From Methanobacteriota archaeon (GTDB lineage: Archaea > Halobacteriota > Bog-38 > Methanoflorentales > Methanoflorentaceae): DNA of 64,000 nucleotides. Location: NCBI GenBank assembly GCA_963720465.1, contig OY970393.1, positions 192,001-256,000 on the forward strand. Direction: 5' to 3'. Made by a program: the position numbers and the translations under genes. This document shows positions 1 through 64,000 of this stretch, in pieces (position 1 is the first letter of the stretch; every line of letters begins with the position of its first letter). A model generated the notes under the pieces. That model ran no database searches and was not told where the DNA came from. It was given only the letters and a program-made list of their open reading frames with translations.

Positions 1-83
1 CGTTCTGTTACCTCAATTCTCATTTTGCTAAAGAAAGTGCGAGAAGAGTCGCTTTCGGAGTATCCGCCGAGCGGAACGCGTTC

Positions 84-944
84 ATGCAAGGAAATCACAA
101 AACAACCGAGTTTTCTGACATTGATCTAAGTCGCTGGAAGGACTACGACGACGTCATCTTTGACTCCCTGTGGCTCCTCGGCCCACGCGACAAGACCGGG
201 CCGCACGTCGGGGACTACTGGGGCAACTTCATCCCACAGATCCCATATCAAGTGTTGACCCGTTTCACGAAGCGCGGCGAGGTGGTCGTTGACCTCTTCA
301 GCGGCATGGGCACGACGCTTATCGAGTGCAAGCGACTCGGCCGCGCCGGACTCGGCGTCGAGATCGACCCGGGCGTAGCTGAACGCTCATTGGAGCGCAT
401 AAACACCGCTGAGAACCCCTACAACGTTCCGGTCGCCGTGCTCGTGGGTGACTCCACAACGGCTCTAACGGCAAAACGCGTCCGCGCCACGCTTAAGGAA
501 TGGGGCGGAGCCGCGGCCGATTGCATCATCTTGCATCCGCCTTACCACGACATCATCAGGTTCAGCGAATGCGAAGGCGACTTGTCGCGCGTGTCAACAG
601 AGGTCGCTTTTCTGGACAAGATCGGCCTGGTCGTGCGGCGCGCGTATGAGGTGCTGAAGCCGGCCGGGTTCATGGCGCTCGTGATCGGCGACAAATACGT
701 GGATTCGCAGCTCGTCCCGCTCGGATTTATGTGCATGCAGCGCTGCATCGACGCGGGTTTTGTGCTCAAGGCGATCAACGTAAAGGAGATCCTCAACAAC
801 GAGCGCGGCAAGGGCAAGAACGGTAACCTTTGGAAGTATCGCGCGCTCGTGGGCGGGTTCTATCTGTTCAAGCACGAATACGTCATGATCTTTCGCAAGC
901 CAGCGGCTCGTGGCAAGCGAGCACCTAAAGGTGCCGCGCCATAA
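84..944 (+). CDS. N6-adenine/N4-cytosine DNA methyltransferase family protein (HPPY variant)
   Basis: SAM-binding motif I DLFSGMGTT, GVEID, catalytic motif IV variant ILHPPY, C-terminal HEYVMIFRK. Confidence 0.8.
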   Translation: MQGNHKTTEFSDIDLSRWKDYDDVIFDSLWLLGPRDKTGPHVGDYWGNFIPQIPYQVLTRFTKRGEVVVDLFSGMGTTLIECKRLGRAGLGVEIDPGVAERSLERINTAENPYNVPVAVLVGDSTTALTAKRVRATLKEWGGAAADCIILHPPYHDIIRFSECEGDLSRVSTEVAFLDKIGLVVRRAYEVLKPAGFMALVIGDKYVDSQLVPLGFMCMQRCIDAGFVLKAINVKEILNNERGKGKNGNLWKYRALVGGFYLFKHEYVMIFRKPAARGKRAPKGAAP

Positions 945-1785
945 GCTTGTTGACGTCGATATCGTCGATCGGCACGTGCGCGAGGGGCTCCGCGTTTAAG
1001 GAGCGGTACTCCTCGTCGAACGTGGGTTTGTCGGCCTCGTACAGCACCCCGATAGGAAGCTTGTCCCCGACTTCCTGCGCTTTTTTGAGGGCGAGCTCGT
1101 AATTGGAGCGATCGTACTCCGTTTCGTCAAGCGTGTACACGTGGTCGTTCCACCACTTCCAGGTGTTGACGTGGTTGAATGTGACGCACGGCTGTCCGAT
1201 GTCGACGAGCGAGAATCCCTTGTGCCGGATCGCTTTAGTCATAAGGTCGCTGAGGTGCTTGTTCTCGCCGCTGAAGCCGCGTCCGACAAAGGTCGCTCCG
1301 GCGAGCAGCGCGAGGGGCAGCGGCGTGACGGGCGAAGCAACGACGCCTTCCGGGGCCACTTTCCACTTCGTGCCCTTGAAGCTTGTTGGCGAGGGCTGGC
1401 CGGTCGTGAGGCCGTAGACCTGGTTATCGTGCACAAAAACCGTGATGTCGATGTTTCGTCGCGCGGCGTGCAAAAGATGGCCGAGTCCCTCACCATACGT
1501 GTCGCCGTCTCCCGCGTGCACGATGACCGTAAGGTCGCCGTTTGCGAGTTTGATGCCCTGCGCCACGGGGATCGACCTCCCGTGTAGGCTGTGGAGCACG
1601 TATGTGTTGATCCAGTAGCTGAGGTTTCCAGAGCACCCGATGCCGCACACGATCGCCGTCGTATGGGGGGCGAGGTCCATGCTCGCGTAAGCGGCTTTCA
1701 TCGCGTTCCAAATCCCGAAGTTGCCGCACCCCGGACACCACGTGGGCCAGGTGTCAGGCACGTCATAGCGATGCACGTCTCCCAT
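925..1785 (-). CDS. 2-oxoacid:ferredoxin oxidoreductase beta subunit (TPP-binding)
   Basis: WCPGCG, GIGCSG, LHGR, GDGD...DNQVYGLTTGQ.SPT, QPCVTFN; start placed at ATG 1785, directly after the alpha-subunit stop. Confidence 0.92.
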   Translation of the reverse strand: MGDVHRYDVPDTWPTWCPGCGNFGIWNAMKAAYASMDLAPHTTAIVCGIGCSGNLSYWINTYVLHSLHGRSIPVAQGIKLANGDLTVIVHAGDGDTYGEGLGHLLHAARRNIDITVFVHDNQVYGLTTGQPSPTSFKGTKWKVAPEGVVASPVTPLPLALLAGATFVGRGFSGENKHLSDLMTKAIRHKGFSLVDIGQPCVTFNHVNTWKWWNDHVYTLDETEYDRSNYELALKKAQEVGDKLPIGVLYEADKPTFDEEYRSLNAEPLAHVPIDDIDVNKLMARHL

Positions 1786-1786
1786 T

Positions 1787-3511
1787 TCAGAGCACCTCTT
1801 TGATGCGATTGTAGAGTTCGTCCGCGTTGAACGCCCTCCCGTCATACCTTAAAATGGTGTGATCCGGGCGGATCTGGGCGTGCTCTTTGATGAGGCTGCC
1901 GAGCTGCGCTCCCCGATTGTTCTCAATTAAAATGACGCGAGTCCCCTCAAGACGCTCTCTTACCAATTGTGAGGGGAAGGGGCTCATAAATAGGACCTGC
2001 AAAAACCCGAGATCAATGCCGTCATTTCCTCGAAGGAGGTCCATCGCGTCGAGAATGGCTCCTTTCGTCGAGCCCCACCCGACGAGCACCGTGTTCGTCC
2101 CAGAGTTGCCGTGGAACTTGATCCCGTTGACAAGCGTGGCCGCCGTGAAGTACTTCCTGCACCGTTTGTCGACCTGCGTTGCGACAACCGGGGCGTCTTC
2201 CGAGAAGTAGCCACGCTCGTCGTGTTCATCGCTGTTTGAGTTGAATATGCCTCCTGGCAGTCCCGGAACGGTTCGCGTTGACACGCCGGTGGGAGTCGCC
2301 TCATAGCGCTTGAAATCGGGAGGTACGTCGCCCTTGGCGAGCAGCAAGCCGCGATCGACGCTCAGCCCTTCAGTTGTGAACGGTTCTGCCGCAAAAAACG
2401 ACGTCGCCAGATGCTTATCGGTCAGGATAAGCACAGGCGTTTGGAGTGCATCAGCGAGATTGAACGCCCTGAAAGTTTCGAAAAAGCACTCTTCGGGGTC
2501 GCCTGGCGCGAGTACTACCCTGAAGAAGTCCCCCTGAGATGCGTGGAGGCAGAATCGCAGGTCGCCTTGGGCCGTTCGCGTCGCGAGCCCAGTGGAAGGA
2601 CCTGGGCGCTGACCTTCGACGACGACCAGCGGGTTCTCGGTCGCCCCTGCGAGGCCGAGCCCCTCGACCATGAGTGAAAAGCCTCCGCCCGAGGTTGCTA
2701 CCATTGAGCGAGCGCCCGCAAAGCTGGCTCCAACGGCGAGGTTGATCCCGGCGATTTCATCCTCGGGCTGTATCATCATAACGCCGTACTCGCGCGCGTG
2801 CGCAGCCATGTACGTCATAATGGTGTGCGTTGGCGTCATCGGATAGATGGCGATGAACTTCATTCCGGCTTTGAGGGCGCCTATGCAGATCGCGTCATTC
2901 CCAGTCAGAGTCATTCTGGGCGGCCCTTCGATCGAGGCCATCCCGCCCCTGTACGGCTCTGGGTAGGTGCGGGTTACGTACTCGTATCCCGCCCGTGCTG
3001 CGCCCACGTTTTGTTCGACGATTTTTTCGCCTTTATCGCCAAACGCGTCTTGAATGGCTGCATTTAGTAGGGCAAGCTCATAGCCGATCAGGCCGATGGA
3101 GGCCCCCATGGCGGCCATGTTCATGGCCACCTTAGGGAGGTGGAGGTCCGACATGAGCTGCGCGAGGGGTACGTCACACAGGGTAATATCTTCGCGCGCT
3201 GGCGCAACGTTGGAGTTTGCCGCGTCGTAGAGAAGCAAACCGCCGGGAATTAAATCGTCCAGATCCAGTTCTATTGTTTCCGCATTCAGCGCCACAAGGA
3301 CGTCGACGGGCTGGATCGGAGCCCGTATCTGCTGAGCGTCAATCCTGACCTGAAAGGTATTATGGCCACCGCGGATTAGTGAAGGGTATTCGGTGTGCGC
3401 TACAACGTAGTACCCGCCTCTGATAAACGCTTTTGAGAAGATCTCTCCGACGGTCATTATGCCGTATCCGGCTTCGCCCCCAATCTTCCAATTCAGTTGA
3501 CTGTTACTCAT
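1787..3511 (-). CDS. 2-oxoacid:ferredoxin oxidoreductase alpha subunit (fused gamma-alpha type)
   Basis: GGEAGYG, SLIRGGH, YPMTP, EDEIAG, ATSGGGFSLM, QRPGPSTGL. Confidence 0.93.
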   Translation of the reverse strand: MSNSQLNWKIGGEAGYGIMTVGEIFSKAFIRGGYYVVAHTEYPSLIRGGHNTFQVRIDAQQIRAPIQPVDVLVALNAETIELDLDDLIPGGLLLYDAANSNVAPAREDITLCDVPLAQLMSDLHLPKVAMNMAAMGASIGLIGYELALLNAAIQDAFGDKGEKIVEQNVGAARAGYEYVTRTYPEPYRGGMASIEGPPRMTLTGNDAICIGALKAGMKFIAIYPMTPTHTIMTYMAAHAREYGVMMIQPEDEIAGINLAVGASFAGARSMVATSGGGFSLMVEGLGLAGATENPLVVVEGQRPGPSTGLATRTAQGDLRFCLHASQGDFFRVVLAPGDPEECFFETFRAFNLADALQTPVLILTDKHLATSFFAAEPFTTEGLSVDRGLLLAKGDVPPDFKRYEATPTGVSTRTVPGLPGGIFNSNSDEHDERGYFSEDAPVVATQVDKRCRKYFTAATLVNGIKFHGNSGTNTVLVGWGSTKGAILDAMDLLRGNDGIDLGFLQVLFMSPFPSQLVRERLEGTRVILIENNRGAQLGSLIKEHAQIRPDHTILRYDGRAFNADELYNRIKEVL

Positions 3512-3594
3512 CGCGTCTCCTCATTTCTTTCTCCTGCGCAGACGTGACCCGTCCTGCCGTTGAAGCTCCTTCCGGTCGACACGCATGCAGAGCG

Positions 3595-3615
3595 AGTCTA
3601 AGACGTCTTAAGACT
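3595..3615. promoter_or_regulatory. Palindromic candidate operator upstream of the oxidoreductase operon
   Basis: Perfect 12-bp palindrome TAAGACGTCTTA (3599-3610) within imperfect AGTCTAAGACGTCTTAAGACT, about 85 bp upstream of the alpha-subunit start. Confidence 0.4.
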
Positions 3616-3891
3616 TGTGGCCAGAGTGATATACCTTGAGCATTTTTTTTGGGGCGCAATTTCTGCAATAAGTGCGGAAAAGCCGGCCAAGCGAGTGGCT
3701 CTCTTCAGACGAACAAACGCTGACATATCGCGGGTGGAACAACTGCCTCAAGGGTCTTGACCAAGCGCGAACGAGGTCGCGCAAGCTTTGCCTGACTATT
3801 TGAGCATAATCTAATCCTGACGGTGGCTCAGCACTTGCCCAGGCGGGTTTAGAGAACGTGGAAATGCTTCTGTCCAGTCGTCGGACTGCAA

Positions 3892-4326
3892 TTACTCTGA
3901 GGTGACGGCGCTGAGCTTCTCTATCAAGATCTTGTAGACGCCCCCAACTCGGCCACTTGCTATGGCTCGTGCGGTCTCCTCATATGATCCCTCGATCAAA
4001 TTGATGTTCTTTTCGATTGCCCTGAGCGACTCTCTGAGTTCCGCAGGATCGGTGACGCGGCTGATCCAGCCCTCAATGATGACCGATGTCCAGTCGAGCA
4101 AGCCCTTAATATCGTGAATTTCAAAGCAGGCTCTTTGATTTGCTTCAAGATATTCCAGCGTTCGTCCGCGCGAGTGTTGGTAGAGGAGAAGTGCGGCATC
4201 AGTGTGCGTGTAGGCGATCGGGATGCTATAAGGCTGATTCCTATTGCACAGGGCTAAATTTCCGTACTTTTTTGTTTTGATAAACGCTAATGCTTCGTCT
4301 TTTGAGAGTTCTTGCATGCTAATCAC
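3892..4326 (-). CDS. Pyridoxamine 5'-phosphate oxidase-like (NimA-type) FMN-binding protein
   Basis: G.LAL...QPYSIPIAY, NQRACFEI, WTSVIIEG split-barrel pattern. Confidence 0.8.
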   Translation of the reverse strand: MISMQELSKDEALAFIKTKKYGNLALCNRNQPYSIPIAYTHTDAALLLYQHSRGRTLEYLEANQRACFEIHDIKGLLDWTSVIIEGWISRVTDPAELRESLRAIEKNINLIEGSYEETARAIASGRVGGVYKILIEKLSAVTSE

Positions 4327-4520
4327 CTAAAACACGATTGGTAAAAAATGTATTTATAGGTAGAAGTGAAAGCACCAGATTGTTGATGGATTTAGTCAGT
4401 CTTCGTTGGGCCGTCGGACCTTTTCTATTTTTTGAAGACGGCTTTTTACGTGAGGGTCTTCTCGGAAGCGGGTCAATCTGGCGGCAAGAAGCCGAAAAAG
4501 CCCCAGACACAACTCTAATG

Positions 4521-4528
4521 TTTATATA
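4521..4528 (+). promoter_or_regulatory. TATA box upstream of aIF1
   Basis: TTTATATA about 55 bp upstream of the ATG; GGAGGT SD-like element between them. Confidence 0.5.
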
Positions 4529-4583
4529 ATCTGAGGCGACATAACTAGATACATACCGAGAAATCGGAGGTTTCGAAAAAGGC

Positions 4584-4892
4584 ATGAGCTCTGGAATGTG
4601 TACCGTTTGCGGACTCCCTAGCGAGTTATGCATATGCGAAGAAGTAGCCAAGGAACAGCAGCGAATAACGGTGAAGGTAAACAAAAGGCGCTACGGAAAG
4701 GAGGTCACCGTAATAGAGGGAATGGACCCTCACGAAATCGACCTCGCCGAGCTTACGAGCTACCTCAAGGCACGACTTGCATGCGGAGGAACTGTGAAAG
4801 ACGGTCTCATTGAATTGCAAGGGAATCACAAGGACAGAGTCAAAGAAATCCTTGCGGGAAAAGGATTCTCTGCCGCGCAGATCAAAGCTTAG
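4584..4892 (+). CDS. sui1: Translation initiation factor aIF1 (SUI1 family)
   Basis: [40 protein letters not shown]. Confidence 0.95.
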
Positions 4893-5348
4893 ATTCGGCT
4901 GCGTAAGCATTGGTATGGAACCCGGTTTCATATAAGCGAAAAATGGCGGCTCACGCCCCATTCTCTCGTAACTATCTGTTGTTCTGAGGTGCTTTTACAG
5001 ACGCCCATCGATGTGCGGGGATCTCCGTACGGCCTATGCGCTCTTCACTGTTTTGTGCAAAGGTCCTCTTCTTACCGAACCCCATCGGTCAGAAACTTAG
5101 ACCACGTTTGTCTTTTGACATAGCGGGTCGCCGCGCACTATGAAATCCGGTCACGGCATTTTGTGACAGCGTCATTTTTCGAAGTTTATTGATTGGCACG
5201 ACGCGATTTCATCGTTTTTAGAAAATGCCGCACTCTTTTCAGCATAGCTAAATATTTTTAGCATGGCTCGACTCTGTATTGTATGTAAAGCTGGGAGTTT
5301 AGCGGTGAGGCCGCCGCTGCGCCATCTCGGCGCTGCCCCAACAGGAGA

Positions 5349-6410
5349 ATGACTTTGAACGTAGACTATGGCGACCACGAAACGGCACTCAAGCTGTCCG
5401 ACAAAATAGGCCAGCTCGCGCGCAAACACGGCAAAGAGATCAAGATAATGCACGTCTGTGGAACCCACGAGGCGTCGATAACTCGTTTCGGCGTGAGATC
5501 CCTCTTGCCTGAAACCTTTCGAGTAGTCATGGGTCCCGGCTGCCCGGTGTGCATCACCCCCCAAGGCGAAATCGATGCGGCCATAAAGATGGCGAAGGAT
5601 GGCATTACGGTCGCGACCTACGGAGATCTAATGCGCGTGCCCGGGACTGAAGGGTCTCTTGCCGACTCAGGAGGGGACGTGCACATCGTCGGCAGCATCA
5701 CGCACGCTGTGGAGCTCGCAAAAAAGACCGACAATGAAGTGGTATTTATCGCTGTGGGATTCGAAACAACCGCGCCAACCACGTCTGTAGCGCTATTGCA
5801 GACGCTGCCTGATAATTTTTCGATCATGTGCTCGCATCGGCTCATTCCTCCGGCGCTACGGTGGCTTTTGGAGCAAGTATACCAATCTGGGGCCCAAATA
5901 GACGGTTTTTTGCTGCCGGGACACGTCTGCACTATTATCGGGTTGCGCCCATTCGAAGAATTCCAAGTTCCACAGGTAGTTGCAGGATTTGAGCCTAATG
6001 ACGTGCTCTATGGGCTCTATCTTATCGCCAAGCAAATTGTTAATGGCGAGCACAAGGTGGAAAATGCCTATCCGCGTGTCGTGCACTACGAAGGAAACGT
6101 CAAAGCGCAAGAGCTCATGCAACGGACATTCGACGTCGTTGACGTTGAATGGCGCGGTTTTCCTGTGATCAGTCAGTCAGGGTATGCGATAAAAGGTGAG
6201 TTTGCGTCCTACGATGCTCGCCTTAGGCACAATCTTGATTTTACGAGCAAAAAAGTCAAAACCGGGTGTATTTGCAACCTCGTCTTGCAGGGGCTCAGAG
6301 TGCCGACCGACTGCAAACTCTTTGCAAAGGTCTGCATGCCGCACAAAGCGGTAGGGCCGTGCATGGTTTCCGGCGAAGGTGCGTGTAACGTGTGGTACAA
6401 GAATCGCTGA
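5349..6410 (+). CDS. hypD: Hydrogenase maturation protein HypD
   Basis: HVCGTHE, GPGCPVC, GFETTAP, PGHV, GPCMVS.EGAC. Confidence 0.96.
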   Translation: MTLNVDYGDHETALKLSDKIGQLARKHGKEIKIMHVCGTHEASITRFGVRSLLPETFRVVMGPGCPVCITPQGEIDAAIKMAKDGITVATYGDLMRVPGTEGSLADSGGDVHIVGSITHAVELAKKTDNEVVFIAVGFETTAPTTSVALLQTLPDNFSIMCSHRLIPPALRWLLEQVYQSGAQIDGFLLPGHVCTIIGLRPFEEFQVPQVVAGFEPNDVLYGLYLIAKQIVNGEHKVENAYPRVVHYEGNVKAQELMQRTFDVVDVEWRGFPVISQSGYAIKGEFASYDARLRHNLDFTSKKVKTGCICNLVLQGLRVPTDCKLFAKVCMPHKAVGPCMVSGEGACNVWYKNR

Positions 6411-6632
6411 GGCCGTGCCCGCTACCCTCAGACCTGTCGGTCCTCCAACTACTGTATTGCGCAAAGACTATCACGTCCCGTGCACCTAGGGTGTTCGCTA
6501 TTCGTACGCATTGAGCTGCGCGTTAGAAAGTCGGATATCAACTCACGGTGCTCGCTGATGAGGGCGGCCATCGCGTGCTTGCCGAGCGACACGTGGTTTG
6601 TATAGGCGCTGATAGCCGCCGCAGGGAGTTCC

Positions 6633-7436
6633 GTGTCGCGGGAAAAAACAATTCTGATCACGAACGACGATGGAATAGGGTCCCTGGGGCTAGTCGCAGC
6701 AGCAAACGCGCTAAGCGATCTTGGCAGACTCATCGTCGTCGCGCCGTCGTTCCAAAAAAGCGGCGTAGGAAGGTCACTTTCGCTCTTTGAGCCAATTCGG
6801 GTATCCAGTGCGAATGTTGAGGGACACGAAGCATATGCGGTCGCAGGGACCCCTACGGACGCCGTGCTCATTGCTGAATACGCGATCTTGAAACGGAAAC
6901 CAGATCTGTTGGTGGCAGGCATCAACGTCGGCGAGAATCTTAGCACAGAGTCCGTCATGACCTCGGGCACCTTAGGCGCCGCGTTAACTGGCGCAAGCCA
7001 GGACATTCCCGCGATTGCCATCTCACTGCAGGCGCACCGGGCACACGTCTTTGAGACACGATCCGAAGTAGATTTTGGTTTGGCAGCAGACGTTGGCAGG
7101 ACATTAGCCGCTCACACCATTGCACGCGGGCTACCGGCGAAGGTAGATGTGCTGAACGTTAACGTTCCGATGGGTGCTGCCGTCGCGCGATACAAAACAA
7201 CGCGGCTCCAGCGAAACGTTTTTGACATCAGGATCATAGAACGCTTGGACCCGCGCGGAAACGCTTACTTTTGGATCGGAAGCGACCTTAAGAATAGTCA
7301 GCAGCCCGATACCGATGTTTACGCCCTGAACAACGGGTTTGTCTCCGTTACACCACTCACGCTCGACAACACCGCAGCTACCGACAAACGCTCACTCCAA
7401 GAGTGGCTCAAGGAGGTTGATCGCGGTTCGCGCTAG
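6633..7436 (+). CDS. surE: 5'/3'-nucleotidase SurE
   Basis: ILITNDDG, QKSGVG, GTPTD, GINVGEN, SGTLGAA, SVTPL. Confidence 0.95.
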   Translation: MSREKTILITNDDGIGSLGLVAAANALSDLGRLIVVAPSFQKSGVGRSLSLFEPIRVSSANVEGHEAYAVAGTPTDAVLIAEYAILKRKPDLLVAGINVGENLSTESVMTSGTLGAALTGASQDIPAIAISLQAHRAHVFETRSEVDFGLAADVGRTLAAHTIARGLPAKVDVLNVNVPMGAAVARYKTTRLQRNVFDIRIIERLDPRGNAYFWIGSDLKNSQQPDTDVYALNNGFVSVTPLTLDNTAATDKRSLQEWLKEVDRGSR

Positions 7437-10012
7437 GTGACCTGAGCGGTCAGTTCAATCAGTTTAAATCCACCCACTTCGAGTCCGACGGTGAAACCGC
7501 GGATGTTGCTGCTTTCGCGCACTCCTTGATCGTACCAGTCATCGATTTCGCTGTGGAACACCCGTATTCGATAGCGGCCGGGCGTGACGTAGGTTTCGAC
7601 GATCTTACTCACGCTGAAAGTGAACGAAGTCGAACTATCCGCCATGTTGCCGACACAGATAACGACGTGGGACGGCGACGCGAGCGCAACGAGGTGTATC
7701 TCTTCAAGCTGCTCGTGAATCATGGCCGAAACATCATCATCGAGTTCGATGCCAGCGTTTTTCAAACTCGTCCCAAACGGATAGTTTGCGAAAATAGTGA
7801 GGCGCCCTTTTACCCAGCACGCAAAATAGGTCACAGCGCTGCCGTGATACGGCATGTTTGAGAGGCTTACCCATTTCCATCTGAGGGGAATGTTGGGGTT
7901 GATGTGCAACCCGCGGTAGAGGCCGACGCCACACACGCCTTCCACGGCGGTCCACAAGTATTTCGGTGGGAACCACGGCGAAAGCTTCATGCCGTTATTG
8001 ACGAGGGATTCCCCGTGATACCACTCGGAGAACTGCCCCGGCACGGTGTTCTGGTTTGTTGGGTCAAGCTCGTACTGGCGAAACGTGCCGCGCATGATGC
8101 TTACCATAACATCCGGCTGATGTGTCGAGCACGAGTAGGCAAACATGAAGGCAACGTCAGGCCACACGCCGCCCGTCAAGCCCCATCCTCGTTCGGGATG
8201 GTAGTTGAGCGCCGTCCGCGGCACGGTCCGTAAGCCTGCTGTCGTTAAGAAGTCGGGGCGGTTGAGCCGGTCGATGATGAGGTGCGATGTTGCAGGGGTG
8301 GCTACGTTCCAAATCACCGGAAATATTAGATCGCACGTAACGTCCGGGTGCTCATTGCCGGCCACATCGATGTTTAGGTAGTAAAGACCGCTCTTGAGGT
8401 CGATTAAGTGCGTGTTGATCGCGTTCTTGAGCTTCCTGGCTTCCGTTCGAAAATATGCCGCTCGATCGTCGTGGCCCATGAAATCGGCCAACAGCGCAGT
8501 CGCTCGCAGCGCCGCGAAGCATTCAGCATTAACCTCGGTAACCGCACCGTTTACGGCGTAGTTTGGGATTATATTCCGCCAGCCGCAGATGCCATAGACG
8601 CCCACGCCGTTTGATTTGCAGTATACGAGGCCACGCTCGTCTTTCTGAGAAACAATGTAATCAGCAGCTTTTTCTATGGAAGGATACATCTCTTCGAGAA
8701 ATGAGCGGTCATCGGTGATCTGGAACGTGTGCTCGACGGCGAGGATGTAGAGCGGCGTATCGTCGTTAATATTGAGCTGATAGTCGTCAACTTCTCCGGT
8801 CACGCCGTTATAGTATTCGGCGATGAGCCCATCGGCGGATTGCAGCCGTTTAAAGACTCTCAGAGCCTCCTTAGAAAACTCCGGAGTTACGTAGTCGCAC
8901 CCAAATGCAAACCACGCGGTATCTCGGGCGACGATATTGCTTGAGAGGCTCGGATCATTCGTGAATCCCCAGCCTTGCGGATAGAGGGCTTTCACGCGAG
9001 CCATATTGGCTTTGGCCCACTGCACCCCTCTGTTAATGACCTGGTCAGGGGTCGTGACCACAGAATAGCTGCATTCATTCACGAAATGCCGTAATGTCTG
9101 TTCGTATGCATTTTCATAGTTTTCAAGCAGCTCAAATGTGCGAATGGCGTCTGCGTCGCCCGCCATCGAGAAGCCAATCACAAAGGTGAACTCTTCCTCC
9201 TCCTCTGGAGGTAGGTCGACGTCCACTTGGATCCTGCCGATGATTGCGCGATTGTCAGCGCTGCCTCTCGCTGAATTTGGTTCAGCAGATTCGTTTTCCA
9301 GCGGAACGTATTGTACGGAACAGCGCTCTGAGGAGAAACTGCCTCCAAGATACTGCTCACACGAAGGACGCAGGCTCGGGGTGACATTGAAATTGTCGGT
9401 GACCGCTGAAATGTCGGTAGTATATGAGCATATTGGATTCGTCGCAGTCGTTCCAAAGAACCTCGTCCAGTGCTCATTGCTTTGATTGCTCGCTATTATG
9501 GCTGCGTTCTTGTAGTTATAACGGATTTCCACATCGGGAGCTGTTGCGAGGTACTTAGGGCGCAGGTCAGAATAGGCCACTATAGAGATCCGCTGGACGT
9601 CTGCGGTTTTGTTCGTAATGTGTAGCCCTAAATAAGCAGCCGCACACTCGTCAAGATGGTCTTGCGGCGCATTTGGCACGTAGAAGATCTCTGAAACGCG
9701 GAGTCCGTGGGCGAGTTTGAACGTGCGTTTTTGAAAGGCCGGATGAATTGTGAAATCTCCGGTGCCAGTCTGTTCAAGCAACACGCCGGATTCCGCGTCG
9801 TAGTAGCGGACGAGCGTTGAGCCAATGACGTTCCTCCCCAGGTCTAGCGAAAACAAGCTTTCGATCGCTCCCGTCGCCTTTGAATTCGCGAAGCATTTCT
9901 TGTTTCCGTAGCTGCTTCCGGTCACCAGTTTGTCATCTGGAAGCACGTAGGCCCACAGATCGTTTATCCGTTCAATCTGCACGATGTTTGCTGCTTCTGC
10001 TTCGCTTCTCAT
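7433..10012 (-). CDS. Large glycoside hydrolase, (alpha/alpha)6-barrel (amylo-alpha-1,6-glucosidase/GH-L-like), family uncertain
   Basis: ARDTAW, Q.ADGLI.E, DDTPLYI, EMYPSIEKAADY, GLRTV, GGVWP, GQFSEW; N-terminal beta-sandwich-like region. Confidence 0.7.
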   Translation of the reverse strand: MRSEAEAANIVQIERINDLWAYVLPDDKLVTGSSYGNKKCFANSKATGAIESLFSLDLGRNVIGSTLVRYYDAESGVLLEQTGTGDFTIHPAFQKRTFKLAHGLRVSEIFYVPNAPQDHLDECAAAYLGLHITNKTADVQRISIVAYSDLRPKYLATAPDVEIRYNYKNAAIIASNQSNEHWTRFFGTTATNPICSYTTDISAVTDNFNVTPSLRPSCEQYLGGSFSSERCSVQYVPLENESAEPNSARGSADNRAIIGRIQVDVDLPPEEEEEFTFVIGFSMAGDADAIRTFELLENYENAYEQTLRHFVNECSYSVVTTPDQVINRGVQWAKANMARVKALYPQGWGFTNDPSLSSNIVARDTAWFAFGCDYVTPEFSKEALRVFKRLQSADGLIAEYYNGVTGEVDDYQLNINDDTPLYILAVEHTFQITDDRSFLEEMYPSIEKAADYIVSQKDERGLVYCKSNGVGVYGICGWRNIIPNYAVNGAVTEVNAECFAALRATALLADFMGHDDRAAYFRTEARKLKNAINTHLIDLKSGLYYLNIDVAGNEHPDVTCDLIFPVIWNVATPATSHLIIDRLNRPDFLTTAGLRTVPRTALNYHPERGWGLTGGVWPDVAFMFAYSCSTHQPDVMVSIMRGTFRQYELDPTNQNTVPGQFSEWYHGESLVNNGMKLSPWFPPKYLWTAVEGVCGVGLYRGLHINPNIPLRWKWVSLSNMPYHGSAVTYFACWVKGRLTIFANYPFGTSLKNAGIELDDDVSAMIHEQLEEIHLVALASPSHVVICVGNMADSSTSFTFSVSKIVETYVTPGRYRIRVFHSEIDDWYDQGVRESSNIRGFTVGLEVGGFKLIELTAQVT

Positions 10013-10174
10013 GGAACCAATAGTAATAGCAGTGCTGCTAGTTTAATGTTTTTGTAAACGAAATCAACTGCGGAACGCTTGTGCACGGTCAGCGCTTGCT
10101 GGGCGTCGTTTCACCAATGCATAAAATAGTTATATAAGGGTAGAGCACTCAGGGACTTCGAAGGAAGTGAGCCC

Positions 10175-11104
10175 ATTAGCGGATACAAAAGCTCGTGGAC
10201 CATTTTGCATACGTACCTCGGCTTAAAACAAACGGAGACCGTGCTTATCGTCACCGACACGCTGAGGATTAGGATTGCCAAATCGTTGTATGATACCGCG
10301 CGCGAAATGGACTGCGACGCTATAATGATGACGATGCCGCCGCGTTCCCGCCACGGAGAAGAGCCCCCCCGAGCAGTGGCAGAAGCGATGCGAAGCGTTG
10401 ACGTTGTTATCGCCCCTACGACGATGTCACTGACGCACACGAGCGCGCGAAAGCAGGCAAATGATGCCGGTGTGCGAACCGCGAGCATGCCCGGCGTCAC
10501 TGAGCGAATGATGATTGAAGGCGGTTTAACCGCGAATCCGCGGGAGGTGGTGGAACATACCCACCACCTAGCTGAAACGTTCAAAGGCGCGTCCGAGATC
10601 CGACTTATGTCAGATCTCGGAACCGACATCTCGTTTGAAGTCGACACGTCCAAATGGAACCTCGACGTGGGGTGCTGTCATCAGCAAGGTTGCAGCACAA
10701 ACTTGCCGGCAGGGGAAGTCTATACGGCTCCCGAAAACTGTAAAGGCACCGTCGTGATCGATGGCTCCATGGCCGGTCTCGAACTTTTGAAACATCCGAT
10801 AAAGATTCAAGTCGAAGAAGGTCGCGCCGTTGACGTCCAAGGCGACCGTGCGAAGGAAGTCCTCAAGATCATCAACCCACTTGGAGACGAAGCACGAAAT
10901 ATCGCAGAACTCGGAATCGGGACAAATCCCCGCGCGCGCATAATCGGGGTTGTTTTGGAAGATGAGAAGGTGCGAGGCACTGCGCATATCGCTTTAGGCG
11001 ACAACAGTACGATTGGAGGTCACGTCGTCGCAGGAGTGCACCTCGATGCGATAATTCGCAAACCGCGAGTTTTTGCTGACGGGCACGAGATTGATCTGGT
11101 GTAA
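10175..11104 (+). CDS. Aminopeptidase, M29/leucyl aminopeptidase T-like
   Basis: HGEEPP, SLTHT.AR, NLPAGEVY.AP, IAELGIGTNP, LEDEKV.GTAHIALGDN, HLD; first canonical start is TTG 10205, likely true start ATT 10175. Confidence 0.88.
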   Translation: MSGYKSSWTILHTYLGLKQTETVLIVTDTLRIRIAKSLYDTAREMDCDAIMMTMPPRSRHGEEPPRAVAEAMRSVDVVIAPTTMSLTHTSARKQANDAGVRTASMPGVTERMMIEGGLTANPREVVEHTHHLAETFKGASEIRLMSDLGTDISFEVDTSKWNLDVGCCHQQGCSTNLPAGEVYTAPENCKGTVVIDGSMAGLELLKHPIKIQVEEGRAVDVQGDRAKEVLKIINPLGDEARNIAELGIGTNPRARIIGVVLEDEKVRGTAHIALGDNSTIGGHVVAGVHLDAIIRKPRVFADGHEIDLV

Positions 11105-11269
11105 CTCAACAGATCGTCGTGGAACGGTCAAAAGTGCTGATAGCCTCCGCTGCTGCATCTGAAGCAAGGTTTCAGTCGTTTTCAAAAAATAGGCCTGATG
11201 CGCAGCATCTCACCGTTGAAAGTTGATCAGTGCAGCGCTAAAAGGTTTCAAGGCCTCGTAACAAAAGTG

Positions 11270-11689
11270 CTACATGGTTGCTAGCTCTGATCCTTTTTGC
11301 TGGCACGATTCGAGATCGGCTTTGGTCGGTTTGCCCTTCACTCTGATTGGCGGCGTGAGAACAGTCGCGCCTTTTGAGCGGAAAAAGTCTATGGTTTGGT
11401 CGATCGCGTCACCGAGTTCCTCGCACGAACCTAACACGAAAGCGGTCTTGCCGCTAAAATCGAAATTATCATAATTCTTCATGAAATAACGCACGTTCGA
11501 GGGCGGTTTTTGATGGTAGGTAGGAGTGGCGACAACGACCACGTCTGCGTTCTTGACGTCGAAAGGCTTGATTTGCCGTATGTTTCTGATCACTGTCTCG
11601 GCTCCTGCTTCTCGTGCTCCGCGCTCCAATGCATATGCCATCGTTCGCGTGTTGCCATGGTAACTCTCGTATCCTATGACAATTTTCAT
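11270..11689 (-). CDS. Flavodoxin family protein
   Basis: YESYHGNT phosphate loop, ATPTY, GKTAFVLGS. Confidence 0.85.
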   Translation of the reverse strand: MKIVIGYESYHGNTRTMAYALERGAREAGAETVIRNIRQIKPFDVKNADVVVVATPTYHQKPPSNVRYFMKNYDNFDFSGKTAFVLGSCEELGDAIDQTIDFFRSKGATVLTPPIRVKGKPTKADLESCQQKGSELATM

Positions 11690-11838
11690 GGTTTTTACTA
11701 TCTTTTTATCAACATAAACCTTTCAGCACAGAACGAGATCGGTTGTTCTAGCTTTTTTTGACTTCAGAGACGACGCTGTGTCACGCGGCAAACGATATAT
11801 ACGCGCAACCAAAATTAAGTCAGAACGAGGCACAAAAA

Positions 11839-12357
11839 ATGGAGAGCGAAGGCTCTAGAAAGGAATTAGGAACACGAACTGGCGAGGCCTTAGTTGGCGA
11901 AATGCCGGAACTTGCACACATAGACATCGCCATCGGTCAAAAAGGAGGCGCTTTTGAGACGGCTTTCCTCACCGGTCTCGCGACGCCGCGAATGGGTCAT
12001 ACTGCGTTGTTGGCAATATTGGCTCCCAACTATGCCGTCAAGCCGACCACGCTTATGGTAAACAAGGTCTCGATTAAGGGTGAAGCACAAGCTGAGCTTA
12101 TGTTCGGGCCCGTCCAAGCCGCGATAGCAAAAGCAGTCCTCGACAGTGTTCAAGAAAACATTATTCCGGCCTTTATGGCAAATGAGCTGATGATAATCGC
12201 TTCAGTCTATATTCACGGCAGCGCCAAAGATAAGAAAAAACTATATGACTATAACTACCAGGCGACAAAAAGTGCAATCAGCAACGCAATGAAGGATTCG
12301 CCGACAATAGACGAACTATTGTCGAAGAAGGACACAATCGTGCATCCCTTGATGTAG
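11839..12357 (+). CDS. fae: Formaldehyde-activating enzyme (stand-alone Fae)
   Basis: GEALVG, AHID..IG.KGG, GHT.LLA.L.PN..VKP.TL.VNKV, MFGP.QAA.AKAV.DSV, YNYQATK; start ATG 11839. Confidence 0.9.
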   Translation: MESEGSRKELGTRTGEALVGEMPELAHIDIAIGQKGGAFETAFLTGLATPRMGHTALLAILAPNYAVKPTTLMVNKVSIKGEAQAELMFGPVQAAIAKAVLDSVQENIIPAFMANELMIIASVYIHGSAKDKKKLYDYNYQATKSAISNAMKDSPTIDELLSKKDTIVHPLM

Positions 12358-12374
12358 GAAACGGCTAGCACCTT

Positions 12375-12716
12375 TTACGGAAACAGCGTGATACCTTCCT
12401 TTTCAATTAACGCTTGGTACGCTGGCTCTATCTCTTCTTCCCACTTTAGGACGACGTGCAATTCGCGCTGAGGCTCAAGATCGGTTATTATTCGATAAAC
12501 CTCAGCGTAAAACTGAGGATGATCGAAATCACTGGAAAAAAGCATCGCTATGTCGATGTCATAAACTTCTGGAAAAACACCTTTGGCAACTGAACCGTAG
12601 AGAACGATCCTTTTGAGACTTGTTGGCGCCCATGCTTGCACTGCGCTCACAAAACTACTGATCAGATCTCGATCAGGCGCCGGTATATCTAGAAAGTTAA
12701 ACTTGTGTTCACCCAT
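12375..12716 (-). CDS. Minimal nucleotidyltransferase (MNT) domain protein
   Basis: IVLYGSVAKG...DIDI motif, C-terminal IEKEGITL; start ATG 12716. Confidence 0.8.
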   Translation of the reverse strand: MGEHKFNFLDIPAPDRDLISSFVSAVQAWAPTSLKRIVLYGSVAKGVFPEVYDIDIAMLFSSDFDHPQFYAEVYRIITDLEPQRELHVVLKWEEEIEPAYQALIEKEGITLFP

Positions 12717-13060
12717 TTCTAGCCCTCGAAGGTTGCACGTGGCTATTGCTGCGTCCTTTGCGTGCTCAGCGAGCAACTAATATGACTTCGCGTTAATTCA
12801 GCTTGTCCTTTTTTGTATTCTTCTCACGCGCGATTATGGATTGCGGCGGCCTCACCAGGTTCAAAGAAGTTTCTCAGGATACCGACGTAAATATGTGATG
12901 GATCTGGGAGATTACTAAGAGAGACGCGCATCGCCTGAAAAAAAAATAGCGGAGCCCTCACTTTGTTAATTCAGGATCTCGAACGCGCCGGAGCTGGTAA
13001 ATGTGAGTTGGCGGCTCAGTATGGTTCGCTCGCTCCTCGGCTTTAGCACGAGACGCAATC

Positions 13061-13372
13061 TTAGTTGTTCGGCAATCGATCGGTCTTGGATATGGGCGTC
13101 TCCTCGCATATTTTCGACGTGGATGAATCCAACGGTATTGCTAACAACAAAGGCTTCGGCGTGTTAGGGGCTTTCGAACGTTTGGCAAATTCTGTTGCCT
13201 TAAAGGTCAACACAGGCAAGGAGCTGTCTTCGCAGCCAACAATGCTTATTTGCGCAACGTTGTCGCTTACACGTTTTTCCTGCCAGTGGAAGATAACAAT
13301 GTTATCATTGATATCTGCTTGAGCATCTCGTGCTGTCATGGCAGCCATCAGAAAAGGCTCTTTCGAGAGCAA
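13061..13372 (-). CDS. Hypothetical protein
   Basis: Co-oriented ORF just downstream of the TPR gene; no recognisable motif. Confidence 0.25.
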   Translation of the reverse strand: MLSKEPFLMAAMTARDAQADINDNIVIFHWQEKRVSDNVAQISIVGCEDSSLPVLTFKATEFAKRSKAPNTPKPLLLAIPLDSSTSKICEETPISKTDRLPNN

Positions 13373-13413
13373 AGCAATGAAAGGCGGAGATAGGCCTGTC
13401 GTTAACTGACTGA

Positions 13414-14037
13414 TTAGGGACGTTTCGGCATTCTTTCGCGCCTTTCGACCGCCATATCTTTGAGCAAAAAGGCGTCGTAATTTTTTGTGTCGACGGCCAG
13501 AGTTTGGTCAAAACACTCGATAGCTAAATCAAGCTCGCCTAGACCAAGGTAAAAACACCCAAGGTTATTCCAGGCCATAGTGTAGACGGGATCAATGTCT
13601 ATGGCTTTTTTCAGGTCTTCAATCCCTTCGCTATCAAGACCGAGGTTGAATTCGGACAAAGCCCGCGCGTTAAGCGCTTCCTTGTTCGTCGGCGTAAGTC
13701 GTACAATCCCATCTAACAGATTTTTAGCCTCTTGGAAGTTTCTGTTGCTATTTAGTGATATCGCTTTATTGAGCTTCACGTGGGATGCATTTGGCTGGAT
13801 CTCAAGCGCTCTGTCATAGCACTCGATTGATTTTCCGAACTTGCTAAGAGCGAACAATGCCAATCCTTTGTTGTGCAGTGCTCGGAAATTGTTGGGCGCT
13901 CGCTCAAGCACTGCGTCATAGTGATTGACCGCGTCGCCGAACTGCCCGTGCTTGAACTTCTCATCTGCCTGGTCGATGAGGTCAGTGATGTCTTTATTAC
14001 GCAGCAGTTTACTTTTTTTTGTCTGACGTCTAAACAT
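13414..14037 (-). CDS. Tetratricopeptide repeat protein
   Basis: About 5 TPR units (ALHNKGLAL..L.K...SIECYDRALEI.P; AWNNLG..Y..LG....AIECFD). Confidence 0.9.
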   Translation of the reverse strand: MFRRQTKKSKLLRNKDITDLIDQADEKFKHGQFGDAVNHYDAVLERAPNNFRALHNKGLALFALSKFGKSIECYDRALEIQPNASHVKLNKAISLNSNRNFQEAKNLLDGIVRLTPTNKEALNARALSEFNLGLDSEGIEDLKKAIDIDPVYTMAWNNLGCFYLGLGELDLAIECFDQTLAVDTKNYDAFLLKDMAVERRERMPKRP

Positions 14038-14255
14038 CGAACCTCGCGGCCATCGAACGCAGCAGCGTCACTCAACATCATCTTCTGCTGCAGGTAATAT
14101 ATAAGGGACGCCGGTAGGCGCACCCTTTAAATACTTCACGATGCTCTAAAATATGTGTTTGCGCTGCCAATTGGCACCTCGATGGAGCAAGCGAACGTGC
14201 CTCAAAAGACCTAGTAGCTGCATCGAGCGACCTGTGAGGAGAGATTCACACGAAC

Positions 14256-16592
14256 TTGGGATGGTTTAGAGAAAAGCACGCGGAAAGGGCCGTGATGCTT
14301 CTTGTTATCTTCATCGTTGCTCTCTATTTGCGGATTATACTTCCGTGGGCGAGTTCCATCCAAGGTGGCAGCATTATCATCAACGATTTTGATCCGTACT
14401 ATCACCTCCGGATAATCGAGAACACGATACAGCATTTTCCTTATGTGCTTGCCTATGATCCTTACGTCAACTATCCCACCGGATTTTGGATCGGCTGGCC
14501 ACCACTCTACGATTTTCTCGCTGCAGCATACACGCTGGTGGCGATGGCGCTGTTTCACGTCGGCTGGCAAGTTGGCGTCGCGACGTTCCCTGCGCTCTTA
14601 GGGGCTCTCGCGATCTTGCCCATATATTACATAACAAAGCTTATCTTTGACTGGAAGGCGGGCATCGTCGCGGCCGCACTTCTTACGGTCATCCCAGCGA
14701 ATATCCAGGATTCGATGGTAGGCAATATCAATCACCACGTCGCTGTGGAAGTGCTTTTTCCGGCGCTTTTGTTCCTGTTCTTGATGCTTGCGTTGAGGGG
14801 TGAGTTGACGTTTGGGAAGGTTCGGCATTTTTCCTTCACTGGTGGAGACAAGCGGACCTTGCTCTACGGAGCGCTCGCTGGCGTTTTTGTAACCGCCTGT
14901 TTGCTGACGTGGCTCGGCTCGTTCTTCTTCCTCGGCATTATCGGGGGGTATGCTATTGTCCAGTATAGTTTAAACCACGTGAAGCGGGTTTCATCCGACA
15001 ATCTCACGATTGTCTTGTTAACTATGCTTTTCATATCGCTGATTACGATCCTTCCTGTGAGTCTCACGACCCATTTCGGACGGACAATAGATACCCTGCA
15101 CCTCTCTCTGTTCCAGCCGCTGTTTTTGCTGGCACTAATAGTCATTTTTACGATATTTGGATTCCTCGCGTATTACATGCGAGGCATGCGGCGGGCAGTT
15201 TACCCACTGACGATCTGCGCGCTCGTAGTCGCTGCGAGCATTGGCCTCTATGTGTGGAACCCGAGCCTCACTGTAACGGTGTTCAGTGGGTATGGCTTCT
15301 TCACGCAAACAGGGGTCTTGCAGACCGTAGCCGAGGCGCAACCGCTATTCTTCGTGGGAGGAAGCTTCACGCTCGCTGCGGCCGCTAGCTACTTCCAGCT
15401 TTTGCTATTCGTGGGTCTCGCCGGTCTCGTGGTGCTCGTATATCGCGCGTTGAAGAAACAGGACGCGGCGGCCGTATTGCTGGCCGTTTGGAGCGTCTTT
15501 GCCTTTGTACTTGGCAGTATCCAGGTACAATTTGCGTTTCTGATGTCTGCCAACGTCGCGATCCTTTCTGGGTTCGTGATAGTGTGGATTATGGACGCGC
15601 TTATTGGCAAATCCTATAGCAAGTTGTCGGGCGTACGCGATGCTGCGGCGGTTCCTCAGCTCTTCGGGCGTGAAGTGAAATACACGCAACTTCTCGGAGT
15701 CCTCATTGTCGTGGCCGTTTTGCTCCTGCCAAGTATTAGTGCGACCACGACGACTGCGAAGAGCGTCTCCGCTATACCAAGCGACTGGGCGGAAGCGCTT
15801 CAGTGGCTGAATGCTAACACGCCAGCAACTTCGAACTATAATGTGACGTCGAACCAGATACCGCAATATGGGGTGCTTAGCTGGTGGGATTACGGGAACT
15901 GGATCATTTTCTTAGGCCATAGGCCAGCCATCGCGAACAACTTCCAAACGGGAGTCAACGACTCCGCGACTTTTTTCGTGAGCCAGAATGAATCAGGCAC
16001 CTTAGGCATCATCCAGAAAGACCACGTCAAGTATGTGATGACCGATTACGAAATGGCGGACTACACCGACAAGTTCCCCGCGATTGCGCTTTTATCGGGA
16101 CAAGGGGTCGATACGTTCCTCACAACGCAGGAGCAGTTAGACCAAAGTGGCCAACTGACTCAGCAGACCGTGCCAACCGCCGCGTATTATAACACGACGG
16201 TCGTCAGATTGCAATATTACGACGGCAATGGATACAGCCACTATCGTTTGATTTACGAATCGCCAACTACGGTGGGCACGCTCAACGGAACTAATATACA
16301 GTATGTTAAGATCTTTGAATACGTTGAGGGCGCACGGATAGCTGTCAGCGGCAATGGAAACGCTACGCTATCTCTCAACGTCACCACAAATCAAAACCGG
16401 ACGTTCACCTATACGCAGAGTGCTAGAGTGAACGGCACCCATGTGTTTGTGGTTCCCTATGCGACGGTTGGGATGCCGTACGGAATCAAAACTGGCCCTG
16501 CATACAAGGCGACGATCGGCAACGTCACGAAGCAAATCGCAGTGAGTGAGAGCGACGTCCAAAACGGGACCGAACTTACTCTCAGTTTCTAG
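14256..16592 (+). CDS. aglB: Oligosaccharyltransferase AglB/STT3 (divergent active site)
   Basis: DPYYH, many TM helices, TVAE (TIXE), WWDYG, NNFQ, YVKIFEYV.GA. Confidence 0.9.
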   Translation: MGWFREKHAERAVMLLVIFIVALYLRIILPWASSIQGGSIIINDFDPYYHLRIIENTIQHFPYVLAYDPYVNYPTGFWIGWPPLYDFLAAAYTLVAMALFHVGWQVGVATFPALLGALAILPIYYITKLIFDWKAGIVAAALLTVIPANIQDSMVGNINHHVAVEVLFPALLFLFLMLALRGELTFGKVRHFSFTGGDKRTLLYGALAGVFVTACLLTWLGSFFFLGIIGGYAIVQYSLNHVKRVSSDNLTIVLLTMLFISLITILPVSLTTHFGRTIDTLHLSLFQPLFLLALIVIFTIFGFLAYYMRGMRRAVYPLTICALVVAASIGLYVWNPSLTVTVFSGYGFFTQTGVLQTVAEAQPLFFVGGSFTLAAAASYFQLLLFVGLAGLVVLVYRALKKQDAAAVLLAVWSVFAFVLGSIQVQFAFLMSANVAILSGFVIVWIMDALIGKSYSKLSGVRDAAAVPQLFGREVKYTQLLGVLIVVAVLLLPSISATTTTAKSVSAIPSDWAEALQWLNANTPATSNYNVTSNQIPQYGVLSWWDYGNWIIFLGHRPAIANNFQTGVNDSATFFVSQNESGTLGIIQKDHVKYVMTDYEMADYTDKFPAIALLSGQGVDTFLTTQEQLDQSGQLTQQTVPTAAYYNTTVVRLQYYDGNGYSHYRLIYESPTTVGTLNGTNIQYVKIFEYVEGARIAVSGNGNATLSLNVTTNQNRTFTYTQSARVNGTHVFVVPYATVGMPYGIKTGPAYKATIGNVTKQIAVSESDVQNGTELTLSF

Positions 16593-16696
16593 AGAGCTCA
16601 ACTCGGGTGCCGAGCCTTTGCACAGAAGCAGTTCGCGCAGAGTTTGCGCATTTGAGCTGGACGTGGCCCGTTCTTGTTAGCAAGAATTCGATCGGC

Positions 16697-19606
16697 TTAC
16701 TCAACATACCGAATGGCCTCTGCGGGCAGTATTCGCGACACATTTCTTGCAGGGATGGCAGTGCAGATGGCGACGGCTAGATAAATGACTAAAAGAACTA
16801 GGATAACCTGGACGATGGGAATCGTAAACGGCACTTTCACGGTTTCATTCAAGTTAGCGTATATGGCGTAAGAAACGACCAATCCGGCTGAGAGGCCTAC
16901 TGCTGCTGCCAACGTGGTCGCAAAGGTCGCTTCAAACAGTAACGACTTAACGACAAGTCTGCGGTTGAAACCTATGGCGCGCATGATGCCGATCTCTTGG
17001 CGCCGCTCTATAGTGGATCGCACCGTCACGACTCCAACGCTAGCGATGCCAACGATAAGCCCGAGGCCGAGATAGGTCGCCGTGAGCTGAAAGAACTGTT
17101 GGCTCTGCGTCATCATCTGCGAAACCTCGTCGCTAATGAGAAATGCGTTGAGGCCAGCAGCTTTGTAACCTCTCTCGAGGTCGTAGCTAAGATCGATAGG
17201 TTTCATCCCGCTCGCTGATTTTATGAGAAACAGCGTATCGCCCTTTACCTCCGGAAAATAGTGCTGCATTTGTTGCTTGCTCATAAAAATGCCGTGCAGA
17301 TCGTACTCATTGAGGACGCCGGCAACCAAAAAGCGTGCAGTGCCGTTACCCGCTTGAAATGAGATGGTGTCGCCTGCGCTGACTTGGGTGCCGTTGGGGC
17401 CATACGAATAGCTTGAGTCTACGATGACGTAGTGAGGGTTGTTTACCAGATTCCAGACTTCCGACGAGTTGAAGCCAGCAAGCGTGTCCTTGAAGTCGTA
17501 CTGTGCGTGCTCCGAAAAATTCGCATCTACGCCATAAACGTTTGTTTCAGGTCCCTGCTCGTAGAGCGCTTGACCATTTATGCTCGTCCCTGTTGCATTC
17601 GCAACAAAGAGGCCATCGTAGAAGTCTATATCCGACGCGTTCAAGAGCGCCACAGGTTTTGCGGGTGATTCGGACGTGGGTGACTGGACCTCCAGGGTGG
17701 TCAAGTTTGATAATGGCGTGCTTGATGTTGCACGAATGTCGTATCCGCCGGTTTGCTGGCTTATATCTGGTTGATAGACAGCGGCAGTAACTAGCGCTAC
17801 GATCATTAGAAAAATGACGAGAGATAATATCGTAACCGTCGTTCCCAACGTCTCCCTTTTTTGGAGGCAGTACGCCGACGAAGGTCTAATCAGAGCTTGA
17901 CTGGCTTTAAGCCTTGTCAGCGGCTTGGAGAATAGCTTCAATAACGGGGTAGCATTGACGAGAACTATCAGAACCGCTCCTAGCACTAAAAGAAGGCAGC
18001 TCACGGTGAAACTAACCGCTGTGGCGAAATTGCTGAAGCCTGAGGTGCTAAAGATCATGCCTGCGTTGTAGAGTACTAGCGCTGCTCCTGCTACAGTGAG
18101 TACTTGCTGTCGTTTGATGGCTCGTAGGGCGACGAGGGCGAGGCCAAAGATGATAAGCGGGGGTGCGATAACTTGCGCCGCCAGACCTTGAGGTGAAACG
18201 CCGTACGCGACAACCCCGAAAACTAGTAGACCCACACCGAGTGTGGGCGCCCCCCGCGGTAGGCGCGGCGCTTGTTCGGAATTTTCGGCATTTCGTATCG
18301 CGCGGACGATGTTCAACCTGCTGATTCTGTAGGAAGCGAACGCAATCGTTGCGATCGTGACAAGTAGACCTATGAGAAAAGCGGTCAAGAGGTCAGTGAG
18401 ATCATAATGCAGAACAAGAGACGCTCCTCCGGGGGTTCCTGTCGTAGTGGCCGCGTTGAGCGTATTTATAAGACCAGCGCCGATTCCGATCCCCAGTATT
18501 GACCCGATGGCTGCAGCCAGTAGCGCGCAGGTTACCCCTTCAAGAAGAAAGAGGAGTATGACATGCCTGCGTTTCATGCCCAAAGCGCGGGCCAATCCGA
18601 GCTCACTTCTACGCTGTTCAGAAAGCGTCACAAAAACGTTGACAATCAGCATCGCGCTTGTTATGATTGAAAACGCCCCTAGCGCCACGAGTAAGTTTAA
18701 AAACTGGGCACCACGCGCATCTGCAGCGGCCAGCATATCTTGTTTGACGGGGTTGACGTCGAATCGTTGCGACGAACCTGACAGGGCTTGCGTGAGAAGC
18801 GCGGACACATTACCAGATTTTGCCGCTCCTGATTCAGCATCGCCGAGGTTCGAGACCCTAATCTCATTGATTTGACCTTCGTGTTGAAAAACAGCTTGCG
18901 CTGCACTGAGCTGCATAAAGAGATTTTCATTCAACTCGTACTGCGCCTTGCCTTCGTTTTGTGCGATGTACTTGACCGTGAACGTGTAAGCTTTAGCGGA
19001 AGAAGCGCTCTCGCCGTAATAAACAACAAGCCTATCGCCGGTATGTGCATCTAAATCTTGAGCAAGCTTGTCGTTGATTAAGACTTGACTGCCAGTCAAA
19101 TCGCTCGCATTGGTGTATGTGCCGTTCTGTAAAACAAAGTGGCCAAAGGGGGCGTCTAGAGTGAAGTTCAAACCGACGAGCGTGACTCCTGTTGACGTGA
19201 TGCCGCTTGTAACGTCGTCCACAGACGGGACCCCCCCGTAGAGGCTTGGAGAGAGCCCGTCTGTGTTGTTGGTTATCGCTGAATCGGCTGCAACGTGTTG
19301 ATATACTGAGTAGTTGAATGGTTGGCCATTAAGGGCAACGGTTTCATCAACGTTGCCAAGTGCATCGTACGTTGCCTTGACGACAGAATAACCAAGGGAG
19401 CTACTTGCGACGAGCGACCCTGAGATAATTGCTGTGCTCACCAGGAGCGCTCCGACTATAATTGCTGTGCTTTTCGGGCGTCGTATAATGTTTCTTACGC
19501 CCATTGTGAAGATTGACTTGTTTGAAACTACAAGCGCGGCAAAAAGTAACAGTACAGTAGCGGCACAGCCGAGAAGTGCTAGGTACATCGGTAAGTACAT
19601 GTACAT
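16697..19606 (-). CDS. ABC transporter permease, double FtsX/MacB-like domains
   Basis: RNIIRRP, EQRRSELGLARALG and ERRQEIGIMRAIG repeats, PAEAIRY end. Confidence 0.9.
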   Translation of the reverse strand: MYMYLPMYLALLGCAATVLLLFAALVVSNKSIFTMGVRNIIRRPKSTAIIVGALLVSTAIISGSLVASSSLGYSVVKATYDALGNVDETVALNGQPFNYSVYQHVAADSAITNNTDGLSPSLYGGVPSVDDVTSGITSTGVTLVGLNFTLDAPFGHFVLQNGTYTNASDLTGSQVLINDKLAQDLDAHTGDRLVVYYGESASSAKAYTFTVKYIAQNEGKAQYELNENLFMQLSAAQAVFQHEGQINEIRVSNLGDAESGAAKSGNVSALLTQALSGSSQRFDVNPVKQDMLAAADARGAQFLNLLVALGAFSIITSAMLIVNVFVTLSEQRRSELGLARALGMKRRHVILLFLLEGVTCALLAAAIGSILGIGIGAGLINTLNAATTTGTPGGASLVLHYDLTDLLTAFLIGLLVTIATIAFASYRISRLNIVRAIRNAENSEQAPRLPRGAPTLGVGLLVFGVVAYGVSPQGLAAQVIAPPLIIFGLALVALRAIKRQQVLTVAGAALVLYNAGMIFSTSGFSNFATAVSFTVSCLLLVLGAVLIVLVNATPLLKLFSKPLTRLKASQALIRPSSAYCLQKRETLGTTVTILSLVIFLMIVALVTAAVYQPDISQQTGGYDIRATSSTPLSNLTTLEVQSPTSESPAKPVALLNASDIDFYDGLFVANATGTSINGQALYEQGPETNVYGVDANFSEHAQYDFKDTLAGFNSSEVWNLVNNPHYVIVDSSYSYGPNGTQVSAGDTISFQAGNGTARFLVAGVLNEYDLHGIFMSKQQMQHYFPEVKGDTLFLIKSASGMKPIDLSYDLERGYKAAGLNAFLISDEVSQMMTQSQQFFQLTATYLGLGLIVGIASVGVVTVRSTIERRQEIGIMRAIGFNRRLVVKSLLFEATFATTLAAAVGLSAGLVVSYAIYANLNETVKVPFTIPIVQVILVLLVIYLAVAICTAIPARNVSRILPAEAIRYVE

Positions 19607-19628
19607 CCCTCAATCTGTGCTTGGCCAA

Positions 19629-20342
19629 TCAGACAATAGGCGCAGCTGATTCTGAGAGTATAGCTCCGTCTTTCATGCTGATCAATCGATCCGCGGTCTT
19701 TGCAACGGACGGATCGTGCGTAACGATAACGAATGTTTGCCGGTTAGCTTTATTTAGCCTTTTTAGAAGCGCTGTGATCTGGTTTGCACCTGCTGAGTCT
19801 AAGTTTCCTGTCGGCTCATCTGCCCAGATGATTGCAGGCCTGCTTATAAGCGCCCGGGCGACCGCCACTTGCTGCTGTTGTCCCCCGCTGAGTTCGAAGG
19901 GTTTGTGATGTGCCCACTCTTGGAGATCAACGCTTGATAGCATGCTTAAGGCCCGCGAGCGCGCCTCTTTCTCATTAATGCCGGCTACAAGCAGCGGCAA
20001 CTCAACATTCTCTAGGGCAGTCAAGACGGGCAGCAGATTGAACGATTGAAAGATAAATCCCATCCTCGTCGCGCGATATTCTGACAATTCATTGTCGTTC
20101 ATTTGTGCGAGCGGTATCCCTTCGATTTTGACTATTCCCGATGTTGGTTCGTCGAGCCCTGAAAGACAGTTAAGGAGCGTGGTCTTACCGCAGCCGCTTG
20201 GGCCCATAATTACTACCATATCTCCTTTTTCGATTAGAAGGTTCACGTCTTTAAGCGCGTGGACTTTCAAGCCGTTCAGTTCGTATATTTTGTGCACGCG
20301 GTGCGCTTCGACCATCAACATGATACGCTCTGTTATGTTCAC
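19629..20342 (-). CDS. ABC transporter ATP-binding protein (LolD/MacB type)
   Basis: GPSGCGKTT, GFIFQSFNL, LSGGQ, ADEPTGNLD, VTHD. Confidence 0.95.
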   Translation of the reverse strand: MNITERIMLMVEAHRVHKIYELNGLKVHALKDVNLLIEKGDMVVIMGPSGCGKTTLLNCLSGLDEPTSGIVKIEGIPLAQMNDNELSEYRATRMGFIFQSFNLLPVLTALENVELPLLVAGINEKEARSRALSMLSSVDLQEWAHHKPFELSGGQQQQVAVARALISRPAIIWADEPTGNLDSAGANQITALLKRLNKANRQTFVIVTHDPSVAKTADRLISMKDGAILSESAAPIV

Positions 20343-20545
20343 TGACCACGTTGCGAATGGTGTAGCCGAAATTTAGGCGCAGACGCGGCCTAATGCGCCA
20401 CGTGCTCACAACGGCCGGAGCAATCCAATTCGTACTTACTTGAACGAACGCTTTATTTAGAGCTGCCGGCAAGCGGCTGAAACGTATAAATATAATCGCA
20501 TTATACCCGAAGTACGTATCGGGAACAATTACACAAGGTTACACG

Positions 20546-21139
20546 ATGAAAAACGCAAAGAACCTCTATGTGCCGTTCACTGACGAGCGTTGGCGCAACT
20601 GGATAGACTGCGCAAGGCAAAGTGACTACAAGAACATGCACGAGACAGCCACGACAGTATTCGTTGAAATGGAAGAAGACGTAATAATTGCGTGCTGGAA
20701 GGTTGTTAGAGGTTTCGAAATTGGCAAGCTCACGCGTGAAGAATCTTTGGATGGCTTACAAAACATTGAGGCGATAATCAGGGAAAAAGCTGACACAGGT
20801 GACGTGGAGCTTGACGACTTAATAGGATTGATCCAATCTTCTCTTGTTGGCGCTTTTGCATCGTTTGAGAGCTATATGAAAGCGTCTTTCGCAGATAAGG
20901 CTTCTATGGACGAATTAATACGAGAGGCGCTGGGTCAAGAGAAAAAAGGACACTTTGATCTAGCCTTAGCGATAGTCGGAAAAGTCGGCGCGCGAGTTAT
21001 CGCAGGCGAGCCGCTGCGTCAAGAAACTATTGCTGAATTGGAAGACAGCTATGTGGCCGAGTGGCTTGATGGAGTTGACTCGATATCTGCTGCCATCGCC
21101 AGTTCCATAGAATACGATAGCGGCGAGGGAGCGACTTAG
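20546..21139 (+). CDS. DUF2150-like conserved euryarchaeal protein
   Basis: FTDERWRNW, MEEDVIIAC.KV, GARVIAG, AEWLDGVDS. Confidence 0.7.
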   Translation: MKNAKNLYVPFTDERWRNWIDCARQSDYKNMHETATTVFVEMEEDVIIACWKVVRGFEIGKLTREESLDGLQNIEAIIREKADTGDVELDDLIGLIQSSLVGAFASFESYMKASFADKASMDELIREALGQEKKGHFDLALAIVGKVGARVIAGEPLRQETIAELEDSYVAEWLDGVDSISAAIASSIEYDSGEGAT

Positions 21140-21158
21140 AAGCCTTGCACGCGACTGT

Positions 21159-22322
21159 TCAACCTCCGACGGGACGGCGCATCTGTACCACAGCATTGAG
21201 GAGGAGTTCGGTTTTGTGGGCGATTACGTGCCAGTCCCAGTAGCGGGAGATTAGAGAGTTAGCGCGCTTTCGAAGCGAAGCGCTTGCTTCACCAGAAAGT
21301 TGCAGAAGTTCAATCACAGCGGATTTTACCGCTTCGCTATCGCCCACGGGAAAGAATTTTATGATGTCAGAGCCGTGGTCAATGAATCGATGTGGGGCTA
21401 TGTCGCTCGCTGCCACCAAGCAACCTGATGCGAGGCCTTCCAGAAGTGTTATCCCAAATCCTTCTGCTGAAGATGCAGATAAAAGAATTTTTGATTTTGA
21501 AAGCAACTCCTTTTTTCTCCCTTCGCTAACGCTACCAGCGAACTGAATGTTCTTGCTCGCCCAGCGACGTTCAATAGTGGGTCTAAGTTTTCCATCGCCA
21601 ACTATGACCGTTTGAACCTCCGTGTCGAATAGCGCCTCACAAACTATGTCTATGTTCTTATAGGGCGCGTCGAAGCGTGCTATACAAATGACATCAATTT
21701 CCTTCGTGTTCTGCGTAAATTCTTTTAGGTAAACGCCGTTGCCAGTGACTCTAATCTTGTGTCGGGGGATCCAATATTTCAATATTTCAAAAGTGGGGTC
21801 TGAAACGGTTATTGTGATCGGGCAGGTCGAGGCGTAACGAAGACAGGCGCGTTCTAGCAAACAAGCTTGTACCCCCTTTAGCGTGTCGCCTCCTTTCAGA
21901 TCACGCCACGCGGCGATGCCGTTGGCCAACGGCAAAGGCTGATACACGTCGTGTACGATCGGCACGACCGGCACCTTTGTGCGACTGAGAGATGCTGAGA
22001 AGACAGGTATGAGTGTTTGCGGAACAATAATGTCGAACTTGTTGCTGATACGCTTTAACTCTCGCGACAGGCGTACTGCGTATCGCAGATCCGCTGAGCC
22101 TTGACCCGCAGTTTTGCGGTTGTATACCGTGTATACGCGGAACGGAAATCGGTCTTCCGGATAAGTGGTTGTCGGCACGTGTGACGTCAGCACGGCCACG
22201 TTATTCCTACCAGAAAGCTCGCGGCCTAAGGCATACATGTGGTTTTCCCCTCCCCCCGGCATTTGCAATTCTCCGGCGGCGTCGCAAAAAGGAAAAAACT
22301 CACTTACAAGCAATATGTTCAC
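21159..22322 (-). CDS. Glycosyltransferase family 4
   Basis: GGGE, NGV, VGDG.LR, EGFGITLLEGLASG..V.ASDI; start GTG 22322 after GAGG. Confidence 0.9.
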   Translation of the reverse strand: MNILLVSEFFPFCDAAGELQMPGGGENHMYALGRELSGRNNVAVLTSHVPTTTYPEDRFPFRVYTVYNRKTAGQGSADLRYAVRLSRELKRISNKFDIIVPQTLIPVFSASLSRTKVPVVPIVHDVYQPLPLANGIAAWRDLKGGDTLKGVQACLLERACLRYASTCPITITVSDPTFEILKYWIPRHKIRVTGNGVYLKEFTQNTKEIDVICIARFDAPYKNIDIVCEALFDTEVQTVIVGDGKLRPTIERRWASKNIQFAGSVSEGRKKELLSKSKILLSASSAEGFGITLLEGLASGCLVAASDIAPHRFIDHGSDIIKFFPVGDSEAVKSAVIELLQLSGEASASLRKRANSLISRYWDWHVIAHKTELLLNAVVQMRRPVGG

Positions 22323-22447
22323 GGTATGGCCTCTTTTTTTGCTTAATTTCAGCTTCGCAATACGCGGTTGCTCATACAATGGTGCCCGCTGTAATAATGT
22401 TTTTGAAATCGCCGGTGTTTGGCGTGTCGTGGCAACTCAGTTTTCGC

Positions 22448-23527
22448 TTACGTCAGCGACTCATACAACTTTCGAAGTTCTGCACTTAAGAGATCCCAGT
22501 CAAAGAAAGCTGCGCCAGCTTTTGCAGCCCGCTGCATACGCTCTTTATCGACTTCAAGCAGCGCTGCTCGGAGCTGATCTTCGGTGAGATCAACGACAAA
22601 TCCGTTCTGTCCGTGAGTGACGAGCTCTCTTGCCGCATTTTTTCGAACATTGCTCGTAATGACGGGCGTACCACAAGCTAGCGCCTCGAGGGCAACGATG
22701 CCAAAGCCTTCACGGTTGGAAGGCAAAACTAACGAATTTGCGGCTTTCATCACGCCTATAAGGTCTTCGTAAGGCAATTCCGAACGGAAACGCACGTTAG
22801 TGCTGAGTTCTTTCGAGAGTTGAACGAGTTTTGCTTTTTCAGGACCATCGCCGATTATGCAGAGCGTTTTGCTTGGAGGCATCGCCCGTACCAGCAATTC
22901 GACGTTTTTTTCGGGAATCAGCCTTCCCACAAATAGCGCATCGACTGAGATTTCAGCCGGTGCGATCGAATCGATCAAGGAGGTATCGACCCCATTCGGC
23001 ACGAGTGATACGCTTTTTCTGAACTGCGCGATGAGTTCTTTCGTGGTCACAGAGACAGCGATCACCTCGTCAGCTATCCCAAGGGTTGCTCTCTCTGTCA
23101 GTTTGCCAAAGAATCCGAGCTTGCCCAAGTACTCGTACCAGTCATCGCCCCAAAACTCGTGCCACGTAATGACTAGCGGGATACGTTTCAGTTGCGAAAT
23201 TAGCCTCGACGGAAAGCAGTGCAAGTACGGAAATTGATTGCAGTCAATAATATCGAGGTCTTGCTTAAAAATGGAGCCCAAACTGCCTGCAAATCTCGCT
23301 GCTTCTCGAAAAGACCGGCGCCCTCCTGCATAAAGGCTGAGCGGTTTGCAAATACCGTGGATGTGAATCCCGCCCAACTCGATATCGCTCTTCCCTTCCC
23401 ACCACTTCACGCTAAAGATGTGCACCTCGTCACTTATGGCAAGACGCTTTGCCATTTCGTAGATACGCTTCTCAGCTCCGCCTTTCACGAAAGGATAAAC
23501 TACATCTGAAATATAGCCAATGTTCAT
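22448..23527 (-). CDS. Glycosyltransferase family 4
   Basis: YP...GGAE.R, FVGRLIPEK, IGDGP, REGFGIVALEALACGTPVI. Confidence 0.93.
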   Translation of the reverse strand: MNIGYISDVVYPFVKGGAEKRIYEMAKRLAISDEVHIFSVKWWEGKSDIELGGIHIHGICKPLSLYAGGRRSFREAARFAGSLGSIFKQDLDIIDCNQFPYLHCFPSRLISQLKRIPLVITWHEFWGDDWYEYLGKLGFFGKLTERATLGIADEVIAVSVTTKELIAQFRKSVSLVPNGVDTSLIDSIAPAEISVDALFVGRLIPEKNVELLVRAMPPSKTLCIIGDGPEKAKLVQLSKELSTNVRFRSELPYEDLIGVMKAANSLVLPSNREGFGIVALEALACGTPVITSNVRKNAARELVTHGQNGFVVDLTEDQLRAALLEVDKERMQRAAKAGAAFFDWDLLSAELRKLYESLT

Positions 23528-23535
23528 TTTGGTAG

Positions 23536-24414
23536 TTATCGTCGTCGCAGGTTCGTTAGTACGATATCCGCTAGCAAACCGAAAAGCGTTATCTGCAAGC
23601 CGGTCAAAATGAGGAAGACGGAGAGAACCGCACCTGCCAAGCGCGTCACGATGCCGGTTGTGGTGTATTCGATAAGTATCGTTGTGCCATAGCCCAGGCC
23701 TATGAGTATAAGCGCGAGACCAATGGGCAAAAAAATAACGATTGGATTGTAGTCCCTGACGAGGCGAACTGTGGTAAACAAGATGCTAAATGCATCCCTG
23801 TACGGATACAGCTTAGCACGGCCCACTCTGTTCCGATACCTTATGGGAACCTCTGTAATGGCGAGGTCCTCTTTTTGTGCCTCGATGATCATTTCGCTCG
23901 CGAACGGCATGTTAGGCGATTCAAGTGTTAAACGATCGAGTGCGGAGCGTCGTATGGCGCGCATTCCTGATTGAGAATCGGTTATGCGTACGTGATACAG
24001 AACTCGTATGAGGGCGGTTAGCAGTCTGTTGCCGAGCGCGTTTCTCCTACTCATCGCTCCTTTGTCCATAAGAGCAAATCGAGCACCTATTACAAAGTCA
24101 GCGCCGTCGTTGATAGCCTCAAGCAACTTCGGAATGTCGTACGGATCGTAAGTATAGTCGCCATCAAGAATGACGACTGTCTCCGTGTCTTCGGATATGT
24201 GTTGAAATCCTGTAATGTACGCATCTCCATACCCTGTTCCGGTCTGATGGATTACCTTTGCTCCGAGCTCTGCCGCACGCATGGCTGTCTCATCTTTTGA
24301 CTTGTCGACCACGATTACTTCCACGCTGTGCTGTTGCAGCGCGTCAAGGACGTCGTGAAGAACGTCAGCAATGGCTGGCTCATTCATCGTCGGAATAATT
24401 ACAGATATCTTCAT
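23536..24414 (-). CDS. Glycosyltransferase family 2 (dolichol-phosphate glycosyltransferase-like) with 2 C-terminal TM helices
   Basis: ISVIIPTMNE, VVD.S.D.T, GYG.A, DGD.TY, DSQSGMRA. Confidence 0.92.
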   Translation of the reverse strand: MKISVIIPTMNEPAIADVLHDVLDALQQHSVEVIVVDKSKDETAMRAAELGAKVIHQTGTGYGDAYITGFQHISEDTETVVILDGDYTYDPYDIPKLLEAINDGADFVIGARFALMDKGAMSRRNALGNRLLTALIRVLYHVRITDSQSGMRAIRRSALDRLTLESPNMPFASEMIIEAQKEDLAITEVPIRYRNRVGRAKLYPYRDAFSILFTTVRLVRDYNPIVIFLPIGLALILIGLGYGTTILIEYTTTGIVTRLAGAVLSVFLILTGLQITLFGLLADIVLTNLRRR

Positions 24415-24629
24415 AGGCTGCTACAGAACGGAGGCGCTCTACGCTCGATTTTATTCTATAATCTTAGCGTCAAAAGGTATAGTTATCTATTCGCATGTAG
24501 TTAATTCTCATTGGGTTCGACGACGTTTCATCGATCACACTGCAAGCAGCTGAAGTTGGAGAGGGTCGAAACGATTCACGCGAATTTGTACTTGCCTCGC
24601 GCACGGCATACGGGCTTTGAGCAAGAGCA

Positions 24630-25853
24630 ATGACCTCGGTTTATCTAGAAACCTATGGTTGCACGTTAAACCAAAGCGAAAGCGAGGAGTTGACGCTTAA
24701 GCTAAAAGGCCACAGGGTGGTCGAATCGACCGAGGATGCTCAGGTACTCGTTCTAAACACGTGCATGGTTATCGGGAGGACCGAAAAAAAGATCCTAAGG
24801 CGGATCGACATTCTGTATCATCAGTTGGGGGAGCGGACGCTCATTATCACAGGCTGCATGGCGGGGCCATTTGGCGATCGGCTCCACGCGTCGTATCCAG
24901 AATTGAAAACCATGCGGATCAGCGGCGTGGCGTCTTACATAGACGCTCATTTCTCGCGCAGTGCCACCTATGAACCAAGACCCAACATCACAGCCAAAGT
25001 AAAGATCGCTCAAGGATGTGAGGGAAGCTGTAGCTACTGCATCGTGAAGCGCATTAGAGGTCCCGTGAAGAGTCGAAGCATCGAAGCCATTACCAGAGAT
25101 GTGGAGTGGAGGGTTCAAAATGGTGCGAGACAAATATTCCTGACTGCGCAAGACGGCGGAGCGTACGGGTTAGATCGGGGCTACCGGTTACCCGACCTTG
25201 TTAAAGCGCTATGCGACATTGAATACGACTTCAAGCTCCGCGTCGGGATGATGAACGTGTCCTCAATTCTCGATATCGCAGAGGATCTGTTGAAAGCGTT
25301 TGACCATCCTCGGATATACAAATTCGTTCATTTGCCGGTGCAGTCGGGTTCTGATCGGATTTTGGAGTTAATGGAGCGAGGTCATACGGTGTCCGACTTT
25401 AAGCGTATTGTCTCGAGCTTCCGTCACGAATTTAGAGACGTCACTGTATCGACTGACTTCATTGTAGGCTTCCCGACTGAAACGGCTGAGGATTTTAGGG
25501 CCACGTTGGACCTACTGCGAGAGGTTACCCCGCTCAAAGTGAACATCACACGTTTTTCGCGAAGGGAGGGCACTAAGGCATTTTTCTTGAGACCTGTGAA
25601 CGGCGGAGTGCAGAAAGGCCGATCGCGAATGCTGACTGCGGAGCACCATCGCGTTGCCCGCCAGCGAAACTGTGAGTGCATCGGAGAGGGCTACATGGCG
25701 CTAGCAGTAGAAAGGGGCAAGAAGGGAAGCACCGTCTTATACAACGACAACTATAGGCCGATAGTTGTGCTGCGCGAACTGCCTCTTGGCCGCTTCTATG
25801 CGGTGCGCATCACTGGAGTCACCTCGACGTATTTAATAGGCAGCCTTAATTGA
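24630..25853 (+). CDS. tRNA methylthiotransferase (archaeal MtaB/CDKAL1-type radical SAM)
   Basis: ETYGCTLN, NTC, TGC, CxxxCxxC (CEGSCSYC), RVGMMN, HLPVQSGS, IVGFPTET, TRAM-like C-terminus. Confidence 0.9.
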   Translation: MTSVYLETYGCTLNQSESEELTLKLKGHRVVESTEDAQVLVLNTCMVIGRTEKKILRRIDILYHQLGERTLIITGCMAGPFGDRLHASYPELKTMRISGVASYIDAHFSRSATYEPRPNITAKVKIAQGCEGSCSYCIVKRIRGPVKSRSIEAITRDVEWRVQNGARQIFLTAQDGGAYGLDRGYRLPDLVKALCDIEYDFKLRVGMMNVSSILDIAEDLLKAFDHPRIYKFVHLPVQSGSDRILELMERGHTVSDFKRIVSSFRHEFRDVTVSTDFIVGFPTETAEDFRATLDLLREVTPLKVNITRFSRREGTKAFFLRPVNGGVQKGRSRMLTAEHHRVARQRNCECIGEGYMALAVERGKKGSTVLYNDNYRPIVVLRELPLGRFYAVRITGVTSTYLIGSLN

Positions 25854-25941
25854 TTCGTTTTGAAAAATAAGCTCGCTTCCAAGTTATTTTTCGCAAAAGA
25901 AGCAATAGGATTTTATACCATAAGGTAATGTATGGTGTGAT

Positions 25942-26100
25942 ATGCAACGGCCGCGATACCAACTTAGAATTGATTGGATTACGCTTGCCTTAGTCTTCAT
26001 CATATCGTTGATTTTGTACGAGATCCCGTACCTTCACGATCTCCTAATCATAGCAGCTATAACTGTGATCTTGTACACGTTCGTCAAAAGTTTATACTAG
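25942..26100 (+). CDS. Small membrane protein, 52 aa (below the ORF-track length cutoff)
   Basis: MQRPRYQLRIDWITLALVFIISLILYEIPYLHDLLIIAAITVILYTFVKSLY; two hydrophobic segments; TTTTATA about 25 nt upstream. Confidence 0.6.
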   Translation: MQRPRYQLRIDWITLALVFIISLILYEIPYLHDLLIIAAITVILYTFVKSLY

Positions 26101-26240
26101 CCAAAGGCCTTCTTTGAGGCGAACACACTTGTATTACGGGTTTTTTTAGCTTTAAAGACCGCGTGAGCCGTGAAGGCAGCACCGGTCCCCATTGCAGAAC
26201 CACCATGCGACCGTGATTTGAGAACTGAGGACTGCTACAT

Positions 26241-28055
26241 ATGCGACTTCTGTTAATGCACGTCGACTACATCGAGTACGAGGTCACAAAGGCAAGCAAG
26301 TACGCTGAAGAAATCGAAGATTCACGCAAACACGCGCGGATGGAGGAAGCTTTAGTCGCCTTTGTCGCTGCAGAACGCGGTGACGAGACCAGTATTGACG
26401 ATGTGGCAACCGAAGCGGCGACTGCGATAGGCGATGTTGCGACTAAGGTAGCCACGAAGAGGGTGATGATCTATCCCTACGCACATTTGAGTTCCGAGTT
26501 GGCGTCACCCGAGACTGCTTTGAACATCCTGCAGAAGATTGAATCTCTGCTCGTCGCCTGTGAAGTGCTGAGAGCGCCATTCGCATGGTATAAATCGTTC
26601 AGTTTGAAGTGCAAGGGTCATCCTCTTGCTGAGTTATCCAGATCTATCCATCCAGAGGCAAAACCGCAGAAGAAGAAAGTCGAAAGAGAATTTTACGTCC
26701 TTGATCCTGACGGAATGATAACTCCGGCGACTGCGTTTCACTCGACGGACGCTGAATTTACAGACATTATTAGTTACGAATTGGGACAACACGCCCTCCA
26801 CACCACGGAAGCGGAGCTGCCGCATATTAAGCTAATGAAAGAGAAGGAGCTCGTCGAGTACGAGCCGCTGTCAGACGTCGGACACCTCAAGTGGTTGCCG
26901 AAAGGCAAGCTAGTACGCGATCTCCTGATCGACTATTCGTATCTGCTGGCGGTGAATTACGGCGCTATGCCGGTCGAGACGCCGGTTATGTATGACCTTT
27001 CGAGCAGAGCGGTGAGTGAACACGCAAGTAAGTTTGGTGAGCGACAATATCGGCTGAAAGCGGGCGCCCGCGATATGATGCTCAGATTCGCCGCCTGCTT
27101 CGGCATGTTTAGCATGATGCACCAGATGCATTTGACTGAAAAAGACCTGCCGCTGAAACTGTACGAGCTTTCGACTTATTCTTTCAGGTATGAGCAGCGA
27201 GGCGAAGTGACTGGCCTCAAGCGTCAACGGGCGTTCACGATGCCTGACATGCACACCGCTTGCCGAGAGATGAGCGAAGCCAAGCGTTTTTTCATCGAGC
27301 AGCTGAGACTCGGGTTCAAATCGGGTTTGGATCTCGACGTGAAATATCAGGCGATATTTCGGAGCACGAGGGCATTTTATGATGACAACAAAAAGTGGGT
27401 AGAGCAGATCGCTCGCGAGTTTAAGCGCCCCTTCTTGGTAGAACTCTTGTCAGAACGCGTTCATTACTGGGTCTGCAAGTGCGATCTCGCGGCTTTAGAT
27501 ACTTCGCGGAAACCAATCGAATGTCCGACCGTTCAAATTGACGTGGAGAGCGCAGAGCGGTTTGATATCAAGTACTATACCGAAGCGGGAGAACGCTGGC
27601 CCATTATCCTGCATACGTCGCCGACGGGTGGCATAGAGCGCGTGCTTTGCGCGATCCTCGAGGCGCAGGCGTTCGAGAGAGTCCCGGCCCTTCCCGTATG
27701 GCTCGCCCCGACGCAGGTGAGGGTCGTTCCTGTCTCCGAAAAGCATCTTCAATACGCGCGAGAGATCGCAAGCGAGGTCAGAAATGCGAAAATACGCGTT
27801 GACATCGACGACCGCGATGAGTCAGTCAGCAAGAAAGTCGCCTCTGCCGGGAGAGAATGGGTGCCCTATGTCGTTGTCATCGGGGAAAAAGAGGAACAGA
27901 GGAAAAGCCTCGCCGTGACGGTACGCTTTTCGGGGCAAAAAGAATCGATGACTACTAATACGCTGATAGATCACGTGCGCCAAAAAATCGAGCAAATGCC
28001 TTATCGACCACCAACATTACCCGAAATGCTCTCGCAGCGACCAAAATTCGTGTGA
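26241..28055 (+). CDS. thrS: Threonine--tRNA ligase, archaeal type
   Basis: N-terminal editing domain (YPYAHLSS, CKGHPLAELS), LRFAACFG, FRYEQ.GE..GLKR.RAFTMPDMH, SPTGGIER. Confidence 0.97.
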   Translation: MRLLLMHVDYIEYEVTKASKYAEEIEDSRKHARMEEALVAFVAAERGDETSIDDVATEAATAIGDVATKVATKRVMIYPYAHLSSELASPETALNILQKIESLLVACEVLRAPFAWYKSFSLKCKGHPLAELSRSIHPEAKPQKKKVEREFYVLDPDGMITPATAFHSTDAEFTDIISYELGQHALHTTEAELPHIKLMKEKELVEYEPLSDVGHLKWLPKGKLVRDLLIDYSYLLAVNYGAMPVETPVMYDLSSRAVSEHASKFGERQYRLKAGARDMMLRFAACFGMFSMMHQMHLTEKDLPLKLYELSTYSFRYEQRGEVTGLKRQRAFTMPDMHTACREMSEAKRFFIEQLRLGFKSGLDLDVKYQAIFRSTRAFYDDNKKWVEQIAREFKRPFLVELLSERVHYWVCKCDLAALDTSRKPIECPTVQIDVESAERFDIKYYTEAGERWPIILHTSPTGGIERVLCAILEAQAFERVPALPVWLAPTQVRVVPVSEKHLQYAREIASEVRNAKIRVDIDDRDESVSKKVASAGREWVPYVVVIGEKEEQRKSLAVTVRFSGQKESMTTNTLIDHVRQKIEQMPYRPPTLPEMLSQRPKFV

Positions 28056-28126
28056 ACGAACGCGAGATTTGTTCATCCTTTTCAAGCGGAAAGTCAATTC
28101 GTCCTTGTATTTAACAGAGCCAGACC

Positions 28127-29587
28127 TCAGAATGTATCATCCTGTGCATAGCTCCTGCCCAGCTCGAGAGCGATTTCTGCCTTTTTCAACTCGCGTCCAA
28201 GATACGCTGCATGGGAGGCTGTGGATACGAGCTCAAGCTCAAGAATAGCATCAAGTATACGTTTCGCGGAAATGCCTCGTACGGCGGTTCCCGTGTCGTG
28301 CCTCGCAACGATCATCCCTTCTTTGACACCGATCACGAAATTGCCAGATGGGTCAGGCGCCCACTTCGCTGTGTCAAAATCCTTTGCGTCGAGGACGTTC
28401 TTGCTGGTGATTTGATACTCGGGTCGCCGCCTGCGCTCTTTCAATACGAGAAGATCAATGCCTAGATCTTTGGGTGGACTTTTTCGGTGCTGCGCGAGCT
28501 GCATCATCTGAGCTGCTGTCTTCAGCTCCTTAACGCTGCCCTTTGCTTTGTCACTGTGCTCAGGAGTGAAGAGCACGCCAACACCGAGCTCCATTGCCAG
28601 ACCGGCAAGCAGAGCGTTAGCTCCTATCGAATCTGCTTCCATAAGCTCAACGATATTGCCGACGCCGAGGAACAGTGGGACGTTGCTGACCGATCTGACG
28701 TGGAGGTACTCTGCGAGCGAGTTGGAGGCGCCACTGCCTATCGGGTACAACACGGGATCGGCGATGATTTTGCTGATGCCAAAAGTGCGCGCGAGGGCCA
28801 CGGCAGAGCAAACGTCGCCGTTTTCGGGCAACACCACAACTGCAAGGTCTTTTCTTGCGACTGTGGGCCCTATCTCAGCGGCGTTTTCTGCCGTAAATGA
28901 GAGAACGAGGTCAGCGCCTGACTCTATTCCAGTGCATATGAGCTCTGGATCGAGACTATCGATGCTGAGGGGGACATTGTACTCACCGGTTACCGCGCTG
29001 ACCTCCGCAAAAGTGCGGCTCACCTCGCGCTTCGCGGTCCCAAGAGGTATGCCGACGTCGATGATGTCCGCCCCGTTGCGTACATGCTGCAAAGCAATGC
29101 GCTTGGCATCTGCAACTGGGGCGTCGATTATCTCTCCAAGGACCTTCATTCGAGAGTTTCCTCCGATTTTGAGGTCTCGAATTTTGAAATCATAGGCTGC
29201 AGAGCTTTCTAGCTGCGCCAATAGGTTCAAGGCGTCACTTCTGCGCTTTTCGCGAATGATGCGGTCAGCTGGCTCATTGAGTGAAAGTAGGGATTGATCG
29301 AGGGAGTTAAGCACCAAGCCGAGGTCATAGGCCTGTTTTGGGCCCAGAGCAATTTTCACGCTCAGCTCATTACCGAGCGCCCCAAAGTCAGCGGGATTCG
29401 CAGCGCCGGGAATCAAGATCACATCGTGCTTGTGACTCTGCCGTCTCGCGAACTCGACATACGCTTCCCTTAAGAGGGAAGGCGTCATCAGCGCCGCAAT
29501 GTCTACATCTAGAACCAACACATCTGCGCCTGCGCCTACAGCCTCTTTAACGACGTGTTCGGCGCAGCGACCGGTCGCCACAAGCAC
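28127..29587 (-). CDS. Dihydropteroate synthase-like protein (archaeal MJ0107-type, C-terminal DUF4346-like)
   Basis: GADIIDVG, PLSIDSL, IIADPVL, GVGNIVEL..ADS.G.N, PKDLGIDLL..KE, DP.G.F.I, HAAYLGREL.KAE. Confidence 0.85.
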   Translation of the reverse strand: MLVATGRCAEHVVKEAVGAGADVLVLDVDIAALMTPSLLREAYVEFARRQSHKHDVILIPGAANPADFGALGNELSVKIALGPKQAYDLGLVLNSLDQSLLSLNEPADRIIREKRRSDALNLLAQLESSAAYDFKIRDLKIGGNSRMKVLGEIIDAPVADAKRIALQHVRNGADIIDVGIPLGTAKREVSRTFAEVSAVTGEYNVPLSIDSLDPELICTGIESGADLVLSFTAENAAEIGPTVARKDLAVVVLPENGDVCSAVALARTFGISKIIADPVLYPIGSGASNSLAEYLHVRSVSNVPLFLGVGNIVELMEADSIGANALLAGLAMELGVGVLFTPEHSDKAKGSVKELKTAAQMMQLAQHRKSPPKDLGIDLLVLKERRRRPEYQITSKNVLDAKDFDTAKWAPDPSGNFVIGVKEGMIVARHDTGTAVRGISAKRILDAILELELVSTASHAAYLGRELKKAEIALELGRSYAQDDTF

Positions 29588-29652
29588 TCGTGCGATAGAT
29601 TTCCACCACTAACTACATACTCTTAATATGTTATATCAGAATTACTGATGAT

Positions 29653-30318
29653 ATGAAGTTTGATCTGCACATTCATTCACACTTTTCTCCTGACTCAAAC
29701 AGCTCAGTGGAAGCGATACTTAAGCAGGCACAAGAAGCGGGTCTGGACGGACTCGCGATTACTGATCACGATTCTGTGCAATCTTTCTTTGATGCAGCGA
29801 GGCTTACGGAAGATCTAGGACTGAATCTAATCATACTACCGGGCGCTGAGATCTCAACAGCGGAGGGCCATTTGATAACGCTCGGAAATCACACTCTTGT
29901 GCCCCCCGGTCTATCTGCTTCTGAAACCATCAAATGCGCTCACGGCGGCGGCGGCATCGTCGTGGCGCCGCATCCGTTCGAATTGTTCAGAAATGGCATT
30001 CGGAGTTTGCGCAACAAGAGGATAGACGCTGTCGAAGCGTTTAATTCAAGGGACCTTCTTGGAGTCTCAAATTATCTCGCGACTCGTTCAGCTGCCCGGC
30101 TGAACCTTGGGGTCACCGGCGGAAGTGATTCTCACTACGTGGAGACGGTCGGTTTTGGGTACACTGAAGTAGATACTGCGAGCGGCGTCACTGTGCAGGA
30201 CATACTACGCGCCATACAGGCCGGTAGATCTAAAGCCGGGGGCCACGTGTCGCCTCGTCTCCGGTCAACAAGTTATTCACTTAAGGCGCGGGTCTTGAAT
30301 CATAGGAATAGCCGCTAA
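29653..30318 (+). CDS. PHP-domain metal-dependent phosphoesterase
   Basis: DLHIHS..S.DS, AITDHD, G.EIST..GH, PHPF, GGSDSH. Confidence 0.92.
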   Translation: MKFDLHIHSHFSPDSNSSVEAILKQAQEAGLDGLAITDHDSVQSFFDAARLTEDLGLNLIILPGAEISTAEGHLITLGNHTLVPPGLSASETIKCAHGGGGIVVAPHPFELFRNGIRSLRNKRIDAVEAFNSRDLLGVSNYLATRSAARLNLGVTGGSDSHYVETVGFGYTEVDTASGVTVQDILRAIQAGRSKAGGHVSPRLRSTSYSLKARVLNHRNSR

Positions 30319-30366
30319 ATTACCCTTAACAACATCAAACTGGGCGTCTCAGTTCGGACGTGCGGA

Positions 30367-31071
30367 TCAGATGATCGTCAAAAGTGCCTCTTCAAGCTGG
30401 TGCGGGCTGTCGAGAATCGTGATTCCTTCCGAATCTCTTAGGGTTTGGACGTTGTGTTTGTCAATGTCGCGGACGACGAGGTTCACTGTCCCCTCTTGGA
30501 TCGCGCCATAATCACAAACGTCTTTGCACAAGCCGCAGCCATCGCATTTTAGGTAGTCGATTTGCTCGTCAATCGCATCGTTTGGGCAAGCTTGAGCGCA
30601 TTCTCGGCATCCAGTGCAGAGATCTCTATTTATGAAGTAAGGCACAGGACTTTTAACGCTGCCTACAATATCGACAGGAACGATGAAAACCAGAACCCCG
30701 CCTTTCACGGCGTGCGCGACCGCATTAGTAACAAGTGTATCTGCAATGCCGTGGGCTATTTTGGCTATCGTATTGGACGTAGTCGGGGACACAAACAATG
30801 CGTCATAGATGCCGCGCGAGAAGCGCCCAGTCTTTGGATAGCTCCATCCTTGTTCGCGTTCGAGTATGACCTCCTCCATGTACCCTCCAGGAGAAACTCG
30901 ATCCAATTGTTGAAAAAGGCCGTATACCCGTGCAACCTCCTCTGCAGCCCGCGAGACAAATGAAGTCACAGCGACGCGGTCGCCGTAGACTTCCTTTGCT
31001 CTCACGAACAAATCAAACGTTTCCCGTAAATGATGCCCAGCTCCCGTAATGCCCCACGCGATTCTTACCAT
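30367..31071 (-). CDS. dmrX: Dihydromethanopterin reductase (acceptor), Fe-S flavoprotein
   Basis: RIAWGITGAGH, SP.TSNT.AKIAHGIADTLVTNA, two CxxCxxCxxxC ferredoxin motifs; start ATG 31071. Confidence 0.85.
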   Translation of the reverse strand: MVRIAWGITGAGHHLRETFDLFVRAKEVYGDRVAVTSFVSRAAEEVARVYGLFQQLDRVSPGGYMEEVILEREQGWSYPKTGRFSRGIYDALFVSPTTSNTIAKIAHGIADTLVTNAVAHAVKGGVLVFIVPVDIVGSVKSPVPYFINRDLCTGCRECAQACPNDAIDEQIDYLKCDGCGLCKDVCDYGAIQEGTVNLVVRDIDKHNVQTLRDSEGITILDSPHQLEEALLTII

Positions 31072-31093
31072 AGCCTCTCCACCTGTTCTGATC

Positions 31094-31675
31094 TTAATCC
31101 TGCGGTTTGGATGTGCGCGTGTGGCCAAGATATTTTTTTAGAAGCTCGAATGCTTCAAGCTCGCGCCTTCCACCGCACTTTCTAACGATGCCCTCGCAGT
31201 GAGTCATTCGCTCGAGGTAAGCTGGGTCTTCAAGGGTCTGATAACGTGTTGCGTGAATCGTTGCTTCAAGCACAGCGCAAAATGCTCTGTTCACAGGTAT
31301 TATCGGTCTCTGCAGGACGACAGATCTCACAGGCTTAAGCTCTACTATGGCGCTTTTTTGAGTCGGTTTTTCCAAAATCGAACATGCAAATTCTACCCAT
31401 GCGTACGCTGCCTTTAGGACTGGCGCTTTCTCATCGGGGAAAAAAAAATCGAGGTCGAGATCCTCAAAGGCGGTTTTTACGTAAAGCAACGGATCCGCAA
31501 CAAAGTTGGCAACTAGCTGACGATTTTTCTTAACGTTCAAAAAGGTGTGGCTGTCTTTGTAAACGACAATGTAGAGGGAGCCGCGATTTATGACGCCCAT
31601 AGGTGCGGCGTTGGGCTGGCCATTGCGCGTCGTTGCTATGACTTCTGAGATGCCTTCGTAAAATTGCACATCCAT
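31094..31675 (-). CDS. DUF447 family protein
   Basis: EGISEVIATT, PNAAPMG, SHT..N, NRA..AVLEA.IHATR, KCGG. Confidence 0.85.
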   Translation of the reverse strand: MDVQFYEGISEVIATTRNGQPNAAPMGVINRGSLYIVVYKDSHTFLNVKKNRQLVANFVADPLLYVKTAFEDLDLDFFFPDEKAPVLKAAYAWVEFACSILEKPTQKSAIVELKPVRSVVLQRPIIPVNRAFCAVLEATIHATRYQTLEDPAYLERMTHCEGIVRKCGGRRELEAFELLKKYLGHTRTSKPQD

Positions 31676-32523
31676 CAGTACCGGAAGCCTCCTAAGAGCA
31701 CGACAAATAATGATCCAATCACGAGATCGGCTGTCGTTCCGGGGTTGACGTGCCGCGCGACGAGCTCGTTGTCGAACTCATCAGCGTCGCCCTCTTTCAG
31801 TATGTGGGCTGCTTTTGCCGAAACTTCAAGGGCTAAATCAGTGCTGAATTTTTTCGCTATGAGTGTATCGGGGAACTCACTGAGGAGTCGAAGAAATAAG
31901 TGCACAATTGAATTCTTAACACTGAGTCCCGATTCAACATAGTGTGTCACCAACTCGGCGCCGTAAAAAGTGCGGGGAAACCCTTCAATCCACTCCTTTG
32001 CTATGGTGTCGTTTGGGCTCGATATTTGCATGACATCCCACAGCGTCAAATTTTGTTGCTTAATTGCTTGCAATGAGGACGCGTCATTCACGTCAAGATA
32101 ATGATGTTCCCCGACGCGGACGTGCACGCTCCGAAAAGATTCATAGAACTGGATCGCGTCCGCGCTCGAAGTGCCCTTGACAACGCGGACCAAGTTAGTC
32201 TTGAGTTGAGATATTGTGCTGCTTTTCCGTGCCGCAGCACATAAAGGGATCAGCAGCAGGATCGCGCCAAAGTGGCAGTTCCCAGCGCTCTGCCAAGTGG
32301 CACTCGCTTGAACCGCATCGAGAATCAGACCGCCTATCCGATGCTGCGCTGACGCTGCTTTTTTGAAGACAGGAAAAATGCCAACCGCAGATGCAAGAAA
32401 ATGTTCGTAAGTTACATCTTCAAAGTCGTGCGTTCGGTCTACATTGCCCGGCTTTGGTGTCGCGGACACTTCGAGCAACATTGCTAGCTCGGCACAACCT
32501 GCTATGAAATCTGGGTCGTACAT
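31675..32523 (-). CDS. Triphosphoribosyl-dephospho-CoA synthase-like (CitG family)
   Basis: LEVSA.PKPGNVDR.HDF, N.HFG..LL..PL, PDTLI..K, NPGTTADL; start ATG 32523. Confidence 0.88.
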   Translation of the reverse strand: MYDPDFIAGCAELAMLLEVSATPKPGNVDRTHDFEDVTYEHFLASAVGIFPVFKKAASAQHRIGGLILDAVQASATWQSAGNCHFGAILLLIPLCAAARKSSTISQLKTNLVRVVKGTSSADAIQFYESFRSVHVRVGEHHYLDVNDASSLQAIKQQNLTLWDVMQISSPNDTIAKEWIEGFPRTFYGAELVTHYVESGLSVKNSIVHLFLRLLSEFPDTLIAKKFSTDLALEVSAKAAHILKEGDADEFDNELVARHVNPGTTADLVIGSLFVVLLGGFRY

Positions 32524-32533
32524 GTTGAAGAGC

Positions 32534-33640
32534 TCAGTCAAGGTCTCGACAGCTGAGAAATTTCTCTGCAAGTTGCTTTTTGAGTTGCATGTACTCAACG
32601 TCGGAAATGCCTAGGTCTTGTAGAGAGCCGTCTCTCCAAGGGCAAGGCCTGGTAATTTTGCAGCACCATACCATGCTCCCGAAGCACGTATCTGGTCCCG
32701 CCCCTAGCTTTGTGTTGTTGAAGCTCTCTTTGATTTGGACGTACTCTTCTTGGGAGATGCCCGCCCGTTTCAGAACATAGCGCAATGGACACTCCTTTAC
32801 GGGCATGCAACAGTACGCTAACCCCCGCAAGTCCCCTCCAGCGCAAATGTGTTTTGGGGCATTGTACCAACCAACAGCTTCTTGAAATGACTGAACTTCA
32901 GTCAGGATTTCTTCAACAGCGGTGTTGTCGGCTACAGCGGCACGGGCGACTGAGACGTAATCCGCTCCCATCGAGAACATTTTGTGGGCGCTGCTATAGT
33001 CCACGATCGAATTGTTTGCGATGATTTTGAGCGCCGTAACATCCCTAATTTTCTTAATCAACGCCGGCCCGGAATCCATCGTGTCGATATGAATCGCGTC
33101 AGCGCCAGCCTTGTCCATAGCCTTTGCGAGCTCTATGTCTCCAACAACGCCTGCGCGTACCTTCACCGACAGGGGCACGTCTGTTTGTTTGATCTCCCGT
33201 ATCCATTCGCTGAGCGTGTTGAGATCGTACGTGAGACACTGGCCCGCGCCAACAGCTTGCATTTCAGGCTGCCTGCAGTGGGCATTTAATTCGAGAATTG
33301 CCCCTTTTTTATGAATCAACTCCGCGATTGCGATCAGGGGCTCCAGCGTAGTTGACCGAGCATTGATTCCGGCTTTTATGTCGATCGTGTTCATGACTCC
33401 GAGCTCATTTTCGATAACAGGTGTCGGTTCGTCGTAAGCAAATTCACTTCGCCCCTTTTTGACGAGCTCTTTTGCCGCTTCGATGGTTGGCGCGTCAAGG
33501 TTGTATCCACCGAGAATTGCTAGTCCAACGCTCCGCGAGGTAGCAAACGAGCTGTTAGTTAGTCCAGCCATGGAAGCGAGAACTAATGGATTGGGGATCC
33601 GGATATCGCCTATCGTCAGTTGAAAGACTTCTTGAGCCAC
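32534..33640 (-). CDS. Dus-like TIM-barrel (MJ0144 family) fused to a methanogenesis marker 9 Cys-rich domain
   Basis: LASMAG, ELNAHCRQPEM...G.G, SVKVRA, IANNS; C-terminal WYNAPKHIC.GGDLRGLAYCC.P.K.CP...TCFGS.VWCCK...PC..RD; GTG 33640 after GAGGT. Confidence 0.85.
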   Translation of the reverse strand: MAQEVFQLTIGDIRIPNPLVLASMAGLTNSSFATSRSVGLAILGGYNLDAPTIEAAKELVKKGRSEFAYDEPTPVIENELGVMNTIDIKAGINARSTTLEPLIAIAELIHKKGAILELNAHCRQPEMQAVGAGQCLTYDLNTLSEWIREIKQTDVPLSVKVRAGVVGDIELAKAMDKAGADAIHIDTMDSGPALIKKIRDVTALKIIANNSIVDYSSAHKMFSMGADYVSVARAAVADNTAVEEILTEVQSFQEAVGWYNAPKHICAGGDLRGLAYCCMPVKECPLRYVLKRAGISQEEYVQIKESFNNTKLGAGPDTCFGSMVWCCKITRPCPWRDGSLQDLGISDVEYMQLKKQLAEKFLSCRDLD

Positions 33641-33775
33641 GATGAAACCTCTATACGTATCCATACTCACTTGCTACCTTGAAAAGGGCAAGCAGTAAAG
33701 CAGACGCTCAATATTGTAATTTGCTGCTATTTAGTTTTATTTTGCAGACGCCGACTCCGCTGTTCCCATATATCC

Positions 33776-34684
33776 TTAAGTTTGGTGTGCAAGTATGCGC
33801 ACGATCTCTGTCGCCAGCTTTTTGCTTTGCTCTATGCCGTACATAATCGTATCCGCGTGGAACAGTTCGATATCGCCCGGCAAATCGCTTTGAGAAATGT
33901 CGTCGCCATGGTCAACGATTAAGGCATCCAAGAAGTCGCTGTAGAACTCCGCAACCCCTAAGGAGCTGACCGGAAGCTCACGGGATTCCATGAACTTTCC
34001 CGCAGGTCCGCTAATCGGCTCGTTCCGTATTATTGGACTAACAGCAATGACAAATCGGTCTTTAAGGATTTTTCGCATTCCGTTTACGTTAAGAATAGGT
34101 CCTATGCTGGATATCGGATTTGAAGGCCCAATCACGACGGAACGACATTGTTCGAGCGCTGTTTCTACGTCTTTGGTCATTTTGCTGGGCCGGCATCTAA
34201 CGTGCAAGACGCTCGGGGCTTGCTGATATTTTACCAGAAAATCTTGGATATGCATCTCGCCTTTGTCTGTTACGATTGTTGTAGGCACGAAGTCGTCCGT
34301 CATCGGGAGGATCTTGGCAGATAATTGGAACGAAGCGCATATCGTATGGGTTGTATCAGTTAGCGTCGCCCCTCGTCGTAGAAGGTCGCTTCGGAAAATA
34401 TGAATAGCTCGATCAAGCTCGCCTATGATGAGCGGTTCTTTGTATCCTAAGCTTGCCAGTCTTTCGTGGGTACAGAAAGTATCCCCGTTGATACCCCACC
34501 ACCGTTCACTCACAATTCCCGCTGTGGTGTAGATAACCGTGTCAAGGTCCGGGCAAACAAGATTACCCGAGATCCAAATGTCATCTCCGGTATTAGCAAT
34601 GACGGTTACTTGAGCGCCAGAACAATAAAGAAGCAGCCCGCCAAGCAGTTTAGGGCTACCGGTTCCGCCAGATAAGAGTAGCAA
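33776..34684 (-). CDS. cofD: 2-phospho-L-lactate transferase (F420 biosynthesis)
   Basis: LSGGTG.PKLL.G, NTGDD.W.SG..VCPDLDTV, DRAIH, IGPSNP.SSIGPIL, SGPAGKFM. Confidence 0.93.
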   Translation of the reverse strand: MLLLSGGTGSPKLLGGLLLYCSGAQVTVIANTGDDIWISGNLVCPDLDTVIYTTAGIVSERWWGINGDTFCTHERLASLGYKEPLIIGELDRAIHIFRSDLLRRGATLTDTTHTICASFQLSAKILPMTDDFVPTTIVTDKGEMHIQDFLVKYQQAPSVLHVRCRPSKMTKDVETALEQCRSVVIGPSNPISSIGPILNVNGMRKILKDRFVIAVSPIIRNEPISGPAGKFMESRELPVSSLGVAEFYSDFLDALIVDHGDDISQSDLPGDIELFHADTIMYGIEQSKKLATEIVRILAHQT

Positions 34685-35000
34685 TGTTCTTCCCCGGCGT
34701 TCCAGTGAGCTTTTCTAGAATAAATGGCTATGTCACGCACAACTAGAACTGCGTTTGTCGGCGACTTGAAAAGGCGCGTAAAGAATGGAGCCCTTGTCTC
34801 ACTGCGTGCCGATTGGCAGCAAGATTCTTTCAATTGTTAGGCATATTAATGGGGATCTCAACAGTCGCGCCGCGCAGGCGTCAAACCCAAAAGCCTTAAG
34901 ACGGTGAGCACGTAGAATTAGAGGTGTTGTGGCCGTAGCCACCTGACGGTCGCTTCGCTTAAGCTTTGATTTGCCAGAAACTGTGAGCGGGAGTGGATAT

Positions 35001-35354
35001 TTGTCTCGTGGTCACGTTGTTTTGACGAGTAACGCGGGCCCAGCAGATTTGAGGGTCGACGCAACTCGAATGGGAAAAGACTTACTCGTCACGTTGGTGG
35101 GGGGAAAAGCGCATGTGGGTGCCGTTGCGCTTGGCGGATTTCACAGGAGGTCTTATGCTTCGGTGCTAACTGTTCCCAATCATCGGGATGATATTATCGC
35201 TAAGGAAGCGGCTTTGCGAATTTCGAAAGAATTGCGCCAGAGCTGCGTCGTGGTTGTCGGGATTCACGTTCACGACGTATCTAAAGGGCAAGTCGCAGAA
35301 ATTGTTGATGCATCATTTTCGCTTGTTAATGAACTTATCGAGGCTCTTAAATGA
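35001..35354 (+). CDS. LpdD-like / PAC4-like putative prenyl-FMN chaperone
   Basis: G.DL.V...GG..HVGAVA, HRD..IA..AA, VVVVGIH; overlaps ubiX start; TTG 35001 after GGAG. Confidence 0.65.
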   Translation: MSRGHVVLTSNAGPADLRVDATRMGKDLLVTLVGGKAHVGAVALGGFHRRSYASVLTVPNHRDDIIAKEAALRISKELRQSCVVVVGIHVHDVSKGQVAEIVDASFSLVNELIEALK

Positions 35355-35905
35355 CAATTATAGTTGCCATTACCGGCGCAAGCGGCGTGCAGTACGGTGT
35401 TCGGTTGCTCGAGACGCTGAATCAGCTCGGCGTCGACACGCAGCTCGTTGTGACCAAAAGTGGCCAGGAGCTTATAGGCATTGAGACTGATTACAGCTTG
35501 AACTACGTCACGTCGCTAGTCAACCGCACGTACGACGAAATGGACCTCGCCGCGCCTATTGCAAGCGGTTCCCACATTAGTAACGGCATGGTAATAATTC
35601 CGTGCAGCGTGAAGACGCTTGGAAGTATCGCACACGGCATTTCTTCAAACCTTGTAACGCGCGCCGCAGATGTATGTTTAAAGGAACATAGGAAGCTCAT
35701 ATTGGTTGTGCGCGAAACCCCGTTGAACGGGATTCATTTGAGCAACATGCTGAAATTATCGCAGTGCGGAGCTGTCATAGTTCCCGCTAGTCCTGGGTTT
35801 TACACGCGTCCGACTACGATCGAAGAGCTCATTGACGCTCTGGTTGCCCGGGTGCTCGACCTGTTGCAGCTTGACCATTCGGTGTCGCGACGCTGGGGCG
35901 ACTAA
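35351..35905 (+). CDS. ubiX: Flavin prenyltransferase UbiX
   Basis: VAITGASG, APIASGS, PCSVKTL, RAADV.LKE.RKL....RETP, PASPGFY. Confidence 0.95.
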   Translation: MTIIVAITGASGVQYGVRLLETLNQLGVDTQLVVTKSGQELIGIETDYSLNYVTSLVNRTYDEMDLAAPIASGSHISNGMVIIPCSVKTLGSIAHGISSNLVTRAADVCLKEHRKLILVVRETPLNGIHLSNMLKLSQCGAVIVPASPGFYTRPTTIEELIDALVARVLDLLQLDHSVSRRWGD

Positions 35906-37144
35906 ATGAGACACTTCATTCACCATCTAAAGGACTCAGGACAACTAGAAGTCGTAACTAAGCCCGTTTCGCCGATATTGCAAGCACCGCGCCTAGCCCG
36001 AGGACGGGGACCGGTACTGTTCGAACGTATTGACGGCTCTCAAGCCATCGTAAACCTTTTGGCTTCGCGTGCGCTGCTGGCCCAAGCGCTCAACGTCGAC
36101 GAACGAGGGCTTATTCGTAAGCTTTTAAGCACGGCGGCAACGGGAAAAACGGTGCTACAAGACCTTGCGTGGGACGTAGAATGCACTCCTGATCTGAGCA
36201 AGTTGCCTGTAATGAAGTTTTTCGAGCGAGATGGTGGACCCTACATCACCGCAGGCGTCGTGGTGGCAAAATATGGTCACAGAATAAACGCGTCAGTTCA
36301 TCGCATGATGGTTGTCGACAAAACGTCGTTAGCTGTGAGGCTCGTGCCCCCGCGCCACACGTATCTGATGCACAAAGCATCTGTAAAAAAAGCCGAGCCG
36401 TTGAACATCGCCATTGCCATAGGCGTCGATCCTGTCACGCTATTCGCAACAACAACGAGACTCCCGTGTGGTCTCGAATTCAACTATGCGGCCGCCCTGA
36501 AGGGAAAGGCTCAGACCCTCATTGAATGTGAAAATGGGATCCCTGTCCCGCCAAGCGAAATAGTCTTGGAGGGACAAATAAGCCCAACAAGAACTACAAA
36601 TGAAGGTCCTTTTGTGGATCTCACGGGCACTTATGACGTCGTTCGACCTGAACCAGTTATCGAAGTAACGAGAATGGTGTCGGCTAGAGACCCCATCTAC
36701 CACTCGATATTGCCAGCGGGTGTCGAACACTCGCTTTTGATGGGTATTCCGTACGAACCGCAGATCTACAACGCGTGCAAAAACGTAACAAAAGTGAAGA
36801 ATGTAGTCTTGACTGCAGGAGGGCGTCACTATCTGCACGCTGTTATACAGATAGAGAAACAGACCGAGGGGGACGCAAAAAATGTGATCATGGCAGCGTT
36901 TGCGGCTCACACGAGTTTGAAACACGTTGTAGTGGTCGATGAGGACATTGATATCTACGACGCTGATGATATAGAATTTGCAATCGCCACGCGCGTTAAA
37001 GGCGATTTAGATGTTATAGTCATCCCAAACGTGCGCGGATCGTCCCTCGACCCGCGTAGTGGAAGCGACGGCACGACAACGAAAGTCGGCGTCGACGCTA
37101 CCGCACCGCTGGTCGATCACTGGAAGTTTGAGAGGGTCCATTAA
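35906..37144 (+). CDS. UbiD-family prFMN decarboxylase (probable anhydromevalonate phosphate decarboxylase)
   Basis: DGGPYITAG, NAS.HR, EIVLEG, EGPFVD.TGTYD, H.SLKHVVVVDEDID, SSLDP. Confidence 0.88.
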   Translation: MRHFIHHLKDSGQLEVVTKPVSPILQAPRLARGRGPVLFERIDGSQAIVNLLASRALLAQALNVDERGLIRKLLSTAATGKTVLQDLAWDVECTPDLSKLPVMKFFERDGGPYITAGVVVAKYGHRINASVHRMMVVDKTSLAVRLVPPRHTYLMHKASVKKAEPLNIAIAIGVDPVTLFATTTRLPCGLEFNYAAALKGKAQTLIECENGIPVPPSEIVLEGQISPTRTTNEGPFVDLTGTYDVVRPEPVIEVTRMVSARDPIYHSILPAGVEHSLLMGIPYEPQIYNACKNVTKVKNVVLTAGGRHYLHAVIQIEKQTEGDAKNVIMAAFAAHTSLKHVVVVDEDIDIYDADDIEFAIATRVKGDLDVIVIPNVRGSSLDPRSGSDGTTTKVGVDATAPLVDHWKFERVH

Positions 37145-37254
37145 CACGCGTTTGTCCGGATTTCGCTCGGTGTTTATGGACGCACCGCACGAATGCACGA
37201 GCAAATTGCGCAGCTTATGAAAAACCTTATAATTTACAAAACTTAGTCCTACGT

Positions 37255-38430
37255 GTGCGAACGAGGCTCGCTCTTGAAGGCCACACTCCTGTTTTGGTGC
37301 CGCGTTTGGATCCAAACGCGTCGTACCCTCCATCATCGGCACCGGTCTTCTACAACCCACGAATGGAGTTAAGTCGAGACATAAACGTTGCTTGTATACA
37401 GGTTCTTGACAATAATCAACGCGACAACAGGGGGCTCACGTATCTAGATGCGCTCGCGGGTTGTGGCATACGGGGTCTCAGAGTTGCGAACGAGGCGCAG
37501 GTCGAGGTCACTGTCAACGATTATGACCTCGCAGCATATGAGTTGATCAAGAGGAACGCGAAAAGATTGCAGCTGAACGTCCACGTGGAGCACCGTGATG
37601 CGAATGCTTTGATGTCTGAAGCGAGGTTCAACGTAATCGACCTCGATCCGTTCGGATCTCCAGCCCCTTTTGTTGACGCAGCGTGCAGGTCAGCCACGAA
37701 GATGCTTTGTGTGACTGCGACGGACACTGCCCCTCTCAGCGGTGCTCATTTTAATGCCGGCGTGAGGAGGTATTCTGCACTGCCTATGAACACAGAGTAT
37801 CACGCTGAGACAGGGATAAGAATACTCATCGGCACAATTATTCGAGAGCTTGTCAAATATGATAAATCTGCCACTCCTGTCCTTGCGCACGCAACCGAAC
37901 ACTACTATCGGGTTTATTTGCTTCTCGATCGCGGCGCCGAGCTCGCCAATACATGTGTCAGGTCGATGGGATTCATAGCCCACTGTTTTACGTGCGGACA
38001 TCGCTATGTGCTCCCAGGGCTGTTTCCTATGCTGCGCCCTGACTGTGCGTTTTGCGGCGCACCACTTGCCGTGGCTGGGCCTCTCTGGCTCGGGACTCTG
38101 CGTGATCAAAAATTCTGCCAGCTAGTTCTTGAAAACATTGAGAACGGTGTTTTTGGCACCAAGAGGCGCGCCGCAAAAATCATAACACTGTGTCTAAATG
38201 AGCTTGACACGGTAACGTTTTTTGATTACCACAAGCTCCTGAGAGAACTCAAGCGTCCACCGGTTCCTATTGAAGCACTCGTAAGCGGACTGCGCGCCGT
38301 CGGTTGTCGCGCATCGAGAACTCATTTTTCAGGCACGTCGATTAAGACGGACGCTGACGCAGCCACGTTGAAGGGGGTGCTGCTCGATTTGAGCTGCGAG
38401 AGCGAGAAAGCCCGACTTAATCACGGTTGA
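37255..38430 (+). CDS. trm1: tRNA (guanine26-N2)-dimethyltransferase
   Basis: PVFYNPRM..SRD, GIRGLR, IDLDPFGSP, VTATDTAPL, E.GIRIL, GPLWLG, SRTHF; GAAAAACCTTATAA promoter about 25 nt upstream (leaderless). Confidence 0.95.
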   Translation: MRTRLALEGHTPVLVPRLDPNASYPPSSAPVFYNPRMELSRDINVACIQVLDNNQRDNRGLTYLDALAGCGIRGLRVANEAQVEVTVNDYDLAAYELIKRNAKRLQLNVHVEHRDANALMSEARFNVIDLDPFGSPAPFVDAACRSATKMLCVTATDTAPLSGAHFNAGVRRYSALPMNTEYHAETGIRILIGTIIRELVKYDKSATPVLAHATEHYYRVYLLLDRGAELANTCVRSMGFIAHCFTCGHRYVLPGLFPMLRPDCAFCGAPLAVAGPLWLGTLRDQKFCQLVLENIENGVFGTKRRAAKIITLCLNELDTVTFFDYHKLLRELKRPPVPIEALVSGLRAVGCRASRTHFSGTSIKTDADAATLKGVLLDLSCESEKARLNHG

Positions 38431-38518
38431 GGACGGAATCGTAACGGTCTGCTTGAAAACAACGGCGAACACAGGAGAACTGAAAAGTCTTTGTTGAGCG
38501 TGACCAGTATGCCATCAG

Positions 38519-39139
38519 TCACATTCCCAAAGTCTTGCGGATGACTTGGGTAAAGACGAGTGAGCACACCAGGTACCAAACAAGCCAAACAGGAAAAGTC
38601 AAAATGACGCCTTGAGTGTACGCGAGTGCTCCAAAATGGGGAAAAGTCATCGTAGTTGGCACGCTGGTCGGCCATGAACCTACGTTCGCCATTGTGTAAC
38701 TCAGCCAGCCGAACAGTGGTAGCGAGATGATCAGTATGTATGGCATAGGTCTCATGGTCTGGGCTTGAACGTCCATGCTGAGCTCCATCACTTCGGCACG
38801 TTCCTTTTCGAGCTTTTTCAGTTTGCCTTGGTCTCCGGCCAGTTGGGCCTCACGGTAGACCTTCTGAAATTCCCTCATCTTTGCTTGAGACTGTTTTACC
38901 TGGTCTTGATCTACGAAGCGGTTCAGCAGCAGAGAAGAGTAAGAGCCCGTGATAACCGACAGCAAGAGGATGGTAATAAAGAGAGGAACGTGGAGGGTGG
39001 TGACCAAGCCCCCAAGGACATAGTTCATGGCTTGACCAACGGGATTTCGCAGAAAAGCATAGGCTATGGTCATCACCAAATAAACGAGCAAGAGCCTCGT
39101 CATCACGCTAGTCGTACTTTGTTGTGCCATTACTCGCAA
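38519..39139 (-). CDS. DUF106 / EMC3-TMCO1 (Oxa1 superfamily) membrane insertase-like protein
   Basis: TM1, coiled coil (QAKMREFQK..REA), RPM......SLPLFGW, WLVWYLVCS....QVIRK.LG. Confidence 0.85.
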   Translation of the reverse strand: MRVMAQQSTTSVMTRLLLVYLVMTIAYAFLRNPVGQAMNYVLGGLVTTLHVPLFITILLLSVITGSYSSLLLNRFVDQDQVKQSQAKMREFQKVYREAQLAGDQGKLKKLEKERAEVMELSMDVQAQTMRPMPYILIISLPLFGWLSYTMANVGSWPTSVPTTMTFPHFGALAYTQGVILTFPVWLVWYLVCSLVFTQVIRKTLGM

Positions 39140-39280
39140 ACATCAATGCGCCGTTCGGAAAAGAACCTTTTTTGGGTTTGTAGCTGCAGATACAACGAGT
39201 AGTTTCCGATACGTGAATAAATAGTTTTACGTTGACAATTTGTGGCTCGACCCGCGACTTTAGCACAGGTTGTCCAATCT

Positions 39281-39895
39281 TCAGTGACTCAGCTTGGTCA
39301 AACGGTTTGCTGAGGGGGTATAACGCTTAGCTACTATGTATGTTTCGGCGCTTTGCTTTCGTGATGCTCGCGGGTTGAACGCTTTGACAAACTTAAAATA
39401 CGCGCTCACGTCGCGTATGAACGTGTCAAAGAGGTCCCCTTGGAAAACTTTTACCACGAAGTTGCCGCCTGGTTTCAGAACGTTTTTGGTGATCTCTAGT
39501 GCGCAGGCTGAAAGGTTGATTGATCGTGCGTGATCTAGGCTCCATGCGCCACTTAGATTTGGGGCAGCATCCGATATGACGACATCCACAGCATCGACGA
39601 TCTCGTGTATTTTATTCGCAATTTCTGGGGAAGTTAGGTCGCCTCGAATAGGCGTCACCCCCTCCAGCGGAACGATCTGCTGCAGATCAACGGCTATGGC
39701 AGACGCTCCCAAATGGCGGATCACTTGGAGCCATCCGCCAGGGGCGGCGCCCAAATCGACGACCACGTCTCCTGGTCGCATAATGTGGTACCGTTCTTGA
39801 ATTTCCAGCAGTTTGAAAGAAGCTCGCGATCGATATCCTTCCGATTTCGCCCGCCGGTAGTAATAGTCCTTTCGCCGTTTCTCGAGGCTTTTCAT
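39281..39895 (-). CDS. rlmE: 23S rRNA (uridine-2'-O)-methyltransferase RlmE/FtsJ
   Basis: DYYYRRAK.EGYRSRA.FKL, DLGAAPGGW, ISDAAPN.SG, KVFQG, ASR..SAE.Y; start ATG 39895. Confidence 0.95.
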   Translation of the reverse strand: MKSLEKRRKDYYYRRAKSEGYRSRASFKLLEIQERYHIMRPGDVVVDLGAAPGGWLQVIRHLGASAIAVDLQQIVPLEGVTPIRGDLTSPEIANKIHEIVDAVDVVISDAAPNLSGAWSLDHARSINLSACALEITKNVLKPGGNFVVKVFQGDLFDTFIRDVSAYFKFVKAFNPRASRKQSAETYIVAKRYTPSANRLTKLSH

Positions 39896-40035
39896 TCTAG
39901 ATAATAGGGAGCGCACAGAATAAAAAGCATTATGGGCAGCCAGACGGCTTTTATATATTACTCTACTAATAGACAACTGCATAAACAAGAAAGATGAAGA
40001 ACTTAAGAAACGTCGCGGCCAGCACAGACCGATCC

Positions 40036-40539
40036 ATGTGGATAGAGCTTGACGGGTGGCAGGCAAAGCTCCGATTTTCAGCGTGCCATTTTATACCGGA
40101 TCACCCGAAATGCGGGCGCTTGCACGGGCATACATATGCTATGAGTGCGAAGATCGTCGGCGCGCAGATTCACGATTTTGTAATGGACTTTGAGGACCTC
40201 AAAAGACAAGTTGCAGAGATCTGTGAAGCTCTCGATCATAAAATTCTGCTCGCATCTCGAGACGCGGATGTCCAGATACGGAACACGGGCGCTGGAGATA
40301 TCGCGGTCACGGTCGGAAAGTGTGGGAAGCGTTACTGCTTCCCGAGAGAGGACGTGTTTATGCTCCCCATCAATTCTGCGAGCGCTGAAGATCTTTGTTC
40401 CTTCCTCCTCGATGAGCTTTGTAACAAGCTTGACCTCAGCGCTATAACAGAAGTCAGCGTCCGTTTAGATGAGGGTTTGGGGCAAGGCGCAGGCAGCGTC
40501 CGGTACTTTCGCTCTCAAGACAAGCAACTCAGGGCCTAG
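40036..40539 (+). CDS. queD: 6-carboxytetrahydropterin synthase (QueD/PTPS family)
   Basis: FSACHF, CGRLHGHTY, MDF..LK, LDHK, SAE; start ATG 40036. Confidence 0.88.
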   Translation: MWIELDGWQAKLRFSACHFIPDHPKCGRLHGHTYAMSAKIVGAQIHDFVMDFEDLKRQVAEICEALDHKILLASRDADVQIRNTGAGDIAVTVGKCGKRYCFPREDVFMLPINSASAEDLCSFLLDELCNKLDLSAITEVSVRLDEGLGQGAGSVRYFRSQDKQLRA

Positions 40540-40667
40540 TTGAACGCCGCATTCCATTTTTTTTTCCTGCCGAGGGCAGATCGTTTTGCGAGCCAATTCT
40601 GAACAGCAAAGATATAAAGTTATGATCAGACATATACGGAGTTTAGACGGTTACAAGGGAGTGGAGC

Positions 40668-41414
40668 ATGTTTAAAGCTGATATTCTCGGAGAGACTTTG
40701 AAGGAAGGCATCGAAGCGTTGACTATCATTGTTGATGAAGCGCGGGTACATTTAAGCAAAGATGGCCTGTACGCGAGAAATGCAGACCCATCGTACGTGG
40801 CTATGGTGCAGTTTGAATTGTCGGTTAAAGCTTTTGAAAACTATGAAACTGACGATGAGGTTGTCACACTTGATCTCAAGAAAATGCAGGACATTCTTGA
40901 GCTGGCTAATCGTACAGATGTCATCCGAATGGCCGTTGACGAGAACCGAATGGCCTTGTCATTTGGAGATCTTAAATACAGTATCGCACTCTTAAGTCCC
41001 TACTCGATAAAGAAGGAGCCCAAAGTGCCAAAGATTGAATCTGCTGCACACATCGTTATCACGGGAAAAGAGTTTAGGTGGGCGGTGAAAGCAGCAGGCA
41101 AAGTTAGTGACAATATCGCCCTTGGGTGCACTGACACTGACTTTTTCATGGAAGCTCTTGGTGACTCTGATACTATGCGTCTCGAGCTGTCAAAAGATCA
41201 GCTTATCGACGTATCGCGCACCGATGGCAAAACAGATGAAGTAAGATCACTTTTTAGTCTTGAATTCTTGCTTGAAATGTCCAAAGCAGTCGGAAAGGCT
41301 TCTGAAGTCTCTCTCGACATGGGCAAGAACATACCACTCAAGGTTGCATTTGAGTTTGCCGACGGCAACGGTTCTGTCTCGTATCTCTTGGCGCCGCGTA
41401 TCGAACAAGAATAA
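40668..41414 (+). CDS. pcn: DNA sliding clamp PCNA
   Basis: MFKA, DPS.VAMV, SLFSLEFL, YLLAPRIE. Confidence 0.95.
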   Translation: MFKADILGETLKEGIEALTIIVDEARVHLSKDGLYARNADPSYVAMVQFELSVKAFENYETDDEVVTLDLKKMQDILELANRTDVIRMAVDENRMALSFGDLKYSIALLSPYSIKKEPKVPKIESAAHIVITGKEFRWAVKAAGKVSDNIALGCTDTDFFMEALGDSDTMRLELSKDQLIDVSRTDGKTDEVRSLFSLEFLLEMSKAVGKASEVSLDMGKNIPLKVAFEFADGNGSVSYLLAPRIEQE

Positions 41415-41451
41415 AACTCAAACGCCGTCGCACTGGGCCGACGCGAGAAGC

Positions 41452-42454
41452 ATGGACGAATATTTAGCTCTTTTTCCATATACGGCTGCAGCAGCACGTT
41501 ACGTAGAAGCATCCGCAAGGACCTTTGACTCTCTCATGACCGCTGGGGAGTTCTCTGAGAGCGTCCTCAACAAAAGCGTTCACCGAGTCGCACGAGCGAT
41601 CGATAGCGACGTCCATTCAAAGCCAGTCGAGCGTGACGATTGTGAAATTGAGCTCTTCTCTTACGTCATGGGGAGGGTATTAGTCTCGTGCATTCGTGAA
41701 GCGGTTCTGGTTCAGAAATATGCAAACACGGAAGCCCACGGCGCATTTAGCAAGTTGCGCAACGCCAGCGAACGACTTCAGGACGAGTACATTGCAAGGC
41801 TGCTGGAGGACTTTGAGATACCCGTATCGGAAGACAACAATATTTTCGAGTTGCATTTCGCGGACTTGATCAAGTATACGGGTAGATTAAGAGGGCCACA
41901 GTGGCGCCTCGTTAACCTATTGAACAGAGGCCACGTAACTCTTGCAAAAAATGAGATGATCCAGGTTTTGGCCGAGGCCGTGAGGCTCAAGGTGCTACGC
42001 GGGCTGCCACTAAAACTGAGCAGCAAAATGTGCGAAGAACTTGCGCCTTACACCTCACCCTTGAAAAAAGCGGTCTCTGTAGCCTCATCGCGCCCTGCTG
42101 ATTCTGGTCCTGTGATTTTGGAAGCGTGCCCTCCGTGCATGAAAGCGCTGCTTTCGCAAGTAAAAGCTGGACAGAACCTCTCACATCCCGGTCGATTCGC
42201 GTTGACCTCCTTTTTAGCGAACATAGGTATGAAAGCCGAGGAGATCGTGCGTATCTATGAAACATCTCCAGATTTCGACTACGAACTTACGCGTTATCAG
42301 GTCGATCACATAAAGGGAGCGTCGGGGAAAGACTACGTCCCTCCCGGATGTTCAACGATGGAGACCTACGGCAATTGTACCTGAGACCACAGGCCTGTGT
42401 AAACGTATCTCTCATCCGCTCTCGTATTACCGAGCGCGACTTAAGCATCAGTAA
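41452..42454 (+). CDS. priL: DNA primase large subunit PriL, interrupted by a +1 frameshift at 42379-42385
   Basis: ALFPY, WRLVN...G.V, PPC, NLSH.GRFALTSFL..IG, PDFD...TRYQV.HI.G, Y.PP.C.TM.TYGNC, then TGA at 42382-42384; conserved LCKRISHPLSYY continues in the +1 frame to TAA 42454. Confidence 0.9.
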
Positions 42455-42563
42455 GACAGCCGATGACCCTAGAACCAAGAAGAGCAATGAACTGTGGCCG
42501 TTTATGAGTTACTGAAAAAGAGGTGGCCGTACCTGGCAACGCCTCGCGGTCAGGTGCAAGCGC

Positions 42564-43715
42564 GTGAATCCGGAAACGAAAGCATTCCTCCAGAGAAAAT
42601 TTGGCGATTACTATCGTAAGGCTTCAGTTGGGCTCCCACCGCAGTTCAAGAAACGAGAATGGGCATTTGTTCTTTTTGACTCAAGTTATCCGAAGCTTGT
42701 AATGCGACGCCACAAAGCTTTTAGCTCGAATAAAGAAGTGCGCACATATTTGGGCGCAGTCGCACCGGCTCATGTGTACCATTCAACCGCGTGCTATGCG
42801 TATCCCAGCGCAACACGCATGCAAGACAAGAAGTGGGAAGGCGCAGACATAATCTTCGATCTCGATGCGGATAAGCTCTTGACGAAGTCTGTGCCTTCGT
42901 ATGCGGGCATGCTTCAAGAGGTAAAAGAGGAAACCACTAAACTGCTGGATTTCCTGATGAATGATTTCGGCTTGGACGAGAAGGACTTCAGTATCGTGTT
43001 TTCGGGTGGTCGTGGTTACCACGTCCATTTACGGGAAAATAAACTAGCTGCCCTAGGCAGTCACGAACGGCGAGAGGTTGTGAACTATTTGACAGGAACG
43101 GGCCTTGAGGCAGAGTATCTACTGAAACGCTCAAGCAAAACTGCAATGCCCGGGGACACCAGCTGTTGGGAGATTAGAATAAGGGCGTGGATTGACGAGT
43201 ATTTCAAGCGGATACGCGGACTTGATGCAAAAATTGCGATAAATGAGCTTGCACCCGTCAAGGCTATCGGCAAGCGGCGCGCCAAAGAAATTGTCGACGC
43301 GCTGTCGCAAGACGCATCGATCCAACCTTTGGTAGAGTCAAAGCTAATTTCGCTAAACGCATGGAAAAGCTTAATCAGAGAAGCTATCTCGCATTTAAAG
43401 GTCCGCATCGATGTGCCGGTTACCGCGGACATAAAGAGACTGATTCGGCTGCCCACGTCGTTGCACGGCGGCTCTGGCCTTCAGGTCACGCCTTTGACTC
43501 TCGATGGCTTCCGTCGCTTTTCACCGCTCAATGACGCTGTCGTCTTCGGTGACAATTCGGTTTCGGTCAGGATTCTCACGCCGGCTACGACTGAAATTAT
43601 GGGTGAAACTATTAAGGTTGATCAAAGTACAACAGAGCTACCAGAACACACGGCCGTTTATCTCATGGCGCGAGGACTTGCCGAATATGAATCTCGACGA
43701 CTTGAAAGTGATTAG
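42564..43715 (+). CDS. priS: DNA primase small (catalytic) subunit PriS
   Basis: REWAF, M.RH..F, FDLDAD, FSGGRGYH, ID.PVT.DIKRLIRLP.SLHG. Confidence 0.95.
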   Translation: MNPETKAFLQRKFGDYYRKASVGLPPQFKKREWAFVLFDSSYPKLVMRRHKAFSSNKEVRTYLGAVAPAHVYHSTACYAYPSATRMQDKKWEGADIIFDLDADKLLTKSVPSYAGMLQEVKEETTKLLDFLMNDFGLDEKDFSIVFSGGRGYHVHLRENKLAALGSHERREVVNYLTGTGLEAEYLLKRSSKTAMPGDTSCWEIRIRAWIDEYFKRIRGLDAKIAINELAPVKAIGKRRAKEIVDALSQDASIQPLVESKLISLNAWKSLIREAISHLKVRIDVPVTADIKRLIRLPTSLHGGSGLQVTPLTLDGFRRFSPLNDAVVFGDNSVSVRILTPATTEIMGETIKVDQSTTELPEHTAVYLMARGLAEYESRRLESD

Positions 43716-44445
43716 AAACGAGGAACGCCGCTCGCGACGATTGACGCAATTAAAGAATAGCTTCTATTCAGAGTTCAAAGAATACATGGATTCACTCAAG
43801 ACAAGCGATGATCCGCAAAGAAAAGATGAACTTGAGAATGCTCTGCAAGTCGCAGACGCAATTTATGATAAACGCGCCGCGAAAATAATCAAGTTGGCGG
43901 CGCTTGCGGCAAAAGGGCACACGGAAGACGTATCGCTAGCTGACGCCGAAGCTGAAGTCTACGATTCGGTTTACAAGGTATTCACGTATTACCGGGACCG
44001 CGTACTCGGACAAATGGAATTAGACGTCGCCGCTCCGGCAAGCGAGCCAGTGCTATCAAATGAAAACCGTCGGACCACTGTTGCACTGCCGAAACAGGAA
44101 TCTGATCGCGTTGAGCTTGACGCTACGAGCTTCGAACAGCCTCTGAAGAAAGGACCGGCACTTCAGTCCTTAATTGAGTCCAATGAAGAAGATGAGGACA
44201 GTGCAGACGAAAGCGAGGGGCTGCTCAGCGACGAAAGCACTTTAATACGAGAACGCGGGAATATGAGATACCTCCGAGTGCGAGTGTTGGCTGACATTCC
44301 CACATTCATAGGACTGGACGGCGAAAACTACAAGCTCGGAGAAGGCGACTCGGTTATGTTGCCTGAAGGGAATGCTCGGGCATTGTGCGATCGCCGTATG
44401 GGTATCATAGTCGGTGATAAACTTGAAGATGCCAAAGAAGATTAG
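43687..44445 (+). CDS. GINS complex subunit (Gins15/Gins51-like)
   Basis: MNLDDL..IR.EER, IYDKR..KIIKLA, C-terminal B-domain [23 protein letters not shown]; follows priS. Confidence 0.8.
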
Positions 44446-44704
44446 GTCAATATGCCCGGTGTGTCGAAAGCACACAACTCACGAAGTTGAGAAGGTGCGA
44501 AAAGGGCGCGCATCATCTTTAACGTGGATCTCGCGTCAAAAAAAGCGGCGCAGCGGCATTGGTAATCTCGGCAAGTTTTCCAAGGTTCCGGGCGGAGACA
44601 AACCAACCAAGCGCATCAACGTTCGCTACCGCTGTACCGAATGTAACAAAGCGCACACAAGGAAAGGATTCAGAGTATCGAAGTTCGAGTTAGTGGAGGT
44701 GTGA
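44423..44704 (+). CDS. rpl44e: 50S ribosomal protein L44e
   Basis: MKMPKK...[19 protein letters not shown]...KPTK, RCTEC.KAH; TTG start after GGTGA. Confidence 0.95.
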
Positions 44705-44869
44705 GTGGTGAGTAAATTCCTGCGCGTAAGATGTGCGGATTGTGAGAATATCCAGATTATCTTCGGCAATGCGTCTTCGGTAGTAAACTGCATAGTCTGT
44801 GGGAGAACTCTTGTTGAGCCGCGCGGCGGGAGGGCAGAGATAAGGACACAAATACTTGAGGTCTTATGA
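44705..44869 (+). CDS. rps27e: 30S ribosomal protein S27e (not in ORF track)
   Basis: [52 protein letters not shown]. Confidence 0.95.
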
Positions 44870-45639
44870 AAAAAGGCTGGCCAGAGATCGGAGACTTGGT
44901 CGTTTGTACAGTGGTTAACGTAGTCGACTTTGGAGCATTTGTTCAACTCGACGAGTACGACAAGAAGGAGGGGCTAATTCACATCTCCGAAGTTGCGTCT
45001 GGGTGGGTAAAGTACATAAGAGATCACGTACGGGAAGGTCAAAAGATCGTGTGCAAGGTCCTGAACGTCGATCCGAGTCGTAGCCACATAGATCTCTCGT
45101 TTAAGGACGTTAATGAGCATCAGAGACGCTCCAAAATTCAGGAATGGAAGAGCGAACAAAAAGCCGAAAAGTGGCTAGAATTTGTAGCCGAAGCTACTGG
45201 GGCGGACAAAGATGCGCTCTATGATCAACTCGCTGACAAATTCGACGGTCTTTACTATGTCTTCGAGGATGCAGCCATGCGGGGCCCAGAAGCTCTCAAA
45301 GGACTTCAGCCCGAGGTTGCCGCTCAAATTGCACTCGTTGCTAAGGAGAACGTAAAAATACCTTACGTGTACATCACAGGCTACGTAGATTTGACTTGTC
45401 CGCAACCGAACGGGATAGACGTTATCAAACGTGCGCTGAAAGCCGCCATGAAGTCTGAAGATGATGATGTTAGCTTTGACGTGAGCTACATCGGGGCGCC
45501 TCGCTACCGTATAAGGATAGTCGCCCTCGATTATAAAATCGCCGAAAACGCGATGAAAAGGGCGGCTAACGCAGCTATGGACGTGGTAATAAAGGCCGGC
45601 GGCACGGGAAAGTTTCATAGAGAACTTCAATCATCATAA
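44866..45639 (+). CDS. eif2a: Translation initiation factor aIF2 alpha subunit
   Basis: WPE.GDLVV.TV, S1 domain [27 protein letters not shown]. Confidence 0.96.
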
Positions 45640-45660
45640 TATAGCGTAACTGTCTCATTA

Positions 45661-45828
45661 ATGCTGAAGATGAAGCTTCGAAAATGTCACGGCTACACCT
45701 TAGAGGAAAAATGCCGGACGTGCGGACAACCGACGGTGGCGGCACGCCCAGCGCGATTCTCACCGGAGGATCGATACGGCAAGTATCGGAGAATGCTCAA
45801 GCGCGAGGCAGCTGCACAATCAAAGTGA
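45661..45828 (+). CDS. nop10: Ribosome biogenesis protein Nop10 (not in ORF track)
   Basis: MLKMKLRKCHGYTLEEKCRTCGQPT...RPARFSPEDRYGKYRRMLK; canonical position after aIF2-alpha. Confidence 0.92.
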   Translation: MLKMKLRKCHGYTLEEKCRTCGQPTVAARPARFSPEDRYGKYRRMLKREAAAQSK

Positions 45829-45870
45829 GCTTAAAGCTAAGTTGAAGATTTTTTAACAAGTGGGATCTAG

Positions 45871-46632
45871 ATGGAGCGAATAGAAGTCAAGCGAATCACA
45901 GACGTGAAATTGAAAAAGCCGATTCTGGTAGAGGGATTGCCAGGGATTGGACACGTGGGAAAGCTCGTGGCTGAGCACATGATTGACGAACTTGGCGCGA
46001 AAAAAATCGTCGAAGTGTACTCCTCGCATTTTCCCCCCCAGGTGATCGTGCTTGCTGATGGCTCAGTCAGAATGGTTAGAAGCGAATTATATGCGGTCAA
46101 CAGCGGCAAGCAGGATCTGCTGATCCTCGTCGGTGATCATCAAAGCGCGACAAACGAGGGGCATTACGAGCTGACTAGCGCGTACCTGGAACTAGCCAAA
46201 GAAAACGGCGTGCAAAGGATTTACACACTTGGCGGCTACGGGCTCGGACAGCTTGTAGAGAAGCCTGCGGTCTTGGGGGCTGTGAACAACTTAGCGCTGA
46301 TTGAAGAAATGAAACGATACGGCGTGGTTTTCAAAGAGAATGAGCCAGGAGGGGGCATCGTAGGCGCTTCTGGATTGTTGCTGGGTCTTGGCGGCCTTAT
46401 GGGCATTGACGGGATCTGTTTGATGGGCGAAACATCTGGTTACTTGGTCGATCCAAAGAGCGCCCAGGCAGTCCTGACAGTCCTATGTAAGGCGTTAAAC
46501 ATTGACATTAACATGCAAGCGCTGGAAGACCGAGCAAAAGACATGGAAAAAATTGTTGCTCGACTCAGGGAAATGGAGCAAACGGGGATGCACGAAGTGG
46601 CGAGCGAAGAGGATCTCCGTTACATACGTTAA
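45871..46632 (+). CDS. Proteasome assembly chaperone PAC2 family protein
   Basis: EGLPGIGHVGKL, FPPQV, GDHQ, TLGGY, GIVGASGLL, CLMGET.GY.VDP. Confidence 0.9.
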   Translation: MERIEVKRITDVKLKKPILVEGLPGIGHVGKLVAEHMIDELGAKKIVEVYSSHFPPQVIVLADGSVRMVRSELYAVNSGKQDLLILVGDHQSATNEGHYELTSAYLELAKENGVQRIYTLGGYGLGQLVEKPAVLGAVNNLALIEEMKRYGVVFKENEPGGGIVGASGLLLGLGGLMGIDGICLMGETSGYLVDPKSAQAVLTVLCKALNIDINMQALEDRAKDMEKIVARLREMEQTGMHEVASEEDLRYIR

Positions 46633-46716
46633 GCATTCGCCTGTCGAGCCTCGAAACGTTCTGCGCTTCTCGGTACGCACTCTTTGCTCGCCAACGCAGC
46701 TAGAAGGAGGTTAACC

Positions 46717-46884
46717 GTGATTCAAGTCAATATTGAGAAATGCGGACACTGTGGCGCCTGTGTGTCAGTTTGCCCGACTAATTCGATAACGCTCATCGAG
46801 TCATGCCTCGAAATCGCAGAAAGTTGTACGGCGTGCGAGACGTGTATCACAATATGCCCCGTCGGCGCGCTCTTCGTTTCCTGA
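46717..46884 (+). CDS. 2[4Fe-4S] ferredoxin (probable electron donor to GGR)
   Basis: CGHCGACVSVCP and CTACETCITICPVGAL; GTG after AGGAGGT. Confidence 0.9.
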   Translation: MIQVNIEKCGHCGACVSVCPTNSITLIESCLEIAESCTACETCITICPVGALFVS

Positions 46885-46894
46885 ACCGGGAGGC

Positions 46895-48073
46895 GTGAGT
46901 GTGAAAAGCGAATACGATATCATAGTAGTGGGGGCGGGGCCTGCCGGAGCTTTCGCTGCGGCGACAGCCGCACCCGAATGTGACGTTCTTTTGGTTGAAA
47001 AGCGCCAAGAAATCGGCGATCCCGTTCGGTGCGCTGAAGGCATATCAAAAGTGGGGCTCTCGAAGTTTTTACGACCGCAGAAAAGGTGGATCGCGAACAA
47101 AGTGGCCAGCGCCCGCATATTTGCGCCTGATGGAACGAGATTGGACGTTTCAGAAGAACTCGCGGGTCCAGAGGTAGGCTACGTGCTCGAGCGTAAGATT
47201 TTTGATCGAGACCTTGCGAAGCGGGCAGCTCGAGCAGGAGCTGATGTGGTAGTCAGGACGCGCGCGACAGGGGTCATTACAGAAAATGGGTTCATACGTG
47301 GCATCGAGGCTCGGCATTTAGGCGAATCTCTTGAAATCCGTGCAGCTGTTGTCATCGCGGCCGATGGCATCGAGTCACAAGTCGGCCGGTGGGCTGGCAT
47401 TAACACCACTCTTCGACCCAAAGACCTCGAAAGCTGCGCCCAATACCTTATGGCCAACGTCGATTTGCTGGACGACTGCTGCGATTTTTATCTCGGTTCG
47501 GCGGCTCCCGGGGGCTACGCCTGGGCATTCCCGAAGGGACCACAAGCAGCAAATATCGGGCTTGGTGTCCTCGCGAGCAAACTGAACGGCAAGCATCCAA
47601 TCGACTATCTAGACGCGTTTGTGAAAAAGCATTACCCCAGCGGCCAGCCAGTTGAATTGAACGTTGGAGGCGTCCCAGTCAGCAATGCCGTCCGTAAAAC
47701 AGCAGGAGACGGCATTATGCTAGTCGGTGATGCTGCCCATCACACTGATCCTATAACTGGCGGCGGCATAATTAACGCTTTAGAGGGTGGCAAACTGGCA
47801 GGCGAAGTTGCCAAGGAAGCTATCCGAGCGAAAGACCCGTCTGCTAAGGTTTTGAAGCGATATGAAGCGGCTTGGCGCGCGTCTTTCGGGAAAAAGCTCG
47901 AACGAAATTACAAAATAAAGGACATCTTTGTCAATCTGCCCGATGAGGAGTTGAACAAGCTCGTCCGATCACTCGAAGGGCTGCCGCTCGAGGAGATGAG
48001 CGTTGCAGGAATAGTAAGGCGTATTATCTCCCGCAATCCGCGGCTGCTAGCTGGAGTGCGTCATTTGTTTTGA
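46895..48073 (+). CDS. Digeranylgeranylglycerophospholipid reductase (GGR)
   Basis: VVGAGPAG, PVRCAEG, PGGYAWAFPKG, LVGDAA, P.TGGGI. Confidence 0.92.
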   Translation: MSVKSEYDIIVVGAGPAGAFAAATAAPECDVLLVEKRQEIGDPVRCAEGISKVGLSKFLRPQKRWIANKVASARIFAPDGTRLDVSEELAGPEVGYVLERKIFDRDLAKRAARAGADVVVRTRATGVITENGFIRGIEARHLGESLEIRAAVVIAADGIESQVGRWAGINTTLRPKDLESCAQYLMANVDLLDDCCDFYLGSAAPGGYAWAFPKGPQAANIGLGVLASKLNGKHPIDYLDAFVKKHYPSGQPVELNVGGVPVSNAVRKTAGDGIMLVGDAAHHTDPITGGGIINALEGGKLAGEVAKEAIRAKDPSAKVLKRYEAAWRASFGKKLERNYKIKDIFVNLPDEELNKLVRSLEGLPLEEMSVAGIVRRIISRNPRLLAGVRHLF

Positions 48074-48086
48074 GGCAAATTAAGCC

Positions 48087-48737
48087 ATGAAGCTTGCTGG
48101 TGTGGATGAAGCAGGCAAAGGAGCGGTTCTGGGATCTCTTTTCGTTGCAGGAGTTTGTATTGACTCTTCGGGACTGAAGTACTTGGAGAGGATGGGGCTT
48201 AAAGACTCAAAAGTGCTGAGCGCAAAGCGGCGCGAATTTCTATCGAAGCGGATCGAAAAGGTATGCGCTGTGCAATTGCAAGAGATTACCGCTCAACAAA
48301 TAGATGAACTAAGAACGGTGCTCACTATCAACGAAATTCTCGTGAGAGGCCATGCTCAAGCCTTGCGATATTTAAAGCCCGATGTAGCATTTGTTGACGC
48401 TGCTGACGTAAATGAGTCGCGATTCTCTGAGCGCGTGAAGGAAGCGAGCGGGATAAACAAGGTAATCGCCGAGCACAATGCAGATACAAATTACGCTATT
48501 GTGTCGGCTGCGTCAATCATCGCCAAAGTAAGCAGAGACACCAGCATAAGAGCCCTCGAACGCTCTCTCGGTGTCACTATTGGCAGTGGTTATCCGTCAG
48601 ACGTAACCACGATTGCTTTTTTGAAAAAGTGGTTGGACACGCGGGGTGACCTGCCACCTGGAACGAGACGTTCTTGGAAAACGGCTCAGAACTTGTTGAG
48701 TTCTACCCCTGAGAAGCACGAAAGCAGCTCTTCCTAA
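48087..48737 (+). CDS. rnhB: Ribonuclease HII
   Basis: [42 protein letters not shown]. Confidence 0.95.
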
Positions 48738-48767
48738 CGTGAACAACTAAAACGTTGTCGCGACGCT

Positions 48768-49568
48768 TTATCTCAGCTTCGTCAAGACTTTTTCAAAAAA
48801 ACTCTTTTCGACAAGAACAAACAGCGATTTCTGATCATCTTTGTCAAAGCGGATCTCATCGTCTTTGTGAACGGTTTCATTATATTGCCCGTCAATGACG
48901 ATAGCAGCGTCCTTCTCCTCTATTTTGATGACTACGGTGCTCTCACCATACACGACCCAAGAACGGACGGAAAGCCGATAGGGCGCAAGAGGGACAATAA
49001 GGAATGCATCTACTCGTGGATCCACGATCGGACCGCCGGCGCTCATTGCGTACGCGGTTGACCCCGTAGGCGTAGCGACGATAACGCCGTCTGCACGCAG
49101 CACATCAAGAACATGATCGTCTACCTTGATGCTGTACTCAAGTATTTTTGCCGGCCGTGAAGTGACGATTACCGCTTCATTGGTAGCGGACGGCAGGCGT
49201 CGGCCATTGACTGACACTGCCAGTCTCGAGTGTGCCGAGACACGGAAGCCGTCGAGCAGGCGTTCAACGACGCTGAGCGCCTTTTCTGGGCTGACTTCCG
49301 CCAGGAAGCCTACTTTTCCGACGTTTATGCCCACCACTGGAATCGGGTGTGGAATGTTTTGCAGAACTCGCAGGATCGTCCCGTCGCCGCCTACGGTCAC
49401 TATTACGTCGACGTCGAAGCGTTCGAGTTCCATTCCTCCTTGCCCAAGTGCGTGAGCGGTTTGATTGTCATAGATTACGTCAGCACGGCCTTTGACATGG
49501 CGGCCGATTTTGGCAGCTAAGTCAGTTGCTTCTCTAACATCACATCTGGAGACGATTCCTATGCGCAT
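48768..49568 (-). CDS. nadK: NAD(+) kinase
   Basis: GGDGTIL, GIN.G..GFL, NE, DG.IVATPTGSTAYAMSAGGP. Confidence 0.95.
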   Translation of the reverse strand: MRIGIVSRCDVREATDLAAKIGRHVKGRADVIYDNQTAHALGQGGMELERFDVDVIVTVGGDGTILRVLQNIPHPIPVVGINVGKVGFLAEVSPEKALSVVERLLDGFRVSAHSRLAVSVNGRRLPSATNEAVIVTSRPAKILEYSIKVDDHVLDVLRADGVIVATPTGSTAYAMSAGGPIVDPRVDAFLIVPLAPYRLSVRSWVVYGESTVVIKIEEKDAAIVIDGQYNETVHKDDEIRFDKDDQKSLFVLVEKSFFEKVLTKLR

Positions 49569-49678
49569 TTCTACTGACCCAAATCTCGTCGTTTTCTTGA
49601 ATAGCGTGCGTTGCTGGGCGCTAAGCCTTTTACGTTAATGCGTATACATTTATATTTAATGCTTGTCTATTACCCCGT

Positions 49679-50062
49679 ATGAAGGAGCAAACGGAAATAC
49701 GAACGCTGAAAGTCGGCCGCTACATTATAATTGACGATGAACCCTCCACTATAGTAAATTTGGCAACATCAAAGCCTGGTAAGCACGGATCAGCCAAAGC
49801 GAGGATAGACGCGATCGGCGTTTTCGATGGCCAAAAGCGATCGATCGTGCAGCCGGTTAGCGCCAAGATTTACGTCCCCATTGTCGAACGAAAAGGGGCT
49901 CAAGTTCTTTCTGTTATGGGAAGTGTTGCGCAGCTCATGGATCTCAACGACTATTCGACTTTTGAGATTGAGATTCCGCCAGAGTATAAGCATAAACTGG
50001 AGGCAGGCAAAGACGTCACGTACCTGGAATCGATGGGAAAGCGCAAATTAGATATCAAATAA
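49679..50062 (+). CDS. eif5a: Translation factor aIF5A
   Basis: Hypusine-site motif SKPGKHGSAK, QLMD. Confidence 0.96.
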   Translation: MKEQTEIRTLKVGRYIIIDDEPSTIVNLATSKPGKHGSAKARIDAIGVFDGQKRSIVQPVSAKIYVPIVERKGAQVLSVMGSVAQLMDLNDYSTFEIEIPPEYKHKLEAGKDVTYLESMGKRKLDIK

Positions 50063-50093
50063 TAAATTCACTAGACAGTTGACTTTTTGACGC

Positions 50094-50945
50094 ATGATAT
50101 TTGCCGATTCAGGCTCTGATTACGCAAGCAGCAAATACGTTATTCACGGCGTCTTGTTCGACGGCACGTCCTCTTTTAGATCAGGTTCCCGATGGGCGCC
50201 TGAAGCGGTACGCAAAGCTTCGCACAATTTTGAGCCGTACGACTTAGAGTGCGATTGTGAGCTTTCAGAGTCGCTGGTGTGTGATATAGGCGACACGGAG
50301 TATGGCAATGTAGACGACATGATAGCCGATCTGGAGGCAACAACGTCTCGCATAGTGGAAGACGGAAAAGTCCCGATAGCGTTAGGCGGCGAGCACTCAC
50401 TCACTTTTCCATGCGTCAGGGCCCTTGCAAACAAGATGGAGCTCATCGCGGTTATTTTTGATGCGCATCTAGATTTCAAAGAAAATTATCTTGGAAACGA
50501 ATGCGGGCACGCGTGCGTCGCACGAAACGTATTCGGTCTTTCCGTGCCGCTGATTCAAATCGGAATCCGCAGTGGGGCGCGCGATGAGTATGAGAGGGCG
50601 CTAGACACCAGCGCTATTTATACGATGGACCAGATCAGAAGTGTGGGGATTAAGAAAATTTTGAATGATATTGCGCCGTTAGTCGAAAACAGGGCGGTAT
50701 ATCTTTCCATTGACGTGGACGTCCTAGACCCAGCATATGCGCCTGGAGTCGGAAATCCTGAGCCCTATGGGTTGACACCTCTGGAACTGCGAACGGCAAT
50801 CAGAGAGATTTCATCACGCGTGGTCGGTTTCGATATGGTTGAAATCACTCCCGATTACGACATGGGAATTTCGGCTCTTGTCGGCGCGAAACTTGTTCGA
50901 GATTTCTTGTTCGCCCGCTTAATGACGGGCTACGAGAAGCCATGA
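50094..50945 (+). CDS. speB: Agmatinase (ureohydrolase)
   Basis: D.TSSFR.GSR.AP, GGEHS, DAHLD, SIDVDVLDP..APGVGNPEP.G. Confidence 0.92.
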   Translation: MIFADSGSDYASSKYVIHGVLFDGTSSFRSGSRWAPEAVRKASHNFEPYDLECDCELSESLVCDIGDTEYGNVDDMIADLEATTSRIVEDGKVPIALGGEHSLTFPCVRALANKMELIAVIFDAHLDFKENYLGNECGHACVARNVFGLSVPLIQIGIRSGARDEYERALDTSAIYTMDQIRSVGIKKILNDIAPLVENRAVYLSIDVDVLDPAYAPGVGNPEPYGLTPLELRTAIREISSRVVGFDMVEITPDYDMGISALVGAKLVRDFLFARLMTGYEKP

Positions 50946-50962
50946 GAAACGGAGACTATTAG

Positions 50963-51877
50963 GTGAACCCTGTCAAACACGCAAAGCTCGGAAAAGGCAT
51001 CACTGTAGCGGACTTAATGAAACAGTATGAAAACTGCGCTTTTGGAGCCGGTCGCCTAGCTCGGGCTGTTAAAATATACAAAGAAATGCAAGCTGAAGAC
51101 GTCACGAGCTTTTTTGGCCTCGCTGGCGCCATGATTCCAGCAGGAATGCGGCAAGTTGTTGCTGACATGGTTAGGCGCGGCGATATTGATGTGCTAGTTA
51201 CCACAGGCGCTAACCTTGTGCACGACATGATCGAAGCTTTCGGGGGCGAGCATTGTCAAGGACAATGCACTGCGAACGACATCGAACTGAAAAACTGCAA
51301 GATTGATAGGATATATGACGTTTATTTGGCCGACCAACATTTCACAACGTTTGAAGAAAGGTTTGACGCGATAGTTGGTGATATTCTAGATTCGCACCCA
51401 CAAAAGCTGTTTACGATTTGCGATTTTTTGCGGGAGATAGGATCGCGCATAGAGGACAAGAACTCTATTCTACGGGCCGCCGTAGATAACGAAGTGCCTG
51501 TGTTTTGTCCTGCCATCGCTGACTCTTCGATCGGGCTTCAGAGTTGGGTGTTTGGGTATAAACGCGATCTTCAAGTCGACACGTTCAAGGATATTCGGCA
51601 AATAATGGATATCTGCTACAAAGCGCGACGAGCAGGGGCGCTTTTTGTTGGCGGAGGCGTTCCAAAGAATTTCATTATGCAGTCTATGCTTCTTATTCCC
51701 AAAGGGTTTGATTTCGCCATTCAACTCACAATGGATACTCCTGAGACTGGGGGGCTCTCCGGTGCCACTTTGGACGAGGCGAAATCATGGGGGAAGATAG
51801 GTGAGCATGCTGATACGGTAACGGTGTATTCAGACGCGACTATCACGCTGCCGATCTTAGTAGCTGCCACATTGTGA
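50963..51877 (+). CDS. dys: Deoxyhypusine synthase
   Basis: TTGANLVHD, PAIADSSIG, GGGVPKN, GGLSGA.LDEAKSWGK (catalytic Lys), DATI.LP. Confidence 0.95.
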   Translation: MNPVKHAKLGKGITVADLMKQYENCAFGAGRLARAVKIYKEMQAEDVTSFFGLAGAMIPAGMRQVVADMVRRGDIDVLVTTGANLVHDMIEAFGGEHCQGQCTANDIELKNCKIDRIYDVYLADQHFTTFEERFDAIVGDILDSHPQKLFTICDFLREIGSRIEDKNSILRAAVDNEVPVFCPAIADSSIGLQSWVFGYKRDLQVDTFKDIRQIMDICYKARRAGALFVGGGVPKNFIMQSMLLIPKGFDFAIQLTMDTPETGGLSGATLDEAKSWGKIGEHADTVTVYSDATITLPILVAATL

Positions 51878-51902
51878 ATACTTGCGACTCGATTTTGAAA
51901 TG

Positions 51903-52571
51903 CTAGAAGCGTCTGCCTGAAACTCGATCTAAGTCAAAGCTCGCTGTTTTCGCGATTGCCATCACGGCAAATGTTCCTGCCTGTATAGGATCAGTGACTA
52001 CTAGGTCCGCTATTTCCGGCACAGACCCCGCCATGTTCAGAGCAATGACCTTAAAACCCTCTTTTTGTAGCTTCTTGACCTCCTGAGCGATTTTTCCCCC
52101 CATAAGCGCTCCCGCGAGCACCAATATGCTTGCGCGATGCGTCCTAGATACTGCATTTACTGCTTTGGCTATATTGTCTTCGTCTACTATTGGCAATGTG
52201 TCAATGCTAATTCTCTCTCCGCGTATGTTATGTCTATCAGCTTCCGTAATCGCTCCGAGGGCTACTTGCGCGACCTGAGCGCCACCGCCGATTATAATGA
52301 TTCTGGAGCCCCAAATCTTCTCGAAAGGCTCATGAAAAGAAACGCTGTCGACCTCAGAGATGGCCTTAAGCTTTTTAGCCAAGTCTAGCACGCTTGAGAC
52401 GTTCACGATCTCCATATAGATTGCAGCCAAGCCCTGGTGTTTCCCCTTTGTGAGGATGAACTGCTGCGTGTATCGTATATTACCTTCAAAACGGGCAACT
52501 GCGGCGGCAACATCTCTCAAAACGCCCGGCTTGTCTTGGCATATCACATTTATCGCTGTTGAGTTCTCCAT
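51903..52571 (-). CDS. ACT-domain protein (DUF5612/EhbQ-like)
   Basis: N-terminal ACT (DKPGVLRDV); GGGAQVAQVA.GAI.EADRHNIRGERIS.DT, LAG.LMGG, DPIQAG. Confidence 0.75.
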   Translation of the reverse strand: MENSTAINVICQDKPGVLRDVAAAVARFEGNIRYTQQFILTKGKHQGLAAIYMEIVNVSSVLDLAKKLKAISEVDSVSFHEPFEKIWGSRIIIIGGGAQVAQVALGAITEADRHNIRGERISIDTLPIVDEDNIAKAVNAVSRTHRASILVLAGALMGGKIAQEVKKLQKEGFKVIALNMAGSVPEIADLVVTDPIQAGTFAVMAIAKTASFDLDRVSGRRF

Positions 52572-52577
52572 CGCGGG

Positions 52578-53612
52578 CTAGCTCCGGGCATCAGATCTGT
52601 TAAAGATATGTTGAGGGTCTATGATGCCTTCTTCGGTTATTATTCCCGTGATGAATTCGACGGGCGTCGCATCAAACGCGGGGTTTTCAACTTGCACAGC
52701 GCTCGGGGCAATTTGTTGCCCACCGCAGAATCTGAGTTCATTGGCATCTCGCTCTTCAATCTTGACGACGGAGCTTTCGTAATCAAAGGTTGATAACGGC
52801 GCGGCGACGTAGAATGGTATGCCATGGTTCTTGGCGCAGATCGCGAGCATATACGTTCCGACCTTGTTGTAAACTTCCGATCTAGTGATCCGGTCTGCCC
52901 CGACAATTACATGATCGATTTTTCCTTGCCTCATTATCCAAGCCGCCATGTTGTCGGCGACCAAGGTGGTTGGAATGTGGTCTTCGAGCAACTCAAACGC
53001 TGTGATGCGGCTGCCCTGGTTGAGTGGTCTTGTCTCACACACATATACGGCGATGCGCTTTCCTTCCTGTACTGCCGAGCGAATGATCCCCAAAGCAGTC
53101 CCCCAGCCTACGGTGGCGAGCCTTCCAGCGTTGCAGTAGGTCATGACGACGTCACCATCTTTCAACAAAGACGCGCCCACGACGCTTAAAGCCTTATTAG
53201 TGATCACATCTTCTTCTGCTATGTGTATCGCTTCGTCGAGCGCAGTTTCTCGGACTTCGTCAGATGTGATGCACGGCTCTATTGCTTTCAGAACGCGATC
53301 AACTCCATAAAACAGATTGGCGGCAGTTGGTCGTGTTGCTAGAATTGACCTTGCCGCCGCATGTACGTGGGTCTTTAGCTTAGATAGTGTGCGGGCTGTC
53401 GAGTTGTGTGCCGCAAGAGCAATGCCGTAGGCGCCGGCTGCGCCGAGAGCCGGCGCTCCGCGCACTTTTAATTTATTTATTGCGATAATGAGCTGATTGA
53501 TTGTTGTAATTTTGATGAGCTTATAGGCGATTGGAAGCTTTGTTTGATCGACTAACCTAATGGCGCCGCTGTCCCAGAAAATCGTTAGTTTTTCGGTAAA
53601 CTCCCGGTCCAT
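52578..53612 (-). CDS. mtnA: S-methyl-5-thioribose-1-phosphate isomerase (aIF2B-like family)
   Basis: DQTKLP, VRGAPALG, TRPTA.NL, CNAG.LAT...GTALG, ETRP.NQG.R.TA.EL, GADRI, NKVGTY, NPAFD.TP. Confidence 0.92.
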   Translation of the reverse strand: MDREFTEKLTIFWDSGAIRLVDQTKLPIAYKLIKITTINQLIIAINKLKVRGAPALGAAGAYGIALAAHNSTARTLSKLKTHVHAAARSILATRPTAANLFYGVDRVLKAIEPCITSDEVRETALDEAIHIAEEDVITNKALSVVGASLLKDGDVVMTYCNAGRLATVGWGTALGIIRSAVQEGKRIAVYVCETRPLNQGSRITAFELLEDHIPTTLVADNMAAWIMRQGKIDHVIVGADRITRSEVYNKVGTYMLAICAKNHGIPFYVAAPLSTFDYESSVVKIEERDANELRFCGGQQIAPSAVQVENPAFDATPVEFITGIITEEGIIDPQHIFNRSDARS

Positions 53613-53860
53613 ATTCTTTACTGGGAATTCAAGTTTACAAGCTTAACGGTGGCATATTACTCCAGAGCTCGTGCCAACGCCTCAAACGTTCGAGCGAACG
53701 GTTCTTTGCCTCCCTAAAACAGAACCTTCGTGAAAGCCTCTAATCCAAGCCGCGTGCTGGAATCTGGTGCGAAAAGTTAGTTATTTTCTTTTTTTGTACA
53801 ATTCATTATCCTATAACAACCATTAAATATAGGTGTAGTTAACTGTTTGCAGAAATCGTA

Positions 53861-54379
53861 ATGCTTGCAGATGATCTTATTCGGGCAACGTTTTCATCCG
53901 ACGAGGAGCTTAAGAGTACTCTTTTGCAAGCGATAAAAGAACTTGGATATACAGTTACGAAGTTTGCTGACATCTCAGGCGTATCATCAAGCACGCTTTA
54001 CAAAATTATTTCAGGAGAACGCGAACCAAATCTCAAAACACTCAGAGAGATCCTCCGAGCAGTTAGACGACTCGAAGGAGCCTCAAAAAAAGGCGATCTT
54101 ATCGCCGTCGTCGCTGCTAGGCCTGTGCTTGACAAGATAACGGAAAGGTCCATGATGATAGAAGGGAAAGAAATCGTAATCAGAGAGTATCCAGCAACGT
54201 CAATTGAAGAAGCTTTGATAGCAGCTATCCACGCTGAGCGCGACGGCGCGCTCGCATTAGTTTGCGCCCCGATCGTCAGTCCCACAGTTGAAAAAATTTT
54301 GCGCATCCCCGTCGCATCTATCATGCCACAGAATAGCCTGGTCGAAGCGATCAGACTCGCAGCACGGAAAATCGGCTGA
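53861..54379 (+). CDS. XRE-family HTH transcriptional regulator
   Basis: FADISGVSSSTLYKIISGEREPNLKTLR, C-terminal AVVAAR...VCAPIVS. Confidence 0.85.
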   Translation: MLADDLIRATFSSDEELKSTLLQAIKELGYTVTKFADISGVSSSTLYKIISGEREPNLKTLREILRAVRRLEGASKKGDLIAVVAARPVLDKITERSMMIEGKEIVIREYPATSIEEALIAAIHAERDGALALVCAPIVSPTVEKILRIPVASIMPQNSLVEAIRLAARKIG

Positions 54380-54584
54380 CTGGTGTAACGCGGCAACTTC
54401 GTTCAATCGGCAAGCAGCGTATTTCTTAGGCGTGTAACTCAATCAGGGCGTCTTCGAGGCTAAAAGTGCCTGGTGGGGCCCTACGCTCTTGATCGCCGAG
54501 CAAATTCCTTGCGCTCGCGCGTAGCTTTGCACGAGGTGGCGCAATCTGCGGGCAACGAAGCGAATGCAGTGCGATTTGCGCGAC

Positions 54585-55061
54585 TCAAATCAAGTATGTC
54601 GCGATATCGCTATCGATGATGCTCTCGCAGTAGCTGCACCGAAGGACAAACGAATCTAGAACTCTAAACTTAGAATAGATCGGCTCTGCGCTATTTGAAA
54701 TGCAATTTAGATTCGGGCAGCGAACGACGTGGGTTATCAAATCTGGTAAGACGACTAACTTCTTTTGTACCACTTCGTAGTCGCGTATGATGTTGATCGT
54801 CGCCTGCGGGGCTATAAGCGCAATTTTGTCTACTTCTGCCGGGACTAGCTCCCGGTCTTCGATCTTGACGATATCTTTTCGTCCGAATGCTAGCCTCTTG
54901 CTTGGCACATTCATGACCACGCTAACGATAGCTGTACTGATCCCAGTTATGCCGAGTATTCTGAGCACGTTAAGAGCGTTTCCGGCGGTGATATGGTCTA
55001 TGACAGAACCGTTTCGAATCGATCGGACTCTCAGTTCCTCCTTGTCTTTGTCTGGAATCAT
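54585..55061 (-). CDS. pyrI: Aspartate carbamoyltransferase regulatory subunit
   Basis: [37 protein letters not shown]. Confidence 0.96.
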
Positions 55062-55960
55062 GTCGCACCATTCAAGAGTATCGCAAGCAACGCCATTCTT
55101 ACAGGGATCCCATAGAATGCTTGTTTGAAGTACTTCGCGTGTTTCGTTTGATCAACTTCTTGAGCTATTTCGTCTACGCGCGGCAGCGGATGCATGATAA
55201 TCAGATTATCGCGCACTCCCTCTAAAACTGGCAGCGTTATCTTATAGCTCTTGGCGACGCGCAAATATTCGTTTGGATCAGGAAATCGTTCTTTTTGTAT
55301 TCGCGTGACATAGAGCACATCCACGTCCCGAATGACCTCATCGATGTCCTCGGTTAATCTGACTGAATGTAGCGTACTAGCGATGTGCTTGGGCATTTGG
55401 AGCCCCTCTGGCGCTACAAGCGTGATGTTCGCATCGTACATATTTAAGGCATAGACTAGGGAATGGGCAGTCCGTCCGTATTTAAGATCTCCTAGCAAAG
55501 CTATGTCGAGGTCGTGTAAATGACTCTCCTTTTTTATCGTGAAGAGATCGAGAAGAGTTTGAGTCGGATGGTGACCTGCTCCATCGCCTCCGTTAATGAT
55601 GGGGACGCTTGATATCTCACTAGCCATTCGCGCTGCTCCTTCCCTCGGATGTCGCAGGACGATCGCATCTGCGTATTCACCCACTACTTTTATCGTGTCG
55701 GCAAGGGTTTCGCCTTTTAGCACAGAGCTCTCTTCCGAGGTTAAGCTTAAAGTAGAGCCGCCAAGCCGCTTCATTGCTGAGTCGAACGAAAGTTGCGTTC
55801 TGGTACTAGGTTCGAAAAAAAGTAGCGCCAATATTCGGCTTTGGAGCAGTCGCACGCCGGCTTTTGCGCACGGCATCATTTTTTCAGCATAGTCCAGCAC
55901 AAAGTCCACATCATCGCGCGTTAAATCTCGCATTGAAACGATGTGTTTTTGCTTGAACAT
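55058..55960 (-). CDS. pyrB: Aspartate carbamoyltransferase catalytic subunit
   Basis: [36 protein letters not shown]. Confidence 0.97.
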
Positions 55961-56056
55961 CCTATAATTATTGTTAACTGAAGCTTTTATAGTTTATCGA
56001 GTGTCTCTTATCTGCTTACAAGTGCCTCCTCCGGTGTTGCGGTTGGCACATATGTG

Positions 56057-57112
56057 TCATAGGCGTTTGATCACAGCCTCTACTTCCCGTCTGTAAGCTT
56101 CTTGACTGCAGCCACATATATAAGCTAGAGTCATGGCTCCCCCTGCCCCTACGCCTTCTTTCACCTCTCCCTGCTCATATTTCTGAAGCGCACCAACCGA
56201 GCTTTTTGAGAACCCTGGATCGGCGCTAAACGCATCTACGTCTAATGCAGTAACTAACTTTACAAACTGAGCCGGACGATCGTCAAAGACGTACTTTGTC
56301 GTCGCTATTACAAGGTCGGTGGAAACGTTGAGTGCACGTAACGCGGCTGCAACTGCACCCATTTGCGTTCCACCTGCTAAGATAACTTCTTTTCCGGAGC
56401 GCAGGAAACCCTCGGTGAGTCCGACCGCACAAGGCATCATTGGATCACCAAATAGTTCAATAGCTCGCATGGGATCGTTTCGTAAGTCTCCTGGATTAAT
56501 AGAAGCGCGGCGCATCGCCTCGCGTACGACTTTTTGTTTTAAAGCGATCGGATTCGTCGCGAAGCTGCTGCTCACGTTAGCGGTGAAGCCAAGCGCTCGT
56601 AGCACGCACAGCGCGGTGGTTGTGCCTCCAGGAATTGTCTCTCCTATTACTGCTAAATCGCAGTCACAGTACGCAGCGAGCTTTTTAGCAGCCTTTTGGA
56701 TTGAGTAAGCGTCGGGCACTGCTGGCGCAAATCGGATGTCGCTGCCGTGTTTCGTTCGCAGGTCGTAGTAGGGGACCCCGGGCACAATCTTCAAGCCTGA
56801 GTTTATTAGAAGATGTGCACTTTGTGACAGATTAAGGCCGGCACGTGTGAGAACGGCAGGAGTGACGGCTCCAGACGGTGCATTAGGCATTACTCCAATC
56901 GTTTTCAGTTTTCCATTGGAGACAATTTCAGCGTCAGCAGCCGGCGTGTATTGGATGTAATCTTCAGCGCTTCCAGCCCCTGATATGCCGGGAATCGTCG
57001 CCGTATCCGAATTGGAGAGAATCAAAATGAAAAGCGGGCGCTCAACGCCGCTATACCTTTTCCTAATGTCTAAAGGTCGCCCTGAACCGTTGTGGCAGTT
57101 AGTTACCCACAT
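56057..57112 (-). CDS. cobT: Archaeal CobT-type nicotinate-mononucleotide phosphoribosyltransferase (TIGR00303-like)
   Basis: IPGISGAG, TP.ADAE, TPAV.TRA, GETIPGGTTTAL, GDPM, LAGGTQM, VKEGVGAGG. Confidence 0.88.
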   Translation of the reverse strand: MWVTNCHNGSGRPLDIRKRYSGVERPLFILILSNSDTATIPGISGAGSAEDYIQYTPAADAEIVSNGKLKTIGVMPNAPSGAVTPAVLTRAGLNLSQSAHLLINSGLKIVPGVPYYDLRTKHGSDIRFAPAVPDAYSIQKAAKKLAAYCDCDLAVIGETIPGGTTTALCVLRALGFTANVSSSFATNPIALKQKVVREAMRRASINPGDLRNDPMRAIELFGDPMMPCAVGLTEGFLRSGKEVILAGGTQMGAVAAALRALNVSTDLVIATTKYVFDDRPAQFVKLVTALDVDAFSADPGFSKSSVGALQKYEQGEVKEGVGAGGAMTLAYICGCSQEAYRREVEAVIKRL

Positions 57113-57162
57113 GACTCCGAATCCTGTGCACCCTTTTTGGTTACACCAGCGCGGCCGTTTCT

Positions 57163-58431
57163 CTATTGAAGCCGCGGGAGAGTGAGCGCTCCGTACGGCA
57201 TGACTGTAATTCGGGCATCTGGCCCATACTTTCGCGCTGTTTCCCGTAGAGCATCATCCAAATCTCGTGCGCAGAGTAAAAATGCGCGCTCCACAATCTC
57301 TTCTTGAAGCTCAGACACGAGATAAACATCGGCTTTTTGGGTGAGCTTAGCCAGAATTCCGGCCTTATGTCCGCCGATTTCGAATGCGTAGTCGAGCCTG
57401 TCAACAAGCTCCTGTTTGCTATGAGCTTCGTTAATCCATCGTTCAAACACTTTTTCACCCAATCCTTCTGGACACTCGGCCGCCAGCACGATCGCGCCAC
57501 CCTCCTTCATCGCGTATTTCGCATTGTCTAGCGCTTTCTGTGCTTGAAAGAGGTTTATATCCTTGGGTGTACCTCCAGCTGAAACGAGCACGACATCAGC
57601 GAGTTCGGTAATCGGAATTATGTACATCGAATCAACGACTTTGACGCCTTCGCGGTGCGCTGCAATGGGATCACCTGCCACAGCTTTTACGATCTGCTTT
57701 TTTGAGTTAAGCACGACGTTTACGAGAAAGTCGCATCCGATCAACTGGCCCGCCTCCTCTAGATCTTTTCTTACAGGGCTGTCTAGCCTTCCGGCGGTCG
57801 CGTTTGGCTGTAGCATAAGTTTATGATTGGCTTCAATAGTCTCTCGCGCGCAGATGCCAGGGAGCAGTGACTTGTATCCGCCGCTGTATCCTGCAAAGTA
57901 GTGGAGTTCAACCGCTCCCAGGCAAATTCTCACATCGGAGTCTAGAGCCAGTGTGTTGGCATGAACACACGTGCCTCGCGACGTTGTTCCTACAAAAGCG
58001 CACTCATTCGCGTCGTGGTTGACGCAATGGTAATTGTCAAAGACATCATCGCCCACGAGCGTTCTCATCTCTGGTTCGGATAACGTCCTGTGAATTCCCA
58101 GAGCAAACAAAATCGTCACCGAATCTTCAGGTATCCCGCCTTTGTGCAGGTCTCTTAAAACATGAGGAAGCAACTTCTTGGTCGGCGTCGGCCTCGTTAT
58201 GTCACTCACGATGATGACGGCGGTCAAGTCTTTTTTGGAGGCCTTGCGCGTTGACACGATTTCGTGGAGCATGGGTGTCTCAAGAGGATGTTGCATCGCG
58301 CGGACAATCTCACTTTCTTCATCTCCAGCCTCGATTTCCTTTGGTTGTATTACTTGAATGAGGTTTCTTTTGTTTAGCGTTGCGGCGGTTTTTCGGTCTC
58401 CGTATTTGAGAGTCACCCGAGATTTGCCCAT
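57163..58431 (-). CDS. Nickel-pincer-dependent lactate racemase (LarA) family protein
   Basis: SDITRPTP, ALG.HR, HYFAGYSGG.KS..PG, ANH, GG.PKD.NL.QA.KA, AEC.EG.G. Confidence 0.9.
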   Translation of the reverse strand: MGKSRVTLKYGDRKTAATLNKRNLIQVIQPKEIEAGDEESEIVRAMQHPLETPMLHEIVSTRKASKKDLTAVIIVSDITRPTPTKKLLPHVLRDLHKGGIPEDSVTILFALGIHRTLSEPEMRTLVGDDVFDNYHCVNHDANECAFVGTTSRGTCVHANTLALDSDVRICLGAVELHYFAGYSGGYKSLLPGICARETIEANHKLMLQPNATAGRLDSPVRKDLEEAGQLIGCDFLVNVVLNSKKQIVKAVAGDPIAAHREGVKVVDSMYIIPITELADVVLVSAGGTPKDINLFQAQKALDNAKYAMKEGGAIVLAAECPEGLGEKVFERWINEAHSKQELVDRLDYAFEIGGHKAGILAKLTQKADVYLVSELQEEIVERAFLLCARDLDDALRETARKYGPDARITVMPYGALTLPRLQ

Positions 58432-58583
58432 ATAGGGACTGATAAGTATTTTTTAGTATATCAATATGCAACGCCCCAGAGAAGCTGTTCAAAACAAGGA
58501 GAAGTAGTTTCATATAGAATTGTTGCCATAAAAAGAACGTAGTTGCGTTATATCGTATTGCGACGAAGTGGAGGAGCCTAAAG

Positions 58584-59858
58584 TTGTACAGATCGTATGC
58601 TGAGATGCCGAAAATCGAGCTTCCGGGCGATTTGGAGGTCAAGATTAGTGACAGCACCCTGAGAGACGGGTCCCAAATGCCGGGCATCGTATTAAAGAAA
58701 GCACAGAAGCTTAAGATATTCGAGTTTTTGCACGAAATGGGCATAGAAAAGCTCGAGTGTTTTGTTTTCAATGAGAGAGACCGCAGCTTAGCCCGGGATA
58801 TGCTCGATTGCAATTATGATCATCCAGAAATCACAGGGTGGGCGCGCGCCAACGTCGCCGATATTGATATGAACCTTAGCATGGACGGCATAAACGAGGT
58901 AGGCATTCTGATGTCCATATCGGACACGCACATTTTCGACAAACTTGGCTTGAAGGATCGAGAACAAGCGCGCGACAAGTACGCCGAAGCTCTCCAATAC
59001 GCTGTCGATCACGGGTTGAAGGTACGATGCCATCTCGAGGATATTACGCGCGCCGATATCCCAAACTTCGTGATCCCTTTCGTCAAGGAATTGCTGGATA
59101 TTGCCCCTGACGCGATTTTTCGAATCTGTGATACTTTGAATTACGGCGTCCCGTTCGATGAGACTCCACTGCCGTACAGCATACCCAAGATCGTGCGTGC
59201 CTTCAAAGAGATCGGCGCCGAGGATCTCGAAATGCACGTTCACGATGACTTTGGACTTGGCGTTGCCAACACTTTGGCTGGGTACTGGTACGGAGCTAAC
59301 TGGTCGAGTTTGACGTTCATGGGCATAGGTGAACGGGCAGGAAATACCGAGCTTGAAAAGATTCTCACCTTTCTTTTTTGTCGCGTGAAGGGATTCGAAA
59401 AGTACAACCCTACACCAGTTACGGAGCTCACCCGCTATCTGGAACACGAGCTTGCTTTTAGACTCCCGCGAAACAAGGCCATTGTCGGCGAAAACATTTT
59501 CGCCCACGAAAGCGGCATACATACTGACGGCGTGTTGAAGAACCCTTTTACGTACGAGCCGTTTCCACCAGAGGTTGTAGGCGGACAGCGCGTGCTTCTC
59601 ATAGGAGACTCCTCTGGGAGGGAAGTAGTGCGCCACAAGATGCAGGAAGTCCTGAACGAGCTTCTGGGCGTCGAGGTGAACTTGAGGAAAAACGACCGCA
59701 GGATTAAGATGATCTGCAACGACATTCACAAACTTTACGATGAGGAGGCGCGCACGTCCAGCGTCTCAGATGATGAACTCAAGGAGTACGCGATTAAATA
59801 CTTCCTCACGACCGAGGAAGCGTTCCCGCCCTGGATTGCCCACACTCGTTACGAATAA
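58584..59858 (+). CDS. DRE-TIM Claisen-condensing synthase, Re-citrate-synthase-like
   Basis: DSTLRDG.Q, S.SD.HIF.KL, RCHLEDITRAD, RICDT..YG.P, H.HDDFG, GIGER.GN, HESGIH; no LeuA regulatory domain. Confidence 0.8.
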   Translation: MYRSYAEMPKIELPGDLEVKISDSTLRDGSQMPGIVLKKAQKLKIFEFLHEMGIEKLECFVFNERDRSLARDMLDCNYDHPEITGWARANVADIDMNLSMDGINEVGILMSISDTHIFDKLGLKDREQARDKYAEALQYAVDHGLKVRCHLEDITRADIPNFVIPFVKELLDIAPDAIFRICDTLNYGVPFDETPLPYSIPKIVRAFKEIGAEDLEMHVHDDFGLGVANTLAGYWYGANWSSLTFMGIGERAGNTELEKILTFLFCRVKGFEKYNPTPVTELTRYLEHELAFRLPRNKAIVGENIFAHESGIHTDGVLKNPFTYEPFPPEVVGGQRVLLIGDSSGREVVRHKMQEVLNELLGVEVNLRKNDRRIKMICNDIHKLYDEEARTSSVSDDELKEYAIKYFLTTEEAFPPWIAHTRYE

Positions 59859-59971
59859 AAGCTAGGGGAGGAAGCAATACGAAGCAGTGCCGCTACCGAA
59901 GGCGTGAGCGTGTCCTGCTCGGATCGGAAAGCTTAGATTTTTACTCTTGCGTCCTCGCCGGCGAAGGCATT

Positions 59972-60163
59972 ATGGTTCACGAAGTACAGTGCGATGAGTG
60001 CACGATCGAAACGTTGCGTGAAAGCTTCGATTGTCGGCACATGTCTCCGAAAAAGCGCTTCGTGAGCGGGGGACATTCTCAAGAGTGCGTGAGCTGCAGC
60101 AAGAAAGGTCTCTTGTTAGACCAAAGCCGCAGCGCGTGCGCAGCTTGTCCAGAAAAGGAATAA
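59972..60163 (+). CDS. Small Cys-rich putative zinc-binding protein
   Basis: 63 aa; CxxC-x10-CxH-x15-CxxC-x13-CxxC; fills the gap between convergent genes. Confidence 0.5.
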   Translation: MVHEVQCDECTIETLRESFDCRHMSPKKRFVSGGHSQECVSCSKKGLLLDQSRSACAACPEKE

Positions 60164-60194
60164 CGCTTTGGTCGGTCGCGTCAAGGAGCTCGGT

Positions 60195-61211
60195 CTAGGC
60201 CCCCTCAACTTTTTCGATGAGGCAATCGGTCACTTGGCTCGTTCTGAGAGCGCCTCCGAGGTCGTACGTCGTTTTGCCTTCGGCAACAGTCTCTTGGAGA
60301 GCGTTGAATATCATCGCGGATTCGCGTTTCAAGCCCAAGTAATCGAGCATCCACGCTCCAGCAAGTACGGTGGCGGTGGGATTCACCTTGTCAAGGTTTT
60401 GATACTTGGGGGCTGAACCGTGGGCGGGTTCAAACATGGCATAAGTGTCGCCGAAATTCGCCGAGTAAATCATTCCAATGCTCCCGACCAGCGCCGCACA
60501 CTCTTCACTTAGTATGTCCATGAAGAGGTTAGTAGACAGTAATATCGATTTGTTGAATATCTGCGGATTTTTCACGAGTTGTTGTGCGACGTTGTCCACG
60601 TGGTACTCCCAGAGTCCAATGTTTGAGAACTCACTTTTTATCTCGCGGACGGCTTGGAGAAAAGCGCCGTCCGTCTGCTTTAGTATGTTACTCTTGTGGA
60701 TAGCGACAACAGTTGTCCAGCTTCGCTTGTCCGCCTCTATAAAAGCGAAGTGAGCTATTCTTCGACTCGCCGATTTCGTGATTTTCCGTAGGGCGACGTA
60801 CATGTCTCCCGAGAGCTGCACTTCACTGCCCGCGTACATGCCTTCAGTCGCTTCACGCACGCACACAAAGTCGACATCTCCAAGAGGACGGGGGGTATTG
60901 GGAAACGTTCGTATCGGACGAACGTTTGCAAATAGGTCCTTTTCCTGTCTAATGGTAACGGCGACACTGCGCGGGGAACCAGGCCCCCCAGGTGTTGTGG
61001 TCGGCCCTTTGAAACAGGCTTGAGTTGAGTTGATTACGTCCCAGGTCTCATTGGGAATTAATGAGTTTCCTGCGTGAGACTCGTACCAATCGCTTCCCGC
61101 GTGACAAGGGATCATATTTACGGGCGCTCCGGTAGCAGTGACGATTCGCATCATTGCTTTGACCAGTTCAGGTCCAACTCCATCTCCCAATATAACGGCT
61201 ACTTCTTGCAT
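60195..61211 (-). CDS. Isocitrate/isopropylmalate dehydrogenase family protein (IDH-like)
   Basis: GDGVGPE, KGPTTTP, RSVAVTIRQ..DLFANVRP, RE.TEG.Y, HKSNILK.TDG, EPAHGSAP. Confidence 0.9.
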   Translation of the reverse strand: MQEVAVILGDGVGPELVKAMMRIVTATGAPVNMIPCHAGSDWYESHAGNSLIPNETWDVINSTQACFKGPTTTPGGPGSPRSVAVTIRQEKDLFANVRPIRTFPNTPRPLGDVDFVCVREATEGMYAGSEVQLSGDMYVALRKITKSASRRIAHFAFIEADKRSWTTVVAIHKSNILKQTDGAFLQAVREIKSEFSNIGLWEYHVDNVAQQLVKNPQIFNKSILLSTNLFMDILSEECAALVGSIGMIYSANFGDTYAMFEPAHGSAPKYQNLDKVNPTATVLAGAWMLDYLGLKRESAMIFNALQETVAEGKTTYDLGGALRTSQVTDCLIEKVEGA

Positions 61212-61253
61212 TGCCTCACCAGAATGGTTCAGTTGTCAAAAACGCTGAATTGG

Positions 61254-61766
61254 CTAATCCGTGAATCCGCCACGGGTGTCCAAGTATTGCATTAGTCCGC
61301 CTTTCGCTAACAATTCTTGCATGAACTGTGGAATGGGCTTGAAGTGATACTCAGCATTTCGATTCTCGCTTCGAATCACCCCTTTACCGAAATCTACGTT
61401 AAGCATCTCGCCTCGGGTCACGTTGTTTGAGATGCTTTCGCACTCCACCAATGGAAGGCCGATATTGAAGCCATTTCGGTAGAATATACGTGCGAAAGAG
61501 TCGGCGATGACGCAGGAGATGCCACAAGCTTTGAGAACCTGTGGCGCTTGCTCTCGTGACGAGCCGCACCCGAAGTTCGCCCCAGCAACCAGAATTGGAT
61601 CTTTCAAGCGCTTGCAATCATCATAAAAGTGCGTATCGAGTGATTCAAACGTGTGCCGAGCGAGCTTATTCAAGTCGAGCTCATCATATTTGTATTTGCC
61701 AGCAATAATCTCATCTGTGTTGGTATCACTAGGAAATACTCGGACAACTTTCCCCTCAATTTTCAT
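61254..61766 (-). CDS. Aconitase/isopropylmalate dehydratase-type small subunit (LeuD-like)
   Basis: [35 protein letters not shown]. Confidence 0.92.
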
Positions 61767-61790
61767 GTTTCCCTCTATCGAGAATAGCCT

Positions 61791-63026
61791 TCAACGCTCC
61801 AAACCTCGCGGATCTGTGATCTTCCCTTCGATCGCACTTGCTGCCGCTGTTGACGGACTCGATAGGTAAATGAACGAAGTGTTGTTACCCATCCTACCTT
61901 TGAAGTTTCTGTTTTGTGTGGAAAGGGCAACTTCTCCATCTCCCAAGGCGACCGTCCTTCCTATGCAAAAGCCGCATCCAGGGGGGCCTATCGAGGCGCC
62001 TGCCTTCAGAAGCGTTTCTAGGACTCCCTCTTTGAGGGCTTCTAGAAGGACATCGCGGCTTGCAGGGTAGACCACCAGTCGCGCTTTGCTCCGATGTCCG
62101 TCCAGAATGCGTGCTGCGGCGCGGAGATCTTCAATCCGTCCGTTGGTGCACGAGCCAATGCATACTTGGTCTAGCTCCTGACCTTCAACCTCTGTAACTG
62201 GAACGGCGTTATCGACTTTGTGGGGTTTAGCTATCATCGGAACGACAGTCTCGGCGCGAATACGGATCTCCTGAACGTAAAGGGCACCTTTATCGGCGTA
62301 TAAAGGCGTGAACTCATTGCCACGCCCGTACTGCGCTAGATACGCTTCAACCTTTTCATCTGCTGCGCACATTCCTACCTTTGCGCCGGCTTCAATCGCC
62401 ATGTTTGACAACGTTGCGCGGGACTCGATGCTCATCGCTTCAACAGTGTCGCCGTAGAATTCAAGAGCCTTATAAGTGGCTCCGTCGGCTGTTATTCGTG
62501 AAAGCAGTTCTAAGAATACGTCCTTCGAGTGAACGTTTTTCGGCAGTTTTCCAGAAACCTCTACGTGTACTGTTTCTGGCACTTTCAACCACGTTTTTCC
62601 GTAGGCCATGATCGAAGCTACGTCAGTCGAACCCATTCCGGTGGCGAAAGCGCCGAGTGCACCGTGGGTGCACGTGTGACTGTCCCCGCCTACGATTATC
62701 TTATAGGGCGACGCGTACCGTTCGAGGACAATTTGATGACAAATCCCATCACCATTTTCATAAAAATCCATTCCGTACGTATGGGCAAACTGCCGCATGA
62801 GCCTTTGGACGTTGGACACTTTCTCCGATGGAGAGGGTGATGCGTGATCGCAAAAAGCCACGACGCTTTCTGGAAATTTCACTGAGTGTCCGCCCAGTTC
62901 CTGGATCGCAAGCGGCAGTGTACCATCGTGGGCGAAAACCAAATCAACTGGGACGGTGACGATATCGCCACTCGCAGCATCAACCCCACTGCGCTTTGAT
63001 AGAACCTTCTCTGATATCGTTTTCAA
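61791..63026 (-). CDS. Aconitase/isopropylmalate dehydratase-type large subunit (LeuC-like)
   Basis: HDGT, DH, GICHQ, DSHTCT.GALGAF, IGSCTNGR, PGCG.C, NRNFKGRMG. Confidence 0.93.
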   Translation of the reverse strand: MKTISEKVLSKRSGVDAASGDIVTVPVDLVFAHDGTLPLAIQELGGHSVKFPESVVAFCDHASPSPSEKVSNVQRLMRQFAHTYGMDFYENGDGICHQIVLERYASPYKIIVGGDSHTCTHGALGAFATGMGSTDVASIMAYGKTWLKVPETVHVEVSGKLPKNVHSKDVFLELLSRITADGATYKALEFYGDTVEAMSIESRATLSNMAIEAGAKVGMCAADEKVEAYLAQYGRGNEFTPLYADKGALYVQEIRIRAETVVPMIAKPHKVDNAVPVTEVEGQELDQVCIGSCTNGRIEDLRAAARILDGHRSKARLVVYPASRDVLLEALKEGVLETLLKAGASIGPPGCGFCIGRTVALGDGEVALSTQNRNFKGRMGNNTSFIYLSSPSTAAASAIEGKITDPRGLER

Positions 63027-63117
63027 GTGAATGACCTCCTCCGATTAGCGCCATCTTCAAAAAGTGTTCGCCCAAGTCGCACAGAATCCTTGAGTTACGT
63101 CGTGCTCTAAATAGTGG

Positions 63118-63372
63118 TTACGCTGAGTTAGCTATTATCTTTTCCGGTGTCCATCGCTTGTCTTCTCTGGCTTGTCGCGCGCGATTACTTCGTCTGAATC
63201 TTAGGACGGCAAGGATGGCGGCTACCAAGATGGACAACGCCGCCGCTGCGATGCCGTCGTACGTTGACGTTTTTGTCTTCCAATTCGCCCTGAAATAGAA
63301 TCCAGCGAAAGCCAGAGCGACTGCGCGATAAACGTTTGTAACGCGAGCACTCAACACTACATGGATTTTCAA
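63118..63372 (-). CDS. Small hypothetical membrane protein
   Basis: Two hydrophobic segments followed by a basic tail; co-oriented upstream of the LeuC-like gene. Confidence 0.4.
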   Translation of the reverse strand: MKIHVVLSARVTNVYRAVALAFAGFYFRANWKTKTSTYDGIAAAALSILVAAILAVLRFRRSNRARQAREDKRWTPEKIIANSA

Positions 63373-63679
63373 TCACGCTTAGCTTCTGTTTAAGCAATCT
63401 CCGTGCTTGAACATCTTGCTGGACAACAAGATGCAAAGAACAACTGATTCTAAACGAAAACAGTGGTTCGATTTTGCTTCAGACAGTTTAGGGAAACTTA
63501 TGCTTGGTCACCAGCGCAATGTCGAAGCAGTAAAAGAGTTTTTCGATTTTATCCTAGATTTCCGCTTTTTCCTCGTTATTCTTCTTAGCTACCTATGTGT
63601 ATGTTGAGGAAGAAAAGAAGAGCGAAATCCGTGAGGGACTCGCTGAAGGAACGCTCTGGCAGTCATGATGACTCACTTA

Positions 63680-64000
63680 TCACAGATAGTGTGACCGCCT
63701 CAAGGCGTAGATTGCAATAGGTATGCCGAGAGCCGCACCAAGACTCTGCGATATAGTCGTCGCATATGCGGCACCTAAAGCGCCCATAGCCGGTATTAAA
63801 ATCAAGTTCAGCCCAACGTTCACCCCCGTCAAATAGGTTGCATTCAGCACGTGTACCTTCTGATTGTTCGTTGCGTCCAGCAAGAGGCCGGTTGGGATGG
63901 TTACCAAGTTCACGGCAAATCCGATGACAAGGATGTTGATGAACACGATAGACTCAGCGAATTTTGGGCCGAAGGCGAAAATCATAAGTTGCCCCCCGAA
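63680..64000 (-). CDS. MOP-family flippase / polysaccharide biosynthesis protein, C-terminal part (runs off the window)
   Basis: FG..F..S, NVGLNLILIP.MGALGAAYAT. Confidence 0.8.
   Translation of the reverse strand, partial: FGGQLMIFAFGPKFAESIVFINILVIGFAVNLVTIPTGLLLDATNNQKVHVLNATYLTGVNVGLNLILIPAMGALGAAYATTISQSLGAALGIPIAIYALRRSHYL

Follow-up and report, generated by a model that had tools for sequence, protein, structure and literature searches.

Programmed +1 frameshifts at a sense codon followed by UGA and a further base (codon-UGA-N) occur in bacterial prfB and in eukaryotic antizyme. In Archaea, only one programmed frameshift is given as demonstrated in the consulted sections of a 2021 review of recoding (PMC8211752), namely that of fucA1. 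The fucA1 gene of Saccharolobus solfataricus is read with a -1 shift at the heptamer A-AAA-AAT; according to the sections consulted, in vitro translation confirmed this shift, and the full-length protein was detected in vivo (PMC8211752; PMC1616953). The word 'primase' was absent from the text of the review as it was available to us (PMC8211752). Since the fucA1 -1 shift is the sole demonstrated archaeal case in these sections, a +1 site in an archaeal priL gene would, if true, be new for Archaea; the evidence presented here says that such a site is absent at this locus. Consensus errors linked to short sequence motifs are established for nanopore assemblies, for example at the Dcm motif CCWGG, as described in the consulted part of Wick et al. 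2019 (PMC6591954).

In this study, we analyzed a stretch of 64,000 nucleotides (the window) from the 2.31-Mb single-contig genome G000, in which priL is interrupted by an in-frame TGA. A sequence-only reading had proposed in its title that priL needs a +1 frameshift at ACC-UGA-G to encode its fourth Fe-S cysteine, and had named a one-base insertion error as the simpler explanation. The insertion error was borne out by our results, and the programmed recoding was not. We conclude, with a probability of about 93%, that priL is an ordinary uninterrupted gene of 333 codons and that the deposited assembly contains one spurious C. The observed break is thus an artefact of the assembly and no biological feature.

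The window contains a replication gene cluster in which PCNA, priL and priS were identified by Pfam matches (Table 1). Frame 0 of priL ends in ...VPPGCSTMETYGNCT followed by TGA (YGNCT-TGA). When T42382 is skipped, the translation continues as ETTGLCKRISHPLSYYRARLKHQ to a TAA, and the gene ends at 42454. The frame-0 stop, the +1 continuation and the position of the palindrome had all been described correctly from the letters. The joined PriL protein, P0004 (333 residues), is the translation obtained with TGAG read as E at the shift, and it contains Cys309-x6-Cys316, the C-x6-C spacing that had been noted before. The word ACCT also occurs in frame at priL codons 24 and 155. Only one priL was found in the genome, and PriL is regarded as essential. 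An ORF at 43504-44445 (+), immediately downstream of priS and overlapping its end, gave no hit in Pfam at E<=0.001; from its place in the replication cluster, it is a candidate replication factor.

Table 1. Features of the priL locus, in positions of the window
Feature	Position	Strand	Remark
priL as deposited	41452..42384	+	Frame 0, 310 codons, then TGA at 42382-42384
Probable true 3' end of priL	42383..42454	+	23 codons and TAA, in the +1 frame
CC where reads have a single C	42380..42381	+	One base of the pair very probably spurious
GTAC tetranucleotide	42377..42380	.	Directly 5' of the presumed spurious C
Palindrome CACAGGCCTGTG	42388..42399	.	Coding sequence for T-G-L-C
PCNA gene	40668..41414	+	Upstream neighbour of priL; Pfam PCNA_N, PCNA_C
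priS, primase small subunit	42564..43715	+	Downstream neighbour of priL; Pfam PF01896, 79.2 bits

We compared the truncated and the joined forms of the protein with profiles of PriL. The Pfam profile PF04104 gave 103.6 bits for the truncated form and 107.8 bits for the joined form (cut-off 22.4). With the NCBIfam PriL profile NF002588, the score was 293.9 bits for the truncated protein versus 327.1 bits for the joined protein, and the end of the match moved from profile position 312 to position 333 of 360 when the tail was included. The match of the joined protein to NF002588 covered residues 3-331 (E=1.6e-97), with a score below the equivalog cut-off of 439. This PriL is from a lineage outside those used to build the NF002588 model and is no exact equivalog match. 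As judged from these matches, the +1 tail is genuine PriL sequence, in agreement with the earlier assignment of the gene to PriL and of its last conserved Cys to the tail.

The joined protein has Cys residues at positions 226 and 229 (CPPC), 300, 309, and 316. Cys300, Cys309, and Cys316 were kept in all 28 loci of relatives with an alignment over this region. Sequence matches to p58C in the PDB covered residues 224-301 only and stopped short of the last two Cys residues. The truncated product of 310 residues would lose Cys316. After removal of the spurious base, the protein matched the canonical archaeal PriL over its full length (PF04104, PF26466, NF002588), with the C-terminal Cys pattern and the HPLSYY end also present. 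As in canonical cases, the gene is flanked by PCNA and by its partner priS, which is directly downstream in the genome, and we found no difference of substance from canonical archaeal PriL. Recoding of the TGA itself, as Sec, Trp or a similar residue, with translation going on in frame 0, can be regarded as a negligible alternative. The in-frame TGA is all that speaks for such read-through; frame 0 past the TGA encodes only DHRPV before the next stop (5 codons), without similarity to PriL, and the conserved tail sits in the +1 frame.

We next turn to the short-read contigs. Public runs were searched for words of positions 40600-44500. Four freshwater-sediment runs from one study contained 98-99% of the sampled words and were flagged as possible sources of the genome, and peat and wetland runs from other studies contained 30-57%. 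Two of the possible sources, X1 and X2, and two peat runs from two other studies, X5 and X6, were aligned to positions 41400-43000 in the form of Logan contigs, which drop rare variants. One letter was absent at 42380 at depths of 13.7/13.7 in X1 (1 contig), 22.2/22.2 in X2 (1 contig), 75.9/75.9 in X5, and 67.9/67.9 in X6 (2 contigs). The single-C form was thus present in every covering contig of all four runs. The bridging contigs of X1 and X2 (712 and 1356 letters) showed no other difference from the window over 712 and 1044 aligned bases, respectively. This identity indicates that they come from the same strain and not from a relative, and this genome may derive from X1 and X2. Loose ends of the X1 and X2 contigs carry what we take to be a transposase-type adapter, which suggests short-read libraries.

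When one C is removed, the sequence becomes TGT ACT GAG ACC (C-T-E-T), and the resulting unbroken frame encodes exactly P0004. The contigs of the four runs, all without one C at 42380, therefore support the insertion error of ACT to ACCT, and the site proposed for programmed +1 recoding, ACC-UGA-G, is missing from the contigs of 4/4 runs. In this explanation, the spurious C in the CC at 42380-81 gives rise to the in-frame TGA and puts the final 23 codons out of frame by +1. The DNA of the organism reads TGT ACT GAG ACC, which makes recoding unneeded.

The extra C could instead have arisen by true mutation, in a strain or subpopulation that dominated the assembly data, yielding either a 310-residue PriL without Cys316 or a fresh pseudogene. 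The deposited assembly does carry the base, the 310-residue product is recorded in NCBI and ENA, and the contigs may hide a minority variant with the extra C. Against this, the base is absent from all contigs of X1 and X2, which show no other difference from the window. The interrupted gene would also be the sole priL in the genome, its tail is fully conserved and undamaged, and the 310-residue form appears in no other assembly or metagenome protein among those listed. We therefore consider a real mutation highly unlikely. A narrower version places the extra C in a small but true part of the cells, or in those molecules that the assembler used, with survival through a +1 shift or through a tolerated PriL with three Cys residues; this is less probable still.

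The relatives of the window's genome gave the same picture at this site. A priL match was found in 15 of the 17 other genomes of the genus, and in all 15 the frame is open and continuous across the site; the two genomes that gave no match have a completeness of 64% and 60%. In the DNA alignment, each of the 15 loci has a gap at the column of the extra C, and none of them (0/15) carries the recoding site. The closest relative (96% protein identity) reads TGCA-CTGAG (TGC-ACT-GAG), compared with TGTACCTGAG in the window. The form ACTGAG, which had been named beforehand as the observation that would speak against recoding, was therefore found both in the reads and in a sister genome. Seven of the 14 remaining genomes of the genus have ACG-GAG at the site. 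Outside the genus, 0/22 matched genomes were broken there. The tail shares 88-100% identity with the PriL tails of the same genus and has no further damage. Sources label the relatives as Halobacteriota, and the runs holding priL are from peat, wetland, and freshwater sediment.

Among the close database homologues that were fetched, 8/9 have an intact tail. The ninth, P0103, lies on a 156-kb contig and loses its frame elsewhere, after ...RLVNL; with it, the lineage has a second long contig in which priL is broken. The 310-residue product belongs to a 142-member cluster at 90% identity. Ten of the 15 members listed have 333 residues and four are shorter fragments; among these 15, a length of 310 residues was found only for the window's protein. 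The truncated PriL of 310 residues in the public record is almost certainly not a product of the organism.

It had also been noted that a palindrome follows the stop codon, and we examined this element as a candidate stimulator of frameshifting. The sequence CACAGGCCTGTG is a perfect 12-nt palindrome. There was no excess of such palindromes in the window, which contains 16 perfect 12-nt palindromes compared with 15.6 expected and a mean of 15.5 (range 9-21) in 20 shuffles. As a hairpin, it reaches only -2.3 kcal/mol, and it is not kept in most genomes of the same genus. The palindrome was rejected as a stimulator on account of its chance frequency and weak hairpin.

A programmed +1 shift at ACC-UGA-G would produce the full-length PriL, and termination at the same place would produce a form without the fourth Cys. 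The geometry of the site does resemble the codon-UGA-N sites of prfB and antizyme, and the sequence in the +1 frame is authentic PriL. The resemblance is superficial, being limited to a layout of sense codon, in-frame UGA, and +1 continuation. In contrast to sites of the prfB and antizyme type, the site here is missing from the reads and unconserved in 15/15 sister genomes, and its downstream palindrome is no stimulator above chance. Moreover, by the rules of codon pairing, a Thr tRNA that re-paired from ACC to CCU would be expected to mismatch. The fucA1 gene is likewise an archaeal gene annotated as two overlapping ORFs, but it uses a -1 shift, whereas the layout here is +1 and is gone in the reads. 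Within the consulted sections of the review (PMC8211752), that -1 shift is also the only archaeal precedent. Taken together, we regard a programmed shift at this site as very improbable.

Returning to the spurious C, the base stands next to a GTAC tetranucleotide, and we investigated the relationship between GTAC and one-base indels. The whole of G000 was compared with 1.27 of the 2.12 Mb of its single-contig relative G011. The 780-kb alignment contained 346 isolated one-base indels, and for all of these together the proximity to GTAC was enriched only about 2-fold. Fifty of the 346 fall well within a long ORF that is intact in one genome and broken in the other (33 broken in G000 and 17 in G011). 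In 10/50 of these ORF-breaking indels, GTAC was found within 2 nt in the broken genome, versus 2.2% in the background (p=1.2e-7), a figure from a comparison of two assemblies that does not itself tell which assembly errs at a given site. GTAC ranked first of the 256 4-mers at ORF-breaking indels and was followed by words overlapping it. Indels outside ORFs were near GTAC in 5/290 cases, which is the background level (p=0.79). The clustering of ORF-breaking indels at GTAC points to motif-linked consensus errors.

Split ORFs were counted in both directions. In G000, 35/759 ORFs of G011 were split, and in G011, 34/786 ORFs of G000 were split, although many of these counts are start-region artefacts of the method. 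As the counts are symmetric, they do not mark G000 as the poorer of the two assemblies. GTAC is also under-represented, with 6141 occurrences compared with 9016 expected from base composition, which hints that the lineage modifies GTAC sites. These observations are consistent with an error of consensus or polishing, linked to the neighbouring GTAC, as the origin of the spurious C in priL; GTAC would perhaps be a modified site that is poorly read by a long-read basecaller. A GTAC-linked cause is not needed for the conclusion that the break is an artefact. The nanopore errors in the consulted part of Wick et al. 2019 (PMC6591954) are likewise consensus errors clustered at one short palindromic motif, which is CCWGG there and GTAC here; it is we who infer a link between the two.

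A second case was found elsewhere in the genome. A conserved gene of 415 codons at G000:C1:2010821-2012066, which by its motifs is presumably the large subunit of a [NiFe]-hydrogenase, is split in two frames only in G000. The split occurs at CGGGTAC (G000:C1:2011889). The gene is in a single frame in 13/18 genomes of the genus that were searched, and four others have a contig break, contig-end fragments or a paralogue. This split probably arose from the same class of error as that in priL.

The main import of these results is for quality control of the public genome record. Claims of frameshifts, pseudogenes or recoding, in this genome or in similar single-contig genomes from metagenomes, call for a short-read check first. 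Breaks that adjoin GTAC are suspect. Besides priL, G000 has at least one more conserved gene with such a break beside GTAC (G000:C1:2011889), and other broken genes in G000 are to be distrusted.

A separate frame break in priL was seen in two genomes of a neighbouring genus. G018 (one contig) and G023 (four contigs) are sister species whose priL genes are 96.6% identical, and both have an extra T in GCC-TTT-T-CTT at about priL codon 262 (L030, about 1501-1512, minus strand; the same place in L028). The extra T splits PriL between the CPPC pair and the last three Cys residues. The resulting product of 276 residues is recorded only from the G018 and G023 assemblies. Within that genus, three further genomes have an uninterrupted priL frame, as does a fourth as far as residue 298, where its contig ends. 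P0068, the closest other recorded protein (95% identical over 262 residues), has the normal frame. Downstream of the shift, only 5-6 differences are available for a substitution pattern. The extra T may again be an artefact, or else a mutation that was inherited; if the base is real, this would be a +1 site passed on by descent, with a perfect UUU-U slip. These two genomes are the sole remaining thread for real recoding in priL.

The window was also compared with the syntenic 66 kb of G011 for other frame breaks. Within the 64 kb, the break in priL was the only one found to be specific to the window. Two further candidates for window errors were rejected. The indel at 58530 is intergenic and lies upstream of a gene start. 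The break at 31683 is the normal state of two genes, which are separate in 16/17 matching genomes of the genus. These two genes, at 31094-32598 (-), overlap by one base at 31675. G011 alone (L033:11146-12651) fuses them into a 501-codon ORF through an extra C after GTACC, and this fusion is possibly an error in G011.
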